From NCBI GenBank assembly GCA_005882635.1, contig VBFG01000042.1, positions 6,578 through 70,577 on the forward strand: 64,000 nucleotides of DNA, given 5' to 3'. Positions within the stretch are counted from its first letter, which is position 1, and each line of letters opens with the position of its first letter. The notes below the pieces were generated by a model. That model had not been told where the DNA came from, did no database searches, and worked only from the letters and a program-made list of their open reading frames with translations. Positions 1 to 64,000 of the stretch are shown here, in pieces. The stretch comes from Chloroflexota bacterium. Lineage in GTDB: Bacteria; Chloroflexota; Limnocylindria; Limnocylindrales; CSP1-4. The translations under genes and the position numbers were made by a program.

Positions 1-164
1 CTCGGGACGAGCGCCCAGTCGTCGAACAGGCGCTCGAGGGCCGTGTCGCCCCAGGTCGCCTGCGCTCCGAGCTCGTAGCCGAAGGCGACCACGCAGAGGA
101 CGATCAGCCCGATCGTCACGATCGGAAATCGCCGTGTCGGGTTGGCGTCGCGGAGGGGGATCAC
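1..164 (-). CDS. rhomboid-family intramembrane protease, N-terminal fragment (gene runs off the left edge); tentative
   Basis: Not in the ORF track. The minus-strand frame opens with GTG at 164-162, overlapping the TGA of the upstream PP2C gene (GTGA). It reads VIPLRDANPTRRFPIVTIGLIVLCVVAFGYELGAQATWGDTALERLFDDWALVP, a basic stretch plus first TM helix as in rhomboid N-termini. Identified by eye only. Confidence 0.3.
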   Translation of the reverse strand, partial: MIPLRDANPTRRFPIVTIGLIVLCVVAFGYELGAQATWGDTALERLFDDWALVP

Positions 165-2452
165 GTCCCGGGCGACGCCTTCGCCGACGGCTTCGGCGAG
201 CCCGGGGGTCGGGAGCCGGGCACGCCCGAGGCGGATGGCGCCGGCGACCCGGACGCACCCGGCCCCGGATCCGGCACCGCCTCGAGCACGGCGGAGTACA
301 CGCCGTCCTTCGTCGCCCAGAGGAGCGTCGCCGGTGCCTCCGGCCCCGCGCCCAGGACGACGTACATCCCGCGGACGTCCTGCCATCCCGGGTTCCCGCC
401 GGCCAGCCGGTACTGCTCGATGAACGTGCCCTTGGCCTTGTCGAGCGCGACGACCCGGGCGTTCGCCCGGTCCCAGGCGTACAGGACGCCGGCCCGCTTG
501 TCGGACGCCGAGGCGATCCTGGTGTAGGTCGGCGTCGACCGGAGGAGCGTGTCGCCGCCAGGTGTGTCGCCCGTGTAGCCAGGGGGCTGGATGTCCCATC
601 CGGCGCTCGTGCCCCCGACATAGCGGACGATCGAGCCACCGTCGGCCAGGAACAGGTCGCCGTCGATCAACAGGTCGGTGACCTTCGAGACGTCGCGATC
701 GACGGTCAGCCAGCCCTGGGCGTTGACCGGGAAGCCACTGCCGTCGCGGGCCGGGGTGTAGTACTCGATGTTCTGCCTCGACGGATCGACGAGGTACAGG
801 TTGTACAGGCCGTTCGGGCGGTCGCGGACGAACGTCCCGATGGCCGCGATGTCGTCGCCCCAGCTGGCGGCGCCCGCGACCCGGACGCGGGTGGTCGTGC
901 CCTTGCCCTTCGTATCGGCGGCCCGCCAGCGGAACACGATGCTCTTGTCGTCGACGATGACGAGGTCGCGCGCGCCGGCCGTGATCAGCTTCGGGATGCC
1001 TTCGACCGTCCCGTCGCTCGCCCGCGTCCTCTGGCGGAAGACGACCGTCGCCCGCTTCGACCGGAGATCGATGCGATAGACGGACGACGTCGCCTTGTCG
1101 AGGACGTACGGCACCCCGTCGGGCCCGAGGATCATCGACTGGACATCGAAGGGCGTCTTGGAGCTCGCGAACGACACGACCGTCGCGCCGCCGACCGGAA
1201 CGACGTGGAAGAGGCGATCGAGCCCACCGACCACCTGCATCCGGAGCGGATCGAGCGTCGACGGCGGCACGCTCGCCGCCTCCGCGTCCTCGACGGCCTG
1301 GTATGCCCCGGTCAGGAGGCGCATCGCCTTGGCGGGGTCGCCGACGACGAGGTCGACCCCCGGCGCGAAGACCTGGCCGAGGTTCGTCCGGATCGTCTTG
1401 AGCGCCGCTTCGGCGGCGGTGATCGAGGCGAGCGGGCTCCCGATCCCCTGCCCGCCGATCGTGTAAACGACCCCGGCGAGTCCGCCGAGCACGACCACGA
1501 ACGCCAGGACGGCGACCGCGGCGCGGCGCTGCATCTCGCGCTTGGCGGCCGCCGGCGTCACCCGGCGGTACGCGGTCCGGCGACGCGGCATGAGGTCCTG
1601 GAGACGCGTGACGAGGCCGGCGAAGATCCCGCCGGCCGCGGTCCTGGCGCGTGCGGCGGATGCCTGGACGGCGGACACCCCGTCACTGACGTTGTCGGCG
1701 AGCGGGATCGGCGAGCGGTCCGGGGCGCCGGCGAGCGGCTCGGCCGCCCGGACGGGAACCAGGGTCCTCGAGCGATGGGTCGACGCCACCTCGGTCGCCT
1801 CGAACGCGATCATCGCGTCGCTTCCTGCGCCATCGGCCGCGAGGAACCGGTGATGGAGATGCTCCATCGCGGGCTGCGGATGGAGCGTGACCATCGCGTC
1901 CTTGAGCTCGTCAGCGCCAAGCCGCGTCATCACGTTCGGTGACACGAGCACGAGCGAATCCCCGACCGAGATCTCGCCGCGCCAGACGTCCGGCTCCAGC
2001 GCGCCCGTCGGGAGGCCCCGTTCGCGATGGGGATCCGGCAGCGTCGACAGGCGGGCCTGGCGAATCAGGTAGGCCTCAGCCGGCCCGATCGTCGCGACGT
2101 ACAGCTCGTTGCCGCGGACGACGGCGATGCCGATCCCGATCGGGCCGTTGTCGTCGGTGCCGTGGAGGCCGAGCCGCTCCCGCTGATGGCCGAGCCGCTT
2201 GTTGGCCGACGCGATCGCCTTCTCGATGCAGACGCGGATGCCGGCCGACTCGTCGTAGTAATACTCGCCGCGGATCGACTCGGCCGCGAGCTGGGTCGCC
2301 TCCTGGGCCCGGGCCGAGGCGATCGTCGATGTGACGATCAGGTACAGATGGCCCTTCGACCGCGCGATCGCGCCGATCGTCGGCTCGACGATGACGACGG
2401 TGTCCGGCGAGTCGGAGGCGCGGTCGGGCTCGGCGATGACGCCGAGCTTCAT
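161..2452 (-). CDS. membrane-anchored PP2C/PPM Ser/Thr phosphatase (PstP-like) with a large extracytoplasmic repeat (beta-propeller-like) domain
   Basis: Track ORF 161..2662 trimmed to the ATG at 2452 (MKLGVIAEPD). The upstream residues are Pro/Arg-rich and overlap the DUF721 gene. The N-terminal ~240 aa has PPM-like blocks (GHLYLIVTS, IGIAVVRGNELYVATIGPAEAYL, GDSLVLVSPNV). A TM helix follows (AVAVLAFVVVLGGLAGVVY), then ~500 aa of repeat-rich sequence and a Pro/Ser tail. Confidence 0.75.
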   Translation of the reverse strand: MKLGVIAEPDRASDSPDTVVIVEPTIGAIARSKGHLYLIVTSTIASARAQEATQLAAESIRGEYYYDESAGIRVCIEKAIASANKRLGHQRERLGLHGTDDNGPIGIGIAVVRGNELYVATIGPAEAYLIRQARLSTLPDPHRERGLPTGALEPDVWRGEISVGDSLVLVSPNVMTRLGADELKDAMVTLHPQPAMEHLHHRFLAADGAGSDAMIAFEATEVASTHRSRTLVPVRAAEPLAGAPDRSPIPLADNVSDGVSAVQASAARARTAAGGIFAGLVTRLQDLMPRRRTAYRRVTPAAAKREMQRRAAVAVLAFVVVLGGLAGVVYTIGGQGIGSPLASITAAEAALKTIRTNLGQVFAPGVDLVVGDPAKAMRLLTGAYQAVEDAEAASVPPSTLDPLRMQVVGGLDRLFHVVPVGGATVVSFASSKTPFDVQSMILGPDGVPYVLDKATSSVYRIDLRSKRATVVFRQRTRASDGTVEGIPKLITAGARDLVIVDDKSIVFRWRAADTKGKGTTTRVRVAGAASWGDDIAAIGTFVRDRPNGLYNLYLVDPSRQNIEYYTPARDGSGFPVNAQGWLTVDRDVSKVTDLLIDGDLFLADGGSIVRYVGGTSAGWDIQPPGYTGDTPGGDTLLRSTPTYTRIASASDKRAGVLYAWDRANARVVALDKAKGTFIEQYRLAGGNPGWQDVRGMYVVLGAGPEAPATLLWATKDGVYSAVLEAVPDPGPGASGSPAPSASGVPGSRPPGSPKPSAKASPGT

Positions 2453-2603
2453 CTGGAGACGGACGGCCAAGTCAGGGTCTCTCGTGGTCTGTGGGGCGCC
2501 GGGAGTCGGCGGGCGGCACGGAACGCCGAGGCAGAGCCCGAGTGGTTCGGGACGGACGCCCCGAGATTGGCTGGCAGGTCCGGGCAGTATACGCGGCGAG
2601 GAT

Positions 2604-2936
2604 TCAGGCCGGGCGTATGCCCCTCGCCACGACGATCCGGATCTCGCGGGCCCCGGTGCCACCTGCGGGTGAGGCGACGAACGCGGCGAGGAGCTCCGGG
2701 CCCCGGAGTCGCAGCTCCTGGGCGACGATCGGCGCGTCCGCCTCGACGACGATCGCCGGACCGTCCAGCCGGACGACGCGGCAGGCTCCTGCCGCGGCCG
2801 GAACGCGCTCGGCCACGAGCTGCTCGAAGGTCGTCATCGCCCGGGACAGGCGCAGCTCGTCCTCGAGTCCGAGCCCGCGTGCAGCGTCGGGCAGCAGGTC
2901 GCCGATGCGGATCATCGGCCGTCGTCGCCCGCTCAT
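2604..2936 (-). CDS. DUF721-family protein (DciA-like helicase-loading factor position)
   Basis: A 110-aa ORF 18 nt after recF. It sits in the conserved dnaA-dnaN-recF-DUF721 slot and has high GC3 in frame. Confidence 0.65.
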   Translation of the reverse strand: MSGRRRPMIRIGDLLPDAARGLGLEDELRLSRAMTTFEQLVAERVPAAAGACRVVRLDGPAIVVEADAPIVAQELRLRGPELLAAFVASPAGGTGAREIRIVVARGIRPA

Positions 2937-2954
2937 CGCGCGCTCACCGCGCCG

Positions 2955-4181
2955 TCATCGCCCGCCGAACGGTCGGAGGCTGGCGCCGGCGCCGTGGTCG
3001 GGCCCGACCTGCCAGCCGGTCGCTGCCTCGACGAGCGCCGGATCGAGGTCGTCGACGGTGGTCGTCGTCACGAACGACTGCGGCAGCTCGGCGATCCGTC
3101 GGACGAGATGCGCGCGGCGAGCCGGATCGAGCTCGGAGAAGACGTCGTCGAGCAGGAGCAATGGTGGCCGACCGTCCTGGGCTGTGTGGAGGTCGAGCTC
3201 GGCGAGCTTGAAGGCGAGGATCGCCGTCCGCTGCTGGCCCCGTGACGCGAAGCTCGACATGTCGCGACCGTCGAGGGTGAAGACGACGTCGTCGCGGTGC
3301 GGACCGATCACCGTCGAGCCGTTCCAGATCTCCTTCTCGGCCGTCTCGACGAGTCGCCGGGCGAGCGCGTCCCGCGGCGTCTCGCCGGGGAGCGCCGGGG
3401 CATTCGTGACGTAGCCGATCCCCAGCCGGGTTGCGTCGGCCTCGTCCGGGGCGATCTCGGCGTGGGCGGCCGCAAGCGGAGCGGCAAGGTCGTCGAGGAG
3501 GCGCAACCGCTCGCCAACGATCGCCCCGCCCGCGTCGAGGAACGACGCATTCCAGAACCGCAGCTCGTCACGCGACGCCTGCTCTTCGCGGATCGCCCGC
3601 AGCAGGCTGTTCCGCTGCTGGAGCGTTCGCGTGTATGTCGCGAGGTCGTGGGCGTAGGTCGGGGAGCGCTGAGATGCGAGCTGGTCGATCGCCGCGCGAC
3701 GGATACCCGGCGATCCGGCGATGAGGAGCATCTCCTCGGGGGCGAAGACCACCGTCCGTAACAGCCCGCTCAGGCCGGCCGCTCGTCGCCCGACACCGTT
3801 GACCCGGATCCGCTTCCGGGCGCTCGCCGCGGCCGACGGGCGGACGAGTGCCACCTCGATCGTCTCGCGGCCGGCGACTCCCTCGACTCGGGCGAGCTCG
3901 CTGCCCCACCGGACGAGCTCGGCATCGGCCGTCGTCCGGTGGGATCGCCCCCAGGCGAGCAGCACGATCGCCTCGAGGAGCGTCGTCTTGCCGGCGGCGT
4001 TGGGTCCCACGACCAGCTGCGGCCCCGAGCCGAACTCGGCCTCCAGGGAGGCGTACGACCGAAGGTCGAGGATCGACAGGCGGCTGAGCGACCGGTGAAC
4101 CGGCTCTGCGACAACCGGGAGGCCGACGTCCGAACCGATTCGGAGATCTCCGAGGGCTGAGGCGACGCCCCTGCGAGCCAT
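2955..4181 (-). CDS. recF: DNA replication/repair protein RecF
   Basis: Walker A GPNAAGKTTLLEAI, ABC-signature-like SRGQQRTAILAFKLAE, Walker B LLLLDDVFSELD. It follows dnaN by 13 nt. ATG at 4181; no in-frame GTG nearer the conserved N-terminus. Confidence 0.9.
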   Translation of the reverse strand: MARRGVASALGDLRIGSDVGLPVVAEPVHRSLSRLSILDLRSYASLEAEFGSGPQLVVGPNAAGKTTLLEAIVLLAWGRSHRTTADAELVRWGSELARVEGVAGRETIEVALVRPSAAASARKRIRVNGVGRRAAGLSGLLRTVVFAPEEMLLIAGSPGIRRAAIDQLASQRSPTYAHDLATYTRTLQQRNSLLRAIREEQASRDELRFWNASFLDAGGAIVGERLRLLDDLAAPLAAAHAEIAPDEADATRLGIGYVTNAPALPGETPRDALARRLVETAEKEIWNGSTVIGPHRDDVVFTLDGRDMSSFASRGQQRTAILAFKLAELDLHTAQDGRPPLLLLDDVFSELDPARRAHLVRRIAELPQSFVTTTTVDDLDPALVEAATGWQVGPDHGAGASLRPFGGR

Positions 4182-4194
4182 CAGCCCGAGGATT

Positions 4195-5310
4195 TCAGGA
4201 GGTCGTCCGGAGCGGCATGACGACGTGAACGTAGCGGTCGTCGCCGACGGGCTTGAACACGCCCGGCGAGAGTGGTCCGTTCAGCTCGAGCGCGAACTGG
4301 GCCGCGTCGACGTTCGTCAGCACGTCCGCCAGGAAGCGGGCGTTGAATGCGATCGTCGTTCCGTCGCCCTCGACGGCCGCCTCGACCCGGCCGACGTGGT
4401 CGCCGACCTCCGCGTTGGCGCTGACCGTGATCCCGGGGTCGCCGTCGAGGCCCACCCCGAGCTTGACGATGTTCGCCGACTCGTGGGCGATCAGGGCCGC
4501 CGGCCGGACGGCCCGGAGGAGCTCCTCGCGATCGAGGATGGCCCGGGTCGCGTGACTGGCGGGCAGGACGGACTGGTAGTTCGGGTACTGGCCGTCGATG
4601 AGTCGCGTGACGAGGTCGACGCCCTCGACGTGGAAGAGGAGCTGGTTCCGCGAATGGGCCAGGACGATCGAGACGGGCTCGTCGGTATCGGCGAGGATCC
4701 GGGCGAGCTCGTGGAGCGCCCGCGCCGGGACGACCACGCTCGTCTCTTCGACGGGGTCGAGGACCGTGATCCGCTTGACCGCGATCCGGTAGTTGTCGGC
4801 GGCCGCCAGGGTGAGCTGATCGCCCTCGAACCGGGCCAGGACGCCGGTCAGGATCGGCCGCGCCTCGTCGCTCGCCGCCGCGAACGCGGTCTCGTCGAGC
4901 GCCTGGCGGAGGATCTTCTGCTCGACCCGGGTGATCGGTCGCTCGCCGGCGGTCTGGACGGTCGGGAAGTCCTCGGCCGGGATGCCCTTGATGTTCGACT
5001 CGAACTGGCCGGCCCGGATGTGGAGCGTCTCGCCGTCGCCGAGCTCCAGGATGATCGGCTCGCCGCCCGGCAGGGAGTTCACGAGATCCGTCAGGAGGCG
5101 CGCCGGGACGGACGTGGCACCGTCGCTCTCGATCTTGCCGGGGACCCAGTAGGTGATCCCGATCTCGAGGTTCGTGGCCGTCAGCTTGAGGCCGGCGTCC
5201 TCGGTCTTCAGGAGAACGTTCGTCAGGACCGGCAGGGAGCGGTTCGAGACGGCTCGACTCACGACCGACAGGCCGCGAGCGAGGTTCTCCTGCATGACCG
5301 AAAGCTTCAC
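4195..5310 (-). CDS. dnaN: DNA polymerase III beta sliding clamp
   Basis: 371 aa, N-terminus MKLSVMQENLARGLSVVSRAV. Typical clamp length and position between dnaA and recF. GTG start. Confidence 0.95.
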   Translation of the reverse strand: MKLSVMQENLARGLSVVSRAVSNRSLPVLTNVLLKTEDAGLKLTATNLEIGITYWVPGKIESDGATSVPARLLTDLVNSLPGGEPIILELGDGETLHIRAGQFESNIKGIPAEDFPTVQTAGERPITRVEQKILRQALDETAFAAASDEARPILTGVLARFEGDQLTLAAADNYRIAVKRITVLDPVEETSVVVPARALHELARILADTDEPVSIVLAHSRNQLLFHVEGVDLVTRLIDGQYPNYQSVLPASHATRAILDREELLRAVRPAALIAHESANIVKLGVGLDGDPGITVSANAEVGDHVGRVEAAVEGDGTTIAFNARFLADVLTNVDAAQFALELNGPLSPGVFKPVGDDRYVHVVMPLRTTS

Positions 5311-5400
5311 GTCGGGTTCACTCCAAGTGACGGAGCCGGTGGTCCCGACGGGCCGGGAGACGGAGGCCTCGCGGACCTGTGGGTAGGCTCTGGGTATCTT

Positions 5401-5705
5401 CCCTCTATCTTCTCATTCCGTCATCACCGTCATCATGGTGTGGACGTCGTGGACGGCCCCGCATGACCGTTCGAGATCGCGAGGTGGACGACCGACCGGC
5501 GTCGGTGGATGGCCCGACGGTGACGCGCGGCCGGCCGGTGGACGGGTCGTGGACGGTCCGCTCGAAGGTCGGCGCGACCGGCAATATCGCCGGATTCCGT
5601 CCACGAACGGGGCCGCCCAGTCGACGGCCGGGCGTCGGAACTGTCCACAACGAGCCATCGTTGTCCACGGATTCGGCCCGGTTGTCCACACGAAAGCCGT
5701 CCTGA
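5401..5705. promoter_or_regulatory. candidate oriC: cluster of at least 10 DnaA-box-like 9-mers plus a flanking lower-GC tract
   Basis: Six boxes in TGTGGAC orientation lie at 5439, 5448, 5483, 5504 (GTGGAT), 5537 and 5548. Four boxes in TTGTCCACA orientation lie at 5597 (CCGTCCACG), 5641 (CTGTCCACA), 5661 (TTGTCCACG) and 5692 (TTGTCCACA, perfect actinobacterial consensus). A relatively AT-rich tract at 5401-5436 (ccctctatcttctcattccgtcatcaccgtcatcat) is a possible unwinding element. No comparable boxes were seen upstream of dnaA (7116-7560). Confidence 0.7.
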
Positions 5706-5747
5706 ACCGGTTCAGGTGGGTCGGCGTCGAAGGGTTCAGCGCCCCGC

Positions 5748-7115
5748 TTAATCCGCGTAGATCAGCTCGCGGACGGCCGCGATCTCCCGGCGCAGCTCGT
5801 CGTTGACGGCGCTCTCGCGGGTGATCTTGTCGCAGGCGTGGAGCACGGTCGAGTGATCCCGCCCGCCGAGCTCGGCACCGATCCGCAGGAGGGAGACATC
5901 GGTCTCCTCGCGCATCAGGAACATCGCGACCTGGCGCGGCATGACGATCGCCTTGTCGCGTTTCTGGCCGCGGAGCTGGTCCATCTGGACGCCGTAGTAG
6001 TCGGCGACCGCCTTGGCGATCCGCTCCGGCGTCACCTGCCGCTTCTTCGGGTTGTAGAGGACATTCGACAGGACGGCCTGGGCGAGCTCGATCGAGATCG
6101 GCGTCGCCCCCATCGAGGCGAACGCGACGATCCGGTTGAGGGCGCCCTCGAGCTCGCGGATGTTCGAGACGACCTTGCGGGCGATGAACTCGATCACGTC
6201 GGACGTGATCGGCACCGAGCCCTCCTCGGCCTTCGCCCGGAGGATCGCGATTCGCGTCTCGAGATCCGGTGCCGTCAGGTCGGCGATCAGACCCCACTCG
6301 AACCGCGAGCGGAGTCGCTCCTCGAGGGTCAGGATCGCCTTCGGCGGCCGATCGGACGACAGGACGATCTGCTTGCCGTCCTCGTGGATCGCGTTGAAGG
6401 TGTGGAAGAATTCCTCCTGGGTCCGCTCCTTGTCGGCGATGAACTGGATGTCATCGATGAGGAGGAGGTCGATCCGCCGGTAGCGGGCGCGGAACTCGTC
6501 GATCTTGCCCTGCTGGATCGAGGTGATGAACTCGTTGGTGAACTTCTCGCTCGTCGCGTAGACGACGCGCTTTCGGGGAAATTTGGCGACCACCTGGCTG
6601 CCGATCGCGTGCATCAGGTGGGTCTTGCCGAGGCCGACCCCGCCGTACAGGAACAGTGGGTTATAGGCGTGCCCGGGTCGTTCCGCGACCGAGAGGCTCG
6701 CCGCGTGGGCGAGGCGGTTCGCCGAGCCGACGATGAAGTTGGCGAACGTGTAGCGCGGGTTCAGGTTCGCCGCGCTGCCCTCGCCGCCGACGCGACCCGG
6801 CTCGACTCGGACCTGTGGCGCCAGGGTCGGGGCCGCCATCGATCCGTTCTCGGACGGCGTCACCACGTCGCTCGGGACGATCGCGAACTCGACCTGGACG
6901 CTGTAGCCGACGATCCGGGCGAGGGTCTGGCTGATCAGCGATCGGTAGCGGTTCTCGAGCCAGTCCTTGGCGAAGCCGTTCGGGACGGCGATCCGGAAGC
7001 GCTGCTCATCGACGTCGATCAGCTGCGTGTCGCGCAGCCAGGTCTCGTAGTTCGCCGGGGAGAGGGAGACCTGCAGCTCGCCGAGGGCGGCGCGCCAGAC
7101 CTGCTTGGCGTCCAT
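5748..7115 (-). CDS. dnaA: chromosomal replication initiator DnaA
   Basis: 455 aa. AAA+ Walker A GGVGLGKTHL, Walker B LLLIDDIQF, C-terminal DNA-binding region (PRQVAMFLMRE...GGRDHSTVLHA). Confidence 0.97.
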   Translation of the reverse strand: MDAKQVWRAALGELQVSLSPANYETWLRDTQLIDVDEQRFRIAVPNGFAKDWLENRYRSLISQTLARIVGYSVQVEFAIVPSDVVTPSENGSMAAPTLAPQVRVEPGRVGGEGSAANLNPRYTFANFIVGSANRLAHAASLSVAERPGHAYNPLFLYGGVGLGKTHLMHAIGSQVVAKFPRKRVVYATSEKFTNEFITSIQQGKIDEFRARYRRIDLLLIDDIQFIADKERTQEEFFHTFNAIHEDGKQIVLSSDRPPKAILTLEERLRSRFEWGLIADLTAPDLETRIAILRAKAEEGSVPITSDVIEFIARKVVSNIRELEGALNRIVAFASMGATPISIELAQAVLSNVLYNPKKRQVTPERIAKAVADYYGVQMDQLRGQKRDKAIVMPRQVAMFLMREETDVSLLRIGAELGGRDHSTVLHACDKITRESAVNDELRREIAAVRELIYAD

Positions 7116-7564
7116 TCGATCGATGGTGTCCCGATCCAGCTGGTTGACGGATGAATCGGTCGCCGCGGCGGACCGAGCGGGGTCGAGGAGACCGGGCGAC
7201 AGGGCCTACCGAAGAGGGTCTCCGGCTCGGCCGGGCGACGCTCCAGGGTCCCGAAACACTGTGACTGGGGGCCTGGCCCCTGAACGTCCCGGCGACGAGG
7301 GCCCGGTGAGGATAGCACCGGCTGATCGGGCGTCGCAAGGCGATTCCGGCATACCCCCCGGGAGTATCGCATCGGCATTCGCCCGAAACGCCCGATCCGG
7401 CGCGTCGCCGAGCCGGTCAGGTTGTTTGCGCTTCGAAACTGCCCGTCATATCATCCGCCGGACGACGAACGCGCCGCGCGCTCACCAGGCGCAGGCGGGT
7501 TCGTGCGCCTTCCGAGGTCGGATGTCGACCCGGGGCCCAGCGGAGAGGATCACGCACAGTCCCG

Positions 7565-7699
7565 ATGAAGCAGACCTATCAGCCCAAGAAGCGGCATCGC
7601 GCGAAGGAGCACGGCTTCCGCGCCCGGATGCGCACGGCCGGCGGCCGTCGCATCCTCGCCGCTCGGCGGGCCCGGGGTCGGAAGCGACTGACGGCCTGA
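7565..7699 (+). CDS. rpmH: 50S ribosomal protein L34
   Basis: Not in the ORF track (44 aa). My translation is [44 protein letters not shown], the canonical L34 sequence, divergent from dnaA. Confidence 0.95.
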
Positions 7700-7731
7700 C
7701 GATCGAGCGCGGCACCCATCCGCCGCGACTC

Positions 7732-8067
7732 GTGATGCTCTCCCGTCCGCAGGACTTCGCGGCGTTGCAGGCAGGGACCGTCCGGTCCCACCCGCTGCTC
7801 ACCGCCCGCTTCCTGCGAACGGACCTCGAGACGAGCCGCTTCGGCCTGGCGACGGGCCGGAAGTTGGGCGGGGCCGTGGTCCGCAACCGCGTCCGGCGGC
7901 GGCTCCGGGAGGGGCTCAGGGCGATGGCCCCCTCGTTCCAGCCTGGCTGGGACGTCCTGATCATCGCTCGACCGGCGATCGTCGAGGCGGACCATCGAAC
8001 GCTGGTCGAGACACTGCGACGCCTCCTTCAGCGGGGAGGAGTGCTGGGAGGACAGGGCGGGTCGTGA
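7732..8067 (+). CDS. rnpA: RNase P protein component
   Basis: C-terminal part of track ORF 7105..8067 ([13 protein letters not shown]...[19 protein letters not shown]...WDVLIIARP). GTG at 7732 gives 111 aa. Starts at ATG 7735 or CTG 7696 are also possible. It lies directly after rpmH. Confidence 0.85.
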
Positions 8068-8270
8068 AGACGATCGGGATCGGGCTCATCCGGCTCTACC
8101 GGGTTGCCTTCGCCTGGCTGCCGTCGAGCTGCCGTTACGAGCCGTCGTGCTCCCGCTACACGGAGCAGGCGATCGAGCGGTACGGGCTCCTTCGCGGGAG
8201 CTGGATGGGCGCCCGCCGGATCGCCCGCTGCCATCCGGGCCATCCCGGCGGCTACGACCCGGTCCGCTGA
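8064..8270 (+). CDS. yidD: membrane protein insertion efficiency factor YidD
   Basis: 68 aa with the [10 protein letters not shown] motif. Its GTG overlaps the rnpA TGA (GTGA). Confidence 0.9.
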
Positions 8271-8286
8271 CACAGACGAGGAACGA

Positions 8287-9468
8287 GTGACCCTTTCGCG
8301 CCTCCGCTCCGACGTCGTCCGGCTGTTGCCGCCGATCCTGATCCTGATCGCGATCGGGCTGGTCGTCGCCGCGTGTGCCGCGCCGGGAGGCTCGCCCGGC
8401 GCCAGCGGGTCCGCGGCCGTGACGCCCACCCCGCCGGCGGCGATCCCGCTGAAGCCGGTGACCCCGACGGAGCCGTTCAGCCTCCTGGCCTGGCTGTTCA
8501 CGCCGATCTTCCAGGCCTTCTTCATCCTCCTCGTCGTCCTCGACAAGCTGACCGGCAACATCGCGATCGCGATCGTCCTGATGACGATCATCATCCGGAT
8601 CATCCTGATCCCGGTCTTCCGTCGCCAGACGGTCTCGATGAAGCGGACGCAGATGCTGGCGCCGGAGGTCAAGGAGATCCAGCGCCGCTTCAAGGGCGAC
8701 CGGCTCAAGCAGCAGGAGGCCCAGCGGCAGCTCTATTCGGAGCGCGGCATCAACCCCGCCTCCGGCTGCCTCCCGGCGATCCTCCAGATCTTCCTGCTCA
8801 TCCCGATGTACTCGGTCTTCAGCCAGGGCCTCCAGAACTTCGATCCCCAGCCGATGCTCGACGTCTTCGGCTTCCGGATCATCGACCTCCAGTGCGCGGC
8901 CGCCCCGATCGTCACCGCTGCCGGGCACGTCACGAATCCGTGTCTGGATCCGAGTGCGTTCGGGATCAACTGGGGCGTGCCCGAGGTCTTCATCGGTCAG
9001 CCCGGCGGCATGCTGTCTGGGCTCAGCCTGCTCGCGATCATCTCGTCGCTGCTCCAGCTCGTCCAGTCGCGGATGACCCTGCCGCCGCACGATCCGGCCA
9101 TGGCCGATGATGCCAACTACCGCATCCAGCGCCAGATGGCCTACATCTTCCCGTTCATCTCGCTCCTCTATGGGAGCTTCCTCCCCGCCGGCCTGTTCCT
9201 GTACTGGATCACCTCGACGATCTTCTCGATCGTCCAGCAGTACCTGATCATCGGCTGGGGCGGGATGTTCCCCCTGTTCGGCTGGCAGCCCTCGTTCGCC
9301 GTCGGCCACACGCCCCGATTCCCGGTCATCCTGCCGCCGCCGGTCGACCCCAAGTCCCGACCGGCGACATCGCCGCTCGGCGGGAGCGCAGGTCGCGCCG
9401 TCCAGGCCGACCGGACCATTCGCCACAAGGAACGCGGCCGCCAGGGCCGCCGAGGGAGACGCCGCTGA
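8287..9468 (+). CDS. yidC: membrane protein insertase YidC
   Basis: Track ORF 8104..9468 trimmed to GTG 8287, the first start after yidD. Signal-anchor/lipobox-like LVVAACA. Conserved YidC core (IAIVLMTIIIRIILIPVFRRQ, GINPASGCLPAILQIFLLIPMY). Confidence 0.9.
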   Translation: MTLSRLRSDVVRLLPPILILIAIGLVVAACAAPGGSPGASGSAAVTPTPPAAIPLKPVTPTEPFSLLAWLFTPIFQAFFILLVVLDKLTGNIAIAIVLMTIIIRIILIPVFRRQTVSMKRTQMLAPEVKEIQRRFKGDRLKQQEAQRQLYSERGINPASGCLPAILQIFLLIPMYSVFSQGLQNFDPQPMLDVFGFRIIDLQCAAAPIVTAAGHVTNPCLDPSAFGINWGVPEVFIGQPGGMLSGLSLLAIISSLLQLVQSRMTLPPHDPAMADDANYRIQRQMAYIFPFISLLYGSFLPAGLFLYWITSTIFSIVQQYLIIGWGGMFPLFGWQPSFAVGHTPRFPVILPPPVDPKSRPATSPLGGSAGRAVQADRTIRHKERGRQGRRGRRR

Positions 9469-10616
9469 TGAGTGCGTACCGCGAGTTCTCCGGCAAGAGC
9501 GTCGAGGAGGCGCTCAAGGCCGCACGCGAGGAGTTCGGCGTCGAGCTGAACGACCTCGACTTCGAGATCCTGACCGCGGGGAGCCGCGGGGTCCTGGGCA
9601 TGGGCGCCGAGCCCGCCCGGATCGTCGCCGCGCCGCGATCCGCGCTGGGGGGCGCGGCCCCCAAGCGCGAGGCGGCCGCCAGCACACCGCTGCCGCCGCC
9701 TCCGCCTCGCGAGCCGCGGAGCTTCGGCGATCGCGACCGCGATCGGGAGCGGGGTCCGCGCCGCGATGATCGCGGCTTCCGCGGGGACCGTGACCGCGAT
9801 CGAGGCCCCGCTGGCGAGCGGGATCGCGACCGGGGCCCCGCTGGCGAGCGGGATCGCGACCGGGGCTTCGGTGACCGCGGCCCGCGTCGCGAGGAGCGCG
9901 GCTTCGGCGATCGACCGGCCGCGCCGGCGCGGCCGGCGGGGGGCCGCGAGGACCGTCCGCCGCGGCGCGATGATCGCGGCCCACGGCGCGAGGACCGTGA
10001 CCGCGGCCCGCGCCGCGACGACCGCGACCGGGCCCCACGGGACGCAGCCCACGGCACGTCCGACGTGAACGACACGGAGGCCGCCGAGGTCCAGGCGGCG
10101 CGCGGCTCACTCGCCGCCGAACGCGCGGATCTCGAGGCGGCCGAGGCCTCGCCGGAGGCGCTCGCCGCCGGCAAGGAGATCCTCGAGGAGCTCATGCGGC
10201 ACATCGGCTTCGCGGTCAGCGTCGAGGTCGCGACCGGCGACACGAGCCGGCTCAACGTGGTCGCCGATCCGGACGGCCGCGAGGCGCTGGGCTCGCTCAT
10301 CGGTCGCAAGGGCGAACGGCTGTCGGCCCTCCAGCACCTCGTCAACCTGATGCTGTCGCGACGCATGGGCGAATGGACGCGCGTCCTGGTCGACGTCGAG
10401 GACTACCGCGGCCGGCGCGAGCGCCAGCTGCGGGACCTCGCAAACCGGGCGGCCGCCCGTGTCGAAGAGACCGGCAAGATGATCCAGCTGGAGGCGATGC
10501 CCGCGCTCGAGCGACGGTGGATCCACCTCGCCCTCCGGGATCACCCGCAGGTAGCCACGCAGTCGATCGGCGAGGAGCCGAACCGGCGGATCGTGGTCCT
10601 GTTGCGAGGCGGTTGA
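9468..10616 (+). CDS. khpB: Jag/KhpB RNA-binding protein (Jag_N + KH + R3H) with a long Arg/Asp/Gly-rich linker
   Basis: Jag_N-like N-terminus (FSGKSVEEALKAAREEFGV), KH-like region (IGRKGERLSALQHLV), R3H-like C-terminus (ERRWIHLALRDH). The ATG overlaps the yidC stop by 1 nt. Confidence 0.85.
   Translation: MSAYREFSGKSVEEALKAAREEFGVELNDLDFEILTAGSRGVLGMGAEPARIVAAPRSALGGAAPKREAAASTPLPPPPPREPRSFGDRDRDRERGPRRDDRGFRGDRDRDRGPAGERDRDRGPAGERDRDRGFGDRGPRREERGFGDRPAAPARPAGGREDRPPRRDDRGPRREDRDRGPRRDDRDRAPRDAAHGTSDVNDTEAAEVQAARGSLAAERADLEAAEASPEALAAGKEILEELMRHIGFAVSVEVATGDTSRLNVVADPDGREALGSLIGRKGERLSALQHLVNLMLSRRMGEWTRVLVDVEDYRGRRERQLRDLANRAAARVEETGKMIQLEAMPALERRWIHLALRDHPQVATQSIGEEPNRRIVVLLRGG
9804..9863 (+). 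repeat. perfect 30-bp tandem duplication inside the khpB linker
   Basis: ggccccgctggcgagcgggatcgcgaccgg occurs twice back to back, encoding GPAGERDRDR x2. It sits within a ~110-aa RD/RG low-complexity tract. Confidence 0.9.
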
Positions 10617-10722
10617 TCCGTCCCATAGCCATCCCCGCGTAACGCCCGCCAGACTTCGAGCGTCACGATCCCGCTCACGCTGCTCCTGACCACCCCAGCC
10701 ACGACAGGATGACCCGCGCCCG

Positions 10723-12582
10723 ATGACCACCACCCTCGATCCCGCCGTCGCCGAGCCCGCCTCGGCCGAGACGACCGCCGAGATCGTCATCCGCTCGCAT
10801 CGCCTGCGGACGCGGTTCCTGCTGGCCTTCCTCCTCGGGCTCCTCGCGGTGCTGGCCGTGGGCGCCGGCGCGATGTACGCCTACGACCAGCAATACGCCG
10901 GTCGAATCCTGCCGGGCGTGCACGTCGGGGACATGGACCTGTCCGGCCTGACCGCGGACGAGGCCGCGGCGCGACTCCACCGCGAATACGATCGGCTCGC
11001 AGACGGCACGATCATCTTCGTCGCCGGCGACAAGCAGCTCGCGCTGGCGTTCAGCCGGATCGATCGGTCGGCGGACGTCGACGGGATGGTCGCCCAGGCC
11101 ATGGGTGTCGGCCGGGCCGGGAATGGCCTCGAGCGAGCCATCGCGAACGCGCGGACGTACCTACGCGGCGTGACGGTCGACCCGACCGTCACCTACGACC
11201 CCGACAAGCTGGCCCGCTGGGTGAAGACGCTCGCCTCGCTACAGCTCGTCTGGCCGGCGGACGCGACCATCGATTGGACGAAGGCCGGCTACCAGATCAC
11301 CGAGGCCGTGCCCGGCCGGCAGGCCGACCCGACGTTGGCGATCGCGAGCCTGTCGGCGCAGCTCGGGCAGCTGGACGCGCCCAACGCGATCACGGTCGAC
11401 CTGCCGGTGACGACGATCCAGCCGGCCATCACCACGGACGAAGCCCGGGCGGCCGTCGACGCCGCGAACCGAATCGCCGCGGACGTCCGGATCGTGGACG
11501 GGAAGCACACCTGGACGATCGCCGGCACGAGCCTCGCGCCGCTGATCTCGTTCTCGACCGCGGCCGATGGGAGCATCACCCCGGTCTTTGACGAGTCGGG
11601 CCTCGACCCGATCCTCAAGACGCTGGCCCAGAATGTCAACCGGAAGGCGCAGGACGCGGGCCTCAAGCTGGTCAGCGGACACGTCGTCGTCACCGGCACC
11701 AGCCGCGAGGGCCGAACGCTCAACGCTGCCGGCATGAAGGCCGCGATCATCAACGAGATCGGGGCCCGCCAGGCGGGCGCGGCGGCATCGCCGGTCGCGG
11801 CGGTCGTCAAGGCCGTCGACCCGAAGCTGAACACGACGGCCGCCAAGGCGTTCGCCCCCAAGATGCGGCCCATCAGCTCGTTCAGCGTCTACTACTTCGT
11901 CATCATCAACAACCACTGGGGCGGGAACATCGAGGCGCCGGCCACGAAGATCAACGGCACGGTCGTGCCGCCAGGCGGAGTCTTCGACTTCTGGAAGGTC
12001 GTCGGCGATCTGCGGAAGCTCCCGGGCGAGGGCCCGGGCAACGCGATCGAGGGCGGGAAGATCACCGTCACCGGCGCGTTCGGCGGCGGCATCTGCACCA
12101 CCTCCACGACGCTGTTCAATGCGGCGTTCCGGGCAGGCATGGTGCCGATGGCCCGACAGAACCACAACGAGTTCATCAACCGATATCCGCCGGGCCTCGA
12201 TGCCACCGTGTGGATCGTCGGCACAGTCAAGCAGACCATGAGCTTCAAGAACGACACCGAGTACCCGATCCTGATCCAGCGGATCATCACCGACGCCGGC
12301 AGCAGGCGATGGATCACGTTCAAGATCTGGAGCGTTCCGAACGGCCGGACCTACAAGATCAGCAACCTGGTCATCCGGCCCGGCCCGCGCGCGATCGACA
12401 CGGTCGTGAGGGATCCGACCAAGCCTGTTGGGTATTCGTACCGCAACAACTTCCCGGCGGACGGCGCCAAGGTTTGGGTCACCGTGACGATCTACGACCA
12501 CGGCAAGCTCCACTGGACGAAGCGGTACTACTCGAACTACCCAGCGGTCAACGGCGTCCTCGTGAAGGGGACCAAGACCTGA
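10723..12582 (+). CDS. VanW-family protein with N-terminal membrane anchor
   Basis: 619 aa. TM helix (FLLAFLLGLLAVLAVGAGAMYAY) and VanW-like C-terminal core (GGVFDFWKVVG, GGGICTTSTTLFNAAFRAGM, RYPPGLDATVW). Confidence 0.8.
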   Translation: MTTTLDPAVAEPASAETTAEIVIRSHRLRTRFLLAFLLGLLAVLAVGAGAMYAYDQQYAGRILPGVHVGDMDLSGLTADEAAARLHREYDRLADGTIIFVAGDKQLALAFSRIDRSADVDGMVAQAMGVGRAGNGLERAIANARTYLRGVTVDPTVTYDPDKLARWVKTLASLQLVWPADATIDWTKAGYQITEAVPGRQADPTLAIASLSAQLGQLDAPNAITVDLPVTTIQPAITTDEARAAVDAANRIAADVRIVDGKHTWTIAGTSLAPLISFSTAADGSITPVFDESGLDPILKTLAQNVNRKAQDAGLKLVSGHVVVTGTSREGRTLNAAGMKAAIINEIGARQAGAAASPVAAVVKAVDPKLNTTAAKAFAPKMRPISSFSVYYFVIINNHWGGNIEAPATKINGTVVPPGGVFDFWKVVGDLRKLPGEGPGNAIEGGKITVTGAFGGGICTTSTTLFNAAFRAGMVPMARQNHNEFINRYPPGLDATVWIVGTVKQTMSFKNDTEYPILIQRIITDAGSRRWITFKIWSVPNGRTYKISNLVIRPGPRAIDTVVRDPTKPVGYSYRNNFPADGAKVWVTVTIYDHGKLHWTKRYYSNYPAVNGVLVKGTKT

Positions 12583-12810
12583 CGCCGGCCTAGTCTCGCG
12601 AGGAGCAGACATCTTGGCGACCTCGCTGCCGGCCGGCGTCCGGCAGCGCGTCGCAGTCCCGACCGACGGGATGGACGTATGGCGGACCGCGACCGTCTAC
12701 CAAGCACGGCAAGGTCCTGCACCGGCACACGTATGACTCGCACGACTCTGGGATCACCGGCGTGTTGCTGATCGAGAAGGCGGCAGCGGCCGCGAATTGA
12801 TCGCGGAGGT

Positions 12811-13257
12811 TCAGACCAGCCGCGTGTCCTCGGAGCCGGCGGAGATCTCGGCGTCCGTCACAGCGACGCCGCACGTTGGGCAGAACCAGCGAGCCTCGAC
12901 GGGCGTCCCACAGCGCTCGTGGCGGAGCGGCTCGCCGCCCGTCCGGCGGTTTCCCCAGTCGGCCAGCAGCCGGAGGGCCGACGCCAGGTCGCGGCCGTCG
13001 CCCGTGAGCCTGTACTCCATCCGCGGCGGCCGGGTGCTGTAGGGGGCCGAGACGAGGATCCGCTCCCGCTCGAGCCGGCGGAGGCGGTCGGTGAGGATGT
13101 TCGCCGCGATCGCCGGGAGCGCCTCGCGCAGCTCGCCGAACCGGCGCGGCCCATCGAGAAGGGCGTCGACGATCAGCAGCGACCACCGGTCACCGACCCG
13201 GTCGAGGGCGGCCTCGAGGGCGGTCGGTCCGGCGTAGGACGTCGCGGTCTCGCTCAT
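12811..13257 (-). CDS. HxlR-family winged-helix transcriptional regulator
   Basis: Track ORF trimmed to ATG 13257 (MSETATS). Contains DRWSLLIVDALLDGPRRFGELREALPAIAANILTDRLRRLERERIL...MEYRLT. A C-terminal CxxC-containing tail is present. Divergent from the protease pair. Confidence 0.85.
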   Translation of the reverse strand: MSETATSYAGPTALEAALDRVGDRWSLLIVDALLDGPRRFGELREALPAIAANILTDRLRRLERERILVSAPYSTRPPRMEYRLTGDGRDLASALRLLADWGNRRTGGEPLRHERCGTPVEARWFCPTCGVAVTDAEISAGSEDTRLV

Positions 13258-13357
13258 CAGTCCGATCCTACTCGATCCCTCTTGCACGTCCCGTTGGTCA
13301 GTAGTATGTTGCGAGTTGCAACTGACAACCAACCGACTCCGGAGGTCACCCACTCAC

Positions 13358-14254
13358 ATGTCCGCCCTCGAAGATCTCTCCAGCGCGATCCGCGCCGTCA
13401 GCGACACCGCCGGCTCCGCCGTCGTCGGGATCGGTCGCGGGATCCGCGGCAGCGGCGTGGTCATCGCCGACGGCCGCGTCCTCACCAACGCCCACAACCT
13501 CCGCGGCGACGAGGTCACCGTCACCTTCCGCGACGGCCGTTCGACGGTCGGCAAGGTCCGCGGCGTCGACCCCGACGGGGACCTGGCGGTCGTCGAGGTC
13601 GACACCAGCGGCGCGAAGGCACTCGCCTGGTCGGAGGCCGAGACCGGGCTCGGCGACGTCGTCTTCGGCCTGGCGGCGACCGGCGCCGGCCCGGCCCGGG
13701 TCACGGCCGGCTACGTCTCGGCCGTCGAACGGACGTTCCGTGGTCCCGGCGGCTCGCGGATCGGCGGCAGCGTTGAGCACACCGCGCCGCTCGCTCCGGG
13801 CTCATCCGGCGGTCCGCTGGTCGACGCGTCGGGAAAGCTCGTCGCGATCAACACCAACCGGGTGGGTGAGGGGTTCTACCTCGCCCGGCCCGCCGACGAG
13901 GCACTGCACGAGCGCGTCGACGCTCTCGGACGGGGCGAATCGGTCACTCGGCCGCGGCTCGGGATCGCGATCGCGCCACCGCACGTCGCCCGCCGCCTCC
14001 GTGCATCGGTCGGTCTGAGCGAGCGTGCGGGCCTGCTGGTCCGTGGCGTCGAGGACGGCAGTCCCGCCGCACGAGCCGGGATCCGCGAGGGTGACCTGCT
14101 CGTCGAGGCGGCCGGCAAGGCGCTCGACACGCCAGACGCCCTGCCCGAGATCCTCGCCGAGAGCGGCCTGCCGATCGAGCTCAAGATCGTCCGCGGCGAC
14201 GAGGAGCGCTCTGTGAGCGTCGGCGGCACGACCGACGCATCCGGCGAAGCCTGA
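13358..14254 (+). CDS. HtrA/DegP-like trypsin-fold serine protease with PDZ domain, no signal peptide or TM
   Basis: ATG 13358 is preceded by GGAGG 12 nt upstream. Triad contexts are TNAHNL, DGDLAVVEV and GSSGGPLV, with a PDZ-like C-terminus (GLLVRGVEDGSPAARAGIREGDLL). Confidence 0.85.
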   Translation: MSALEDLSSAIRAVSDTAGSAVVGIGRGIRGSGVVIADGRVLTNAHNLRGDEVTVTFRDGRSTVGKVRGVDPDGDLAVVEVDTSGAKALAWSEAETGLGDVVFGLAATGAGPARVTAGYVSAVERTFRGPGGSRIGGSVEHTAPLAPGSSGGPLVDASGKLVAINTNRVGEGFYLARPADEALHERVDALGRGESVTRPRLGIAIAPPHVARRLRASVGLSERAGLLVRGVEDGSPAARAGIREGDLLVEAAGKALDTPDALPEILAESGLPIELKIVRGDEERSVSVGGTTDASGEA

Positions 14255-14257
14255 TCG

Positions 14258-15253
14258 ATGGTTGCACTCCATGCCGTTCCGCCGGCGGAACCGGCGGATG
14301 AGGTCGAGGTCCTGGGCGTCGAGGAGGACGCGCTCGACGCCTACTCCACGGCCGTCAGCACCGCCGCCGCCCGGCTGATTCCCTCAGTCGCAAGCCTGCG
14401 CGTCGAGCGCCGGGCCGGCGGCTGGGGCGGCGGCGCCGGCTCCGGCGTCGCGTTCACGCCGGACGGCTACCTGGTCACGAACGCCCACGTCGTCGCCGGC
14501 GCGGAGCGGGGAACCGCCGCGTTCGTCGACGGCGACGAGCACAGCTTCGAGGTCGTCGGGCGGGATCCCCTGTCCGACCTGGCCGTCGTCCGGGCGGCGA
14601 GCAGCGACCTGATCCCGGCGCCGTTCGGCGACGCGGCCCGGCTTCGGGTCGGCCAGCTCGTGGTCGCCGTCGGCAACCCGCTCGGATTCGCGGGCAGCGT
14701 CACCGCCGGCGTCGTGTCGGCCCTTGGGCGGTCCCTGGCGGCACGCGACGGGGGGGCGAGCCGTCTCGTCGAGAACGTCATCCAGACCGACGCGGCGCTC
14801 AATCCCGGGAATTCGGGCGGCGCCCTCGCCGACGTCCAGGGCCGCGTCGTCGGGATCAACACCGCGGTCGCCGGGGTCGGGTTGGGCCTCGCCGTCCCGA
14901 TCGACGCCGGCACGCGCTTAATCCTCGCCGCGCTGATGCGCGACGGCCGGGTCCGCCGGTCGTACCTCGGGATCGTCGGTGGCACTCGACGCCTTCCCGC
15001 GCCGCTCGCCGAGCGCCTCGGGCGACCAACCGGCCTCGAGGTGGTCCAGCTCCTCGACGGCAGCCCGGCGGCAGCCGCCGGCCTCCGCGCGGGCGACGTG
15101 ATCGTCTCGCTCGACGGTCGCCCGGTCGCCGGCGTCGGCGACCTCCAGCGGTCGCTGGTCGGCGATCTCGTCGGCCGTCGGATCGACGTGACGCTCGAGC
15201 GCGACGGAACGCTGGCCGAGATCTCCTTGACGCCGGCCGAGCTCCGCGTCTAG
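14258..15253 (+). CDS. second HtrA/DegP-like serine protease with PDZ domain, no signal peptide or TM
   Basis: Starts 3 nt after the previous stop. Triad contexts are TNAHVV, SDLAVV and GNSGGAL, with a PDZ-like C-terminus (LEVVQLLDGSPAAAAGLRAGDVIV). Confidence 0.85.
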   Translation: MVALHAVPPAEPADEVEVLGVEEDALDAYSTAVSTAAARLIPSVASLRVERRAGGWGGGAGSGVAFTPDGYLVTNAHVVAGAERGTAAFVDGDEHSFEVVGRDPLSDLAVVRAASSDLIPAPFGDAARLRVGQLVVAVGNPLGFAGSVTAGVVSALGRSLAARDGGASRLVENVIQTDAALNPGNSGGALADVQGRVVGINTAVAGVGLGLAVPIDAGTRLILAALMRDGRVRRSYLGIVGGTRRLPAPLAERLGRPTGLEVVQLLDGSPAAAAGLRAGDVIVSLDGRPVAGVGDLQRSLVGDLVGRRIDVTLERDGTLAEISLTPAELRV

Positions 15254-15330
15254 GCACTCGCCTGCCGAACCTCGCGATTCGTGAGATCGTTGCGTCCGCA
15301 ACGGACTGATCCGAACGGGAGACGCATCGC

Positions 15331-15759
15331 ATGACCGCCTGGGACCCCGACGCCTGGACCCGGAACATGATCGCCGACCTCCGCGCGAACGGCGGCACAC
15401 CGTCGTCCGGGCCGCTCGCCGGTCGCCCGCTCGCGATCATGACCTCGAGCGGCGCGAAGACCGGCCAGGATCGGACGGCCATCGTCACCTACCACCGTGA
15501 CGGTGATTCATTCGTCATCGCGGCCACGAAAGGGGGCGCGGACGAGCATCCGGCCTGGTACCACAATCTCATCGCGCATCCCCGGGCGACGTTCGAGGCC
15601 GCCGAAGAGACGTTCCCGGTCGTCGCCCGCGAGACGACCGGCGAGGAGCGCCAGCGGCTGTACGACGAGCATGCCCGGCTCTACCCGGAGTTCGCGGCGT
15701 ACCCGAGCAAGACGAGCCGTGTCATTCCAGTGTTCGTGCTAACCCGGGTCGACGCGTGA
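15331..15759 (+). CDS. deazaflavin (F420H2)-dependent nitroreductase/quinone reductase family protein (Ddn-like)
   Basis: 142 aa with the family pattern SGAKTGQDRTAIVTYHRDGDSFVIAATKGGADEHPAWYHNLIAHP. Confidence 0.8.
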   Translation: MTAWDPDAWTRNMIADLRANGGTPSSGPLAGRPLAIMTSSGAKTGQDRTAIVTYHRDGDSFVIAATKGGADEHPAWYHNLIAHPRATFEAAEETFPVVARETTGEERQRLYDEHARLYPEFAAYPSKTSRVIPVFVLTRVDA

Positions 15760-15826
15760 GCGACATCGCTCCCCCGGCGTCCCGATCGTGGTCAGGCATC
15801 ACCCTCGTCGCCCGTAGAATCGACCC

Positions 15827-16849
15827 CTGAAGAAGATCGGCTTCCTCTCGTTCGGGCACTGGTCGGCCTCGCCGTACTCGCAGGTAAGGTCCGGATCGGA
15901 CGCGCTCATCCAGTCGATCGAGCTCGCGGAGGCGGTCGAGGACCTGGGCGCGGACGGGGCCTACTTCCGCGTCCACCACTTCGCCCAGCAGCTCGCCTCG
16001 CCCTTCTCGCTCCTGGCGGCGATCGGCGCTCGGACCAAGCGCATCGAGATCGGGACGGCCGTCATCGACATGCGATACGAGAACCCGCTGTACATGGTCG
16101 AGGACGCCGGCGCCGCCGACCTGATCGCCGGCGGTCGCCTCCAGCTGGGGATCAGCCGCGGTTCGCCCGAGCAGGTCATCGATGGCTTCCGCTACTTCGG
16201 CTACCAGCCGGCCGAGGGCCAGACCGACGCCGACATGGCGCGCCAGCACGCCGAGGTCTTCCTCCAGGCGCTGTCCGGCGCTGGGTTCGCCCAGCCCAAC
16301 CCGTCGCCGATGTTCCCGAACCCGCCGGGCCTGCTCCGCCCCGAGCCGCATTCGCCTGGGCTCCGGGACCGGATCTGGTGGGGCGCCGGGTCACGACCGA
16401 CGGCCGAGTGGGCGGCGACGCAGGGCATGAACATGCAATCGTCGACGTTGATGACCGAGGACGCCGGCGTGCCGTTCCACGAGCTCCAGACGGAGCAGAT
16501 CCGGCTGTTCCGTGAGGCCTGGACTGCGGCCGGGCACGAGCGCGAGCCACGCGTGTCGGTCAGCCGCAGCATCTTCGCCCTTGTGGACGATCGGGACCGG
16601 GCCTACTTCGGACGCGGAAATCAGGACGCGGATCAGGTCGGCTACATCGACGCGCAGACGAAGGCGATCTTCGGCCGCTCGTACGCCGCCGAGCCGGACG
16701 TCCTCGTGAAGGAACTCGCCAAGGACACCGCGATCCAGGCCGCAGATACGTTGCTGCTGACCGTCCCGAATCAGCTCGGCGTCGAGTACAACGCCCACGC
16801 GATCGAGAGCATCCTGAAGTACGTGGCCCCGGAGCTGGGCTGGCGCTGA
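15827..16849 (+). CDS. luciferase-like (LLM) flavin/F420-dependent oxidoreductase, apparent CTG start
   Basis: Track ORF 16070..16849 covers only the C-terminal 259 aa. The same frame is open back to a TAG at 15815. It encodes a typical LLM N-terminus (L)KKIGFLSFGHWS...YFRVHHF...IEIGTAVIDMRYENPLYMVEDAG. There is no in-frame ATG/GTG/TTG between 15818 and 16069, and CTG 15827 is the best candidate start. Confidence 0.7.
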   Translation: MKKIGFLSFGHWSASPYSQVRSGSDALIQSIELAEAVEDLGADGAYFRVHHFAQQLASPFSLLAAIGARTKRIEIGTAVIDMRYENPLYMVEDAGAADLIAGGRLQLGISRGSPEQVIDGFRYFGYQPAEGQTDADMARQHAEVFLQALSGAGFAQPNPSPMFPNPPGLLRPEPHSPGLRDRIWWGAGSRPTAEWAATQGMNMQSSTLMTEDAGVPFHELQTEQIRLFREAWTAAGHEREPRVSVSRSIFALVDDRDRAYFGRGNQDADQVGYIDAQTKAIFGRSYAAEPDVLVKELAKDTAIQAADTLLLTVPNQLGVEYNAHAIESILKYVAPELGWR

Positions 16850-16912
16850 AACACGCTGCGGGTCCACGGGCGTCGAGATCCTGGGGCCATCGCAGCGGTC
16901 CGTTCGAAGGTG

Positions 16913-17289
16913 TGGTGGAGATGGGGGAGAGTCGAACTCCCCGTCCAGAACCCTTCGCCGGAGACCACTACGAGCGTGTCCGATGGTTTGTCGTCGACCG
17001 CCCGGACGGGCATCGGCACCCTGCCGGTCGGTCCAGTCACGTGCCCCTAGATCGGGCTTGTCTCCGGGCTACGCGACGCTTGCCCGGATCGCAGCCCCGC
17101 TGAATGACGCTTCCACCACCCGCGGGACCGAGGTGGCTTCCACGCTCACACTAGCTGCTTACGCAGCGAGGGCGAGAGCAGACTGGCGGTTGCCAGGTAC
17201 TTCGTTTTGCTGCCTGATTAACGAGGCCTGAGCAGCATCCTCGGCTCGCGTTCCCCGGTAGCCAGGCCCTGTCGAATCCACACATCCCC
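16913..17289 (-). ncRNA. ssrA: tmRNA (transfer-messenger RNA)
   Basis: The minus strand starts GGGGATGTGTGGATTCGACAGGG and ends GGACGGGGAGTTCGACTCTCCCCATCTCCACCA (acceptor/T-arm plus CCA). The internal tag frame ends ...GNRQSALALAA followed by TAA at 17161-17159. smpB lies 4.4 kb away. Confidence 0.95.
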
Positions 17290-17318
17290 ACAGGACCGAA
17301 CTTCCGTTCGGATCGGGG

Positions 17319-17347
17319 ATTGTAGCCGACGCGTCCCGAGGCGCCAA
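17319..17347 (-). promoter_or_regulatory. putative ssrA promoter (-35 TTGGCG, 17-nt spacer, -10 TACAAT)
   Basis: Read on the minus strand, the -10 lies about 30 nt upstream of the mature tmRNA 5' end. Prediction from sequence only. Confidence 0.35.
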
Positions 17348-17585
17348 GCGCGCCCCGAACGATCAGCCGCGGCCGGTCCCCCGATCGGGCCATCCGCCGG
17401 GACCTCGTCGGTTGATATCGTTCTCGGTGGCCGAACCTCCTCTCGAGGACGGGGGACCCGATCCCTGGGGCGAACCGCGAACCGACCGCGGCGGCGAACC
17501 CACGCCGAGCCCGACAGCTCACCTCGCAGGCCCAGCGGGCGCTTCGAGGTACGCGTTGATCCGGCCGTAACTCCCCTCGACCGCG

Positions 17586-18833
17586 ATGCGGCGGACGATC
17601 GGGCGCAATCTCGCCCTCGATCTCGTCGTGGCGGTCGGCATGGGCGTCACGATGGCGCTGGTCAACGCGATCCTGCCGACCGTCGCCCGTCGCGGCGGCC
17701 TGGCCCCGATCGGGCTGGCGGCCCTCGCTTCGGCGCCGTTCGTCGCCAACTTCCTCGGCGCGTTCGCCGGCCGGCTCGGGCCGCGGAGCACGGTCCAGCT
17801 CACGGTGACGCGTGCCATCGGTGCCGCCTCGCTGCTCGTCCTGTTCCTGGTTCCGCCCGCGCCTGTCGTCGTCGGAGTGGCGATCGTCTTCTGGCTGAGC
17901 CTGTCGTTCGGCGGGCCGTTCCACCTGCGGCTGTGGGGCGCGATGTATCCGGCGCGGCTGCGCGGCCGTGTCGTCGGCGTGATCGGCATGGGCCGGGCGG
18001 CGGCCGGCGCCCTGGCGGCGTTCGGCGGCGGCGTGCTCGCCGACCTCATCGGCGGCGACGAGGCGGTCGCGGTGGCCGGGCTCATCGGCGTCGCCTGCGC
18101 GATCGGCTATGTTGGCCTGCGTGCCGCAGCTGCCGATCAGCCCGCCACGTTCTCGGCCCGCGAGTCGATCCGCGCCCTCCGCGAGCGGCCGTTCCTGGCC
18201 CGCATCGCGCTCGCCCAGGGCTTCTACGGCGGTGGCCTGATCGCCGCGGCGCCGCTGTACGCGTTGGTTCATGTCGACCGGCTGAATCTGACGCTCGCCG
18301 ACGTCGGCGTGATCGGCATCCTCGCCGCCGGCGCGACGACCGTTGCTTTCCCGATCTGGGGCCTCGTGGCCGATCGTTTCGGGTCGCTCGCCTCGCTGCG
18401 AACCGGGAGCGCGATCGGCCTCGTCACCCTCGTCGGCTATGCCATCGCGCCGAACGTCGGCGTGCTTTGGCTCGCGGCCCTGGCGGCCGGCACGGCGAGC
18501 GCGTCGATCGACGTCGGGATCGCGGCCGCCGTCAGCGAGCAGACGCCCCTCGCGACCCGATCGGCGGCGATGGCCGGCTGGAACGCCCTGACCGGGGCGC
18601 GCGGCATCGTGGCGGCGTTCCTGATGAGCGTCCTGATCCAGGTCGGGCTCGTCGACGTGACCGCCGGCTTGCTGGCGTGCGCAGGGACGTCGGCGATCGG
18701 AGTCGCGCTGTTCGCGCGGGCAGGGCGATCGACGGTTCGGTCGGTCGATCGTCCCGCGGTTCCGGGGCCAGCGCCCGCGCCGTCACCGATGCGCCGTCAG
18801 ACCGTGGCGGCCGTTCCCGCGGTCAGGACGTAA
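17586..18833 (+). CDS. MFS transporter
   Basis: 415 aa with about 12 hydrophobic segments, two six-helix halves and a central loop (PATFSARESIRALRERP). Confidence 0.8.
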   Translation: MRRTIGRNLALDLVVAVGMGVTMALVNAILPTVARRGGLAPIGLAALASAPFVANFLGAFAGRLGPRSTVQLTVTRAIGAASLLVLFLVPPAPVVVGVAIVFWLSLSFGGPFHLRLWGAMYPARLRGRVVGVIGMGRAAAGALAAFGGGVLADLIGGDEAVAVAGLIGVACAIGYVGLRAAAADQPATFSARESIRALRERPFLARIALAQGFYGGGLIAAAPLYALVHVDRLNLTLADVGVIGILAAGATTVAFPIWGLVADRFGSLASLRTGSAIGLVTLVGYAIAPNVGVLWLAALAAGTASASIDVGIAAAVSEQTPLATRSAAMAGWNALTGARGIVAAFLMSVLIQVGLVDVTAGLLACAGTSAIGVALFARAGRSTVRSVDRPAVPGPAPAPSPMRRQTVAAVPAVRT

Positions 18834-19570
18834 GCCGGCGTCGTCTCGGTCTTGCCCTTGAGGTCGAGACGGCGCATCTCGATGCCGAGCGTCGCGAGCC
18901 CAGCCATCGCGGCCGCCCGCTCATTGACGAGGATCTCGCCGGCGCCGGCCGCGGAGGCCAGGCGGGCCGTCACGTTGACGATGTCGCCGAGCGCGCTCAT
19001 CGACGTAGCGGGTGGCTCGCCGATCGAACCGACGAAGGCGACGCCGGTCGCGACGCCGGCGCCGACCGGAAGCCAGGGGCCTTCGGGAGTGCCGTGGCCC
19101 GTGGCGCGGAGGATGGCTCTGGCGGCCTCGATCGCGCTCGACGCGTGATGCTCCCCCGCGGTCGCGGGGATGAAGATCCCGATCGCCTCATCGCCGACGA
19201 ACTTGTCGACGATCCCGTCGTTCGCCACGAGCACGCGGGCCGCGATCTCGTAGAACCGGTTCAGCACGCGCCGGAACTCGGTCGCGGTCATGCCTTCTGC
19301 GAGGGCCGTCGAGCCGCGCACGTCCGCGAACAGGAAGCTGGCCTCGATCTCCACGCCACCGTGGAACCGCGACAGCGTCTCGAAGCACAGGCCGCAGTAG
19401 TCGGGGTTCTGGCTCCAGCGACCGCGCCCCTGCAATCGCATCAGGAAGCTGCCCGGTGCCCCGAACGGCGCTGCGCACATCTTGCAGCGGGGCGCGCTGG
19501 GAATGTGCTTCAGACGGGCGCGGGTCCGGGCGTAGATGGGGTTCGTCCCCTCGAGGAGGCCGCGCCACAT
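18797..19570 (-). CDS. class III adenylate/guanylate cyclase with N-terminal Cys-rich (zinc-ribbon-like) segment
   Basis: Cyclase motifs FLFADVRGSTAL, KFVGDEAIGIF and GDIVNVTARL. Cys-rich segment CKMCAAPF...CGLC. Start set at ATG 19570 (MWRGLLEG); GTG 19630 or 19654 are alternatives. The track start 19855 would overlap the upstream LLM gene. Confidence 0.8.
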   Translation of the reverse strand: MWRGLLEGTNPIYARTRARLKHIPSAPRCKMCAAPFGAPGSFLMRLQGRGRWSQNPDYCGLCFETLSRFHGGVEIEASFLFADVRGSTALAEGMTATEFRRVLNRFYEIAARVLVANDGIVDKFVGDEAIGIFIPATAGEHHASSAIEAARAILRATGHGTPEGPWLPVGAGVATGVAFVGSIGEPPATSMSALGDIVNVTARLASAAGAGEILVNERAAAMAGLATLGIEMRRLDLKGKTETTPAYVLTAGTAATV

Positions 19571-19754
19571 CTCCTCGTGGGGGTTCGGGTCGGGTCCGGC
19601 GGACCGACCTGGCTCCGTGGCGGAGTCCACGCGCTGACGCCTCCATGCGGGCACATCCGGCGTGACGGTCGCCGGCCTGCGGAGTGTAGTCCCGGGAGGC
19701 CGATCGGCGGACGGTTCGCGAGGGAGCCGGTTGACGAAGTGCGCTGAGTCGGCG

Positions 19755-20597
19755 CTATGTCCTCCGCTGAGGGCGCGCCGGGCGACCGACCGCCGGCGGT
19801 CCCGCCTCGAGCCGCTTTCGGAGGGAGGCGACGCTGGCTGCCTCCCAGTCCCCATCGATCCACCACGTCGCGCCCGCGTCGGCGTAGGGCTCGACGATCT
19901 CCCGGGCCTTGACCGGGTTGGCCGGGGTCGTGCCCTGGACGATCACGTCATAGGGACGGGTCAGGTCGCCCTCTGCGGATCGGCGGTGATCGACGGCCCC
20001 GACGATCTCGCGGATCGCAGCGACGTCGTCGGTCTGGGTCACGATGCCGTCCCACCGGAGCGCCCGACGCATCGATCGCTCGTTCGGCCACGCGCCGACG
20101 ACCCAGATCGGGATGCGCGGGCGGGCGATAGGGCGCGGTCGGAACCGCATCGCGCCGAAGCGGTAGTGGCGACCCTCGAATGCGAAGGGCTCGCCCGACC
20201 AGAGGCCCTCGAGGATGGCCAATGTCTCGTCGAGTCGTTCGGCCCGCGACCGCGCATCGGTGGGCTCGCCGACGTTGCCGAACCCGAGGTCGTCGAGGGC
20301 GCCGAGCCCGACCGGCAGAACCAGACGACCGTTCGATAGGTGGTCGATCGAGAGCGCCTCGCGGGCCAGCTTCCAGGGGCGGCGGCGAGCCGGTGGAGTG
20401 ATGATCGTGCCGAGCGTCACCCGCTCGGTCGTCATCGCCATCGCCGCCATCACCACCCACGGGTCGAAGGTGTCGACGGCTCCGACGGCGATCCCGTCCC
20501 AGGTGAAGATGCCGTCCCAACCGGATCGCTCCCCGACCGCCGCGAGCTCAGCCGCGTCACGGGGCGACCCGGTCGTGACGATGAACCCGAACTTCAT
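19755..20597 (-). CDS. LLM-class (F420-dependent type) oxidoreductase
   Basis: Track ORF trimmed to ATG 20597 (MKFGFIVTTGSP...). The ATG overlaps the TGA of the upstream proline-racemase-family gene (ATGA). Confidence 0.8.
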   Translation of the reverse strand: MKFGFIVTTGSPRDAAELAAVGERSGWDGIFTWDGIAVGAVDTFDPWVVMAAMAMTTERVTLGTIITPPARRRPWKLAREALSIDHLSNGRLVLPVGLGALDDLGFGNVGEPTDARSRAERLDETLAILEGLWSGEPFAFEGRHYRFGAMRFRPRPIARPRIPIWVVGAWPNERSMRRALRWDGIVTQTDDVAAIREIVGAVDHRRSAEGDLTRPYDVIVQGTTPANPVKAREIVEPYADAGATWWIDGDWEAASVASLRKRLEAGPPAVGRPARPQRRT

Positions 20598-21676
20598 CCC
20601 CAGATGTCGCCGACCTTGAAGCCGTCCGGGAAGGGGTCGGTCGGGTCGACGACGTAGTCGGCGATCCCGGTGATCCACGCCTGGCCCGTGATCTGCGGAA
20701 CCACCGCCGTCCGGCCGCCGGCCGTCGTTTCCTCGAGGAGGCGGCCGGTGAAGACGGTCCCGAGGATCCCTTCGTGCCGAAAGTCCTCGCCGATCGCCAG
20801 GCGGCCGCGTGCGTACAGCGTCGCCATCCGGGCGCAGGTCCCGGTCCCGCACGGCGAGCGGTCGATCGCGCCCGTCCACGTCGCCGGACGGTCCCAGTCC
20901 AGGACACCGGTGGACACCGTCACGACGTTGCGCATCGTGTTGGCCTGATCGTGGGCCGGACCGGACAGCTGGCCGATCGTGATCCCGGCGAAGCCGGGCT
21001 GTTCCGGGTGGACGACCGGCAGCTGGTCTTTAGCGGCTGCCTTGATCATCTCGGTGATCCGGACGATGTCGGCGCCCTCGTCCGGCGTCAATTGGAGTCC
21101 GAAGCGCTCGGCCGACGCGATGACATAGAACATGCCGCCGTAGGCGACGTCGACGGTCACGCTGCCGAGGTGGGGCACCTCGATGACCGCGTCGAGGTGG
21201 GTCGCGAAGGCCGGCACATTGCGGAACGTGACGCCGGTGACCTTCCCGTCACGGCAGTCGGCGCGGACGCGGATCAGGCCGGCCGGCGCCTCGAGCGTCA
21301 GCTCCGTGACCGGCTCGGTCATCGGCAGCAGGCCCGTCTCGAGCAATGCCGTCACGACGCACATCGTGTTCGTGCCGCTCATCCCGGGATATTCGACCTG
21401 CTCCATGATCACGTATCCCGCCGACGCCTCCGGGTTCGACGACGGCAGGACGAGGTTGCAGTTCGACGCGGGGAACCCCCGCGGCTCGCGGAGCATCCGC
21501 AGGCGCAGGTCGTCGCGGTTCGCCCGGAGCCAGGTCATCTTGTCGAACATCGTCGAGCCGGGGAAGTCGGGGACGCCGTCGACGATGACCCGGCCGGGCT
21601 CGCCCGCGGCGTGGAGGTCGACCGCCCGGATGGTCGGCCCGAGGCGAATCGGCGGCTCGACGTGGCTGCTTGTCAC
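20594..21676 (-). CDS. proline racemase / hydroxyproline epimerase-dehydratase family protein (Ser/Cys catalytic pair)
   Basis: 360 aa. Second catalytic motif DRSPCGTGTCA is intact. The first motif reads GMSGTNTM where the family has MCGH, so the first Cys is replaced by Ser. Confidence 0.85.
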   Translation of the reverse strand: MTSSHVEPPIRLGPTIRAVDLHAAGEPGRVIVDGVPDFPGSTMFDKMTWLRANRDDLRLRMLREPRGFPASNCNLVLPSSNPEASAGYVIMEQVEYPGMSGTNTMCVVTALLETGLLPMTEPVTELTLEAPAGLIRVRADCRDGKVTGVTFRNVPAFATHLDAVIEVPHLGSVTVDVAYGGMFYVIASAERFGLQLTPDEGADIVRITEMIKAAAKDQLPVVHPEQPGFAGITIGQLSGPAHDQANTMRNVVTVSTGVLDWDRPATWTGAIDRSPCGTGTCARMATLYARGRLAIGEDFRHEGILGTVFTGRLLEETTAGGRTAVVPQITGQAWITGIADYVVDPTDPFPDGFKVGDIWG

Positions 21677-21704
21677 GAGGTCAGGCTAGCCGCGGCCGCT
21701 CCCT

Positions 21705-22172
21705 TCAGCGACCCCGTTGCGCGTCGGCCAGCTCGCGGGCGACGTCGCGCCGGGCGTCGCGATCGGCGATATCCCGGCGCCGGTCGTGCAGCTGCTTGCC
21801 ACGAGCCAGCCCGAGCTCCAGCTTGGCCCGGCCCTTCGAGGTGAGATAGAGCCGGAGCGGGACGATGGTCTGGCCCTTGGCCTTCGTCCGCCCGAGGAGC
21901 TCGTCGATCTCGGAGCGGTGGAGGAGCAGCTTCCGCGCGCGCTTCGGCTCGTGGTTGTTGCGGTTGCCCTGCTCGAACGGGGCGATGTGGGCGCCGATCA
22001 GCCAGGCCTCGTCCTTCTCGATCCGGGCGTAGGCATCGGCGAGGTTGACCTTGCCGTTGCGGATCGACTTGATCTCGGTCCCGGTCAGGACGATCCCGGC
22101 CTCGAACGTCTCGTCGATCGTGAACTCGTGCCGGGCCCGTCGGTTGACGGCCTTCGTCTGTTCGTCGGCCAC
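21705..22172 (-). CDS. smpB: SsrA-binding protein SmpB
   Basis: 155 aa. NRRARHEFTIDETFEAGIVLTGTEIKS...KLLLHRSEI, with a basic C-terminal tail. GTG start. Confidence 0.95.
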   Translation of the reverse strand: MADEQTKAVNRRARHEFTIDETFEAGIVLTGTEIKSIRNGKVNLADAYARIEKDEAWLIGAHIAPFEQGNRNNHEPKRARKLLLHRSEIDELLGRTKAKGQTIVPLRLYLTSKGRAKLELGLARGKQLHDRRRDIADRDARRDVARELADAQRGR

Positions 22173-22188
22173 AGTGGTGATCCTGCCC

Positions 22189-22237
22189 TATCTGCGATCG
22201 TCGCGCGTGGGCGTCGGGATATCTGCGATCGTCGCGC
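22189..22237. repeat. two perfect 18-bp direct repeats (tatctgcgatcgtcgcgc), 31-bp period, 17-65 nt upstream of smpB
   Basis: Copies at 22189-22206 and 22220-22237. Each extends to 22 nt with one mismatch. Possible operator or promoter element. Confidence 0.8.
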
Positions 22238-22265
22238 ATGGCCGTCCAGGCGCGACAGACGCCGA

Positions 22266-22289
22266 AAGGCCGGCCCGAAGGCCGGCCTT
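22266..22289 (-). terminator. strong GC hairpin (10-bp perfect stem, 4-nt loop), probable intrinsic terminator for the upstream minus-strand transcript
   Basis: AAGGCCGGCC-cgaa-GGCCGGCCTT. On the minus strand it is followed by TTTCGG (short U-tract, as is usual in high-GC genomes). Confidence 0.5.
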
Positions 22290-22616
22290 CCAAAGCTGTC
22301 CACCCACAGGGTGTCCGACTAAACGGCCATCTCCTGCGAGGTGGTGCAGCTACTCGTACTGTCGATCACTGCACATCACCTCCTTTCGTTCCCGATCACC
22401 GTACAGGATGGTCGTGCGGCTCGCAAGCCACGACGCGCGACCCGGCAGCGCCAGGGCTAGCGGCTCGCGCCCGCGCGCGAGGCTCGTTGTGGGCCGGCGC
22501 AGCAGCCGGAGGCGTATGCGACGCCCAGCGCCGCCGTCTGCGCCGTGAGAGCCCGCGCATTCCCGGCAGCCAACACTCCTTGAACGAGGGCGCCGGCGGC
22601 GCGCCCCACCGCTCAC

Positions 22617-24104
22617 TCAGGCCGCGCGCTGCAATGCCGGCACCGGCAACGCCGCCGAGCTCTGGGTCAGCAGCTCGACCGCCTTGTCGAGCGCCGGATC
22701 CACGTTCGGCGCCGGGTTCGTCGGGGTCGCCACCGGCACGTCCGGGACGATCCCGACGTGATGGATCCAGCGCTTGTCGGGCGTCAGCCACTTGGCGATC
22801 GTCAACTTCAGGGCCGACCCATCCTGGAGCTGGATCCATTGCTGGACCGTGCCCTTCCCGAACGACGTCTCGCCGACGACCGTCGCCCGCTTCCGGTCCT
22901 GCAGCGCACCGGCAACGATCTCGCTGGCCGAGGCGCTGCCCTTGTCGACCAGGACGACCACGTGGATGTCGTCGGGCGTCGCGACCCCCGCGCCGGTCGC
23001 CGTGGTCTCGGTCTGGGTGCCGTCGGCGTCTTGCTCCCAGAAGATCGGGCCGCTCGCGATGAACTCGCTCGCGATCTGCCGGGCGGCGGTGACGTAGCCG
23101 CCCGGGTTGCCGCGGAGGTCGAGGACGATCCTGGTCTGGCCGGCCTTCAGATCGGCCTGGAGGGCGTCGTGGAACTTCGTCGCCGAGTTGTCGGAGAAGC
23201 CGGTGACCGCGATGTAGCCGACGGTGCCGCCGCCCAGCGACTTGGTGACGACCTCCTTGCTGACGATGACGTCGCGGGTGACGGTGATCTCGATCGGGGC
23301 GGCCCCGCCGCGCACGATCGACAGGGTCACCTCGGTCCCCTTCTTGCCCCGGATCTTGTCCCGCGCGCCATCGACCGTCAGGCCATCGAGCGACGTCCCG
23401 TCGACGGCGACGATCTCGTCGCCGGCCTTGAGCCCCGCCTTCTCGGCGGGCGAGCCGTCGAGCGGGCTCACGATCGTAAGGATGCAGTCCCGCCCGAGCG
23501 TCGTGCAGTCGGATGTCGCGCCCTTGGCGTCATGGGTGCCGATCTCGGCCCCGATCCCCTCGAACTGACCGGACAGGTCCTGCAGCCCCTCGCGGTATTG
23601 GTCGGGCGTCAGGTAGGCCGAATAGGGATCGCCGAGCGAGTCGACCATGCCCTTGATCGCGCCGCGGACGAGGCTCTGCTGGTCCTCGCCGCCGAGCGCG
23701 TACCGCTTGAGGATCGTGTTGTAGGTGTCCCAGAACGGCTGGAAGCCGTCCTCGGAGGCGACCGGCGTCCCGGGCTGCTCGGCGCTCCTCTGGCCGACCA
23801 GGAAGCCCGAGATGAACAACGCTCCGCCGGCGAGGATCGAGACGACGACCATCGCGATCGCGAGGATCGGCGTGCGGGCGCTGGACGGTCGAGGGAGGAC
23901 GGGCCCCGGCGGCACGTCGAGCGCGGGTGGCGCCACCTCGAGCGCGGGTGGCGCCACCAGCGAGGGCGCATCCACGCGCGCGCCGGTCGCGGGATCAGGT
24001 GACGATGGAGGTCGAGGATCGGCGGTCGACGGATCCGGGTCGCGCGGGAGCATCGATGGTCTGGTCTCCGCTATCGGCTGCGGGCGGGCGGCAAGGGTAC
24101 CCAC
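22617..24104 (-). CDS. S41-family C-terminal processing peptidase (CtpA/Prc-like) with PDZ domain and N-terminal membrane anchor
   Basis: TM helix (ILAIAMVVVSILAGGALFISGFLV), PDZ-like region (PLDGSPAEKAGLKAGDEIVAVDG), S41 core (LDLRGNPGGY, GSASASEIVAGALQD, SFGKGTVQ). The Pro-rich N-terminus makes the exact start uncertain. Confidence 0.85.
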   Translation of the reverse strand: MGTLAARPQPIAETRPSMLPRDPDPSTADPRPPSSPDPATGARVDAPSLVAPPALEVAPPALDVPPGPVLPRPSSARTPILAIAMVVVSILAGGALFISGFLVGQRSAEQPGTPVASEDGFQPFWDTYNTILKRYALGGEDQQSLVRGAIKGMVDSLGDPYSAYLTPDQYREGLQDLSGQFEGIGAEIGTHDAKGATSDCTTLGRDCILTIVSPLDGSPAEKAGLKAGDEIVAVDGTSLDGLTVDGARDKIRGKKGTEVTLSIVRGGAAPIEITVTRDVIVSKEVVTKSLGGGTVGYIAVTGFSDNSATKFHDALQADLKAGQTRIVLDLRGNPGGYVTAARQIASEFIASGPIFWEQDADGTQTETTATGAGVATPDDIHVVVLVDKGSASASEIVAGALQDRKRATVVGETSFGKGTVQQWIQLQDGSALKLTIAKWLTPDKRWIHHVGIVPDVPVATPTNPAPNVDPALDKAVELLTQSSAALPVPALQRAA

Positions 24105-24175
24105 CTGATCGTACGCGCGCCGATTCGGGGCCGGATCGTCCGTATACGGAACTTCATGGAACCGGCGCCGAACGG

Positions 24176-25060
24176 CTATCGGATCAGGTATGTCCGCACC
24201 GACACCCAGGAGCCGAGGATGCCGAGGCCGAGGCCGGCCGCGGTGACGATGAGGATCAGTTGGTTCGCCAGCGAGCCGAAGCTCAGGGGCAGGACCCGGA
24301 AGAAGTCGACCATGAAGCTGGCGATCGGCTCCGACAGGAGGTACAGCCCGGTCAGGGTGATCGCGGCGCCGAACAGCCCGACCATCGCGCCCTCGAACAC
24401 GAACGGCCAGCGGATGAACGCGTCGGACGCGCCGACGAGCCGCATGATCTCGATCTCTTCGGAACGGGCGAACACGGCAAGGCGGATCGTGTTGACGATG
24501 ATGAACAGGACGATCACCCCGATGACGACGAGGATCACGGTTCCGGCCGTGCGGAGGATGTCGGTCACGGTCTTGACGTTCTGAGCCGTGTCCTTGGTGT
24601 CGAGGACGTTCCGGACGGCCGGCTCCTTGCGCAGCGCGTCGGCGACGGTCTTCGAGAAGCCCGGGTCCTTGAGCTTCACCTCCTCGCTCGCGGTCAGCGG
24701 GTTCGTGTCGAGGTACTTGGTCAGGTCCTCACGCCCCTGCGCCTTCATCGACGCCTGGAACCGGGCCAGGGCCTCGTCCTTCGACACGAACGTGACGCCG
24801 GTGACCTCGGGCATCGCCCGGATCCTCGCTTCCAGCCCGGCGATGTCGGCCGGGGTCGCGTCCAGATCGATGTTCGCGACGACCTCGACCTTCTGCTCGG
24901 TGAAGTCGAGGGCCGACAGCAGACCGGTCTGGATGATCCAGAACCCGGCCAGCAGCACGAGCATCAGGACCATCGTGGCAGTGGCGGCGAGGCTCATCAG
25001 CGCATTCCGCCAGAACCCCTGCCAGGCGCGCCGGATGCTGAACGCGACGAAGCCGATCAC
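24176..25060 (-). CDS. ftsX: cell division permease-like protein FtsX
   Basis: 294 aa with four TM segments and a large first extracytoplasmic loop. It follows ftsE by 3 nt. Confidence 0.9.
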   Translation of the reverse strand: MIGFVAFSIRRAWQGFWRNALMSLAATATMVLMLVLLAGFWIIQTGLLSALDFTEQKVEVVANIDLDATPADIAGLEARIRAMPEVTGVTFVSKDEALARFQASMKAQGREDLTKYLDTNPLTASEEVKLKDPGFSKTVADALRKEPAVRNVLDTKDTAQNVKTVTDILRTAGTVILVVIGVIVLFIIVNTIRLAVFARSEEIEIMRLVGASDAFIRWPFVFEGAMVGLFGAAITLTGLYLLSEPIASFMVDFFRVLPLSFGSLANQLILIVTAAGLGLGILGSWVSVRTYLIR

Positions 25061-25063
25061 CCG

Positions 25064-25918
25064 TCAGTCGACCCGGTGGTAGGCGCCGCCGACCTCGTCG
25101 CGGATCACCCGGCCCTCTTCGAGCGCGACGACGCGCTTCCGGAGGGCGGTCACGACGTCGGCGTCGTGGGTCGCCATCATCACGGTCACGCCGAGCTCGT
25201 TGATCCGGAGGAGGAGCTGGATGATCTCCCAGCTGATCAGTGGGTCGAGGTTGCCGGTCGGCTCGTCGGCAATGATCAGGCGGGGGTCGTGGACGAGCGC
25301 CCGAGCGATCGCCGTTCGTTGCTGCTCGCCGCCGGACAGCTGGCTCGGGACCTGCTCGCGCTGCGCCGTCAGGCCGACGAGGGCGAGGACCCGGTCGACG
25401 GCCGGCCGGATCTTGCGGCGCGGCGTGCCGGTCACCTCAAGGGCGAACGCGACGTTCTCCCAGACGCTCTTCGTCGGCAGGAGCTTGAAGTCCTGGAAGA
25501 CGATCCCGATCTTGCGGCGGACCTTCGGGACGGCGCGCCGCGGCAGGCGGGCGAGGTCCTGGCCGTCGAGGACGACCTGGCCGTGGCTCGCCAGCTCGTC
25601 GCGGATGAGGAGCTTGATCAGGGTCGACTTGCCGGCGCCGGACGGGCCGACGAGGAAGACGAAGTCGCCCTCGGGGATCACCAGGTCGACGTCCTGCAGG
25701 GCGGTCTTGCCGTTCGGGTAGGTCTTGGTGACGTCGTGCAGCACGAGGACCGCGCGGTCGGCCTGAGCCTGCTCGCGCCCGCGGCGCAGCAGCCGTTCGC
25801 GCACGGAGCGTGGTGAGGCCGCAGTCGGCGTCGAGGTGATGGTCAAGGATGGCTCCGAGGCTCTGCCGAGGCGAGTGACAGGTCCACCCTCGGTCACACT
25901 GACTCCGTCCAGGGGCAC
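25064..25918 (-). CDS. ftsE: cell division ATP-binding protein FtsE
   Basis: Walker A GPSGAGKST, signature LSGGEQQR, Walker B LIIADEPTGNLD. The conserved core begins near VLHDVTKTYPNG, so in-frame GTGs at 25744 or 25804 are alternative starts to GTG 25918. Confidence 0.88.
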   Translation of the reverse strand: MPLDGVSVTEGGPVTRLGRASEPSLTITSTPTAASPRSVRERLLRRGREQAQADRAVLVLHDVTKTYPNGKTALQDVDLVIPEGDFVFLVGPSGAGKSTLIKLLIRDELASHGQVVLDGQDLARLPRRAVPKVRRKIGIVFQDFKLLPTKSVWENVAFALEVTGTPRRKIRPAVDRVLALVGLTAQREQVPSQLSGGEQQRTAIARALVHDPRLIIADEPTGNLDPLISWEIIQLLLRINELGVTVMMATHDADVVTALRKRVVALEEGRVIRDEVGGAYHRVD

Positions 25919-25987
25919 GACAGGAGGAGCCTCATCGGCCGTGAGGCTATCACCGTGCCTCGGGGCCGGGCAAACGTCCTAAAGGTC

Positions 25988-26980
25988 CTACAGGAGCCCG
26001 GGCGAGATGGGCAGGGCGCGGGTGTAATCGGCGAACGGCCGATCCCAGCACAAGAGGGTCGGGAAGCCATCGATCCGGAAGCCGGCCCGCAGGAGTGGTA
26101 CGACCGCCTCGCCCGCGCTGCCGGGCACCCAGATCCCGAAGGCGCCACGCGGCTCGACGGCGGTGACCAGGTGACCGACGACCGGCCCGAGAAGCTCCGG
26201 CTCGGCGACGACGACGGGACCGACGCGGCCGCTCTCCGAGGTGTAGCCGTAACCCCGTGTCCGACCCGACCGGTCGTGGTACAGGAAGCCGCGCCGGCCT
26301 TCGGCGACGAGGAAGGCGTGGTCGGCGGGCCGCTCGAAGCCGAGGCCGTCGCGATCGAGGGCGCCGAGCTCGCCGGCGAGCGCAGACGAGCCGAGACCGT
26401 CGCCGTCGGCGCCGATTTCGTCGAACGTCGAGACCTCGATGTCCGACGGGAGGCCGGCGAACGCGTCCGGCCGCTCCACGCGCCCGACGAGCCGCAGGAG
26501 GGGGACCCTCGGCACCATCCCGAGCGAGCCGTAGAGCCCGTTCGAGATCGGCTGGACGCTGTCGGTCGCGGTCGCTCGGGACCCCGTCCCGTCGTCCGGC
26601 TTGGGCATCACCGCGCCGAGGAGCCGGCGGCCCAGCCCCCGGCCCTGGGCGCGTGGCAGGACGAACAGCATCGACAGGAACCACAGGCGATCGCGGGCGA
26701 CCGCCGAGATGAAGGCGTCGATGGTGCGCGCGCCGTCCGATCCGAGCCGTTCGGCCACGACGAACCGCTCGGGGTCCGTCGACTGCAGGTGGCCGTACAG
26801 CCGCAGGATCGGGCCCAGGTCGTCGGGGATCTCCGGCTGGGCGAGGCGGAGGAGGTAGTCGTTCAGGGCGTCGCGCCAGATCGCGGCGCAGGCCGGGAGG
26901 TCCTGGGCCGTCGCCGGGCGGAGGACGTGGTCGCCCGCGGCGGTGCCGTCGCCCGGCTCGATCCGCGTCGCGGTCGTCAT
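25988..26980 (-). CDS. GNAT-family N-acetyltransferase (two-domain, 330 aa)
   Basis: Acetyl-CoA pocket motif LPRAQGRGLGRRLL. The ATG overlaps the prfB TGA (ATGA). Confidence 0.7.
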   Translation of the reverse strand: MTTATRIEPGDGTAAGDHVLRPATAQDLPACAAIWRDALNDYLLRLAQPEIPDDLGPILRLYGHLQSTDPERFVVAERLGSDGARTIDAFISAVARDRLWFLSMLFVLPRAQGRGLGRRLLGAVMPKPDDGTGSRATATDSVQPISNGLYGSLGMVPRVPLLRLVGRVERPDAFAGLPSDIEVSTFDEIGADGDGLGSSALAGELGALDRDGLGFERPADHAFLVAEGRRGFLYHDRSGRTRGYGYTSESGRVGPVVVAEPELLGPVVGHLVTAVEPRGAFGIWVPGSAGEAVVPLLRAGFRIDGFPTLLCWDRPFADYTRALPISPGLL

Positions 26981-28111
26981 GCCGCGTCAGAGCCGTCGTC
27001 GCCGAGGCGCGCGCTGGTCCCGCCCGTCGCGACCCGCTCGAGCTCCGCCCGCATGAAATCGTCGAGGTCGCCGTCCAGGACGGCCTGCGTGTTGCCCGTC
27101 TCGTGGGCGGTCCGGAGGTCCTTGACCATCTGGTAGGGGTGGAGGACGTAACTCCGGATCTGGTTGCCCCAGCCGGCCTCCACGTGCTCGCCCTTCAGCT
27201 TCCGGAGCTCGGCCTCCTTCTCCTCGAGCGCCCGCTCGAGCAGCCGGCCCTTCAGCACGCGGATCGCCATCTCCTTGTTCTGGGTCTGGCTTCGCTCGTT
27301 CTGGCTCTGGGCGACGATGCCGGTCGGGAGATGGGTGAGACGAACGGCCGAATCGGTCTTGTTCACGTGCTGGCCGCCGGCGCCCTGGGACCGGAACGTG
27401 TCAGTCCGGATCTCGTCCCAGTTCAGCTCGATCTCGACGTCGTCGTCGACCTCGGGCAGGACTTCGATGAGGGCGAAGGTCGTCTGGCGCCGCTTCTGGG
27501 CATCGAACGGGCTGATGCGGACGAGGCGGTGGACGCCACGCTCGGCGCGGAGCCAGCCGTATGCCGAGCGGCCGTCGACCTCGACCGTCGCGCTCTTGAT
27601 GCCCGCCTGCTCGCCTTCCTGCTGGTCCACGATCTCGGTCCGGAAGCGGTGGCGCTCCGACCAGCGCAGGTACATCCGCAGGAGCATCTCGGCCCAGTCG
27701 GTCGCCTCAGTGCCGCCTGCCCCCGCGCTGATCGAGAGGATCGCCCCACCCTGGTCGTACTCGCCGGAGAAGAGGAGCGCGGTCCGCTCGCGCTCGAAAT
27801 CGCGCTCGAGCGCCGCAGCCGTCCGGTCGAGCTCGGCGGTCAGCTCTGCGTCACCGGACTCCTCGACCAGCTCGAGCGTCGCGACGAGGTCGTCGACGCG
27901 CCCCTCGAACCCGCGCCAGAGCTCGATCTCGGAGCGGAGGCCATCGGCCTCGCGGAGGACCTTCTGGGCCGCCCGCTGGTCGTCCCAGAACCCGGGCTCG
28001 GTGGTCAGTGCGTCGAGCTGGGCGACGCGACGCTCCTTGGCGTCGAGGTCAAAGACGCCCCGAGGTCGACCGGATCCGCTGGGCCAGGTCGCGAACGGTG
28101 GACGCGTCCAC
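26977..28111 (-). CDS. prfB: peptide chain release factor 2, requires programmed +1 ribosomal frameshift
   Basis: Frame 0 runs from GTG 28111 and reads VDASTVRDLAQRIRSTSGRL, ending at TGA 28051-28049 within CTT TGA C. The +1 frame from GAC 28050 reads DLDAKERRVAQLDALTTEPGFWDD and continues into track ORF 26977..27687 (SPF motif, GGQ motif). Total is about 377 aa. Confidence 0.92.
28048..28063 (-). promoter_or_regulatory. prfB +1 frameshift site (SD-like GGGG, CTT TGA C)
   Basis: The minus strand reads tcGGGGcgtCTTTGAC, matching the canonical autoregulatory RF2 recoding signal. Confidence 0.9.
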
Positions 28112-28342
28112 CTAGTTCCGCGCCTGGAGGTCTTGCAGCAGGATCGGGCGGAGCTCGATGAGGCGAAGGGCCGACTTGCTCCGGGCGACGACGGGGTTCA
28201 CGCAGGGACAGTACGAGTTGTGGGGGCAGACGCCGCAGTTGCCGTCACAGTCGAGAGCTGCCGCGTAGCTGCACGTCCGGCAGTCTCGCTCGCAGGCGAT
28301 GAGATCGACGAACGACGCTTCCTCGGCCTGCTTCAAACTCAT
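28112..28342 (-). CDS. hypothetical 76-aa Cys-rich protein (8 Cys; CxxxCxxC twice plus CxC), abutting prfB
   Basis: MSLKQAEEASFVDLIACERDCRTCSYAAALDCDGNCGVCPHNSYCPCVNPVVARSKSALRLIELRPILLQDLQARN. GC3 is strongly elevated in this frame. Its TAG (28114-28112) is immediately followed by the prfB GTG (28111). Confidence 0.55.
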   Translation of the reverse strand: MSLKQAEEASFVDLIACERDCRTCSYAAALDCDGNCGVCPHNSYCPCVNPVVARSKSALRLIELRPILLQDLQARN

Positions 28343-28434
28343 CCCTCACTCTGTGCTTGGCAGGATTGGGGGGTCGGGGCGCGTGGGCCGGCTCCGGGGA
28401 TCCCTCCGATCCCGAGCCCGCGGGAATTGCCGGC

Positions 28435-28463
28435 AGTATCGCACGTCGAATCCAGACGGCCAA
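28435..28463 (-). promoter_or_regulatory. putative promoter for the Cys-rich ORF-prfB operon (-35 TTGGCC, 17-nt spacer, -10 GATACT)
   Basis: Read on the minus strand, about 90 nt upstream of ATG 28342. It has the same architecture as the putative ssrA promoter. Prediction only. Confidence 0.3.
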
Positions 28464-28511
28464 GAGGGTCAAACCGAAAGTTTCGCCCTCCGGGCTCATC
28501 GTCCTGGCCAT

Positions 28512-29108
28512 TCAGGATGTCTGTCCCGCGACGAAGTACTGCGTCAATCCGCCCAACTCGTGGATCGTGGCATCGACGCGTCCGCGCAGATCCTCGTCGG
28601 TCGGGCTGGTCGCCGTCGGCGAGCCGAGATCGGTCAGGCCGATGTCGCGGGCGATCCGGAGGACTCGCAACATGTGGGTTCGGTCCGAGACGAAGAGCGT
28701 GCTGCTCAGACCGTGATCGCGCAGCAGGCCGGCGACGCCGCGCAGCGACTCGAGGGTCGTCCGGCTCTCGTCCTCCACGAGGATGGCGTGGTCCGGGACG
28801 CCGTTCGCCAGGGCATAGACGCGGGCAGCCGTGGCCTCGGTGGTGCGGTCGCCCTCGGCCTTGCCGCCGGTCACGATGAGGTACCGGGCCAGGCCCGCCT
28901 GGTACAGGTCGATCGCGTGATCGAGGCGCGCCTTGAGGATGGACGATGGCCGGCCGTTGTACTGGGCGGCCCCCAGCACCACGATCGCGTCGACCGTCTG
29001 CCGGTCGTCCCGGTTGCCGACCTCCCAGATCCGATACGACGCCCAGCCCGCCACGAGGACGGCGCCGACGATGGCCGCGAGGACGATCCGGCCGACCGCT
29101 CGGATCAC
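28512..29108 (-). CDS. YdcF/SanA-ElyC (DUF218) family protein with N-terminal TM anchor
   Basis: 198 aa. DAIVVLGAAQYNGRPSSILKARLDHAIDLYQAGLARYLIVTGG, TTEATAARVY, LFVSDRTHMLR. Confidence 0.8.
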   Translation of the reverse strand: MIRAVGRIVLAAIVGAVLVAGWASYRIWEVGNRDDRQTVDAIVVLGAAQYNGRPSSILKARLDHAIDLYQAGLARYLIVTGGKAEGDRTTEATAARVYALANGVPDHAILVEDESRTTLESLRGVAGLLRDHGLSSTLFVSDRTHMLRVLRIARDIGLTDLGSPTATSPTDEDLRGRVDATIHELGGLTQYFVAGQTS

Positions 29109-29124
29109 GCTCCGCGGCGACGAG

Positions 29125-32103
29125 TCAGCGGCCGTGACACTTCTTGTACTTCAGGCCCGAGCCACACCAGCAGGGATCGTTCCGCCCGATCCGGGCTCCC
29201 GACGGCGTGAAACCCGGCCGGACCGGTCCGCCGCCGTTCGCGCCGTCGGACTGGAGCTGGCGGCCCATCGGATCGGCCGCGAGCCCGCCCGCGACCACGG
29301 GTCCGATCGGCCGCGCCGCGGCCGGTCGGGGCGGCGCTGTCGCGGTGCCGGCCGCCGTCCCGCGCGCCCCGGCCGCCGCGGCCGCCGCGCCACCGCCGCT
29401 CAGCAACGCCGCACCCGCGGCCAGGTTCCGGTCGATGGCCGACGGTCCACCTGGCGGCTGGACCGTGACGGTGACGCGGAAGATCGTCGAGGCGACCTGG
29501 TGCCGGATCAGGTCGCGCAGCTCGCCGTAGAGCTGGTACGCCTCGCGGCGGAACTCGTTGAGCGGGTCCTGCTGGGCGTATCCGCGCAGGCCGATGCCGC
29601 GCCGCATGTCGTCGATCTCGGTCAGGTGCTCGACCCACAGCGAGTCGATCGTGCGGAGGAGGACCATCCGCTCGACGAGCGCCCAGTTCTCCTCGCCGAC
29701 GTCGGCCTCGCGCCGCTCGAGCCGGGCATCGGCGAGATCGAGCAGGTGCTCGGTGATCGCCTCGCGCGAGCCGAGCTCCCACAGGTCATCCTCGCTCGTG
29801 CCCTCGCCATCGAGGCCCATCGCCCGGAGACCGGCCGCGAGCGCCTCCATGCCCCAGTCGTCGGGCGTCTCGCCGGAGAGGTGCCCCTCGACCATCGTCC
29901 GCATCTCGTCCTCGACGAAGGACCGGATGGTCTCGGTCAGGTCCTCGTTCCGGAGGACCTTGTCCCGCTCCGCGTAGATCGTCTCCCGCTGGCGATTGAT
30001 GACGTCGTCGAACTCGACGACCCGCTTCCGCATGTCGAAGTTGAAGCCCTCGACCCGGCCCTGGGCGCTCTCGATCGTCCGGCTCACGAGCCGGTTCTCG
30101 ATCGCGACGTCGTCCTCCAGGCCCATCCGCTCCATGAGGCCCGCGACCCGATCGGAGGCGAACCGCTTCATCAGGTCGTCCTCGAGGGACAGGTAGAACC
30201 GAGAGGAGCCGGGGTCGCCCTGGCGGCCGGCCCGACCGCGGAGCTGGTTGTCGATCCGCCGGCTGTCGTGGCGTTCGGTGCCGATGATGTGGAGCCCGCC
30301 GACGGCGACCACGTGCTCGTGATCCTCGTCGGTGACGATCCTGGCCTCGGCGAGCGCGGCGTCGTAGGTGGCCTTGTCGACCTCGGCCGGGTTCAGCCCG
30401 CGCTTGTGGAGGATCTCCGACGCCAGTCCGGCCGGGTTGCCGCCAAGGAGGATGTCCGTCCCGCGGCCGGCCATGTTCGTCGCGATCGTGACGGCGGCCG
30501 TCCGACCGGCCTGGGCGACGATGCCCGACTCCTTCTCGTGGAACTTGGCGTTCAACGTCTCGTGCCTGATCCCGCGACGCTTGAGCATCGTCGACAGGAT
30601 CTCGGACTTCTCGACGCTGACCGTGCCGACGAGGACCGGCCGGCCGGCCTTCTGCATCTCGACGACCTCGTCGATCAGGGCGTTGAACTTGCCGAGCTCA
30701 TTCCGGAAGACGAGGTCCGGCTCGTCGAGCCGGATCATCTCCTTGTGGGTCGGGATCGCGACGACCTCGAGTTCGTAGATCTTGTGGAACTCCTCCGCCT
30801 CGGTCATCGCCGTGCCGGTCATCCCGGACAGCTTGTCGTAGAGCCGAAAGTAGTTCTGGAAGGTGATCGTCGCGAGTGTCACGGACTCCCGCTGGACCTT
30901 GACGCCCTCCTTCGCCTCGATTGCCTGGTGGAGGCCCTCCGACCAGCGGCGGCCCGGCATCTGGCGGCCGGTGAACTCGTCGACGATGACGATCTCGCCG
31001 TCCTTGACGATGTAGTCGCGGTCGCGCTTGTAGAGGGCGTGGGCCCGGAGCCCCTGCTCGAAGTGGCGAGCCAGACGCGGGTCGGCGTCGTAGAGGTTCT
31101 CGATCCCGAGGAGCTTCTCGATCTTGTCGATGCCCTCCTCGGTCGGCGAGACGGCGCGGTCCTTGAGGTCGACGAAGTAGTCGCCACCGTCTTCGGCGCC
31201 CTCCGGCCGCTCCTGGAGGCGGGGGACGAGCCGGGCGAAGGTGAAGTAGAGGTCGGCCGACTCCTCGGCCTGGCCGCTGATGATCAGTGGCGTCCGGGCC
31301 TCGTCGATGAGGATGTTGTCGACCTCGTCGACGATCGCGAACGCCCGCTCGCGCTGGACCCGGTCGGCGAGGTCCGTGACCATGTTGTCGCGGAGGTAGT
31401 CGAAGCCGAACTCGTTGTTCGTCCCGTAGGTGACGTCCGCGGCGTAGGCCTCCTTGCGGGTGACCGGGCGGAGGTTGATGAGCCGCTCGTCGCTGGTCGG
31501 GTAGCCGGGCTCGAAGACGAACGACGCATCGTGGGTGATCATCCCGACGCTGATCCCGAGGAAATGAAAGACGGGTCCCATCCACTGCGGGTCGCGCCGG
31601 GCCAGGTAGTCGTTGACGGTGACGACGTGGACGCCGCGGCCGGTCAGCGCGTCCAGGGCGGCGGCGAGGGTCGGGACGAAGGTCTTGCCCTCGCCCGTCT
31701 TCATCTCGGCGATCTTCCCCTGGTGGAGGACGATCCCGCCGATCAGCTGGACGTCGAAGTGGCGCATCCCGAGGGTCCGGCGCATCGCCTCGCGACCCAT
31801 CGCGAAGACGTCCGGGAGGACCTCGTCGAGCGCGTCCTGGATCGCGCCGAGCTCCCGCTTGTGGCGGGCCTTCGCGAGCTCGCGGCGCCGCTCGAGGTCG
31901 GGGTGGGTGAGCTCCTCCTCGGTCGGCTCGGTCGGGGTCGAGACCTCCCGGATCTCCTCCCGGATGTCGGCGAACCGCGCGCGGATCTCGTCGTCCGACA
32001 GCGCAGAGATCTCGGGCTCGAGTTCGTTGATCTCGTCGATCAGCGGCTGGATCCGTCGCAGCTCGCGGTCGTTCGAGTCGACGAATCGGGACAGGAATTT
32101 CAT
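29125..32103 (-). CDS. secA: preprotein translocase ATPase SecA
   Basis: Track ORF 29125..32313 trimmed to ATG 32103 (MKFLSRFVDSNDRELRR). Walker A MKTGEGKT, DEAD-like box DEVDNILIDEARTPLIISG, C-terminal zinc motif CWCGSGLKYKKCHG. Confidence 0.95.
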   Translation of the reverse strand: MKFLSRFVDSNDRELRRIQPLIDEINELEPEISALSDDEIRARFADIREEIREVSTPTEPTEEELTHPDLERRRELAKARHKRELGAIQDALDEVLPDVFAMGREAMRRTLGMRHFDVQLIGGIVLHQGKIAEMKTGEGKTFVPTLAAALDALTGRGVHVVTVNDYLARRDPQWMGPVFHFLGISVGMITHDASFVFEPGYPTSDERLINLRPVTRKEAYAADVTYGTNNEFGFDYLRDNMVTDLADRVQRERAFAIVDEVDNILIDEARTPLIISGQAEESADLYFTFARLVPRLQERPEGAEDGGDYFVDLKDRAVSPTEEGIDKIEKLLGIENLYDADPRLARHFEQGLRAHALYKRDRDYIVKDGEIVIVDEFTGRQMPGRRWSEGLHQAIEAKEGVKVQRESVTLATITFQNYFRLYDKLSGMTGTAMTEAEEFHKIYELEVVAIPTHKEMIRLDEPDLVFRNELGKFNALIDEVVEMQKAGRPVLVGTVSVEKSEILSTMLKRRGIRHETLNAKFHEKESGIVAQAGRTAAVTIATNMAGRGTDILLGGNPAGLASEILHKRGLNPAEVDKATYDAALAEARIVTDEDHEHVVAVGGLHIIGTERHDSRRIDNQLRGRAGRQGDPGSSRFYLSLEDDLMKRFASDRVAGLMERMGLEDDVAIENRLVSRTIESAQGRVEGFNFDMRKRVVEFDDVINRQRETIYAERDKVLRNEDLTETIRSFVEDEMRTMVEGHLSGETPDDWGMEALAAGLRAMGLDGEGTSEDDLWELGSREAITEHLLDLADARLERREADVGEENWALVERMVLLRTIDSLWVEHLTEIDDMRRGIGLRGYAQQDPLNEFRREAYQLYGELRDLIRHQVASTIFRVTVTVQPPGGPSAIDRNLAAGAALLSGGGAAAAAAGARGTAAGTATAPPRPAAARPIGPVVAGGLAADPMGRQLQSDGANGGGPVRPGFTPSGARIGRNDPCWCGSGLKYKKCHGR

Positions 32104-32312
32104 GGGACCCCAAGTATAGGGTGCGTGCTCCGGAGCCCCGATCGGGGCTTCCTGGCCGCTCGAGTCACCCGGAGGAACCGCTCTGGAACGACCTGGAGAT
32201 GGCTCCAGGCCATGCAACGGACGCGGATCGCGCTGCCGATTGCTCCCAGCCATATCCGGGACGATGGCAAGGCGCCTCTCTGCGCGGGCGGCTCCGAGGA
32301 CCTCGCCGAACA

Positions 32313-32552
32313 TGGCTCACCGCCATCGGCGAAACGATCTGGGCACCCGGCCGGTCGGCGGAAGCACCGGACTCTCGCGGGGCGAGCGTATCTGACAGGT
32401 CCCGATCCAGATTTGCACGAATGGCTCGTGGGACGAGAATCCCGCGGCGATTCGGCCCGGCGAAGGCCACCTGGGGTCGGGTTGGCGCCCGATTCCTGTC
32501 ACATACGCTCGTGGGGCGAGAAATCGTGACGAGCCGCGAGCCCCCGTTCGGA
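32313..32552 (-). repeat. intergenic repeat element, copy A (three CTCG-CCCCA-CGAG sub-repeats), paralogous to 50749-50981
   Basis: Plus-strand cores at 32508-32520, 32425-32437 and 32374-32386, spaced 83 and 51 nt. Read on the minus strand, the order and flanks match copy B (see findings). Confidence 0.8.
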
Positions 32553-32562
32553 CGACGCGGCT

Positions 32563-33330
32563 TCAGCTCTTCGCCAGGTTGATCAGGAACTCCAGCGTGC
32601 CGTGGTCCTCGACCGACACGAAGCCGCCGATGCTCGGGGCGTTGATCTGGTAGTCCGAGAACGGGAACGACAGCGAGCCGGCGACCTGGATGAGGCTGCC
32701 GTTGACCTGGGCCTGGGCCGGGATGTCGACCGTCTTCGTCACACCGTGGAGCGTCAGGTCGCCGTGGAGCGTGACGTCGACCTGAGCGCCGCTCGTCGCG
32801 GTCGCCGGGAGGGTAACCGGCTGGGTGAGCTTGAACGTCGACGTCGGGAAGCTGTCGGTCTCGATGCCGTCGCGGCGGAGCCGGTTGTCGCGCATCTGGC
32901 GATCGCTCGCAAGCGAGGTCATGTCGACCGTGAAGTCGGCCGCCGTCACGCTCAATGAGCCACCGCTCGACGCGATCGTCGCCGTTCCCGTGATCCCGCT
33001 CGTCCGGCCGACCGCGTCGCTGTCGGCCGACAGGCTCGCCAGCCGCTCGCGGACGCGGTAGCCGACGACGGAGTCCGGGCCGATCGACCACGTCCCGGGG
33101 AGCGCCGCCGCATCGATGGTCGCCGCGGACGCAGGGGCGAGCGTCGTCCCGGCGCTCGGGTCCGCGATCGGGCTGTTCCCCGCCGCCGCCGACGCCGCCG
33201 GTGCGGCGCTCGGCAACGCCAGCGGCGCGACATCGTCACCCTTGAGGAAGAGGACCCAGGCGAGTGCCCCGCCGCCGACGGCAAGCAGGAGGACGGCGAC
33301 AACGGCAAGGCCGGCGGTGCGGGACGTCAT
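32563..33330 (-). CDS. YceI-family (polyisoprenoid-binding) protein with N-terminal membrane anchor
   Basis: TM helix (GLAVVAVLLLAVGGGALAWVLF). YceI-like core (GTWSIGPDSVVGYRV, TVDMTSLASD...RDNRLR, LHGDLTLHGVTK). Confidence 0.85.
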   Translation of the reverse strand: MTSRTAGLAVVAVLLLAVGGGALAWVLFLKGDDVAPLALPSAAPAASAAAGNSPIADPSAGTTLAPASAATIDAAALPGTWSIGPDSVVGYRVRERLASLSADSDAVGRTSGITGTATIASSGGSLSVTAADFTVDMTSLASDRQMRDNRLRRDGIETDSFPTSTFKLTQPVTLPATATSGAQVDVTLHGDLTLHGVTKTVDIPAQAQVNGSLIQVAGSLSFPFSDYQINAPSIGGFVSVEDHGTLEFLINLAKS

Positions 33331-33421
33331 CGGGTGATGGTTCCGGCGCGGGTTGAGGAGTTTCTGAGAGCGGCCGTGTGCTCAGGCCGGACGGGTCCGG
33401 CGCCGACGCCGACGCCGCCCG

Positions 33422-33718
33422 CTACGGGCCCGGCGATGCGACCGGCGGGACGACGGGCAGGGCCGGCAGGTGCCAGAACCCCGTCCCGTAGCCGAGGACG
33501 AGGAGGACGAACGTCAGCGCCCCGAGCCCGAGCCAGAACAGGACGGCCAGCGGGGTCGACGTCGGGTTCATCTCCGGGTTCTTCAAGGCCGGCAGTCGGC
33601 CGTCGCGCCGGTTCAGGCCCCAGCGGCGGCCCTGGAGCTGGACGCGCCAGTTCGGATCGGCGACCGGGCGCGGCTCGAGACCGCCCTTGCCATCGGGGCG
33701 GTGGAGCTGAAGGCTCAT
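33422..33718 (-). CDS. hypothetical small membrane protein (98 aa, one TM)
   Basis: High GC3 in frame, with one hydrophobic helix (LAVLFWLGLGALTFVLLVLGY). Located between prs and yceI. No family recognised. Confidence 0.3.
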   Translation of the reverse strand: MSLQLHRPDGKGGLEPRPVADPNWRVQLQGRRWGLNRRDGRLPALKNPEMNPTSTPLAVLFWLGLGALTFVLLVLGYGTGFWHLPALPVVPPVASPGP

Positions 33719-33740
33719 CGACGCCGTCCGGGGTTGGCGC

Positions 33741-34841
33741 TCATCGATGCCCTCTTCTCATCGCAGCGAGGGCGACTGGGTCGTCCTCCGAGTCGTCGTC
33801 ATCGTCGCCTGCTGGCAGCCGACCGGGTGCGGTCCCGCCATCGCCGTGTCGCTGCTGGCCGTCCTCCCACAGGAGCATCTCCTGGGTGAACGACACTTCG
33901 CTGCTGAACAGCGCGCCGACGGACTCGCCGCGGTGGATCCGCTTGATCGCCTCACCGATGAGCGGCGCGACGGACAGCGTCGTGATCTTCGACAGGCGCT
34001 TGACCGCCGGCAGGGGCACGGAGTCGGTCAGGACGATCTCACGCAGGTTCGACTCGCGGAGCCGATCGACCGCGGGGTCGCTCAGGACGCCGTGCGTGGC
34101 GCAGGCGTAGATGTCGGTGACGCCCTCGCGCTCGAGCGCCCGAACGATCTCGGTCAGCGTCCCGGCCGTGTCGATCTCGTCGTCGACGATGATCGCGACC
34201 TTGCCGCGGACCTCGCCGATGACGTTCATCAGCTCGGCCCGATCGAGGTTCCCGATGCGGCGCTTCTCGATGATCGCCAGCGGCGCGTCGATCAGCTCGG
34301 CGAACGTCCGCGCCCGCTTGGCGAACCCGAGGTCGGTGACCACGACGACGTCGTCGAGGTTCTTGTCAATGAAGTAGCGCGACAGCATGTGGACCGCGGT
34401 CAGCTCGTCGACCGGGATGTTGAAGAAGCCCTGGATCTGGCCCTGGTGGAGGTCCATCGTCAGGACCCGGTCCGCCCCGGCGACCGTGATCATGTCGGCG
34501 ATCAGGCGGGCGGTGATCGGGACCCGCGGCTGGTCCTTCTTGTCCGAGCGGCCGTAGGCGTAGAACGGGATGACCGCGGTGATCCGGCCCGCGCTCGCCC
34601 GCTTGAACGCGTCGATCATGATCAGCAGCTCCATGATCGACTGGTTGACGGGGTGGCACGTCGGCTGGATGAGGAAGATGTCCTTCTCGCGGACGTTGTC
34701 GAGAATCTTGACGAAGATGTTCTCGTTCGCGAACTGGAAGACCTCGGCCTTGCCGCACTCCGTGCCGAGCCAGCGGGCGATCTTCCGGGCCAGCTCCGGG
34801 TTGGCGTTGCCGTGGTAGATCTCGAACTGATCCGCGTACAC
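33741..34841 (-). CDS. prs: ribose-phosphate pyrophosphokinase with acidic C-terminal extension
   Basis: GRSDKKDQPRVPITARL, MDLHQGQIQGFF and PRPP loop VAIIVDDEIDTAGTL. About 45 extra C-terminal residues including DDDDDSEDD. GTG start. Confidence 0.92.
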   Translation of the reverse strand: MYADQFEIYHGNANPELARKIARWLGTECGKAEVFQFANENIFVKILDNVREKDIFLIQPTCHPVNQSIMELLIMIDAFKRASAGRITAVIPFYAYGRSDKKDQPRVPITARLIADMITVAGADRVLTMDLHQGQIQGFFNIPVDELTAVHMLSRYFIDKNLDDVVVVTDLGFAKRARTFAELIDAPLAIIEKRRIGNLDRAELMNVIGEVRGKVAIIVDDEIDTAGTLTEIVRALEREGVTDIYACATHGVLSDPAVDRLRESNLREIVLTDSVPLPAVKRLSKITTLSVAPLIGEAIKRIHRGESVGALFSSEVSFTQEMLLWEDGQQRHGDGGTAPGRLPAGDDDDDSEDDPVALAAMRRGHR

Positions 34842-34873
34842 GGCGTCCTCCCGACCGCGAACCGTCGCGTCGC

Positions 34874-37438
34874 CTAGGCGCCGCGACCCGGGGCCGGGCC
34901 GCTGCCGCCCGGCTCGGGGGCGTCATTGTCCTCGATGCCACCGCGCTCTGCCAGCCCGGATCGGAAGGCGGCGATCGCGACGACCCGGTCGCCCTCGGCC
35001 AGGCGCATGACGATCACGCCGCGCGCGCTCGACGAGTAGCGGTTGATCGAGTTCGTGTCGGTCCGGATGACCTGGCCGCCGGCGCTGATCAGCAGCAGCT
35101 CCTCGTCCTCGTCCGTCACCTGCTGGACCGCCGCGACGGATCCCGTCTTCTTGCCCTCGAGGGCGATCAGCCGGACGCCCTGGCCGCCGCGGTGCTTGCG
35201 GCGGAACTCGGTCAGCGCGACCCGCTTGCCGTAGCCGGTCTCGGTGAGGACGAGGAGGTCGGCGTCCGGCTCGACGACGGTCATCGCCACGACGCTGTCA
35301 CCTTCCTTCTTGAGGAGCCGGATCCCGATGACCCCGGCCGCGACCCGACCCATCGGGCGGACCTCGTCCTCGGCGAACCGCGCGAGCATCCCCTCTGCGG
35401 TCGCGATGATCACGTCGTCGTCCCCGGCGGAGACGTCGACCCAGGCGAGCTCATCATCCTCGTTGATCGTGATCGCGAGGATCCCCGTCGATCGGACGCG
35501 CTCGAACTGCTCCAGCGGCGTCTTCTTGATGATCCCCTTGCGGGTGGCCATCACCAGGTAGTGCCCCGGCTCGAAGTTGGGCAGGACGATCGTCGCCATC
35601 GGGACCTCGCCGGCCTCGACCTGGACGCCCGGCAGGTTGATGATCGGGATGCCCTTGGCCTGGCGGCTCGCGTCGACGATCGAGTGGACCTTGGCGCTGA
35701 AGACCCGGCCGCGGTTCGTGAAGAACAGCGCCCAGTCGTGGGTGTTCGCGACGATGAGGTGCTCGACCGCGTCCTCCTCGCGGGTGACGTGGCCGATGAT
35801 CCCCTTGCCGCCGCGATGCTGGCGGCGGTAGGTCGCGACGGGCTGGCGCTTGATGTAGCCGCGGCCGCTGATCGTGATGACGACGTCCTCGTCGGCGATC
35901 AGGTCCTCGTCGGTCATCTCCCGGCTCGAGTCGTCGGCGACCCGCGTCCGTCGTTCTCCGGCGTGCTTCTGCTTCAGCTCGGCGAGCTCGTCCTTGATGA
36001 TCCCGAGCACCCGGGTCGGGTTGGCGAGGATGTCCTCGAGCTCGGCGATGAGCTGGATGACGCTGAGGTACTCGTCCTCGATCTTCTTGCGCTCGAGGGC
36101 GGCGAGACGGGCGAGGCGCATGTCGAGGATGGCGTTCGCCTGGAGCTCCGACAGGTCGAACCGGCTCATCAGGTTCGATCGCGCGGCCTCGACGTCGGCC
36201 GACTCGCGGATCGTCCGGATCACCGCGTCGAGGTTGTCGAGGGCGATCTTCAGGCCCTCGAGGATGTGGGCCCGCGCCCGGGCCTTGCCGAGGTCGTACT
36301 CGGTCCGCCGGCGGACGATGTCGCGGCGATGGTCGACGTAGTGCTGGAGGACGCTCTTGAGCGGCAGCGTCTGCGGCTGGCCGTCGACGAGCGCCAGCAT
36401 GTTCATGTTGAAGGCGAGCTGCATGGGGGTGTGCTTGAACAGGTTGTTCAGCACCTTGTGCGGGTTCGCGTCGCGCTTGATCTCGATGAAGATCCGCATC
36501 CCGTCGCGGTCCGACTCGTCGCGGAGGTCGGCGATGCCCTCGATCCGCTTGTCCTTGACCAGGTCGGCCATCTTCTCGAGGAGGGCGGCCTTGTTCACCT
36601 GGTAGGGCAGCTCGCTGACGATGATCGCCATCCGCTCGCCGTGGATCTCCTCGAAGGCGACCTGCGCCCGCATCACGACCCGGCCGCGGCCGTGGGCGTA
36701 CATCTGGCGGATCGCGTCGACGGTCTCCATCTCGCCGTTGAGCGGGTTCCGGACCTGCTCGAAGCGGTAGATCGTCCCGCCGGTCGGGAAGTCCGGCCCG
36801 AGGACGTACTTCGAAAGGTCGTCGGACGTGATCTCAGGATCGTCGATCAGCGCGATCGTCGCGTCGCAGACCTCGCCGAGGTGGTGGGGCGGGATGTTCG
36901 TCGCCATCCCGACCGCAATTCCGCTGCTGCCATTGACCAGGAGGTTCGGGAGCTTCGCCGGCAGGACGGTCGGCTGCTTCTGGGTGCCGTCGTAGTTGTC
37001 CTCGAAGTCGACGGTCTCCTTATCGATGTCATCGAGCATCTCGGCCGCGATCGCCGTCAGCCGCGCCTCGGTGTAGCGCATCGCTGCCGCCGAATCCCCG
37101 TCGACCGAGCCGAAGTTGCCCTGCCCGTCGACGAGCGGGTAGCGCATCGAGAAGTCCTGGGCGAGCCGGACGAGGGCGTCGTACAGCGCGACGTCGCCGT
37201 GCGGGTGGTATTTGCCCATCACCTCGCCGACGATCGCGGCGCACTTCCGGAAGGAGCTCGTCGCGCTGAGCCCCATCTCGCCCATCGTGTAGAGGATCCG
37301 GCGATGAACCGGCTTCAGGCCGTCGCGAACGTCGGGCAGGGCGCGCGACACGATCACGCTCATCGCGTAATCGAGGTAGCTGACCCGCATCTCGTCCTCG
37401 ATGCGGATCGCTCGGATCTGGCCCAGGTCGTCGGTCAC
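34874..37438 (-). CDS. gyrA: DNA gyrase subunit A
   Basis: 854 aa. [28 protein letters not shown], active-site AAMRYTE, C-terminal beta-pinwheel repeats. Confidence 0.97.
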
Positions 37439-37478
37439 AGGATCCTGCTCCTAACGATCGTTCGTTCGTGTGCCGTCG

Positions 37479-38449
37479 TCACGTCAGCGGCGGCTCGTCT
37501 ATCGGCATCCCCAGGAGGCCGCCACCGAATCGTTCGGCCGCCTCCGAGGCCCGAGAGGTCGACCGCGCGCCGGCTCGACGGCGAATGCCGTCGAGCCTCG
37601 CCCGGATCCGGTCGGCAGCGGCGGGGTCGATCTTCAGCAGGGCGTCCCGGATCACCCACGCCCGATGACCGTCGTTGGTTTCCGCCGCCTGGCTCGCCTC
37701 CGCGTCGAGGAACGCGGTCGTCGCGGCAAGATCGACGGCAGCCATCGATCTCAGCGCCCAGGCGAGCGCCTTCTGGACATCTGGCTCGGCATCGCCGATG
37801 AGCTCGCCGATCAGCCCGAGACCGTGCCGGGCGACCTCGGGATCCCGGCCGCGCCGGCGATCGATGAACGGCATCGTCGCGATCGTGCTGCCGACCAGCC
37901 GGCGCTCCCAGCGCGAAGGGCTGTAGACGAGCTGCTCGAGCTCGGCCCAGCGGTATGGCTCGTTCAGGATGCCCTTCCCGACGGGGTGGGCCAGGCTGTC
38001 GACCGTGATCCAGTCCCCGGCGTCACGAGACGCGCGGCGGATCAGCTGCCACGCTCGCTCCGTGTCGTCGACGACGAGGCGCTCGAGCAGGCCGAACGCG
38101 AACCAGCGGGCCTCGAGCTTCGATTCGCGAGACAGCCGATCGGCCACCTCCAGCCAGCCCGAGGTGCGCTCGCTGCGAGTCGCCTCTCGGAAGCCGCGCC
38201 GAACGGCCTCGATCAGGGGCCAGCGGACGCCGTGGCGATCGCCGATCCCGGGAGCGATCCGCCGTTGACCCTCGAGGTAGGCGGGGTCCGCCAGGTCGGC
38301 CAGCCCAGCCCGGAGAGCCGTCGCGAAGGCCGCCGGGTCGCCGATCTCGTCGGCGAGTCGGGCGCCGAGGGCCTCGGCCTCGGGGCGGCGATCTGCGACG
38401 AAGGCGTTGGCCTCGGCCGTGATCGGGCTGAGGGTCGCGGCGGTGGGGC

Positions 38450-38453
<4 letters not shown>
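37479..38453 (-). CDS. DNA alkylation repair enzyme (AlkD-like HEAT-repeat) family protein
   Basis: Track ORF trimmed to ATG 38453, which overlaps the upstream TGA (ATGA). Pattern WFAFGLLERL...DWITVDSLAHPVGKGIL...SRWERRLVGSTIATMPF...DVQKALAWALR. Confidence 0.7.
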
Positions 38454-41823
<3,370 letters not shown>

Positions 41824-41827
<4 letters not shown>

Positions 41828-42666
41828 GATGCCGCCCCAACGGTCAGCCGCGCCGTGGCTTCGTCGGCGGCCGGATCGACATCCGAGGGCGGGCTGACCT
41901 CGCGGCGATCTCGTCGAAGGAGCTCGGCTGCGAGCTCCGCGTAGGCGATTGCGCCCCTCGAATCGGAGCGATAGAGGGCGATCGGGAGGCCGAAGCTCGG
42001 TGCCTCAGACAGCCGCACGCTGCGCGGGATCACGGTGTCGAACACGGCGCGGCCGAAATGGTTGCGGACCTCGGAAGCGACGTCCGCGGACAGGTTCGTC
42101 CGCGCATCGAACATCGTGAGCACGACGCCCTTGATCGCCAGCGGCGGGTTCAGGTTGTCGCGGACGAGGTTCAGAGTGGCGATCAACTGGGTGAGGCCCT
42201 CCAGGGCGTAGTACTCACACTGCGTCGGGATCAGGATCGAGTCGCAGCCGGTCAGGGCGTTGACGGTCAGCAGACCGAGTGACGGTGGGCAATCGAGCAG
42301 GACGTAGTCGTAGCCAGCGGGCACGTCCCCGAGGGCTCGGGCAAGCCGTCGTTCACGCTGCGGCGAAGACGCCAACTCGACTTCGGCTCCCGCCAGGGCA
42401 ACCGATGCGGGTGCCAGATCGCATCGCTCGACGGATGTCGGCAGGATCACCGACTCGAGGTCGCGATCCCCCAGAAGGACGTCGTAGAGCGTCGCGCGAA
42501 GCGCGTTCCGTTCCACGCCGAAGCCGCTTGTCGCGTTTCCCTGCGGGTCGAGATCGAGAACGAGGATCCGTTGTCCGGAGATGGCGAGGGAGGTCGCCAG
42601 ATTGACTACGGTCGTCGTCTTTCCGACGCCGCCCTTCTGGTTTGCACAGGCGATCGTTTGACCCAC
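41824..42666 (-). CDS. parA: chromosome partitioning ATPase ParA/Soj
   Basis: Deviant Walker A NQKGGVGKTTT. 280 aa. Its stop overlaps the parB start. GTG start. Confidence 0.93.
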
Positions 42667-42701
42667 TCAGGACCGCCCGGAGGAAGCGCTCACGTCCATC
42701 C

Positions 42702-42726
42702 ATTCTAGCATCCGAGGCGGTTTCAC
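42702..42726 (-). promoter_or_regulatory. putative parA promoter (extended -10 TGcTAGAAT) with a half-parS (GTGAAACC) at the -35 position
   Basis: The minus strand reads ggGTGAAACCgcctcggaTGcTAGAAT, about 36 nt upstream of the parA GTG. Prediction only. Confidence 0.35.
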
Positions 42727-42833
42727 CCCTTGATTCGGCGCGCCGTCGACACGGTTGCACACGCTCCTTATCAGCCGATTGACCGGCGCTCTCCGCGTCC
42801 TCGACGCAGCCTCTCCAGCCGGGGTCGGCGGGC

Positions 42834-42849
42834 GGTTTCACGTGAAACC
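42834..42849. promoter_or_regulatory. parS: parS centromere-like site
   Basis: GGTTTCACGTGAAACC is a perfect 16-bp palindrome. The inner 14 positions match the parS consensus tGTTtCAcGTGAAAca. It lies 168 bp upstream of parA. Confidence 0.85.
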
Positions 42850-43044
42850 ACAGACGAGCGCGTGCCTGTTCCGCGGGAACCGTCAGGGACCTCAGAAACC
42901 TCTGCCTATGACCGTCCCGCCCGATCGAACCATTGCCCGTCGGCGTCGTCGCGTGGGATACTGGCAATGGACGTCACCGCCGCCGATCGTCAGATGTCGC
43001 CCGCGATCAAGGCGCGAGTTGGCTCGCCGAGGATCGGATCGCCA

Positions 43045-43548
43045 ATGACCTTGCTCGTCGCCGCGATCGCTGCGACGGTGGCTGCCATCGCTGAATCGAC
43101 CATCACGCCATATCTCCGGGTGGGCAATGCCCAACCGCATCTGGTCTTCGTTCTGGCGGTCGTCTGGACCGTCGCCGTCGGACTCGACAGCGGCCTCGTC
43201 TGGGCGTTCGTTGGAGGACTCGCCCTCGACACGCTTGCCCAGCGACCGCTGGGCAGCACCGCCTTCGCCTTGCTCCTGGCCGTCGGGCTGACCGCGGCCA
43301 TCGCTCGTCCACTCAATCGGCTCCGGCCGATCGCCGCAATCATCGTCACCGCCGTCCTGAGCCTCGTCTATTCGATGACTCTCGTCGTCCTCTTCTCCGT
43401 CCTGCGACCGCCGGCGGCTCTGGCCGAGCCGCTGAAGTTCGTCGCGCCAAGCGTTCCGTACGACGTGATCGTCGCGGCGATCCTTGGTCCGTTGGCCGTC
43501 TCGATCCACGACCGGTTCTCCCATGACGAGGAGCGTGTCCCGCGGTGA
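43045..43548 (+). CDS. mreD: rod shape-determining protein MreD
   Basis: Track ORF 42730..43548 trimmed to ATG 43045 (MTLLVAAIAATV). About 167 aa with five hydrophobic segments. It lies immediately upstream of and overlaps mrdA. ATG 42967 and 42994 are alternative starts. Confidence 0.7.
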   Translation: MTLLVAAIAATVAAIAESTITPYLRVGNAQPHLVFVLAVVWTVAVGLDSGLVWAFVGGLALDTLAQRPLGSTAFALLLAVGLTAAIARPLNRLRPIAAIIVTAVLSLVYSMTLVVLFSVLRPPAALAEPLKFVAPSVPYDVIVAAILGPLAVSIHDRFSHDEERVPR

Positions 43549-45467
43549 CTCCCCTCCTCGACGGCCGCCGCCAGTACTCCCGCCCGAACAACCGGTTCCT
43601 GATCTTCGCGCTGGCGGCGATCCTCGCGATCGGTGGGCTGACGACGCGGCTCTTCTATCTCCAGATCGTGAACGGCGGCCAGTTCACGGTGCTCAGCGAG
43701 GGCAACCGGACGTCGGCCGAGGCGATCCCGTCGGCGCGTGGCCTGATCTACGACCGCCGCGGCGTGGCGCTCGTCAAGAACGTTCCGACCTTCGCCGTCA
43801 AGATCCGCCCGGTCGACCTTCCCGAAGACCGCCGCGATGACGTGGTCTCGCGCCTGGCGTCGCTGCTGAACATGGATCCGGCCGACATCAACGGCGCGAT
43901 CGACAGCAATCCGGGCTCACGCTTCGATCTCGTCCGGATCGCAACCGACGTTCCCGACGCGACCGCTCGGTTGCTCTCGGAAGCCGGCGATGCCCTTCCC
44001 GGCGTCGAGGTCGTCATCGAGGCTCGGCGCCAGTACCCGCTGGGGACGTTGGTGTCGCAGCTCCTGGGCTACACGGGACCGGTGTCGCCGGACCAGCTCC
44101 CGGCGCTCCGGACCGAGGGATACCTCCCCGACGACCTGCTCGGCAAGACCGGGATCGAGGCCTACTACGAGACGCAGCTCCGGGGGACGTACGGGTCGAA
44201 GACCGTCGAGAAGGACGCCTCCGGTCGCAAGATCCAGGACCTCCAGACGGTGACCCAGGCGCAGTCCGGGGATTCGCTGACGCTGACGATCGACGCCAAA
44301 GAACAGGCACTGGCCCAGAAGGCACTCCTATGGGGCATGCGCGCCGCAGGCCTGAAGCGGGGCGTGGTGATCGTCGAGAACCCGCAGACCGGCGAGATCC
44401 TGGCGATGGTCAGCCTGCCGACCTACGACGACAACGCGTTCGCCCGCGGCATCAGCGGGAAGGCGTACGCGAAGCTGCTCGCTGACAAGAACAAGCCGCT
44501 GCTGAACCACGCCATCCAGGCTCACTACCCGCCGGGCTCGACGTACAAGCTGGTGACCGGATCCGGGGCGCTGTCCGATCACAAGATCTCAACGTCGACG
44601 CGGGTCACCACGCGGCCCTACCTCCTCCTCGGCCAGACGAAGTTCTGGGAATGGAATCACCGGGGCTGGGGCGCGATCCCGATCATGCTCGGCTTCGCCC
44701 ACTCGAGCGACACGTTCTTCTTCCAGCTCGCCGGCATGCTCGGCATCGATCGGCTCGCCCACTGGGCCAAGAACTTCGGCTTTGGCGCGCCCACCGGGAT
44801 CGATCTTCCCGGAGAGGTGGCCGGAATCGTCCCGAGCAACCCGTGGAAGCAGGAGATGTTCGGGGAGAAGATCTATCCCGGTGAGGTCTACCAGGCCGGG
44901 ATCGGCCAGGGCTACGACGTCGTGACGCCGATCCAGCTGATCAACGCCTACGCGGCCCTCGCCAACGGCGGCAAGCTGTACAAGCCGCAGGTCGTCCGGC
45001 AGATCATCGGGCCGGACGGCTCGGTCGTCCGACCCTTTGCCCCGAAGCTGATTCGCCGGCTGGCCGTGCCGCGGAGCGTCCTGACGACGATGCGCGAGGC
45101 CGCCCGGAACGTCGTCCTCGTCCGCCACACCTACAACCTCGTCGATCTCCCGATCGTCGTGGCCGGCAAGTCCGGAACAGCCGAGTTCGGCATCCGCGAC
45201 AGCAAGGGCCGGTTGCCGTTCCACTCGTGGTTCATCGGGATCGTGCCGAAGAACCCGAAGAAGGTCGCCTCGGATCCGACGGGGATGAAGGCGATGGCCC
45301 GCGAGGATGCCCAACTGGTGGTCCTCGCCTTCGCCTACGACTCACGGACAAAGGGCAACACCGCCACTGAGATCGTGAAGTACTACCTCCAGCTCCATTT
45401 CAACATCAAGCACGACTACCGCAACTTTGACCTGCTGCATCGCGGCAACTTCTACCAGTCGAACTGA
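43545..45467 (+). CDS. mrdA: penicillin-binding protein 2 (elongation transpeptidase)
   Basis: 640 aa. N-terminal TM, then SxxK (PGSTYKL), SxN-like and KSGT (GKSGTAE) motifs. Confidence 0.9.
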   Translation: MTPLLDGRRQYSRPNNRFLIFALAAILAIGGLTTRLFYLQIVNGGQFTVLSEGNRTSAEAIPSARGLIYDRRGVALVKNVPTFAVKIRPVDLPEDRRDDVVSRLASLLNMDPADINGAIDSNPGSRFDLVRIATDVPDATARLLSEAGDALPGVEVVIEARRQYPLGTLVSQLLGYTGPVSPDQLPALRTEGYLPDDLLGKTGIEAYYETQLRGTYGSKTVEKDASGRKIQDLQTVTQAQSGDSLTLTIDAKEQALAQKALLWGMRAAGLKRGVVIVENPQTGEILAMVSLPTYDDNAFARGISGKAYAKLLADKNKPLLNHAIQAHYPPGSTYKLVTGSGALSDHKISTSTRVTTRPYLLLGQTKFWEWNHRGWGAIPIMLGFAHSSDTFFFQLAGMLGIDRLAHWAKNFGFGAPTGIDLPGEVAGIVPSNPWKQEMFGEKIYPGEVYQAGIGQGYDVVTPIQLINAYAALANGGKLYKPQVVRQIIGPDGSVVRPFAPKLIRRLAVPRSVLTTMREAARNVVLVRHTYNLVDLPIVVAGKSGTAEFGIRDSKGRLPFHSWFIGIVPKNPKKVASDPTGMKAMAREDAQLVVLAFAYDSRTKGNTATEIVKYYLQLHFNIKHDYRNFDLLHRGNFYQSN

Positions 45468-45522
45468 TGAGCACGCGACGGTTCCTCCGCCAGGGACGCG
45501 TCCCCGCGACGGGGGGTGGGCG

Positions 45523-46683
45523 ATGGGCGTGATCCGCGCCGAGCCCGCCCGGATGACCGACTGGGCCGCTCGCTCGATCGGTGCGGCCTGGCGCGCCTTC
45601 GACCTCCAGCTCGCCGCCTACGCGGGACTGCTCGCGATCCTCGGGCTGGTGATGGCCTACACGAACAGCGTCGAGCAGGGCCAGGCGGTGCTTAGCGGCG
45701 GAACGACCTTCGTCCGGGGGTTGATGTGGACCGGCATCGCCCTGATCGCCTTCGTGGTCACGACGGCGTTCGACTACAAGTGGCTCAAGACGTTCGCCTG
45801 GCCGCTCTATGCGCTGCAGCTGGGTCTGCTCCTCGCCACGCTCGCGATCGGCCATGGCGTCGGCGGCGCGTCACGCTGGATCTCGGTGGGCCCGTTCGAC
45901 TTCCAGTTCAGCGAGCTCGCCAAGATCCTGATGATCGTCGTGCTCTCGAACTACCTCGGCGCTCGACAGGGCCGGCTCGGGTCGCTGACGTCGATCCTCG
46001 GTGCCTGCGTCCTCGTCGCGCCGCCGTGGATCCTCGTGATGCTCCAACCCGACCTCGGGACCTCGCTGGTGATGATCGGGATCCTCGCCGGGATGCTGTT
46101 CATGTCGGGCGCCAGCCTCCGCTGGCTGGGCTCCATGGCGGGACTGGTCCTTGCCTCGCTGCCGATCGTCTGGAACTACATCCTGCGCGACTACCAGAAG
46201 CAGCGGCTGCTGTCGTTCCTCGATCCGTCGTCGGACACCCAGGGAGCCGGCTACCAGCTGTTCCAGTCCCAGATCGCGGTCGGGTCGGGCGGCCTCACCG
46301 GGACCGGCCTGACGAACGGCTCGCAGAACCAGCTGAACTTCCTGCCGGTCCAGGAGAGCGACTTCGTCGCCGCGATCTACCTCGAGGAGCTCGGCTTCGT
46401 CGGCGCCCTCGTCCTGCTCGTCCTGTTCGCCGCGCTCCTCTTCCGGCTCATGGTGGCCGGCTGGCGGTCGAAGGACCCGTTCGGGATGATGTTCGCCTCC
46501 GGCCTCGCGTCGATGATCCTCTTCCAGCTCGTCGTCAATCTCGGGATGGTCATCGGGCTCATGCCGATCACCGGCATCCCGCTGCCGTTCATCTCCCATG
46601 GCGGGGCGTCGCTGATCAGCCTCGCCGTCGGCCTGGGGATCGTCCAGAGCATCAACATCAGACAGACCCGCGCCGAGTGGTGA
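45523..46683 (+). CDS. rodA: SEDS-family peptidoglycan polymerase RodA
   Basis: Track ORF trimmed to ATG 45523. Contains FQFSELAKILMIVVLSNYL, QPDLGT, GYQLFQSQIAVGSGGL, ESDFVAAIY and LPFISHGGASL. Confidence 0.9.
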   Translation: MGVIRAEPARMTDWAARSIGAAWRAFDLQLAAYAGLLAILGLVMAYTNSVEQGQAVLSGGTTFVRGLMWTGIALIAFVVTTAFDYKWLKTFAWPLYALQLGLLLATLAIGHGVGGASRWISVGPFDFQFSELAKILMIVVLSNYLGARQGRLGSLTSILGACVLVAPPWILVMLQPDLGTSLVMIGILAGMLFMSGASLRWLGSMAGLVLASLPIVWNYILRDYQKQRLLSFLDPSSDTQGAGYQLFQSQIAVGSGGLTGTGLTNGSQNQLNFLPVQESDFVAAIYLEELGFVGALVLLVLFAALLFRLMVAGWRSKDPFGMMFASGLASMILFQLVVNLGMVIGLMPITGIPLPFISHGGASLISLAVGLGIVQSINIRQTRAEW

Positions 46684-47891
46684 CGGCCGCGTCCGAGACG
46701 GGGCGCGGCAGACGACGAGACGCACGACGGGCCATCCCGCCGTCCGTCGTCCTCGTCCTCGTCGGGCTCGCGATCTCTTTGGTCGGGCCGAACCTCTCGC
46801 TGCCCATCTCGCCCCACCTGATCCTCGCCATCGTCCTCCCCGGCCTGGTGTTCGAGGCGGCGTTCCGGACGACTCTCGAGGTCCTCCGGCCGGCGGCCGC
46901 CGGGGTCCTCCTGCTGGCGATCCCCGGCGTCGTCGTCGTGGCCGCGATCGTGGCCGTCGTCCTGGCCGCGACGACGGGCCTGTCGCTCGAGGAGGCGTTC
47001 GTCGTCGGTGCCATGGTCGCGGCCACGGACCCGGCCGCGGTCCTGTCGACGTTCCGACGCGTCGCCGTGCCTCACCGACTCGCCACGACGGTCGAGATGG
47101 AGAGCCTGGTCAACGACGGAACGGGGATCGTCCTGTTCGCGGTGGCCCTCGAGATGCTGACCGGCGGCGGCTCAGCGGGCGGGGCGGCCGTGCAGTTCGT
47201 CGTGAGCATCATCGCCAGCAGTGGGCTCGGCCTGGTGCTCGGCCGGGCCATGGCCGGCCTGGTCGGGCACGTCCACCACCACATCACCGAGCTCGCCCTG
47301 ACGGGCCTGCTCGCCTACGGCGCGTATCTCGCTGCCGACGCCGTCGGCTTTTCCGGCGTCATCGCGACCCTCGCCGCGGCGACCGTCTTCGGGGCAACGG
47401 GCCGCGGCTCGCTGACGAAACGGACGATCGAGACGATCGATGTCGTCTGGGAATGGGTGGCCTTGCTCCTGACCGCAGCCGTGTTCCTCCTGGTCGGGCT
47501 GTCGATCGCGCCCCAGTCCCTGATCCACGCGGCCGGGCCGATCGCCTGGGGGGTCGTTGCCATCCTGCTCGGCCGGGCCGTCGTCGTTTATCTGCTCCTC
47601 GGAGGAGCCTCGCAACTGGTCGCCTGGATCGGTGGGTGGCGAACGGAGTCGAACGCATCGAGCGGATCGCGGCGCAACCCGATCCCGCTGCCGTGGCTCC
47701 ACGTCCTGTTCTGGGCCGGGCTCCGGGGCGCCGTGTCCGTGGCGCTGGCGCTGTCCCTGCCGACCGATCTCCCGAACCGGGACCTGCTCCAGGGCATCAC
47801 GTTCGGGATCGTCCTGTTCACGCTCCTGGTCCAGGGGACGACGGCGACCTGGGTCGTTCGCCGCTCCGGGGCCTCGGTCGCGACTGCCTGA
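46677..47891 (+). CDS. cation:proton (Na+/H+) antiporter, CPA1-type
   Basis: Real part of track ORF 45726..47891. GTG 46677 or 46680 overlaps the rodA stop. Contains LPGLVFEAAF, GAMVAATDPAAV and ESLVNDGTGIVLF. Confidence 0.8.
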   Translation: MVTAASETGRGRRRDARRAIPPSVVLVLVGLAISLVGPNLSLPISPHLILAIVLPGLVFEAAFRTTLEVLRPAAAGVLLLAIPGVVVVAAIVAVVLAATTGLSLEEAFVVGAMVAATDPAAVLSTFRRVAVPHRLATTVEMESLVNDGTGIVLFAVALEMLTGGGSAGGAAVQFVVSIIASSGLGLVLGRAMAGLVGHVHHHITELALTGLLAYGAYLAADAVGFSGVIATLAAATVFGATGRGSLTKRTIETIDVVWEWVALLLTAAVFLLVGLSIAPQSLIHAAGPIAWGVVAILLGRAVVVYLLLGGASQLVAWIGGWRTESNASSGSRRNPIPLPWLHVLFWAGLRGAVSVALALSLPTDLPNRDLLQGITFGIVLFTLLVQGTTATWVVRRSGASVATA

Positions 47892-47922
47892 CCGAGGCTC
47901 GGGGCCGCCGCGTCGACGTCGC

Positions 47923-48531
47923 TCAGCGGCGCCGGAAGAGACCGCGCCGCTGGAGGTCGGCCGCGGGGACGCTCCGCCTTCGACCGGCCTTGCGGAGCAG
48001 CTCGTCGATCTCCTCTCGGTATGGCCGCCCGATCGGCATCCGGTCGAGCCACTCGACGTAGTCGATGTCGCGCCGAGCGACCTCGCCAAGCGACCAGCCC
48101 GCGTACCGCCCGAAGGGGAGGACGGTGCCCGACGGGTTGCCGGGCGGAGGCCCGGCCGCGCCGTAGCCGTCGGCGGCGCGCATCCGCGTCGGGTCGTAGC
48201 CGCTCCCGGTCGTCGACCGCCCGCTCGTCCAGTCCGGCGAGACCGTCTCGGGCGGTCGCCCGGCCGTCGGACCGGACGTCGCCGATGGTGGGGCGGCCGG
48301 GCCCGGCGAAACGGTCGGCCCCGCCGCCGCTCCGCGGCGCTCACGATCGTGCAGCGCGCGCCGTCCGGGGTCACGGAGGAGCTCCCACGCAACATTGATG
48401 GACGCCATCCGGGCCGCCCCGTCAGCGCCCGCCACGTCGGGGTGGTATTTCTGGGCAAGCCGCCGGTACGCGGCCTGGATCACCTCGTCCTCCGCCTCCG
48501 GATCGACCTGGAGGACCTTGTACGGATCCAT
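47923..48531 (-). CDS. J-domain protein with Pro/Gly-rich linker and DUF3820-like C-terminal domain
   Basis: J domain DPYKVLQVDPEAEDEVIQAAYRRLAQKYHPD. C-terminus LPFGRYAGWSLGEVARRDIDYVEWL. Confidence 0.8.
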   Translation of the reverse strand: MDPYKVLQVDPEAEDEVIQAAYRRLAQKYHPDVAGADGAARMASINVAWELLRDPGRRALHDRERRGAAAGPTVSPGPAAPPSATSGPTAGRPPETVSPDWTSGRSTTGSGYDPTRMRAADGYGAAGPPPGNPSGTVLPFGRYAGWSLGEVARRDIDYVEWLDRMPIGRPYREEIDELLRKAGRRRSVPAADLQRRGLFRRR

Positions 48532-48552
48532 CGCGCGGGCAGACTAGCAGAC

Positions 48553-49320
48553 GTGGCTGGCCCTTCCGACGCTCTTCGTGCCGCCGTGACGGCGTCCCCG
48601 ATCGTGGTCCCCGCCGAGGCCCGCCAGCGCTGGCGGATCACCTTCCGCCGCGAGCCGGTCGCGCCCGATCGCGTCGGCCGCTGGGCGGTCGAGTCGTGGG
48701 GCGCATGCCTTGCCGCGTCAGGCCTGCCGATCGCGGGCCTCGACGCCGACAGCGGCCGTGCCCGATTTGCCATCGGTGCCCCGCTCCCCGCCGGCGCTGC
48801 GGGCGAGGCCGAGTTGCTCGAGATCTGGCTGACGGAGCGGCTGCCGGCGTGGCGGGTTCGGGAATGCCTCGAGCCCGTCCTGCCCGAGGCGCACGGTTGG
48901 GTGGCCGCGGACGACGTGTGGCTCGGGGCTCCTGCTCTACCCGGTCGGATCGTCGCCGCCGACTGGCGGATCGAGCTCGCCTCGCCGCATCCCGGAAGCT
49001 CCGAGGTCGAGCGACTCGCGGCAGCTGCCCGCGACCTCCTCGCCTCCGCATCGATTCCTCGGGTCCGGATCAAGGGGACCGTCGAGAGACGCTACGACCT
49101 GCGGCCGCTCCTGGCCGACCTGCGGGTCGAGGCTGGGCCGCCGCCGGCCGTCCTCGCTCGCACGCGCATCGATGCCGAGCTCGGGTCCGGTCGACCTGAC
49201 GAGGTGATCGCAGCCCTGTCGGACGCGGCGGGTATCACGGTCGAGATCGCGGCCTTGACGCGGGTGCGGCTGATCCTCGCCGACGACGTCGCCCGGCCCG
49301 ACGGGACGCCGCGCGATTGA
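48553..49320 (+). CDS. TIGR03936/DUF2344-family (radical-SAM-associated) protein
   Basis: Real part of track ORF 47557..49320. GTG 48553 is the first start beyond the convergently overlapping J-domain gene. Pattern WRITFRRE...SGLPIAG...ARFAIGAPLPAGAAGEAELLEIWL. Typical location upstream of rplU-rpmA. Confidence 0.7.
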   Translation: MAGPSDALRAAVTASPIVVPAEARQRWRITFRREPVAPDRVGRWAVESWGACLAASGLPIAGLDADSGRARFAIGAPLPAGAAGEAELLEIWLTERLPAWRVRECLEPVLPEAHGWVAADDVWLGAPALPGRIVAADWRIELASPHPGSSEVERLAAAARDLLASASIPRVRIKGTVERRYDLRPLLADLRVEAGPPPAVLARTRIDAELGSGRPDEVIAALSDAAGITVEIAALTRVRLILADDVARPDGTPRD

Positions 49321-49432
49321 CGCTCCGACGCGTTCGACCGTACACTCCGCGTTCGCGCTTGGTCCAGCCCGGCGCCTCTCCATGTCCGTCGTCGCGGTCG
49401 GCCACGACCGCTGCACCAGTTCGAAGGGTTCC

Positions 49433-50143
49433 ATGTACGCAGTCATCGAGACCGGCGGGAAGCAGTACCGCGTCGAGGTCGGGACCGAGCTCGAGGTCGA
49501 GCTGCTCGAGGCCGCTCCCGGCGACTCGATCACGCTCGATCGCGTGCTGCTCGTCGCCGACGGTGACGAGTCCGCGATCGGCCGGCCGGTCGTCGCCGAC
49601 GCCGCCGTCGAGGCGGAGGTCGTTCGCCGGGATCGGGCCGACAAGGTCATCTCGTTCAAGTACCGCCCGAAGGCTCGACGCCGGGTCAAGAAGGGCCACC
49701 GCCAGGACGTGATGGTCCTTCGGATCACCGACGTCAAGCTCAACGGGAAGAGCGCCGCGGAAGCGAAGCGCAAGGCCGACGCCGCTGCGAAGACCGAGCG
49801 TCAGCGGCTCGAGGAGGCGGCCGCACGGCAGGCCGCCGAGGACGCCGCGCTCGCCGAGAAGCTCGCCAAGGCAGCGGCTGCGAAGGCGCCGGCGAAGACG
49901 AGCGCGAAGCCCGCCAAGGCCGAGGCCAAGCCGGCGGCGAAGTCGACCGCCGCGAAGTCGACCGCCGCGAAGTCGACCACGGCGAAGTCGACGGCTGCGA
50001 AATCGACGGCGGCGAAGTCGACCGGCAAGGCCGCCCCGGGCAAGGCCGAGCCCAGGACCCCCCGGGCCAAGACCCAGAGCGGCGCCGCCGACGCAAAGCC
50101 GGCCGCCAAGCCGAAGCCGCGCGACACGAAGAAGGACGAGTAG
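49433..50143 (+). CDS. rplU: 50S ribosomal protein L21 with ~130-aa Ala/Lys/Pro-rich C-terminal extension
   Basis: [17 protein letters not shown]...[21 protein letters not shown] is the canonical L21 core (~103 aa). It is followed by a KA/AKP-rich tail including (AAKST)x6. Confidence 0.92.
49937..50026 (+). repeat. six tandem 15-bp units (gcgaagtcgaccgcc consensus) inside the rplU tail
   Basis: Units start at 49937, 49952, 49967, 49982, 49997 and 50012 with 0-3 substitutions each, encoding AKSTA repeats. Confidence 0.9.
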
Positions 50144-50148
50144 ACCCG

Positions 50149-50442
50149 ATGGCCCACAAGAAGGCTGGCTCCAGCTCCAAGAACGGCCGCGATTCGGTCG
50201 GCCAGCGGCTGGGCGTGAAGGTCGGCGACGGCCAGCTCGTCCCGGCCGGCTCGATCATCGTCCGGCAGCGGGGGATGACGTTCCTGGCCGGCACCGGTGC
50301 CGGGCTGGGCAGGGATTACACCGTGTTCGCGACGACGACCGGCAAGGTCAAGTTCGAGCACGCGACCAAGAACAAGAAGCGGGTCCGGGTCGAGGCCGTC
50401 GAGGCCGGCACCGCGGAGCCCGTGGCTGCCAAGGCCCCCTAG
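50149..50442 (+). CDS. rpmA: 50S ribosomal protein L27
   Basis: [16 protein letters not shown]...GSIIVRQRG is canonical L27. Confidence 0.95.
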
Positions 50443-50516
50443 GGCCGGCAGCGCTAGCCGGCGACCACCGGCCGGGCAACGACCCGGTACGGAAGGCGTC
50501 GGAGGAGAGATTTCAC

Positions 50517-50729
50517 GTGAAGCCCGATATTCATCCCAAGTACTACCAGGCACGAGTCCACTGCGGCTCGTGCGGCACCGAGTGGACCGTGGGGTCCACT
50601 CGCGAGGAGCTCCGCATCGACGTCTGCGCGAACTGCCACCCGTTCTTCACCGGCAAGCAGACGATCATCGACACGGCCGGCCAGGTCGAGCGGTTCCAGA
50701 AGCGACTGGAGCGCCAGGTCCGGGCGTAG
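50517..50729 (+). CDS. rpmE: 50S ribosomal protein L31 (Zn-ribbon type A)
   Basis: MKPDIHPKYY...CGSCG...CANCHPFFTGKQ. GTG start preceded by GGAGGAG. Confidence 0.93.
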   Translation: MKPDIHPKYYQARVHCGSCGTEWTVGSTREELRIDVCANCHPFFTGKQTIIDTAGQVERFQKRLERQVRA

Positions 50730-50748
50730 CCGGGGCCCGGCGTCAGCC

Positions 50749-50981
50749 ATCCGAACGGCGGGTCACCGACCCGCCGTTCTCGATTCTCGCCCCACGACCG
50801 TATCCGACCTGTTCGAGCGGCCGGGAGGGCCTCGACCGGCTGATTCTCGCGGAATCTGCACAGGTTCTCGCCCCACGAACAAACCGTCGCGTTCGGGGCG
50901 CAGCTCGTCGCATACGCTCGCCCCACGAGAATCCCGGCGGTTTCCTTCGAGGGTGAACCGGTTCGCCGAGGCGGTGACCAC
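50749..50981 (+). repeat. intergenic repeat element, copy B (three CTCGCCCCACGA sub-repeats), paralogous to 32313-32552
   Basis: Cores at 50786-50798, 50867-50879 and 50917-50929, spaced 81 and 50 nt. It shares the ATCCGAACGG 5' end, the CGTAT/ATACG flanks and the TTCGCCGAgGCGGTGA 3' block with copy A. Confidence 0.8.
50753..50779 (+). terminator. hairpin after rpmE (11-bp perfect stem GAACGGCGGGT/ACCCGCCGTTC, 5-nt loop)
   Basis: Starts 24 nt after the rpmE stop. It is followed by tctcgattctc (weak U-tract) and forms the 5' part of repeat element copy B. Confidence 0.5.
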
Positions 50982-51016
50982 CGCGAGGACGCCACACATC
51001 CCGTAGGATCGACGGC

Positions 51017-51802
51017 GTGACGACGGCGATCGGCCTCGACGACACGCCGGCATCAAGCACCGCCGCTTCGGCGACCCTCTGGCAGGGCGACAGTCGCGAG
51101 CTCCTGGCCCGCCTCCCGGACTCGAGCGTCGACCTGATCTGCACCGACCCGCCGTACAACCTCGGGACCTACTCGACCGGCAACATCGAGATGTCCTGGC
51201 GGAAGGCGTTCAACAACGATGTCGCCGCCTGGGATCAGCTCCCCTTCGACCCGGCCGCGTGGCTCACCGAGTTCAGGCGCGTCCTGAAGCCGACGGGCAC
51301 CCTCTTCGCCTTCACGTCGTACAACCTGCTCGGCCGGTGGCACGAGGTGTTCGACCCGGCGTTCGACACGTTCCAGTTCGTCGTCTGGCACAAGACGAAC
51401 CCGCCCCCGAAGCTCCGTCGCGCCGGTTTCCTGAACTCGTGCGAGCTGATCGTCGCCTGCTGGGATGCGGGCCACACCTGGAACTTCACCCGCCAGCGCG
51501 ACATGCACAACTTCATCGAGGCCCCGATCTGCGCCGGCCGAGAACGGGTCAAGGACCCCGTCCACCCGACGCAGAAGCCGCTGCGCGTCCTGCGCCAGCT
51601 GATCGAATGGGGCTCCAGACCGGGCGACGTCGTGCTCGACCCATTCATGGGTGTCGGCTCGACGGGCGTGGCCGCGCTGGAGCTCGGCCGGCGGTTCGTC
51701 GGGATCGAGCTGGAGCCCGCCTACGCCGACGCGTCCCGGCGGCGGCTGGCCGCGATGGACTTCGCCGGCGAGGGAGCCGGTCCGTTCGGCGACGCAGGCT
51801 AG
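51017..51802 (+). CDS. orphan beta-class DNA methyltransferase (N6_N4_Mtase family, DPPY motif then FxGxG)
   Basis: Motif IV TDPPYN precedes motif I DPFMGVGSTG (beta-class order). Also WHKTNPPP and HPTQKP. No nuclease or specificity gene is adjacent. The GTG start lies 7 nt after a TAGGAT -10-like hexamer, so the transcript may be leaderless. Confidence 0.85.
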   Translation: MTTAIGLDDTPASSTAASATLWQGDSRELLARLPDSSVDLICTDPPYNLGTYSTGNIEMSWRKAFNNDVAAWDQLPFDPAAWLTEFRRVLKPTGTLFAFTSYNLLGRWHEVFDPAFDTFQFVVWHKTNPPPKLRRAGFLNSCELIVACWDAGHTWNFTRQRDMHNFIEAPICAGRERVKDPVHPTQKPLRVLRQLIEWGSRPGDVVLDPFMGVGSTGVAALELGRRFVGIELEPAYADASRRRLAAMDFAGEGAGPFGDAG

Positions 51803-51811
51803 ACTTTCCGA

Positions 51812-52816
51812 ATGCCTCGCTACTCGTACGGCGGTCAGGCCCTGATCGAGGGCGTCCTGATGCGCGGCCGCGATGCCATCGCCATCGCGGTGCGCCACCC
51901 GGACGGTCGGATCGTGTGGGCCACGGAGCGGCTCGACAGCGGCGTCCACGGGACCCGCTGGTCCAGGCTGCCCCTCATCCGCGGGCTCGTGGTCCTGTAC
52001 GAGACCTTGTTCGTCGGGACCCGCTGGCTCGTCCGGAGCGCCTCGATCCAGGCCGCCGGCACCGGCGAGGAAGGCGACGAGGGCGTCGAGCTCGGCAAGA
52101 CGTCGATCGCCCTGATGCTCGGACTGACGCTGCTGTTCGGGATCGGGATCTTCTTCCTCCTGCCGCTCCTGATCGCGAGCGCGACCACCGCGAACATCCA
52201 GAACGGGCTGGTCCAGCACCTCGTCGAGGGCCTGATCCGGGTCGCGATCTTCCTTGGCTACCTCCTGCTGATCGCGCGGGCGGAGGATGTCCGGCGCGTG
52301 TTCCAGTACCACGGCGCGGAGCACATGACGATCCACGCCCTCGAGGCCGGCGATCCGCTCGTCGTGAACGAGGTGCGCAAGTACCCGACCGCGCATCCGC
52401 GCTGCGGGACCGAGTTCCTCGTCGTCGTGATCGCCCTGTCGATCATCGCCTTCAGCCTCGTCGGCCGGCAGGACCCGGCGGTGATGATCGGTAGCCGCAT
52501 CGCGCTGATCCCGGTCATCGCCGCGGTCGGCTACGAGCTGCTGAAGTGGGGCGCCAAGCACCGCTCGAACCCGATCGTCCGCGCGATCATGTATCCCGGG
52601 ATCCTCGTTCAGATGATCACGACCCGGCAGCCCAGCCCCGACATGATCGAGGTCGCCATCGTCTCGATGGAGCAGGCGCTCAGCGCCGACGGCGAGGCCC
52701 TGCCGGCCGGCTCCGGCGCGCTGGCGCGCGACGCTCTGATCCTGCCGGGCTCGCGCGCTGACGTCGGCGAGACGGCGGCACCGGTGACGATCGACCCGCC
52801 GCTGCCGGGAGCATGA
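51812..52816 (+). CDS. DUF1385-family membrane protein (commonly found with prfA/prmC)
   Basis: YGGQALIEGVLMRG..., FQYHGAEHMTIHALE, HPRCGTEFL, with several TM helices. Confidence 0.85.
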   Translation: MPRYSYGGQALIEGVLMRGRDAIAIAVRHPDGRIVWATERLDSGVHGTRWSRLPLIRGLVVLYETLFVGTRWLVRSASIQAAGTGEEGDEGVELGKTSIALMLGLTLLFGIGIFFLLPLLIASATTANIQNGLVQHLVEGLIRVAIFLGYLLLIARAEDVRRVFQYHGAEHMTIHALEAGDPLVVNEVRKYPTAHPRCGTEFLVVVIALSIIAFSLVGRQDPAVMIGSRIALIPVIAAVGYELLKWGAKHRSNPIVRAIMYPGILVQMITTRQPSPDMIEVAIVSMEQALSADGEALPAGSGALARDALILPGSRADVGETAAPVTIDPPLPGA

Positions 52817-53937
52817 GCGGCGACGGAGACCGGACCGGGCTCGACGCCCGCCTGGCGGAGGTCGCCGCCCAGTACGACACCCTCCAGGCGCAGCTGGCGA
52901 CCCCGGAGGTCACGAGCGATCCGGACGCGATCCGCCGGCTCGGCCAGGAGCTGGCCCGCCTCGAGCCGGTCGCGGGGGCCTTCCGGGCACTCCAATCGAC
53001 CCGGGCCGAGCTCGCCGGCGCACGCGAGCTGCGCGACTCCGGCGATGGCGACCCGGAGTTGCGGGCGATGGCCGCGGATGAGGTCGACCGGCTGACGGGG
53101 GAGGAGCAGCGCCTGCTCGACGAGCTCAAGGTGCTGCTCCTTCCGCGCGATCCGAACGACGATCGCGACGTCATCCTGGAGATCCGGGCCGGCGCCGGCG
53201 GCGAGGAGGCGGCGCTGTTCGCGGCGGAGCTGTACCGGATGTACGTCCGTTACGCCGAGCGACACCGGTTCAAGCCGGAGCTGCTGAGCCTGAACGAGAC
53301 CGGGATCGGCGGGGTCAAGGAGGCGATCGTCCAGGTCCACGGCGACGGGGCGTACAGCCGGCTGAAGTTCGAGAGCGGCGTCCACCGCGTCCAGCGAATC
53401 CCCGCGACGGAGTCGTCCGGCCGCATCCACACCTCGACCGCGACGGTCGTCGTGATGCCCGAGGCCGATGACGTCGCGATCGACATCGACGAGGACAAGG
53501 ACCTCCGGATCGAGGTCAAGCGCTCGTCGGGGCCGGGCGGTCAGTCCGTGAACACGACCGACTCCGCGGTCCGCATCACCCACATCCCGACGGGCCTCGT
53601 CGTGGAGATCCAGGACGAGAAGAGCCAGCACAAGAACAAGGCGAAGGCGCTGTCGGTCCTCCGCTCCCGCCTCTACGAGCGCGAGCTCGAGAAGCAGCGC
53701 GAGGCCGACTCGGTCGCCCGGCGGCTAATGGTCGGCGCCGGCGACCGGTCGGACAAGATCCGGACCTACAACTTTCCGCAGGATCGAGTGACCGATCACC
53801 GGATCGGGCTCGACCTGTCGGCGCTCCCGAGAGTCATGGACGGCGAGATCGACCGCCTGATCGACGCCCTGGTCATGGCCGACCAGGCCGAGCGGCTCGC
53901 CGCGGTCAGCGGAGGTCACAATGGCAAAGTCGGCTGA
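52813..53937 (+). CDS. prfA: peptide chain release factor 1
   Basis: PAT tripeptide (IPATESSGRIHTSTATV) and GGQ (SSGPGGQSVNTTDSAVRITHIPTG). Confidence 0.95.
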   Translation: MSGDGDRTGLDARLAEVAAQYDTLQAQLATPEVTSDPDAIRRLGQELARLEPVAGAFRALQSTRAELAGARELRDSGDGDPELRAMAADEVDRLTGEEQRLLDELKVLLLPRDPNDDRDVILEIRAGAGGEEAALFAAELYRMYVRYAERHRFKPELLSLNETGIGGVKEAIVQVHGDGAYSRLKFESGVHRVQRIPATESSGRIHTSTATVVVMPEADDVAIDIDEDKDLRIEVKRSSGPGGQSVNTTDSAVRITHIPTGLVVEIQDEKSQHKNKAKALSVLRSRLYERELEKQREADSVARRLMVGAGDRSDKIRTYNFPQDRVTDHRIGLDLSALPRVMDGEIDRLIDALVMADQAERLAAVSGGHNGKVG

Positions 53938-56293
53938 GGCACCCCGAGCGCTGGGCCCGCGTGCGATCCGGGCGAAGTCCACGGACGGCGGTGTCGCCTT
54001 CGTCGAGCCCCGCGTCGTGCCGATCCAGAAGGCGACCGACCTCGGCAGCGTCCAGGTCCTGAAGCACGGCAACCTCTACCTGCTGACGGACCCGTTCGGC
54101 GACATCCACCCGGACTCGCGTGGGCTCGGGCTGTACCTGTCGGACACCCGGCTCCTGTCGTGCTGCTCGCTCCGGGTCGGCGGAACTCGGCCCGTCCTCC
54201 TCCAGGGCTCGATGGGAGCGAACTATCGGGGATCGATCCAGCTGACGAACCCGAGCGCGGATCGCAACCCCGACGCGAAGGTCCACCCCGACGAGCAGAC
54301 CGTCGTCGGGCGGACCCTCGGGATCGCCCGCGATCGCCTCATCGGGGTGGGTGGGATGGAGGAGCGGGTCCGGATCGTCAATCACGCGGGCAAGGAGCTG
54401 CGCGTGCCGGTCGAGCTGGAGCTCGGCGCGGACGATGCCGACATCTTCGAGGTCCGCGGGTACCCGCGGCCTGAGCGCGGGACGCTGTTACCGGTGGCGG
54501 TCACGCCGAGCCGCGTGACCTTCCGCTACGACGGCCTCGACGGCCGGCGCCGGTCGACCTATGTCGCGTTCTCGGAGCCCGCCCAGGCGTTCGGCCCGAT
54601 CGACACGGGCTCGGACGACCAGACCGCCAGCGGCGGCTCGGTCCGGTTCCGCTGGGACCTCCGGCTCGCACCGGGCGAGCGTCGGGAGCTGCGGTGGACC
54701 ATCTGGCCGGCGATCACCCAGGCGCCGGGCGCATCCACGAGCATTTCGGGCCCCGGCATGACGCCTCCGTCCTCCGCGCCCGGGTCGCCGGCCCGCGATG
54801 GCGCCGTTGCGCTGTTCCCCGAGCCGCCGCGGGTCACGGGCGACGACGGCGCCGGCGCCTACCACGCCTGGGGACGGGGAACGACGTCGATCCAGACGGA
54901 CCACGAGCTGTTCAACCTGACGCTCAACCGGTCGCTGGCCGACCTCCGCCTCCTGATCAACGACGGGCCGGGCGAGGGCCAGCGGTACGTCTCGGCCGGC
55001 GTGCCCTGGTTCGCGACCCTGTTCGGACGCGACGCGATCATCGCCTCGTTCCAGTCGCTCGCATTCCGCCCCCAGATCGCGATGGAGACGCTCGACGTGC
55101 TCGCCGCCTACCAGGCGACGAAGGTCGACGATTGGCGCGACGCCGAGCCGGGCAAGATCCTCCACGAGCTCCGGACCGGGGAGATGGCAGGCGCCGGGGA
55201 GCTGCCGCACACGCCTTACTACGGCTCGGTCGACTCGACGCCGCTCTGGCTGATCCTGTTCGCGGCGACCTTCGACTGGACCGGGGACCGCGCCTTCCTC
55301 GACCGGCTCTGGCCGAACGCCCTGGCGGCCCTCGAGTGGATCGATCGGTACGGCGATCGCGACGGCGACGGGTTCGTCGAGTACGAGCGGCGGTCCGAGC
55401 GCGGGCTCGTCAACCAGGGTTGGAAGGACTCCGGGGACTCGATCCGGAGCCGGACCGGCGGCTTCCCGACCACGCCGATCGCGCTGGCAGAGGTCCAGGG
55501 CTACGTCTTCGATGCGAAGCGGCGGATGGCCGACCTGGCGGCCATGCGTGACGACGACGAGCTGGCCGGCCGTCTCCGGGCGGAGGCGGATGCGCTCCGC
55601 CGCCGGTTCGAGGAGCGCTTCTGGGTCGAGGACCAGCGGTATTACGCGATGGCTCTCGACGGCGAGAAGCGCCAATGCGACGCGATCGGCTCGAACGCCG
55701 GGCAGTGCCTCTGGTCGGGCCTCCCGAGCCCAGCCCGTGGCCGCGACGTCGCGGATCGCCTCATGAGCCCGATGATGTTCTCGGGCTGGGGCATCCGGAC
55801 GTACGCCTCGGATCAGCCGGGCTTCAACCCCCTCGGCTACCACACCGGCTCCGTCTGGCCGCACGACACGTCGCTCATCGCCGCGGGCCTCAAGCGGTAT
55901 GGCTTCGACGACGAGTCGAACCGACTGGTCGGCCACGTCTTCCAGGCCGCCCAGCACTTCCCGGACTACCGCCTGCCGGAGTTGTTCTGCGGGTTCGACC
56001 GCGACCATTCGGCCCTCCCGGTCCCGTACCCGGTCGCGTGCTCGCCGCAGGCGTGGGCCGCGGGGGCGTCGTTCCTGTTCGTCGAGACGATGCTCGGACT
56101 GCGGGCGAACGCCGGCCAGCAGGAGCTCGAGCTGCGTCACCCGAACCTGCCCGACTGGCTCGGCAAGGTCACCCTGACGAACCTCCGCGTCGGCGATGCC
56201 TCGGTCGACCTCCTGTTCCATCGCTGGCGCGGCACGACGAGCGCGGAGGTCCTCCGGAAGGTCGGCGACCTGTCGGTCACGATCCGGTTGTGA
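53921..56293 (+). CDS. amylo-alpha-1,6-glucosidase / glycogen-debranching-enzyme family protein (GDE N-terminal + GDE_C domains)
   Basis: 790 aa. LKHGNLYLLTDPFGDI, FATLFGRDAIIAS, GKILHELRTGEMA, DSTPLWLIL, GFVEYERRSERGLVNQGWKDS, GWGIRTYAS, YHTGSVWPHD. The annotated start overlaps prfA by 17 nt. Confidence 0.85.
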   Translation: MAKSAEAPRALGPRAIRAKSTDGGVAFVEPRVVPIQKATDLGSVQVLKHGNLYLLTDPFGDIHPDSRGLGLYLSDTRLLSCCSLRVGGTRPVLLQGSMGANYRGSIQLTNPSADRNPDAKVHPDEQTVVGRTLGIARDRLIGVGGMEERVRIVNHAGKELRVPVELELGADDADIFEVRGYPRPERGTLLPVAVTPSRVTFRYDGLDGRRRSTYVAFSEPAQAFGPIDTGSDDQTASGGSVRFRWDLRLAPGERRELRWTIWPAITQAPGASTSISGPGMTPPSSAPGSPARDGAVALFPEPPRVTGDDGAGAYHAWGRGTTSIQTDHELFNLTLNRSLADLRLLINDGPGEGQRYVSAGVPWFATLFGRDAIIASFQSLAFRPQIAMETLDVLAAYQATKVDDWRDAEPGKILHELRTGEMAGAGELPHTPYYGSVDSTPLWLILFAATFDWTGDRAFLDRLWPNALAALEWIDRYGDRDGDGFVEYERRSERGLVNQGWKDSGDSIRSRTGGFPTTPIALAEVQGYVFDAKRRMADLAAMRDDDELAGRLRAEADALRRRFEERFWVEDQRYYAMALDGEKRQCDAIGSNAGQCLWSGLPSPARGRDVADRLMSPMMFSGWGIRTYASDQPGFNPLGYHTGSVWPHDTSLIAAGLKRYGFDDESNRLVGHVFQAAQHFPDYRLPELFCGFDRDHSALPVPYPVACSPQAWAAGASFLFVETMLGLRANAGQQELELRHPNLPDWLGKVTLTNLRVGDASVDLLFHRWRGTTSAEVLRKVGDLSVTIRL

Positions 56294-57222
56294 CGGCGAC
56301 GATCGGCGAATCGCTGGCCGGCGCGACCGAGCGGTTGCGGGCCGCCGGCTCCGAGACCGCGCGCCTCGACGCGGAGCTGCTCCTCGGTTGGGCGGTGGGC
56401 GCCGATCGGACGGCAATCGTCGCCCACCCGGACGCGCCGGTCGGGGCCGACGCCGCCGGCCGGTTCGAGGACGCCATCCGGCGGCGAGAGGCGGGCGAGC
56501 CCGTGGCCTACATCCGCGGCCTCAAGGAGTTCCACGGCTTGGCGTTCTCGGTCGATCCGCGGGCGCTCATCCCGCGGCCCGAGACCGAGACGCTCGTCGA
56601 CATCGCGATCGGCGAGGTGATGGCGCGCCTTTCCGATCGGCCGTACGAGGCGGGCGGCGGCCCGGGCGGGGGCGGCGACCCCATCCGGATCGCCGACGTC
56701 GGGACCGGCAGCGGCGCAATCGCCGTTGCGATCGCCGTCGCCCTGCGACACCGCAGCGTGACGATGGGCCGGCACGTGACGATCCTCGCGACCGAGCGCT
56801 CGCCCGAGGCGCTCCAGCTGGCCCGCGAGAACGCGGTCGCCCACGCGGCCGCCGACGGGATGCGATTCGTCGAGGCCGATCTCTTCCCGCCGGTCCTGCC
56901 CGATGACGGCGCGCCCCTCGACATCGTCCTCGCGAACCTCCCGTATGTCCGCTCCGACGCGATCCCGGGGCTCCCGATCGCCGCGTCGTTCGAGCCGCGG
57001 GCGGCGCTCGACGGTGGCGCCGACGGCCTCGACGAAATCCGGGCGCTGCTTGCCCGCCTGCCGGACGTCCTCGCCGAGGGCGGCGTCGCGTTCGTCGAGA
57101 TCGGTGCCGATCAGGGGGAAGCAGGGCCGCTGGCCGTCGCCGAGATCCTGCCCGGCTGGCACGCCGACGTCTCGACCGATCTCGGCGGCCTGCCCCGCGT
57201 GCTGCGGATCGAGCGTGGCTGA
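56290..57222 (+). CDS. prmC: release factor glutamine N5-methyltransferase PrmC/HemK (motif IV reads NLPY)
   Basis: Real part of track ORF 55675..57222. Its GTG overlaps the upstream TGA (GTGA). Contains ARLDAELLL, GEPVAYIRG...F, LIPRPETE, SAM motif DVGTGSGAIA and catalytic motif VLANLPYV. Confidence 0.88.
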   Translation: MTATIGESLAGATERLRAAGSETARLDAELLLGWAVGADRTAIVAHPDAPVGADAAGRFEDAIRRREAGEPVAYIRGLKEFHGLAFSVDPRALIPRPETETLVDIAIGEVMARLSDRPYEAGGGPGGGGDPIRIADVGTGSGAIAVAIAVALRHRSVTMGRHVTILATERSPEALQLARENAVAHAAADGMRFVEADLFPPVLPDDGAPLDIVLANLPYVRSDAIPGLPIAASFEPRAALDGGADGLDEIRALLARLPDVLAEGGVAFVEIGADQGEAGPLAVAEILPGWHADVSTDLGGLPRVLRIERG

Positions 57223-57235
57223 CGGACAGGGAGAC

Positions 57236-58141
57236 GTGTCGCGGCGGCCGGCGCCGGCCCTTCCGATCGGCCTGATCGCCCTCGACATCGACGGCACGCT
57301 GATCGGCGAGGATCTCCTCCTCCGCGATCGAACCGTCGCCGCGGTCCGGGCCGCGCACCACCGTGGCGTGTCCGTCTCGCTCGTGACCGGACGGATGTCG
57401 ACCAGTGCGATCGCCTTCGCCAGGGAGCTCGGGCTGAGCGACCCGATCGTCGCCTACCAGGGCGCCCTGATCCGGGAACTCCCGCCCGAAGGCGACGATC
57501 GCCTCGGACGGCTGCTGCACCATCGCCCCCTGGCGGCCGAAACGGCCCGGGAGGTCGTCACCTGGGCAACGGCGGCCGGGCTCGAGCCGCACGTCAACCA
57601 CCTCGAGCGGTTCGTCATCCGCGCCGACGACCCGCGGGCCGAGGACTACTCGTCGTTCCTCGGGTCGCGAGCGGAGATCGTCCCCGATCTCAATGCCTGG
57701 CTCCGCCACCCGGTATCGAAGCTCCTTGCCGTCGCCGTCGACCCGATCGACGACGCAGGCCTTGTCGATCTTCGCCGCCAGTTCGCCGGGCGTGCCGAGG
57801 TCACGATCAGCCATCCTCGCTTCCTCGAGTTCCTCGCCCCCGGCGTCTCCAAGGCGGACGGCGTGCGCCGCCTCGCCCGACGCGCGCGGGTCCCGATGGG
57901 GAGCGTCCTGGCGATCGGTGACAACTACAACGACCTCGAGATGCTCGCGGCTGTTGGGCACGGGGCCGCCATGCCGTCGGCGCCGCGCCCGGTCCGAGCC
58001 GCGGCTCGCTACGTCGCGCCGCCGCTCTCCGAGGAGGGCGCCGCGCAGCTCATCGAACGGCTCGTGCTGGCGTCACCGGCGTCGGCGGCGCGCCACGCCG
58101 CGGGTCTCGCCGCCGAGCGCGACGCCGCGCTCGTCGCCTGA
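57236..58141 (+). CDS. Cof-type HAD-IIB family hydrolase
   Basis: GTG 57236 lies after GGGAG. Motif I IALDIDGTL, motif II SLVTGR, motif III/IV GVSKADG...AIGDNYNDLEML. Confidence 0.8.
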   Translation: MSRRPAPALPIGLIALDIDGTLIGEDLLLRDRTVAAVRAAHHRGVSVSLVTGRMSTSAIAFARELGLSDPIVAYQGALIRELPPEGDDRLGRLLHHRPLAAETAREVVTWATAAGLEPHVNHLERFVIRADDPRAEDYSSFLGSRAEIVPDLNAWLRHPVSKLLAVAVDPIDDAGLVDLRRQFAGRAEVTISHPRFLEFLAPGVSKADGVRRLARRARVPMGSVLAIGDNYNDLEMLAAVGHGAAMPSAPRPVRAAARYVAPPLSEEGAAQLIERLVLASPASAARHAAGLAAERDAALVA

Positions 58142-58157
58142 CCGGACCTGGCGTCGC

Positions 58158-58790
58158 ATGACCGTCCGGATCGTCCCCGACGACGATGCCGGTCGGGGTG
58201 CGGCGATCGACGCGCTGCGGGGCGGCGGCATCGTGGCGCTGCCGACGGACACCGTCTACGGAATCGCGGTCGCGCTTGACACGCCGGGCGGGATCGAGGC
58301 GCTGTTCGCGGCGAAGCACCGCCCGCCGGAGCGGGGGATCGCCCTGCTGCTGGCCGACGCGGCGCAGGCCCCGACGATCGGCCAGTGGCCGGCCGCGGCG
58401 GCCACGCTGGCGGCATCGTTCTGGCCGGGCGGCCTGACGATCGTCGTCCGCCGGCGGTCGGACGTGGAGCTGCCCGCGGCGCTGACCGGCGGCGCGCCGA
58501 CCATCGGGCTCCGGGTTCCCGACCATCCCGCGCCGCGCGCGCTCGCGGCGGCCGTCGGTCCCCTCCCGACCACGTCCGCCAACCGCTCCGGCGAACCGGA
58601 GGCGCAGGAAGCGGTGGAGATCGTCGCTCAGCTCGGCGACGCGATCGAGCTCGTCCTCGACGGCGGTCCCGCTCGTGGCGGGCCGGCGTCGACGGTCGTC
58701 GACTGCAGCGTCGACCCGCCGCGCATCATGCGTCACGGCGCGATCTCCGACGGCGCGATCGAGGCGGTCCTTGCCGAGGTGGCGCGCTGA
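58158..58790 (+). CDS. tsaC: L-threonylcarbamoyladenylate synthase (TsaC/YwlC-type, single domain)
   Basis: [40 protein letters not shown] and STVVDCS. Confidence 0.88.
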
Positions 58791-58887
58791 GCGTCTCCGG
58801 CCGAGGTGTCGGCGCTCGCCCGGTGCGGCGTGGGAAGATAGCGGCCGGATCGGGCGGCCGTCGACCGCCGAGCGGAGGAGGCAGGCG

Positions 58888-60237
58888 ATGGGCATCACGG
58901 AACAGGTCCGCCTGGGCGATGCCTCGATCGCCGACGTCGACCCGGAGCTGTGGGCGGCGATGGAGGGCGAGCGCCGCCGCCAGCACGACAAGATCGAGCT
59001 GATCGCGTCGGAGAACTACACGGCCGCGGCCGTCCTCGAGGCCCAGGGCAGCTGGCTCACCAACAAGTACGCCGAGGGCCTGCCCGGGAAGCGCTACTAC
59101 GGCGGCTGCGAGTTCGTCGACGTCGCCGAGACCCTCGCCCGCGAGCGTGCGCTTCGGCTCTTCCCCGGCGCGGAGCACGTCAACGTCCAGCCGCACTCCG
59201 GGGCCCAGGCCAACATGGCCGCCTATTTCAGCGTCATCGAGCCGGGCGACCGGATCCTCGGCATGAAGCTCGACCAGGGTGGCCACCTGACCCACGGGAT
59301 GAAGCTGAACTTCTCGGGCCGCCTGTACGAGGTGCACGCCTACGGCGTCCGCGAGGACACCGAGCGCATCGACTACGACGCCCTCCAGGCCCAGGCCGAG
59401 GAGGTCCGCCCGAAGCTGATCGTGGCCGGGGCATCCGCCTATCCGCGGATCTTCGACTTCGAGCGGATGGCCGCGATCGCCCACGACGTCGGGGCGTTGC
59501 TGTTCGTCGACATGGCCCACATCGCCGGCCTCGTCGCCGCCGGCGTCCATCCGTCGCCGTTCCCCCACGCCGACATCGTCACGACGACGACGCACAAGAC
59601 GCTCCGCGGACCGCGCGGCGGGATGATCTTCAGCCGCTTCGAGCTGCCGGATGCCGTCGACCCGGCGGCGTACCCGAACGTCAAGGCCGGTCCATCGGGG
59701 ACGGGTGCCCTCGCCGCCACGATCGACCGGACGGTGTTCCCGGGCGTCCAGGGCGGTCCCCTGATGCACGTCATCGCCGGCAAGGCCGTCGCCTTCCAGC
59801 TCGCCCTCGGCGCCGAGTTCCGGCGCGATCAGCAGCGGACGATCGACAACGCAGCGATCATCGCCACCGCCCTCGCCGAGCGCGGCCTGCGGGTCGTCTC
59901 GGGCGGGACCGATAACCACCTCATGCTCGTCGACGTGATGTCGCAGGGCGTGACCGGCAAGGACGCCGAGCACCTCCTCGACGAGATCGGGATCACCGTC
60001 AACAAGAACCAGATCCCATTCGATCGCCAGCCGCCGAACACGTCGTCGGGAATCCGGGTCGGGACGCCAGCCGTGACCTCGCGCGGGATGGGTCCTGACG
60101 AGATGCAGGAGATCGCGACCCTGATCGCGGACGCGATCGAGCGCCGGGAGGACGCTGCCGCGATGGCCGGCCTCGCGGAGCGCGTCGCCGCGATCTGCAG
60201 CCGCTTCCCGGTGCCGGGTCTCGCTCGCCCCGCGTGA
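58888..60237 (+). CDS. glyA: serine hydroxymethyltransferase
   Basis: ATG 58888 lies after GGAGGAGG. Contains [21 protein letters not shown]-like [14 protein letters not shown] and the PLP-Lys context [14 protein letters not shown]. Confidence 0.96.
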
Positions 60238-61331
60238 ACTTCATCCCGAGCGCCGCCGGCGTCGTTCCGGTTCTGCTCGTCGTCCTCGCGGCCGCAGCGG
60301 CGATCTCGTTCTTCCTGACACCGCCCATCCGGCGGGCGGCGATCCGCCTCGATGCCGTCGACCGGCCCGGCATCCGCCGGGTCAACACATCGCCCGTCCC
60401 GCGTGGCGGCGGCGTCGCGGTGACAGTCGCCTTCGTCGTCGCGACCCTGGCGGCGCTCGCGGCGAACGCGGTCTTCCGGTTCGTGCCGGTCCCGTCGACG
60501 GTCCAGCCCGGCGACCTGATCGGGCTGCTCTTCGGCGGCGTCCTCGCCGCCGCCTTCGGGGTCATCGACGACTACTTCGACCTGCGCGCCCGCTGGCAGT
60601 TCCTCGGCCAGATCGTCCTGGCGCTCGTCGCGATCGTCTTCGGGATCACCGTCGACTTCATCGCGAACCCGTTCGGCGGAGGCATCCTCCACTTCGAGGG
60701 GCTCGTCGCCGTCGGGTTCACGGTCCTGTGGGTCGCGGGCATGATCAACGCGATCAACTTCATCGACGGCCTGGACGGACTGTCATCGGGAATCGGACTG
60801 ATCGCGGCCATCACGCTCGGCGTGATCAGCCTGACCCCTCAGGTCGCCGGCGGCCAACCGTTCATCACCGTGCTCTGCTTCGCCCTCGCCGGATCGTTGC
60901 TCGGCTTCCTGCGCTGGAACTTCCACCCGGCCTCGATTTTCACCGGGACGAGCGGCGTGATGTTCCTCGGCTACACCCTGGCCGTGCTGTCGATCCTCGG
61001 GACCGCCAAGGTCGCGATCGCGATGTTGATCCTCGGCGTGCCGATCATCGACGCCTTCTGGATCATCGTCCGGCGTCTCGCCGCGGGGCGGTCACCGTTC
61101 TCGCCGGACCGCGGCCACCTGCATCACCGGCTGCTCGACATCGGCCTGTCCCACCGCCAGACCGTCCTGCTGATCTACGGGATCTGCATCGGTCTGGGAC
61201 TCCTCGCGATGCTCCTGTCCGGCTCGACGCAGGTCTATGCGTTCATCGGCGTCTTCTTCGCGAGCGGCTTCGTCCTGTACATCCTCGCCCACGGCGGATT
61301 CGAGGCCGACGAGTCCAACTTCGGCGACTGA
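60234..61331 (+). CDS. wecA: undecaprenyl-phosphate GlcNAc-1-phosphate transferase (WecA/TagO, MraY-like GT4 family)
   Basis: [36 protein letters not shown], with ~10 TM segments. Conserved position upstream of the atp operon. Confidence 0.88.
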
Positions 61332-61417
61332 ACGACGCCCCACGGGCGTTCCAGCGGAGGCCCGAGGGCCGGTGCTAGGATCGCCCGACGCCGGCGGGGC
61401 GCCGGCAGGTCGTCGGG

Positions 61418-62395
61418 GTGCCAGATCCCTCCGTGGAAGTCTTCGTCGGCGCGCTCGTCCTCGTCGCGCTGATCGCAATCGTCGTGCGCTTCCTGCCGCG
61501 CGATGCGGCGGGCGGACCGGTGCTGCCGCGGGTCGTCGACGACTCCATCGGCCTGTGGTTCCTCCGGAGGATCACGGGGCGTCGACTCGGCGCGCGGCCG
61601 TGGCCCGACGAGTCGGACGACGAGGCGGCCGCCGATCGCGTGGACCCCGGGCCGGTCCACGCGAACCCCGTCGTCTCGCGCTTCCGGCCCCAGGCCCACC
61701 CAGTCGCCGAGCTCGCCGCCCGGCAGGCGGCCCGTCGCCGCGTAGCCGAGCGGGCGGCGAGAGCGGCGCCGTGGCGCCGTCGCCTGAGTGCTCTCGCGGC
61801 CCTCGCCGCCGCCCTCCTGATCGTGGCGGTGGTCCTCGCCGTGGCGGTCACGCCCCACGGTCTCCAGGGCGACGTCCGCGCCGCGACGGCGACCCCGGCC
61901 GGCGTCGGATCGGCGGGGTTCGGCTCGCAGGTCGCCGGTGCGCCCGATGGATCCTCACCGTCGACGTCGCCCGAGCCGGCCTCGAGCGCCGCCGCGGGAG
62001 GAACGGCCGAGCCGACCGTCCGAGCGACGCCGCGGCCGACCCCGACGGCCCGGGCGACGGCGCGGCCGACCCCGAGGCCCACGCCGAAGCCGACGCCGAA
62101 GCCGACGCCGAAGCCGACGCCGAAGCCCACGCCGACCCCGACCCCGACCCCGGCGCCGGTCCAGGCGGTCGTCACGTGCACCACGCTGGCGCTCGTCGCA
62201 AGTTGCGATGGCTCGGCGTCAACCGGTGCGGTGACCTACACCTTCGACTTCGGAGACGGATCGCCGGCGGTGAGCGGGTCAAGCCCGTCCGCGGACCACA
62301 CGTACCTGAAGGCCGACACCTACACGGTCACGCTGACCGTCGAGGACGGTGGCGGCCACACGGATAGCGCGACAGCTTCCGTGGCGGTCGCCTGA
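61418..62395 (+). CDS. membrane protein with Pro/Thr-rich linker and C-terminal PKD-like domain
   Basis: Two TM helices, a (PTPK)n/(PT)n linker and a C-terminal domain (YTFDFGDGS...[21 protein letters not shown]). GTG start. Confidence 0.65.
62081..62152 (+). repeat. tandem 12-bp (acgccgaagccg x4) then 6-bp (accccg) repeats encoding the PT/PK linker
   Basis: Read directly from the sequence. In frame within the 61418..62395 CDS. Confidence 0.9.
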
Positions 62396-62459
62396 GAGAG
62401 CCCTCAGAACCCTTCCCGGGTCGACCGTCCGCAAGGTCGACTGCTATACTCCGCCAGCC

Positions 62460-62693
62460 TTGTCAGGACCCCTGAACGAGCCGGGACAGGCCGGAGCCTA
62501 TCTCGCATTGTTCGGTGAGATGGGTCTCAGTCTCCTGGTCACGACGCTCGTTGGTGCCCTCGGCGGCCACTGGATCGACGACCAGCTCGGGACCAGCCCG
62601 ATCGTCCTGATCGTCGGGTTCCTGGTAGGAGCGGCGGCCGGGGCGCGAGTGATGTACCAGCTCATGAACCGGTTCCTGGCGAAGATCGAATAG
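62460..62693 (+). CDS. AtpZ/AtpI-family small membrane protein (ATP synthase protein I-like)
   Basis: C-terminal part of track ORF 62349..62693 (YLALFGEMGLSLLVTTLVGALGGHWIDDQLGTSPIVLIVGFLVGAAAGARVMYQL). The start is uncertain: TTG 62460, TTG 62508 or ATG 62520. Confidence 0.6.
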   Translation: MSGPLNEPGQAGAYLALFGEMGLSLLVTTLVGALGGHWIDDQLGTSPIVLIVGFLVGAAAGARVMYQLMNRFLAKIE

Positions 62694-62747
62694 CGCCGGT
62701 CCGCCGGCGACCCGAGACCGAGCGCGGCGTCAGCCGCGCTCCCCCGT

Positions 62748-63791
62748 GTGGAGCAAACCCGAACCGTGACCGACGCCCAGGTGGCGGGGCCGCCGACGGA
62801 CGCCCGACCTCGATCACGCCGAAATCTCTTCATCGGCCTGATCGTGGCCGTCATCGCGCTGGACATCCTTGCCTGGATCGTCGTTCCGCCCTTCCCCGCG
62901 GAGCACCCCGGCGAGCCGGTCACCGGGATCGGCGACCTGATCACCGCCAACCTCGAGCTGCCCGCGCCGCACGTCGTCTTCGACCTGGATCCGGCTCACC
63001 CGGTCGGCAGCGGCCTCGTGTTCAACCACGCGAGCATCTCGGCGCCGCTGTTCACGATGTGGTTCGTCGTCGCGTTCCTCGCCGTCCTCGCGATCGCGCT
63101 GACTCGCGGCCTGAAGATGCGACCCGGCCGCGGCCAGAACCTGATCGAGTGGGCCTACGAATCGCTCGAGAACTGGGCGGTGTCGCTCGGCGGGGTGGCG
63201 GCCAAACGCCACGTTCCGCTGTTCGCGGCCTTCTTCCTGTTCATCCTGTTCTCGAACTGGAGCGGCCTGATCCCGTTCTTCGGCCGGATCGAGGCCTTCC
63301 GCGCCCCGACGAGCGACGTCAACGTCACGCTCGGCCTGGCGCTCGTCGCCTTCGCCTACTACCACTACCAGGGCTTCCGAGCCCTCGGCGTCCGCGGCTA
63401 CCTCGGCAAGTTCTTCGTGTTCAGCGGGTTCAGGGAGGGACTCGGCGCCGGCCTCATCGCCCTCTTCGTCGGCCTGATCGAGTTCCTGCTCGAGTTCATC
63501 AAGCCCGTCACGCTGTCGATGCGTCTCTTCGGCAACATCTTCGGCGGCGAAGTCGCGCTCGGCGTGATCACGGCCCTGACGATCGCGATCATCCCGATCG
63601 GGATGCTGAGCCTCGAGCTGCTGCTGAACTTCGTCCAGGCGCTCATCTTCTCGACGTTGACGCTGATGTACACGATCATCGCCATGGAGGGACATTCGGA
63701 GGAGGCACACGACGCCCCCGCCTTCGCGGACTACCCGGAAGGGGGCATCGGGCCGCCGGTGGCCGAAGCCGGCACGGGTTCGGCACACTGA
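62748..63791 (+). CDS. atpB: F0F1 ATP synthase subunit a, with N- and C-terminal extensions
   Basis: FILFSNWSGLIP, essential-Arg context PVTLSMRLFGNIFGGE, and QALIFSTLTLMY. Confidence 0.9.
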   Translation: MEQTRTVTDAQVAGPPTDARPRSRRNLFIGLIVAVIALDILAWIVVPPFPAEHPGEPVTGIGDLITANLELPAPHVVFDLDPAHPVGSGLVFNHASISAPLFTMWFVVAFLAVLAIALTRGLKMRPGRGQNLIEWAYESLENWAVSLGGVAAKRHVPLFAAFFLFILFSNWSGLIPFFGRIEAFRAPTSDVNVTLGLALVAFAYYHYQGFRALGVRGYLGKFFVFSGFREGLGAGLIALFVGLIEFLLEFIKPVTLSMRLFGNIFGGEVALGVITALTIAIIPIGMLSLELLLNFVQALIFSTLTLMYTIIAMEGHSEEAHDAPAFADYPEGGIGPPVAEAGTGSAH

Positions 63792-63886
63792 TCATTGCAC
63801 GCTGAGCTCGTCGCGAGCCGCACCCAACCAAGCGACGTCACGCGTCCGGGCGCTCGTCCCGGAGCCCGAAGGAGGAAGGTTCGACT

Positions 63887-64000
63887 CATGGAACACATCG
63901 GAGCCGGTCTCGCGGCCCTCGGGGTCATCGGCCCCGGCATCGGCATCGGCATCCTGACGGGTCTCGCCGCCCAGGCGATCGGGCGCAATCCCGATGCTGC
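63887..64000 (+). CDS. atpE: F0F1 ATP synthase subunit c (partial, runs off the right edge)
   Basis: Not in the ORF track. ATG 63887 lies after AAGGAGGA. Reads MEHIGAGLAALGVIGPGIGIGILTGLAAQAIGRNPDAA... Confidence 0.9.

Follow-up and report, generated by a model that had tools for sequence, protein, structure and literature searches.

Two related intergenic elements, copy A between yceI and secA and copy B past rpmE, are members of a low-copy family of modular intergenic elements of ~165 nt that has not been described before and occurs in soil Chloroflexota related to Candidatus Limnocylindrales. Both lie in the window analyzed here, a 64,000-nt stretch of one contig of a Chloroflexota bacterium (Table 1), and each element of the family consists of three head-to-tail modules of the type CUCG-YCCCR-CGAG. 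The reading that we tentatively favor, at a probability of roughly 0.45 on the sequence comparisons reported below, is that of a structured 3'-UTR or intercistronic RNA that would hold three C-rich pentamers in a fixed arrangement for recognition by a conserved trans-acting factor.

Table 1. Coordinates of copies A and B and of features in their surroundings (positions in the window).
Feature	Positions	Strand	Remarks
yceI stop TGA	32565-32563	minus	upstream of copy A
Copy A, whole	32313-32552	minus	TCCGAACGG 5' block, three cores, TTCGCCGATGGCGGTGA 3' block
TCCGAACGG, copy A 5' block	32552-32544	minus	10 nt past yceI stop
Copy A core 1, CTCG-CCCCA-CGAG	32520-32508	minus	predicted P1 5' strand 32523-32517; unpaired pentamer 32516-32512; P2 5' strand 32511-32498
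Copy A core 2, CTCG-TCCCA-CGAG	32437-32425	minus	predicted local 4-bp hairpin; upstream GAATC (7 nt) GATTC
Copy A core 3, CTCG-CCCCG-CGAG	32386-32374	minus	predicted P2 3' strand 32396-32383; unpaired pentamer 32382-32378; P1 3' strand 32377-32371
TTCGCCGATGGCGGTGA, copy A 3' block	32333-32317	minus	
Insertion holding copy A	32160..32562	minus	403 nt; relative to empty sites L092, L094/L095
Promoter-like TATACT of secA	32118-32113	minus	9 nt before ATG (32103-32101); outside element
rpmE stop TAG	50727-50729	plus	upstream of copy B
Copy B, whole	50749-50981	plus	TCCGAACGG, three cores, 3' block TTCGCCGAGGCGGTGA
TCCGAACGG, copy B 5' block	50750-50758	plus	20 nt past rpmE stop
Terminator-like hairpin past rpmE, GAACGGCGGGTC-ACC-GACCCGCCGTTC	50753-50779	plus	
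Copy B core 1, CTCG-CCCCA-CGAC	50786-50798	plus	predicted P1 5' strand 50783-50789; P2 5' strand 50795-50808
Copy B core 2, CTCG-CCCCA-CGAA	50867-50879	plus	preceded by GGAATC (7 nt) GGTTC
Copy B core 3, CTCG-CCCCA-CGAG	50917-50929	plus	predicted P2 3' strand 50907-50920; P1 3' strand 50926-50932
TTCGCCGAGGCGGTGA, copy B 3' block	50962-50977	plus	

The two-copy architecture described in the original prediction, comprising the flanking blocks, the three cores and CTCG-to-CTCG spacings of 83/51 nt in copy A and 81/50 nt in copy B, held up in full, coordinates included. The motif TCTCGYCCCRCGA, allowing up to one mismatch, has seven matches in the window, six of which make up the core triplets of copies A and B, compared with 2.6 +/- 1.45 matches in shuffled sequences; none of 100 shuffles reached seven. 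The copies align to each other with 64% identity over ~235 nt (E = 1.8e-13), both are predicted to fold more stably than shuffled controls (z = -2.5 and -2.4), and the covariance model R1 scores 148.9 bits on copy A (32363-32530, minus) and 141 bits on copy B (50776-50940, plus). Neither a third copy nor any other core cluster was found in the 64-kb window with the profile HMM and the covariance model. The proposal that A and B are old paralogs rather than products of a recent duplication is borne out by their divergence, as the spacers are 45% identical as opposed to 84% for cores and helices.

The closest named homologs of the L31 and YceI proteins encoded here come from Chloroflexota and Candidatus Limnocylindrales metagenome-assembled genomes (MAGs), and soil-metagenome contigs match the window exactly. 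Further members were sought by pattern scans of genome and metagenome collections and by contig look-ups via L31 homologs, and seven more three-module elements were found (loci L018, L072, L073, L076, L078, L090 and L101), near-identical strains (L001-L011, L074, L077) adding no new sequence. Four of these are orthologs of copy B past rpmE (L072, L078, L090, L101); the element of L076 follows an enolase-superfamily gene, that of L073, a shorter version, follows glpX, and that of L018, from a Chloroflexota MAG, has a DegV-like gene on one side and the glutamate dehydrogenase gene on the other. The genes flanking the family members are of the housekeeping type and unrelated to one another. The scenario in which only the two window copies exist, raised earlier as a possible outcome that would speak against a real element, does not apply: three modules were found at five genomic sites independent of one another, and 51-nt tandem arrays of the hairpin are present in several Chloroflexota MAGs. 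The family is low-copy, a scan of 241 million metagenome records having returned only five distinct loci and L018 being the only three-module element found among 185,579 species genomes. The three-core genome scan gave 58 loci, relevant among which are only L018 and the Chloroflexota 51-nt arrays; most of the 58 are unrelated tandem or low-complexity repeats with periods of 7, 14, 19, 24, 42 or 72 nt. No element was found in ~130 kb of relatives' DNA.

The 51-nt arrays consist of the hairpin (TT)GCTCG-CCCCA-CGAGC(AA) and occur in other Chloroflexota, namely at L066 (Limnocylindrales MAG), at L028, L055 and L063 (Chloroflexia MAG) and at L040. They match the portion of the family profile from core 2 to core 3, their spacers are repeats of one another, and they are likewise found on the sense strand past a gene. 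Conservation of the hairpin sequence across classes points to a conserved partner, which the hairpin would be recognized by, rather than to a requirement for structure alone.

Seven of the nine members have a length of 163-168 nt, the exceptions being L073 (126 nt) and L101 (178 nt), and seven members align over 170 columns nearly without gaps. Their cores are spaced by 81-83 and 47-52 nt, compared with 83/61 in L101 and 51/41 in L073. Identity among members amounts to 76-91% for the cores together with the neighboring helix strands and to 28-53% for the spacers, the latter value being near saturation at 65-70% G+C; the asymmetric YCCCR center is conserved as well as the arms. A length of 163-168 nt in seven of nine members despite spacers near saturation sustains the earlier proposal of a constraint on geometry, and selection appears to act on element length. 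Codon periodicity is lacking (column identity by phase 0.73/0.72/0.75), and the few indels among members are of 1 nt each and would break any reading frame, from which it follows that the element is not coding. A conserved small ORF was rejected on the same grounds, with stops as well as frame-shifting indels varying between members; owing to their unequal spacing, the cores also fall into different frames.

These features also bear on the notion that the elements are neutral relics of a decayed tandem repeat (minisatellite), resembling each other by chance or through gene conversion. Related genomes do contain 51-nt arrays in which the spacers themselves are repeated, module number varies (L073, L090), and many close relatives lack the element. 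Such a relic would, however, hardly show the sharp contrast in identity between cores or helices and spacers, an alignment nearly free of indels despite near-saturated spacers, compensatory changes and uniform orientation (see below), and we consider this origin very unlikely.

The constrained spacing could alternatively reflect a phased array of sites in double-stranded DNA, where each 13-bp pseudo-palindrome CTCG-N5-CGAG would be bound by a nucleoid-associated or regulatory protein, with the sites on one face of the helix, 8 and 5 turns apart, and the DNA possibly wrapped. Tight spacing (81-83 and 47-52 bp) in the presence of near-saturated spacers is what such an array would produce. The variant spacings cluster near multiples of ~10.2 nt (41 + 51 in L073, 60 in L090, 61 in L101, 51 in the arrays, and 82), which is more natural for DNA than for RNA, with the qualification that the 10.2 period was picked after the data had been seen and that the 47-bp spacing of L018 is off-phase. 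The asymmetric YCCCR center, conserved like the arms, is a point against pseudo-palindromic protein sites, as is the single orientation relative to the upstream gene at all loci. Likewise, the downstream promoter or start lies at widely differing distances, ~90 nt for copy B and ~270 nt for copy A, and the L063 array faces a convergent gene and hence has no downstream promoter. Together with the compensatory changes in P2 discussed next, which fall outside the cores, at positions that a protein site would keep conserved instead of letting them covary, this makes the phased array unlikely in our view.

RNAalifold, run unguided, predicted two long-range helices, P1 and P2, and a local 4-bp hairpin at core 2. 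P1 (6-7 bp) joins the 5' arm of module 1 to the 3' arm of module 3, and P2 (14 bp) joins the 3' arm of module 1 and the following ~10 nt to the ~10 nt before module 3 and its 5' arm. In the predicted fold, the YCCCR pentamers of modules 1 and 3 oppose each other as a 5x5 internal loop, while the third pentamer is exposed in a short hairpin formed locally by module 2. Folded singly and without constraint, five of seven sequences have this rod as their predicted minimum-energy structure; in the other two, L018 and L090, it is 0.1-1.6 kcal/mol less stable than the minimum, and core 2 can there pair with core 3 in place of core 1. In the nine-sequence alignment A5, 85.7% of the cells are pairing, in contrast to 20-48% (maximum 47.5%) when the partners are slid against each other. 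Compensatory changes were seen in six pairs (12 cells), among nine sequences of which five are orthologs of one locus; the observed covariation was reached in one of 500 shuffles, a control that ignores relatedness. The core-arm parts of P1 and P2 pair trivially, as they are direct repeats of a palindromic motif.

The complementarity of 12/13 positions between CGTATGTGACAGG and CCTGTCAGATACG, first noticed in copy A, proved to be real: it is part of the helix conserved family-wide, and of the structural features proposed initially it is the best supported. The hairpin envisaged for each individual core (CTCG/CGAG) fared differently, with zero covariation in its favor and L101 contradicting it for cores 1 and 3. 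Pair 22-158 of L101 is U-A instead of the otherwise invariant A-U, which preserves P2, and the same flip introduces U-U and A-A mismatches into the hairpins that cores 1 and 3 would form locally. In the three-module form, moreover, the sequences flanking these two cores add base pairs to the long-range helices and not to hairpins of their own. Thus, the comparison supports a long-range fold, as predicted from the alignment, rather than three mini-hairpins. The only conserved structure found in the two spacers is the GAATC...GATTC pairing before core 2, and a G-run suited to pseudoknot pairing with the C-rich pentamers is absent from some members. Summed over P1 and P2, the sense strand has ~6 G-U and ~11 A-C cells, an A-C cell being a G-U on the other strand; this count gives no strand signal for RNA, to the advantage of the phased array of DNA sites and of the single-stranded DNA element considered below.

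At nine of nine independent loci, the C-rich strand runs in the sense direction of the upstream gene, the chance of uniform orientation being 2^-9, and at eight of these the first module starts 15-55 nt past the upstream stop codon; at L055 the nearest upstream gene identified ends ~570 nt away. A scan revealed no promoter-like site inside or upstream of the element. Terminator-like sites were not found in 31900-32800 and 50400-51200 either, and an intrinsic terminator was rejected as an identity for the elements, there being no GC hairpin with U tract in these two intervals. L073 alone has AATTTTCG after P1. A sense-strand position behind the stop codon, combined with the scans negative for promoter and terminator, fits co-transcription as a 3' UTR, and it is from this position that we infer transcription of the element as a 3'-UTR or intercistronic part of the upstream mRNA. 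Copies A and B flank a switch of gene orientation at ~42-43.5 kb, next to parB and gyrB, so that orientation with transcription is inseparable from orientation with replication for this pair.

If transcribed in this manner, the rigid fold would hold three single-stranded C-rich pentamers at a set geometry and could act as a docking platform. Candidates for the docked factor, which would be conserved in Chloroflexota, are a nuclease or RNA-binding protein with sequence specificity, possibly Rho, and a G-rich RNA. Docking would affect how the upstream message is ended at its 3' side or how stable it is, and would insulate the downstream promoter. In these genomes, TATACT or TAGACT occurs 8-10 nt before start codons, and leaderless mRNAs appear to be widely used. 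A bolder version, which we regard as doubtful, is that the family represents a new Chloroflexota nucleic-acid scaffold, a rod whose three pentamers would recruit a dedicated, putative factor. Its role could be to end or insulate transcription right past stop codons in very GC-rich genomes that use leaderless mRNAs and are devoid of U-tract terminators, and the 51-nt hairpin arrays would then be multimeric versions of the same device.

Copy A is flanked by genes for YceI and SecA (Pfam). The yceI-secA spacer measures 58 nt in L092, where YceI is 89% identical, and 72 nt in L094/L095; these short spacers already contain a GC hairpin and the TATACT promoter, and TATACT before secA is kept in L092, L093 and L094, relatives without the element. 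Compared with them, copy A is part of a 403-nt insertion, which directly abuts the yceI stop on one side and, on the other, the conserved hairpin that together with the TATACT promoter precedes secA. This agrees with the earlier expectation that copy A is not the secA leader, as the promoter and hairpin precede secA in the 58-nt spacer of L092 and copy A lies upstream of both. Given the position of TATACT, the secA mRNA is probably leaderless or has a very short leader. Homology to copy B is confined to positions 11-246 of the 403-nt insert, and the right-hand 153 nt (32312-32160) have no homolog among the DNA compared. Relative to L092, the insert borders show no terminal inverted repeats and a repeat of at most 2 nt, 'GA'. 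Spread of the family proceeds by duplication or insertion at the DNA level, as shown for copy A, and by tandem duplication of modules.

Copy B lies behind the gene for ribosomal protein L31 and ahead of genes for an N6/N4 DNA methylase (51017-51802), then DUF1385 and RF-1 (Pfam). The terminator-like hairpin at its 5' end is also found past rpmE in element-free relatives; it fails the consensus terminator scan on account of a weak T tract, and copy A retains only its 5' half, in degenerate form. The element past rpmE is present in five lineages, in one of which (L090) the first module is duplicated, giving four modules in total. The site is without element in L080, L084-L089 and L102 and has core-like remnants only in L081-L083 and L091. 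Overall, the sites found via L31 or YceI homologs were mostly empty (L080-L089, L091, L092-L099, L102), and the family is patchy even in close relatives, as a dispensable or selfish element would be. Decay of modules was noticed in L081, L091 and L101.

Turnover of this kind raises the question of a selfish element acting as a single-stranded DNA hairpin, that is, a non-autonomous derivative or recognition site of an HUH/Y1 enzyme (IS200/IS605-like or RAYT-like). The same-strand hairpins would be the enzyme's substrate, and the orientation bias would reflect the lagging-strand template. Several observations are compatible with this: presence/absence polymorphism at two loci (yceI-secA and rpmE), the clean insertion of copy A after a stop codon with neither inverted termini nor a clear target duplication, duplication as well as decay of modules, hairpins that are direct repeats on one strand, the location of A and B astride the orientation switch, by which both could be co-oriented with replication, and a fold without G-U bias, as fits DNA. 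Such an element should, on the other hand, not be restricted to two copies in 64 kb, five metagenome loci and L018 among the species genomes. Neither a RAYT nor any other transposase was found among the flanking genes checked, and nothing related was detected in phage, plasmid and IMG/VR collections. Cores, helices and length have furthermore been kept at the orthologous site in four of five lineages carrying the element while the spacers approached saturation, which argues for long-term selection at a fixed place. On balance, we judge the selfish element quite unlikely. A MITE was rejected as well, since the insert borders lack both terminal inverted repeats and a clear target duplication and since the P2 inverted repeat is internal and varies in sequence by member.

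Rfam 15 gave no match for any member, be it at gathering score for the window, at E <= 10 for both copies or at E <= 1 for eight related loci. A literature search with the core sequence on both strands returned one irrelevant primer match only. The original prediction had felt reminded of 6C RNA without recognizing its motif, and indeed RF01066, included in these searches, is without match on either copy at E <= 10. 6C RNAs have two adjacent C-rich apical loops and are encoded by free-standing sRNA genes with their own promoter and terminator; multi-hairpin C-rich sRNA families repeat their modules in tandem, and the CcsR 'cuckoo' RNAs are arranged in tandem on the sense strand past a gene. 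What our elements share with 6C, RsaE/RoxS and CcsR are short GC stems, unpaired C runs and several modules side by side. They differ in that two of the three pentamers are internal-loop strands rather than apical loops, and from 6C also in the host phylum, Chloroflexota instead of Actinomycetota. An identity with 6C was dismissed on these grounds (no covariance-model match, YCCCR pentamers with two in an internal loop, no promoter or terminator found).

An independent or 3'-UTR-derived trans-acting sRNA, whose C-rich loops would pair with G-rich targets in the manner of these families, need not be 6C itself. In every case the best-supported fold leaves all three C-rich pentamers unpaired, the tandem modules resemble those of the multi-hairpin families, and the sense-strand position past a gene is in line with such an RNA. 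Against it stand the promoter and terminator scans, which detected neither, the lack of a 6C match even at E <= 10, and the invariance in sequence of the stems along with the loops; targets of the Shine-Dalgarno type, rich in G, would also be scarce where leaderless mRNAs are apparently widespread. An sRNA of this type therefore seems highly improbable.

Pneumococcal BOX elements, boxA-boxB(n)-boxC, are modular and intergenic, their outer modules close a long stem, the number of inner modules varies, and there are >100 copies per genome. A comparable variation is seen in our family, with three modules in most members, four in L090, and a shortened L073 with close-set modules. Unlike BOX, however, the family is low-copy, its modules are all of one 13-nt motif, and there is no sequence relationship. 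REP/BIME elements are present in tens to thousands of copies per genome, mostly as head-to-head or tail-to-tail dimers. They are extragenic GC-rich palindromes, mostly located past coding regions, between genes that are co-directional or convergent, and plausibly transcribed; their stem of 5-13 bp carries on one side an unpaired tag, GTAG or CGTC, and head-to-tail units are absent or rare in REP families (PMC3733652). Our elements are alike in being extragenic, plausibly transcribed GC-rich palindromes in a post-gene position between co-directional or convergent genes. Their units read (GA)TTCTCG-CCCCA-CGAGAA(TC) or TTGCTCG-CCCCA-CGAGCAA and have no GTAG/CGTC tag, and the CGTC that precedes core 3 is engaged in the P2 helix. 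With no unpaired tag, head-to-tail units and two elements in 64 kb, REP/BIME was rejected.

A CRISPR was rejected in view of three 13-nt cores with unequal gaps (~70 and 38 nt) and spacers that are homologous between A, B and the orthologs; no cas genes were found among the annotated neighbors. Mycobacterial MIRU/VNTR are tandem intergenic units of ~51-53 bp, oriented with the flanking genes and carrying short ORFs that are coupled to these genes, and the 51-nt arrays of L066, L063, L028 and L055 are similar to these. For the window copies, a coding minisatellite of the MIRU type was discarded on account of the spacings of 83/51 and 81/50, frame-breaking indels and missing codon periodicity. 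Rut sites are stretches of C-rich single-stranded RNA between which hairpins can loop out, as in rutA-boxB-rutB of lambda tR1. The elements resemble them in having C-rich segments, single-stranded in the predicted fold, that closely follow a stop codon and come before the next promoter; rut sites are, in contrast, without conserved sequence or fold, whereas the stems of the element are invariant in sequence.

Coming back to the favored reading of a structured 3'-UTR or intercistronic RNA, the fold and a sense transcript, if true, would make the elements a new structured RNA family from very abundant, uncultured soil Chloroflexota of the Limnocylindria type, for which, to our knowledge, almost no regulatory RNAs are known. 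New candidate RNA motifs as such are common. The design is unusual in that one 13-nt motif is used three times, its halves being split between long-range helices and its centers left unpaired. That the hairpin is common to Chloroflexota classes implies a conserved partner. If, instead, the DNA reading were true, the element would define the binding site and the phasing rule of a putative Chloroflexota DNA-binding factor. Under either reading, the copies mark sites of insertion and turnover beside the core genes rpmE and secA.

Distances between consecutive cores, the 13-nt CTCG-YCCCR-CGAG motifs of the element, lie close to multiples of about 10.2 nt: values of 41, 51, 60-61 and 81-83 were found in the nine-sequence family alignment (A5) and in loci L073, L090 and L101, a pattern that was spotted post hoc. 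Locus L055 with its combined 51+41 spacing also falls near such multiples, while the spacing of 47 in L018 represents an exception to this clustering. Repeat units of 51 nt form tandem arrays located downstream of genes, with the hairpin on the sense strand, at the four loci listed in the table; in L066, two spacer types alternate and thereby create a 102-nt super-repeat. A single Chloroflexia MAG (MFD09206.bin.2.195) holds three separate arrays of this type.

Coordinates of tandem arrays, known RNAs and -10-like hexamers
Feature	Location	Strand	Details
51-nt tandem array	L063 5159-5395	-	hairpin TTGCTCG-CCCCA-CGAGCA
51-nt tandem array	L028 7284-7624	-	hairpin TTGCTCG-CCCCA-CGAGCA
51-nt tandem array	L055 4361-4588	-	hairpin TTGCTCG-CCCCA-CGAGCA
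51-nt tandem array	L066 3583-3921	-	hairpin TTGCTCG-CCCCA-CGAGCA
tmRNA gene	window 16913-17289	-	118.7 bits, above Rfam gathering threshold
c-di-AMP (ydaO-type) riboswitch	window 17419-17546	+	60.3 bits, above Rfam gathering threshold
-10-like hexamer	window 32113-32118
-10-like hexamer	window about 50998-51003

Gene content 3' of rpmE, where copy B resides, differs among relatives. DUF1385-prfA directly follows rpmE in L081, an ECF-sigma-like gene does so in L072 and L078, a DNA methylase in the window (51017-51802) and in L090, and both genes are present in L101; compared with L081, this orphan N6/N4 methylase counts as an insertion. In L090 (250-382), rpmE lacks its stop codon, with GCG TTG replacing GCG TAG. 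The L31 protein called there comprises 103 aa, its reading frame continuing across the terminator hairpin and the degenerate first core; L31 may genuinely be longer in L090, or the assembly may be wrong at this point. After rpmE of L091, one core-like hairpin (1125-1159; GTGCTCG-CTGGGG-CGAGCAC) occurs in reversed orientation, the only inverted unit seen, so placed that the sense strand carries a G-rich loop.

For the 153 nt at the right of the copy-A insertion (32160-32312, minus strand), no homolog was found in copy B or in any of the loci compared. This segment shares the secA frame, counted from an ATG at 32313; despite this in-frame ATG, SecA begins at 32103 according to both the gene callers and Pfam.

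Elsewhere in the window, the c-di-AMP riboswitch and the tmRNA gene lie on opposite strands, about 130 nt apart. Gene orientation switches at about 42000-43500, with gyrA, gyrB and parB to the left, all on the minus strand, and mrdA, rodA and the L21-L27-L31 genes to the right, all on the plus strand. The maximum of the cumulative GC skew falls at about 40-42 kb, and parA/parB in matching layout are also present in L084 and L094; the switch may mark an origin-proximal region.

Hexamers resembling -10 elements (TATACT, TAGGAT, GGTAGACT, TACTCT) lie 8-10 nt upstream of start codons in the window and in L081, L084, L091 and L092-L094; the genes concerned include secA, the methylase gene and DUF1385. 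Their placement suggests that leaderless or near-leaderless mRNAs are common in the lineage.
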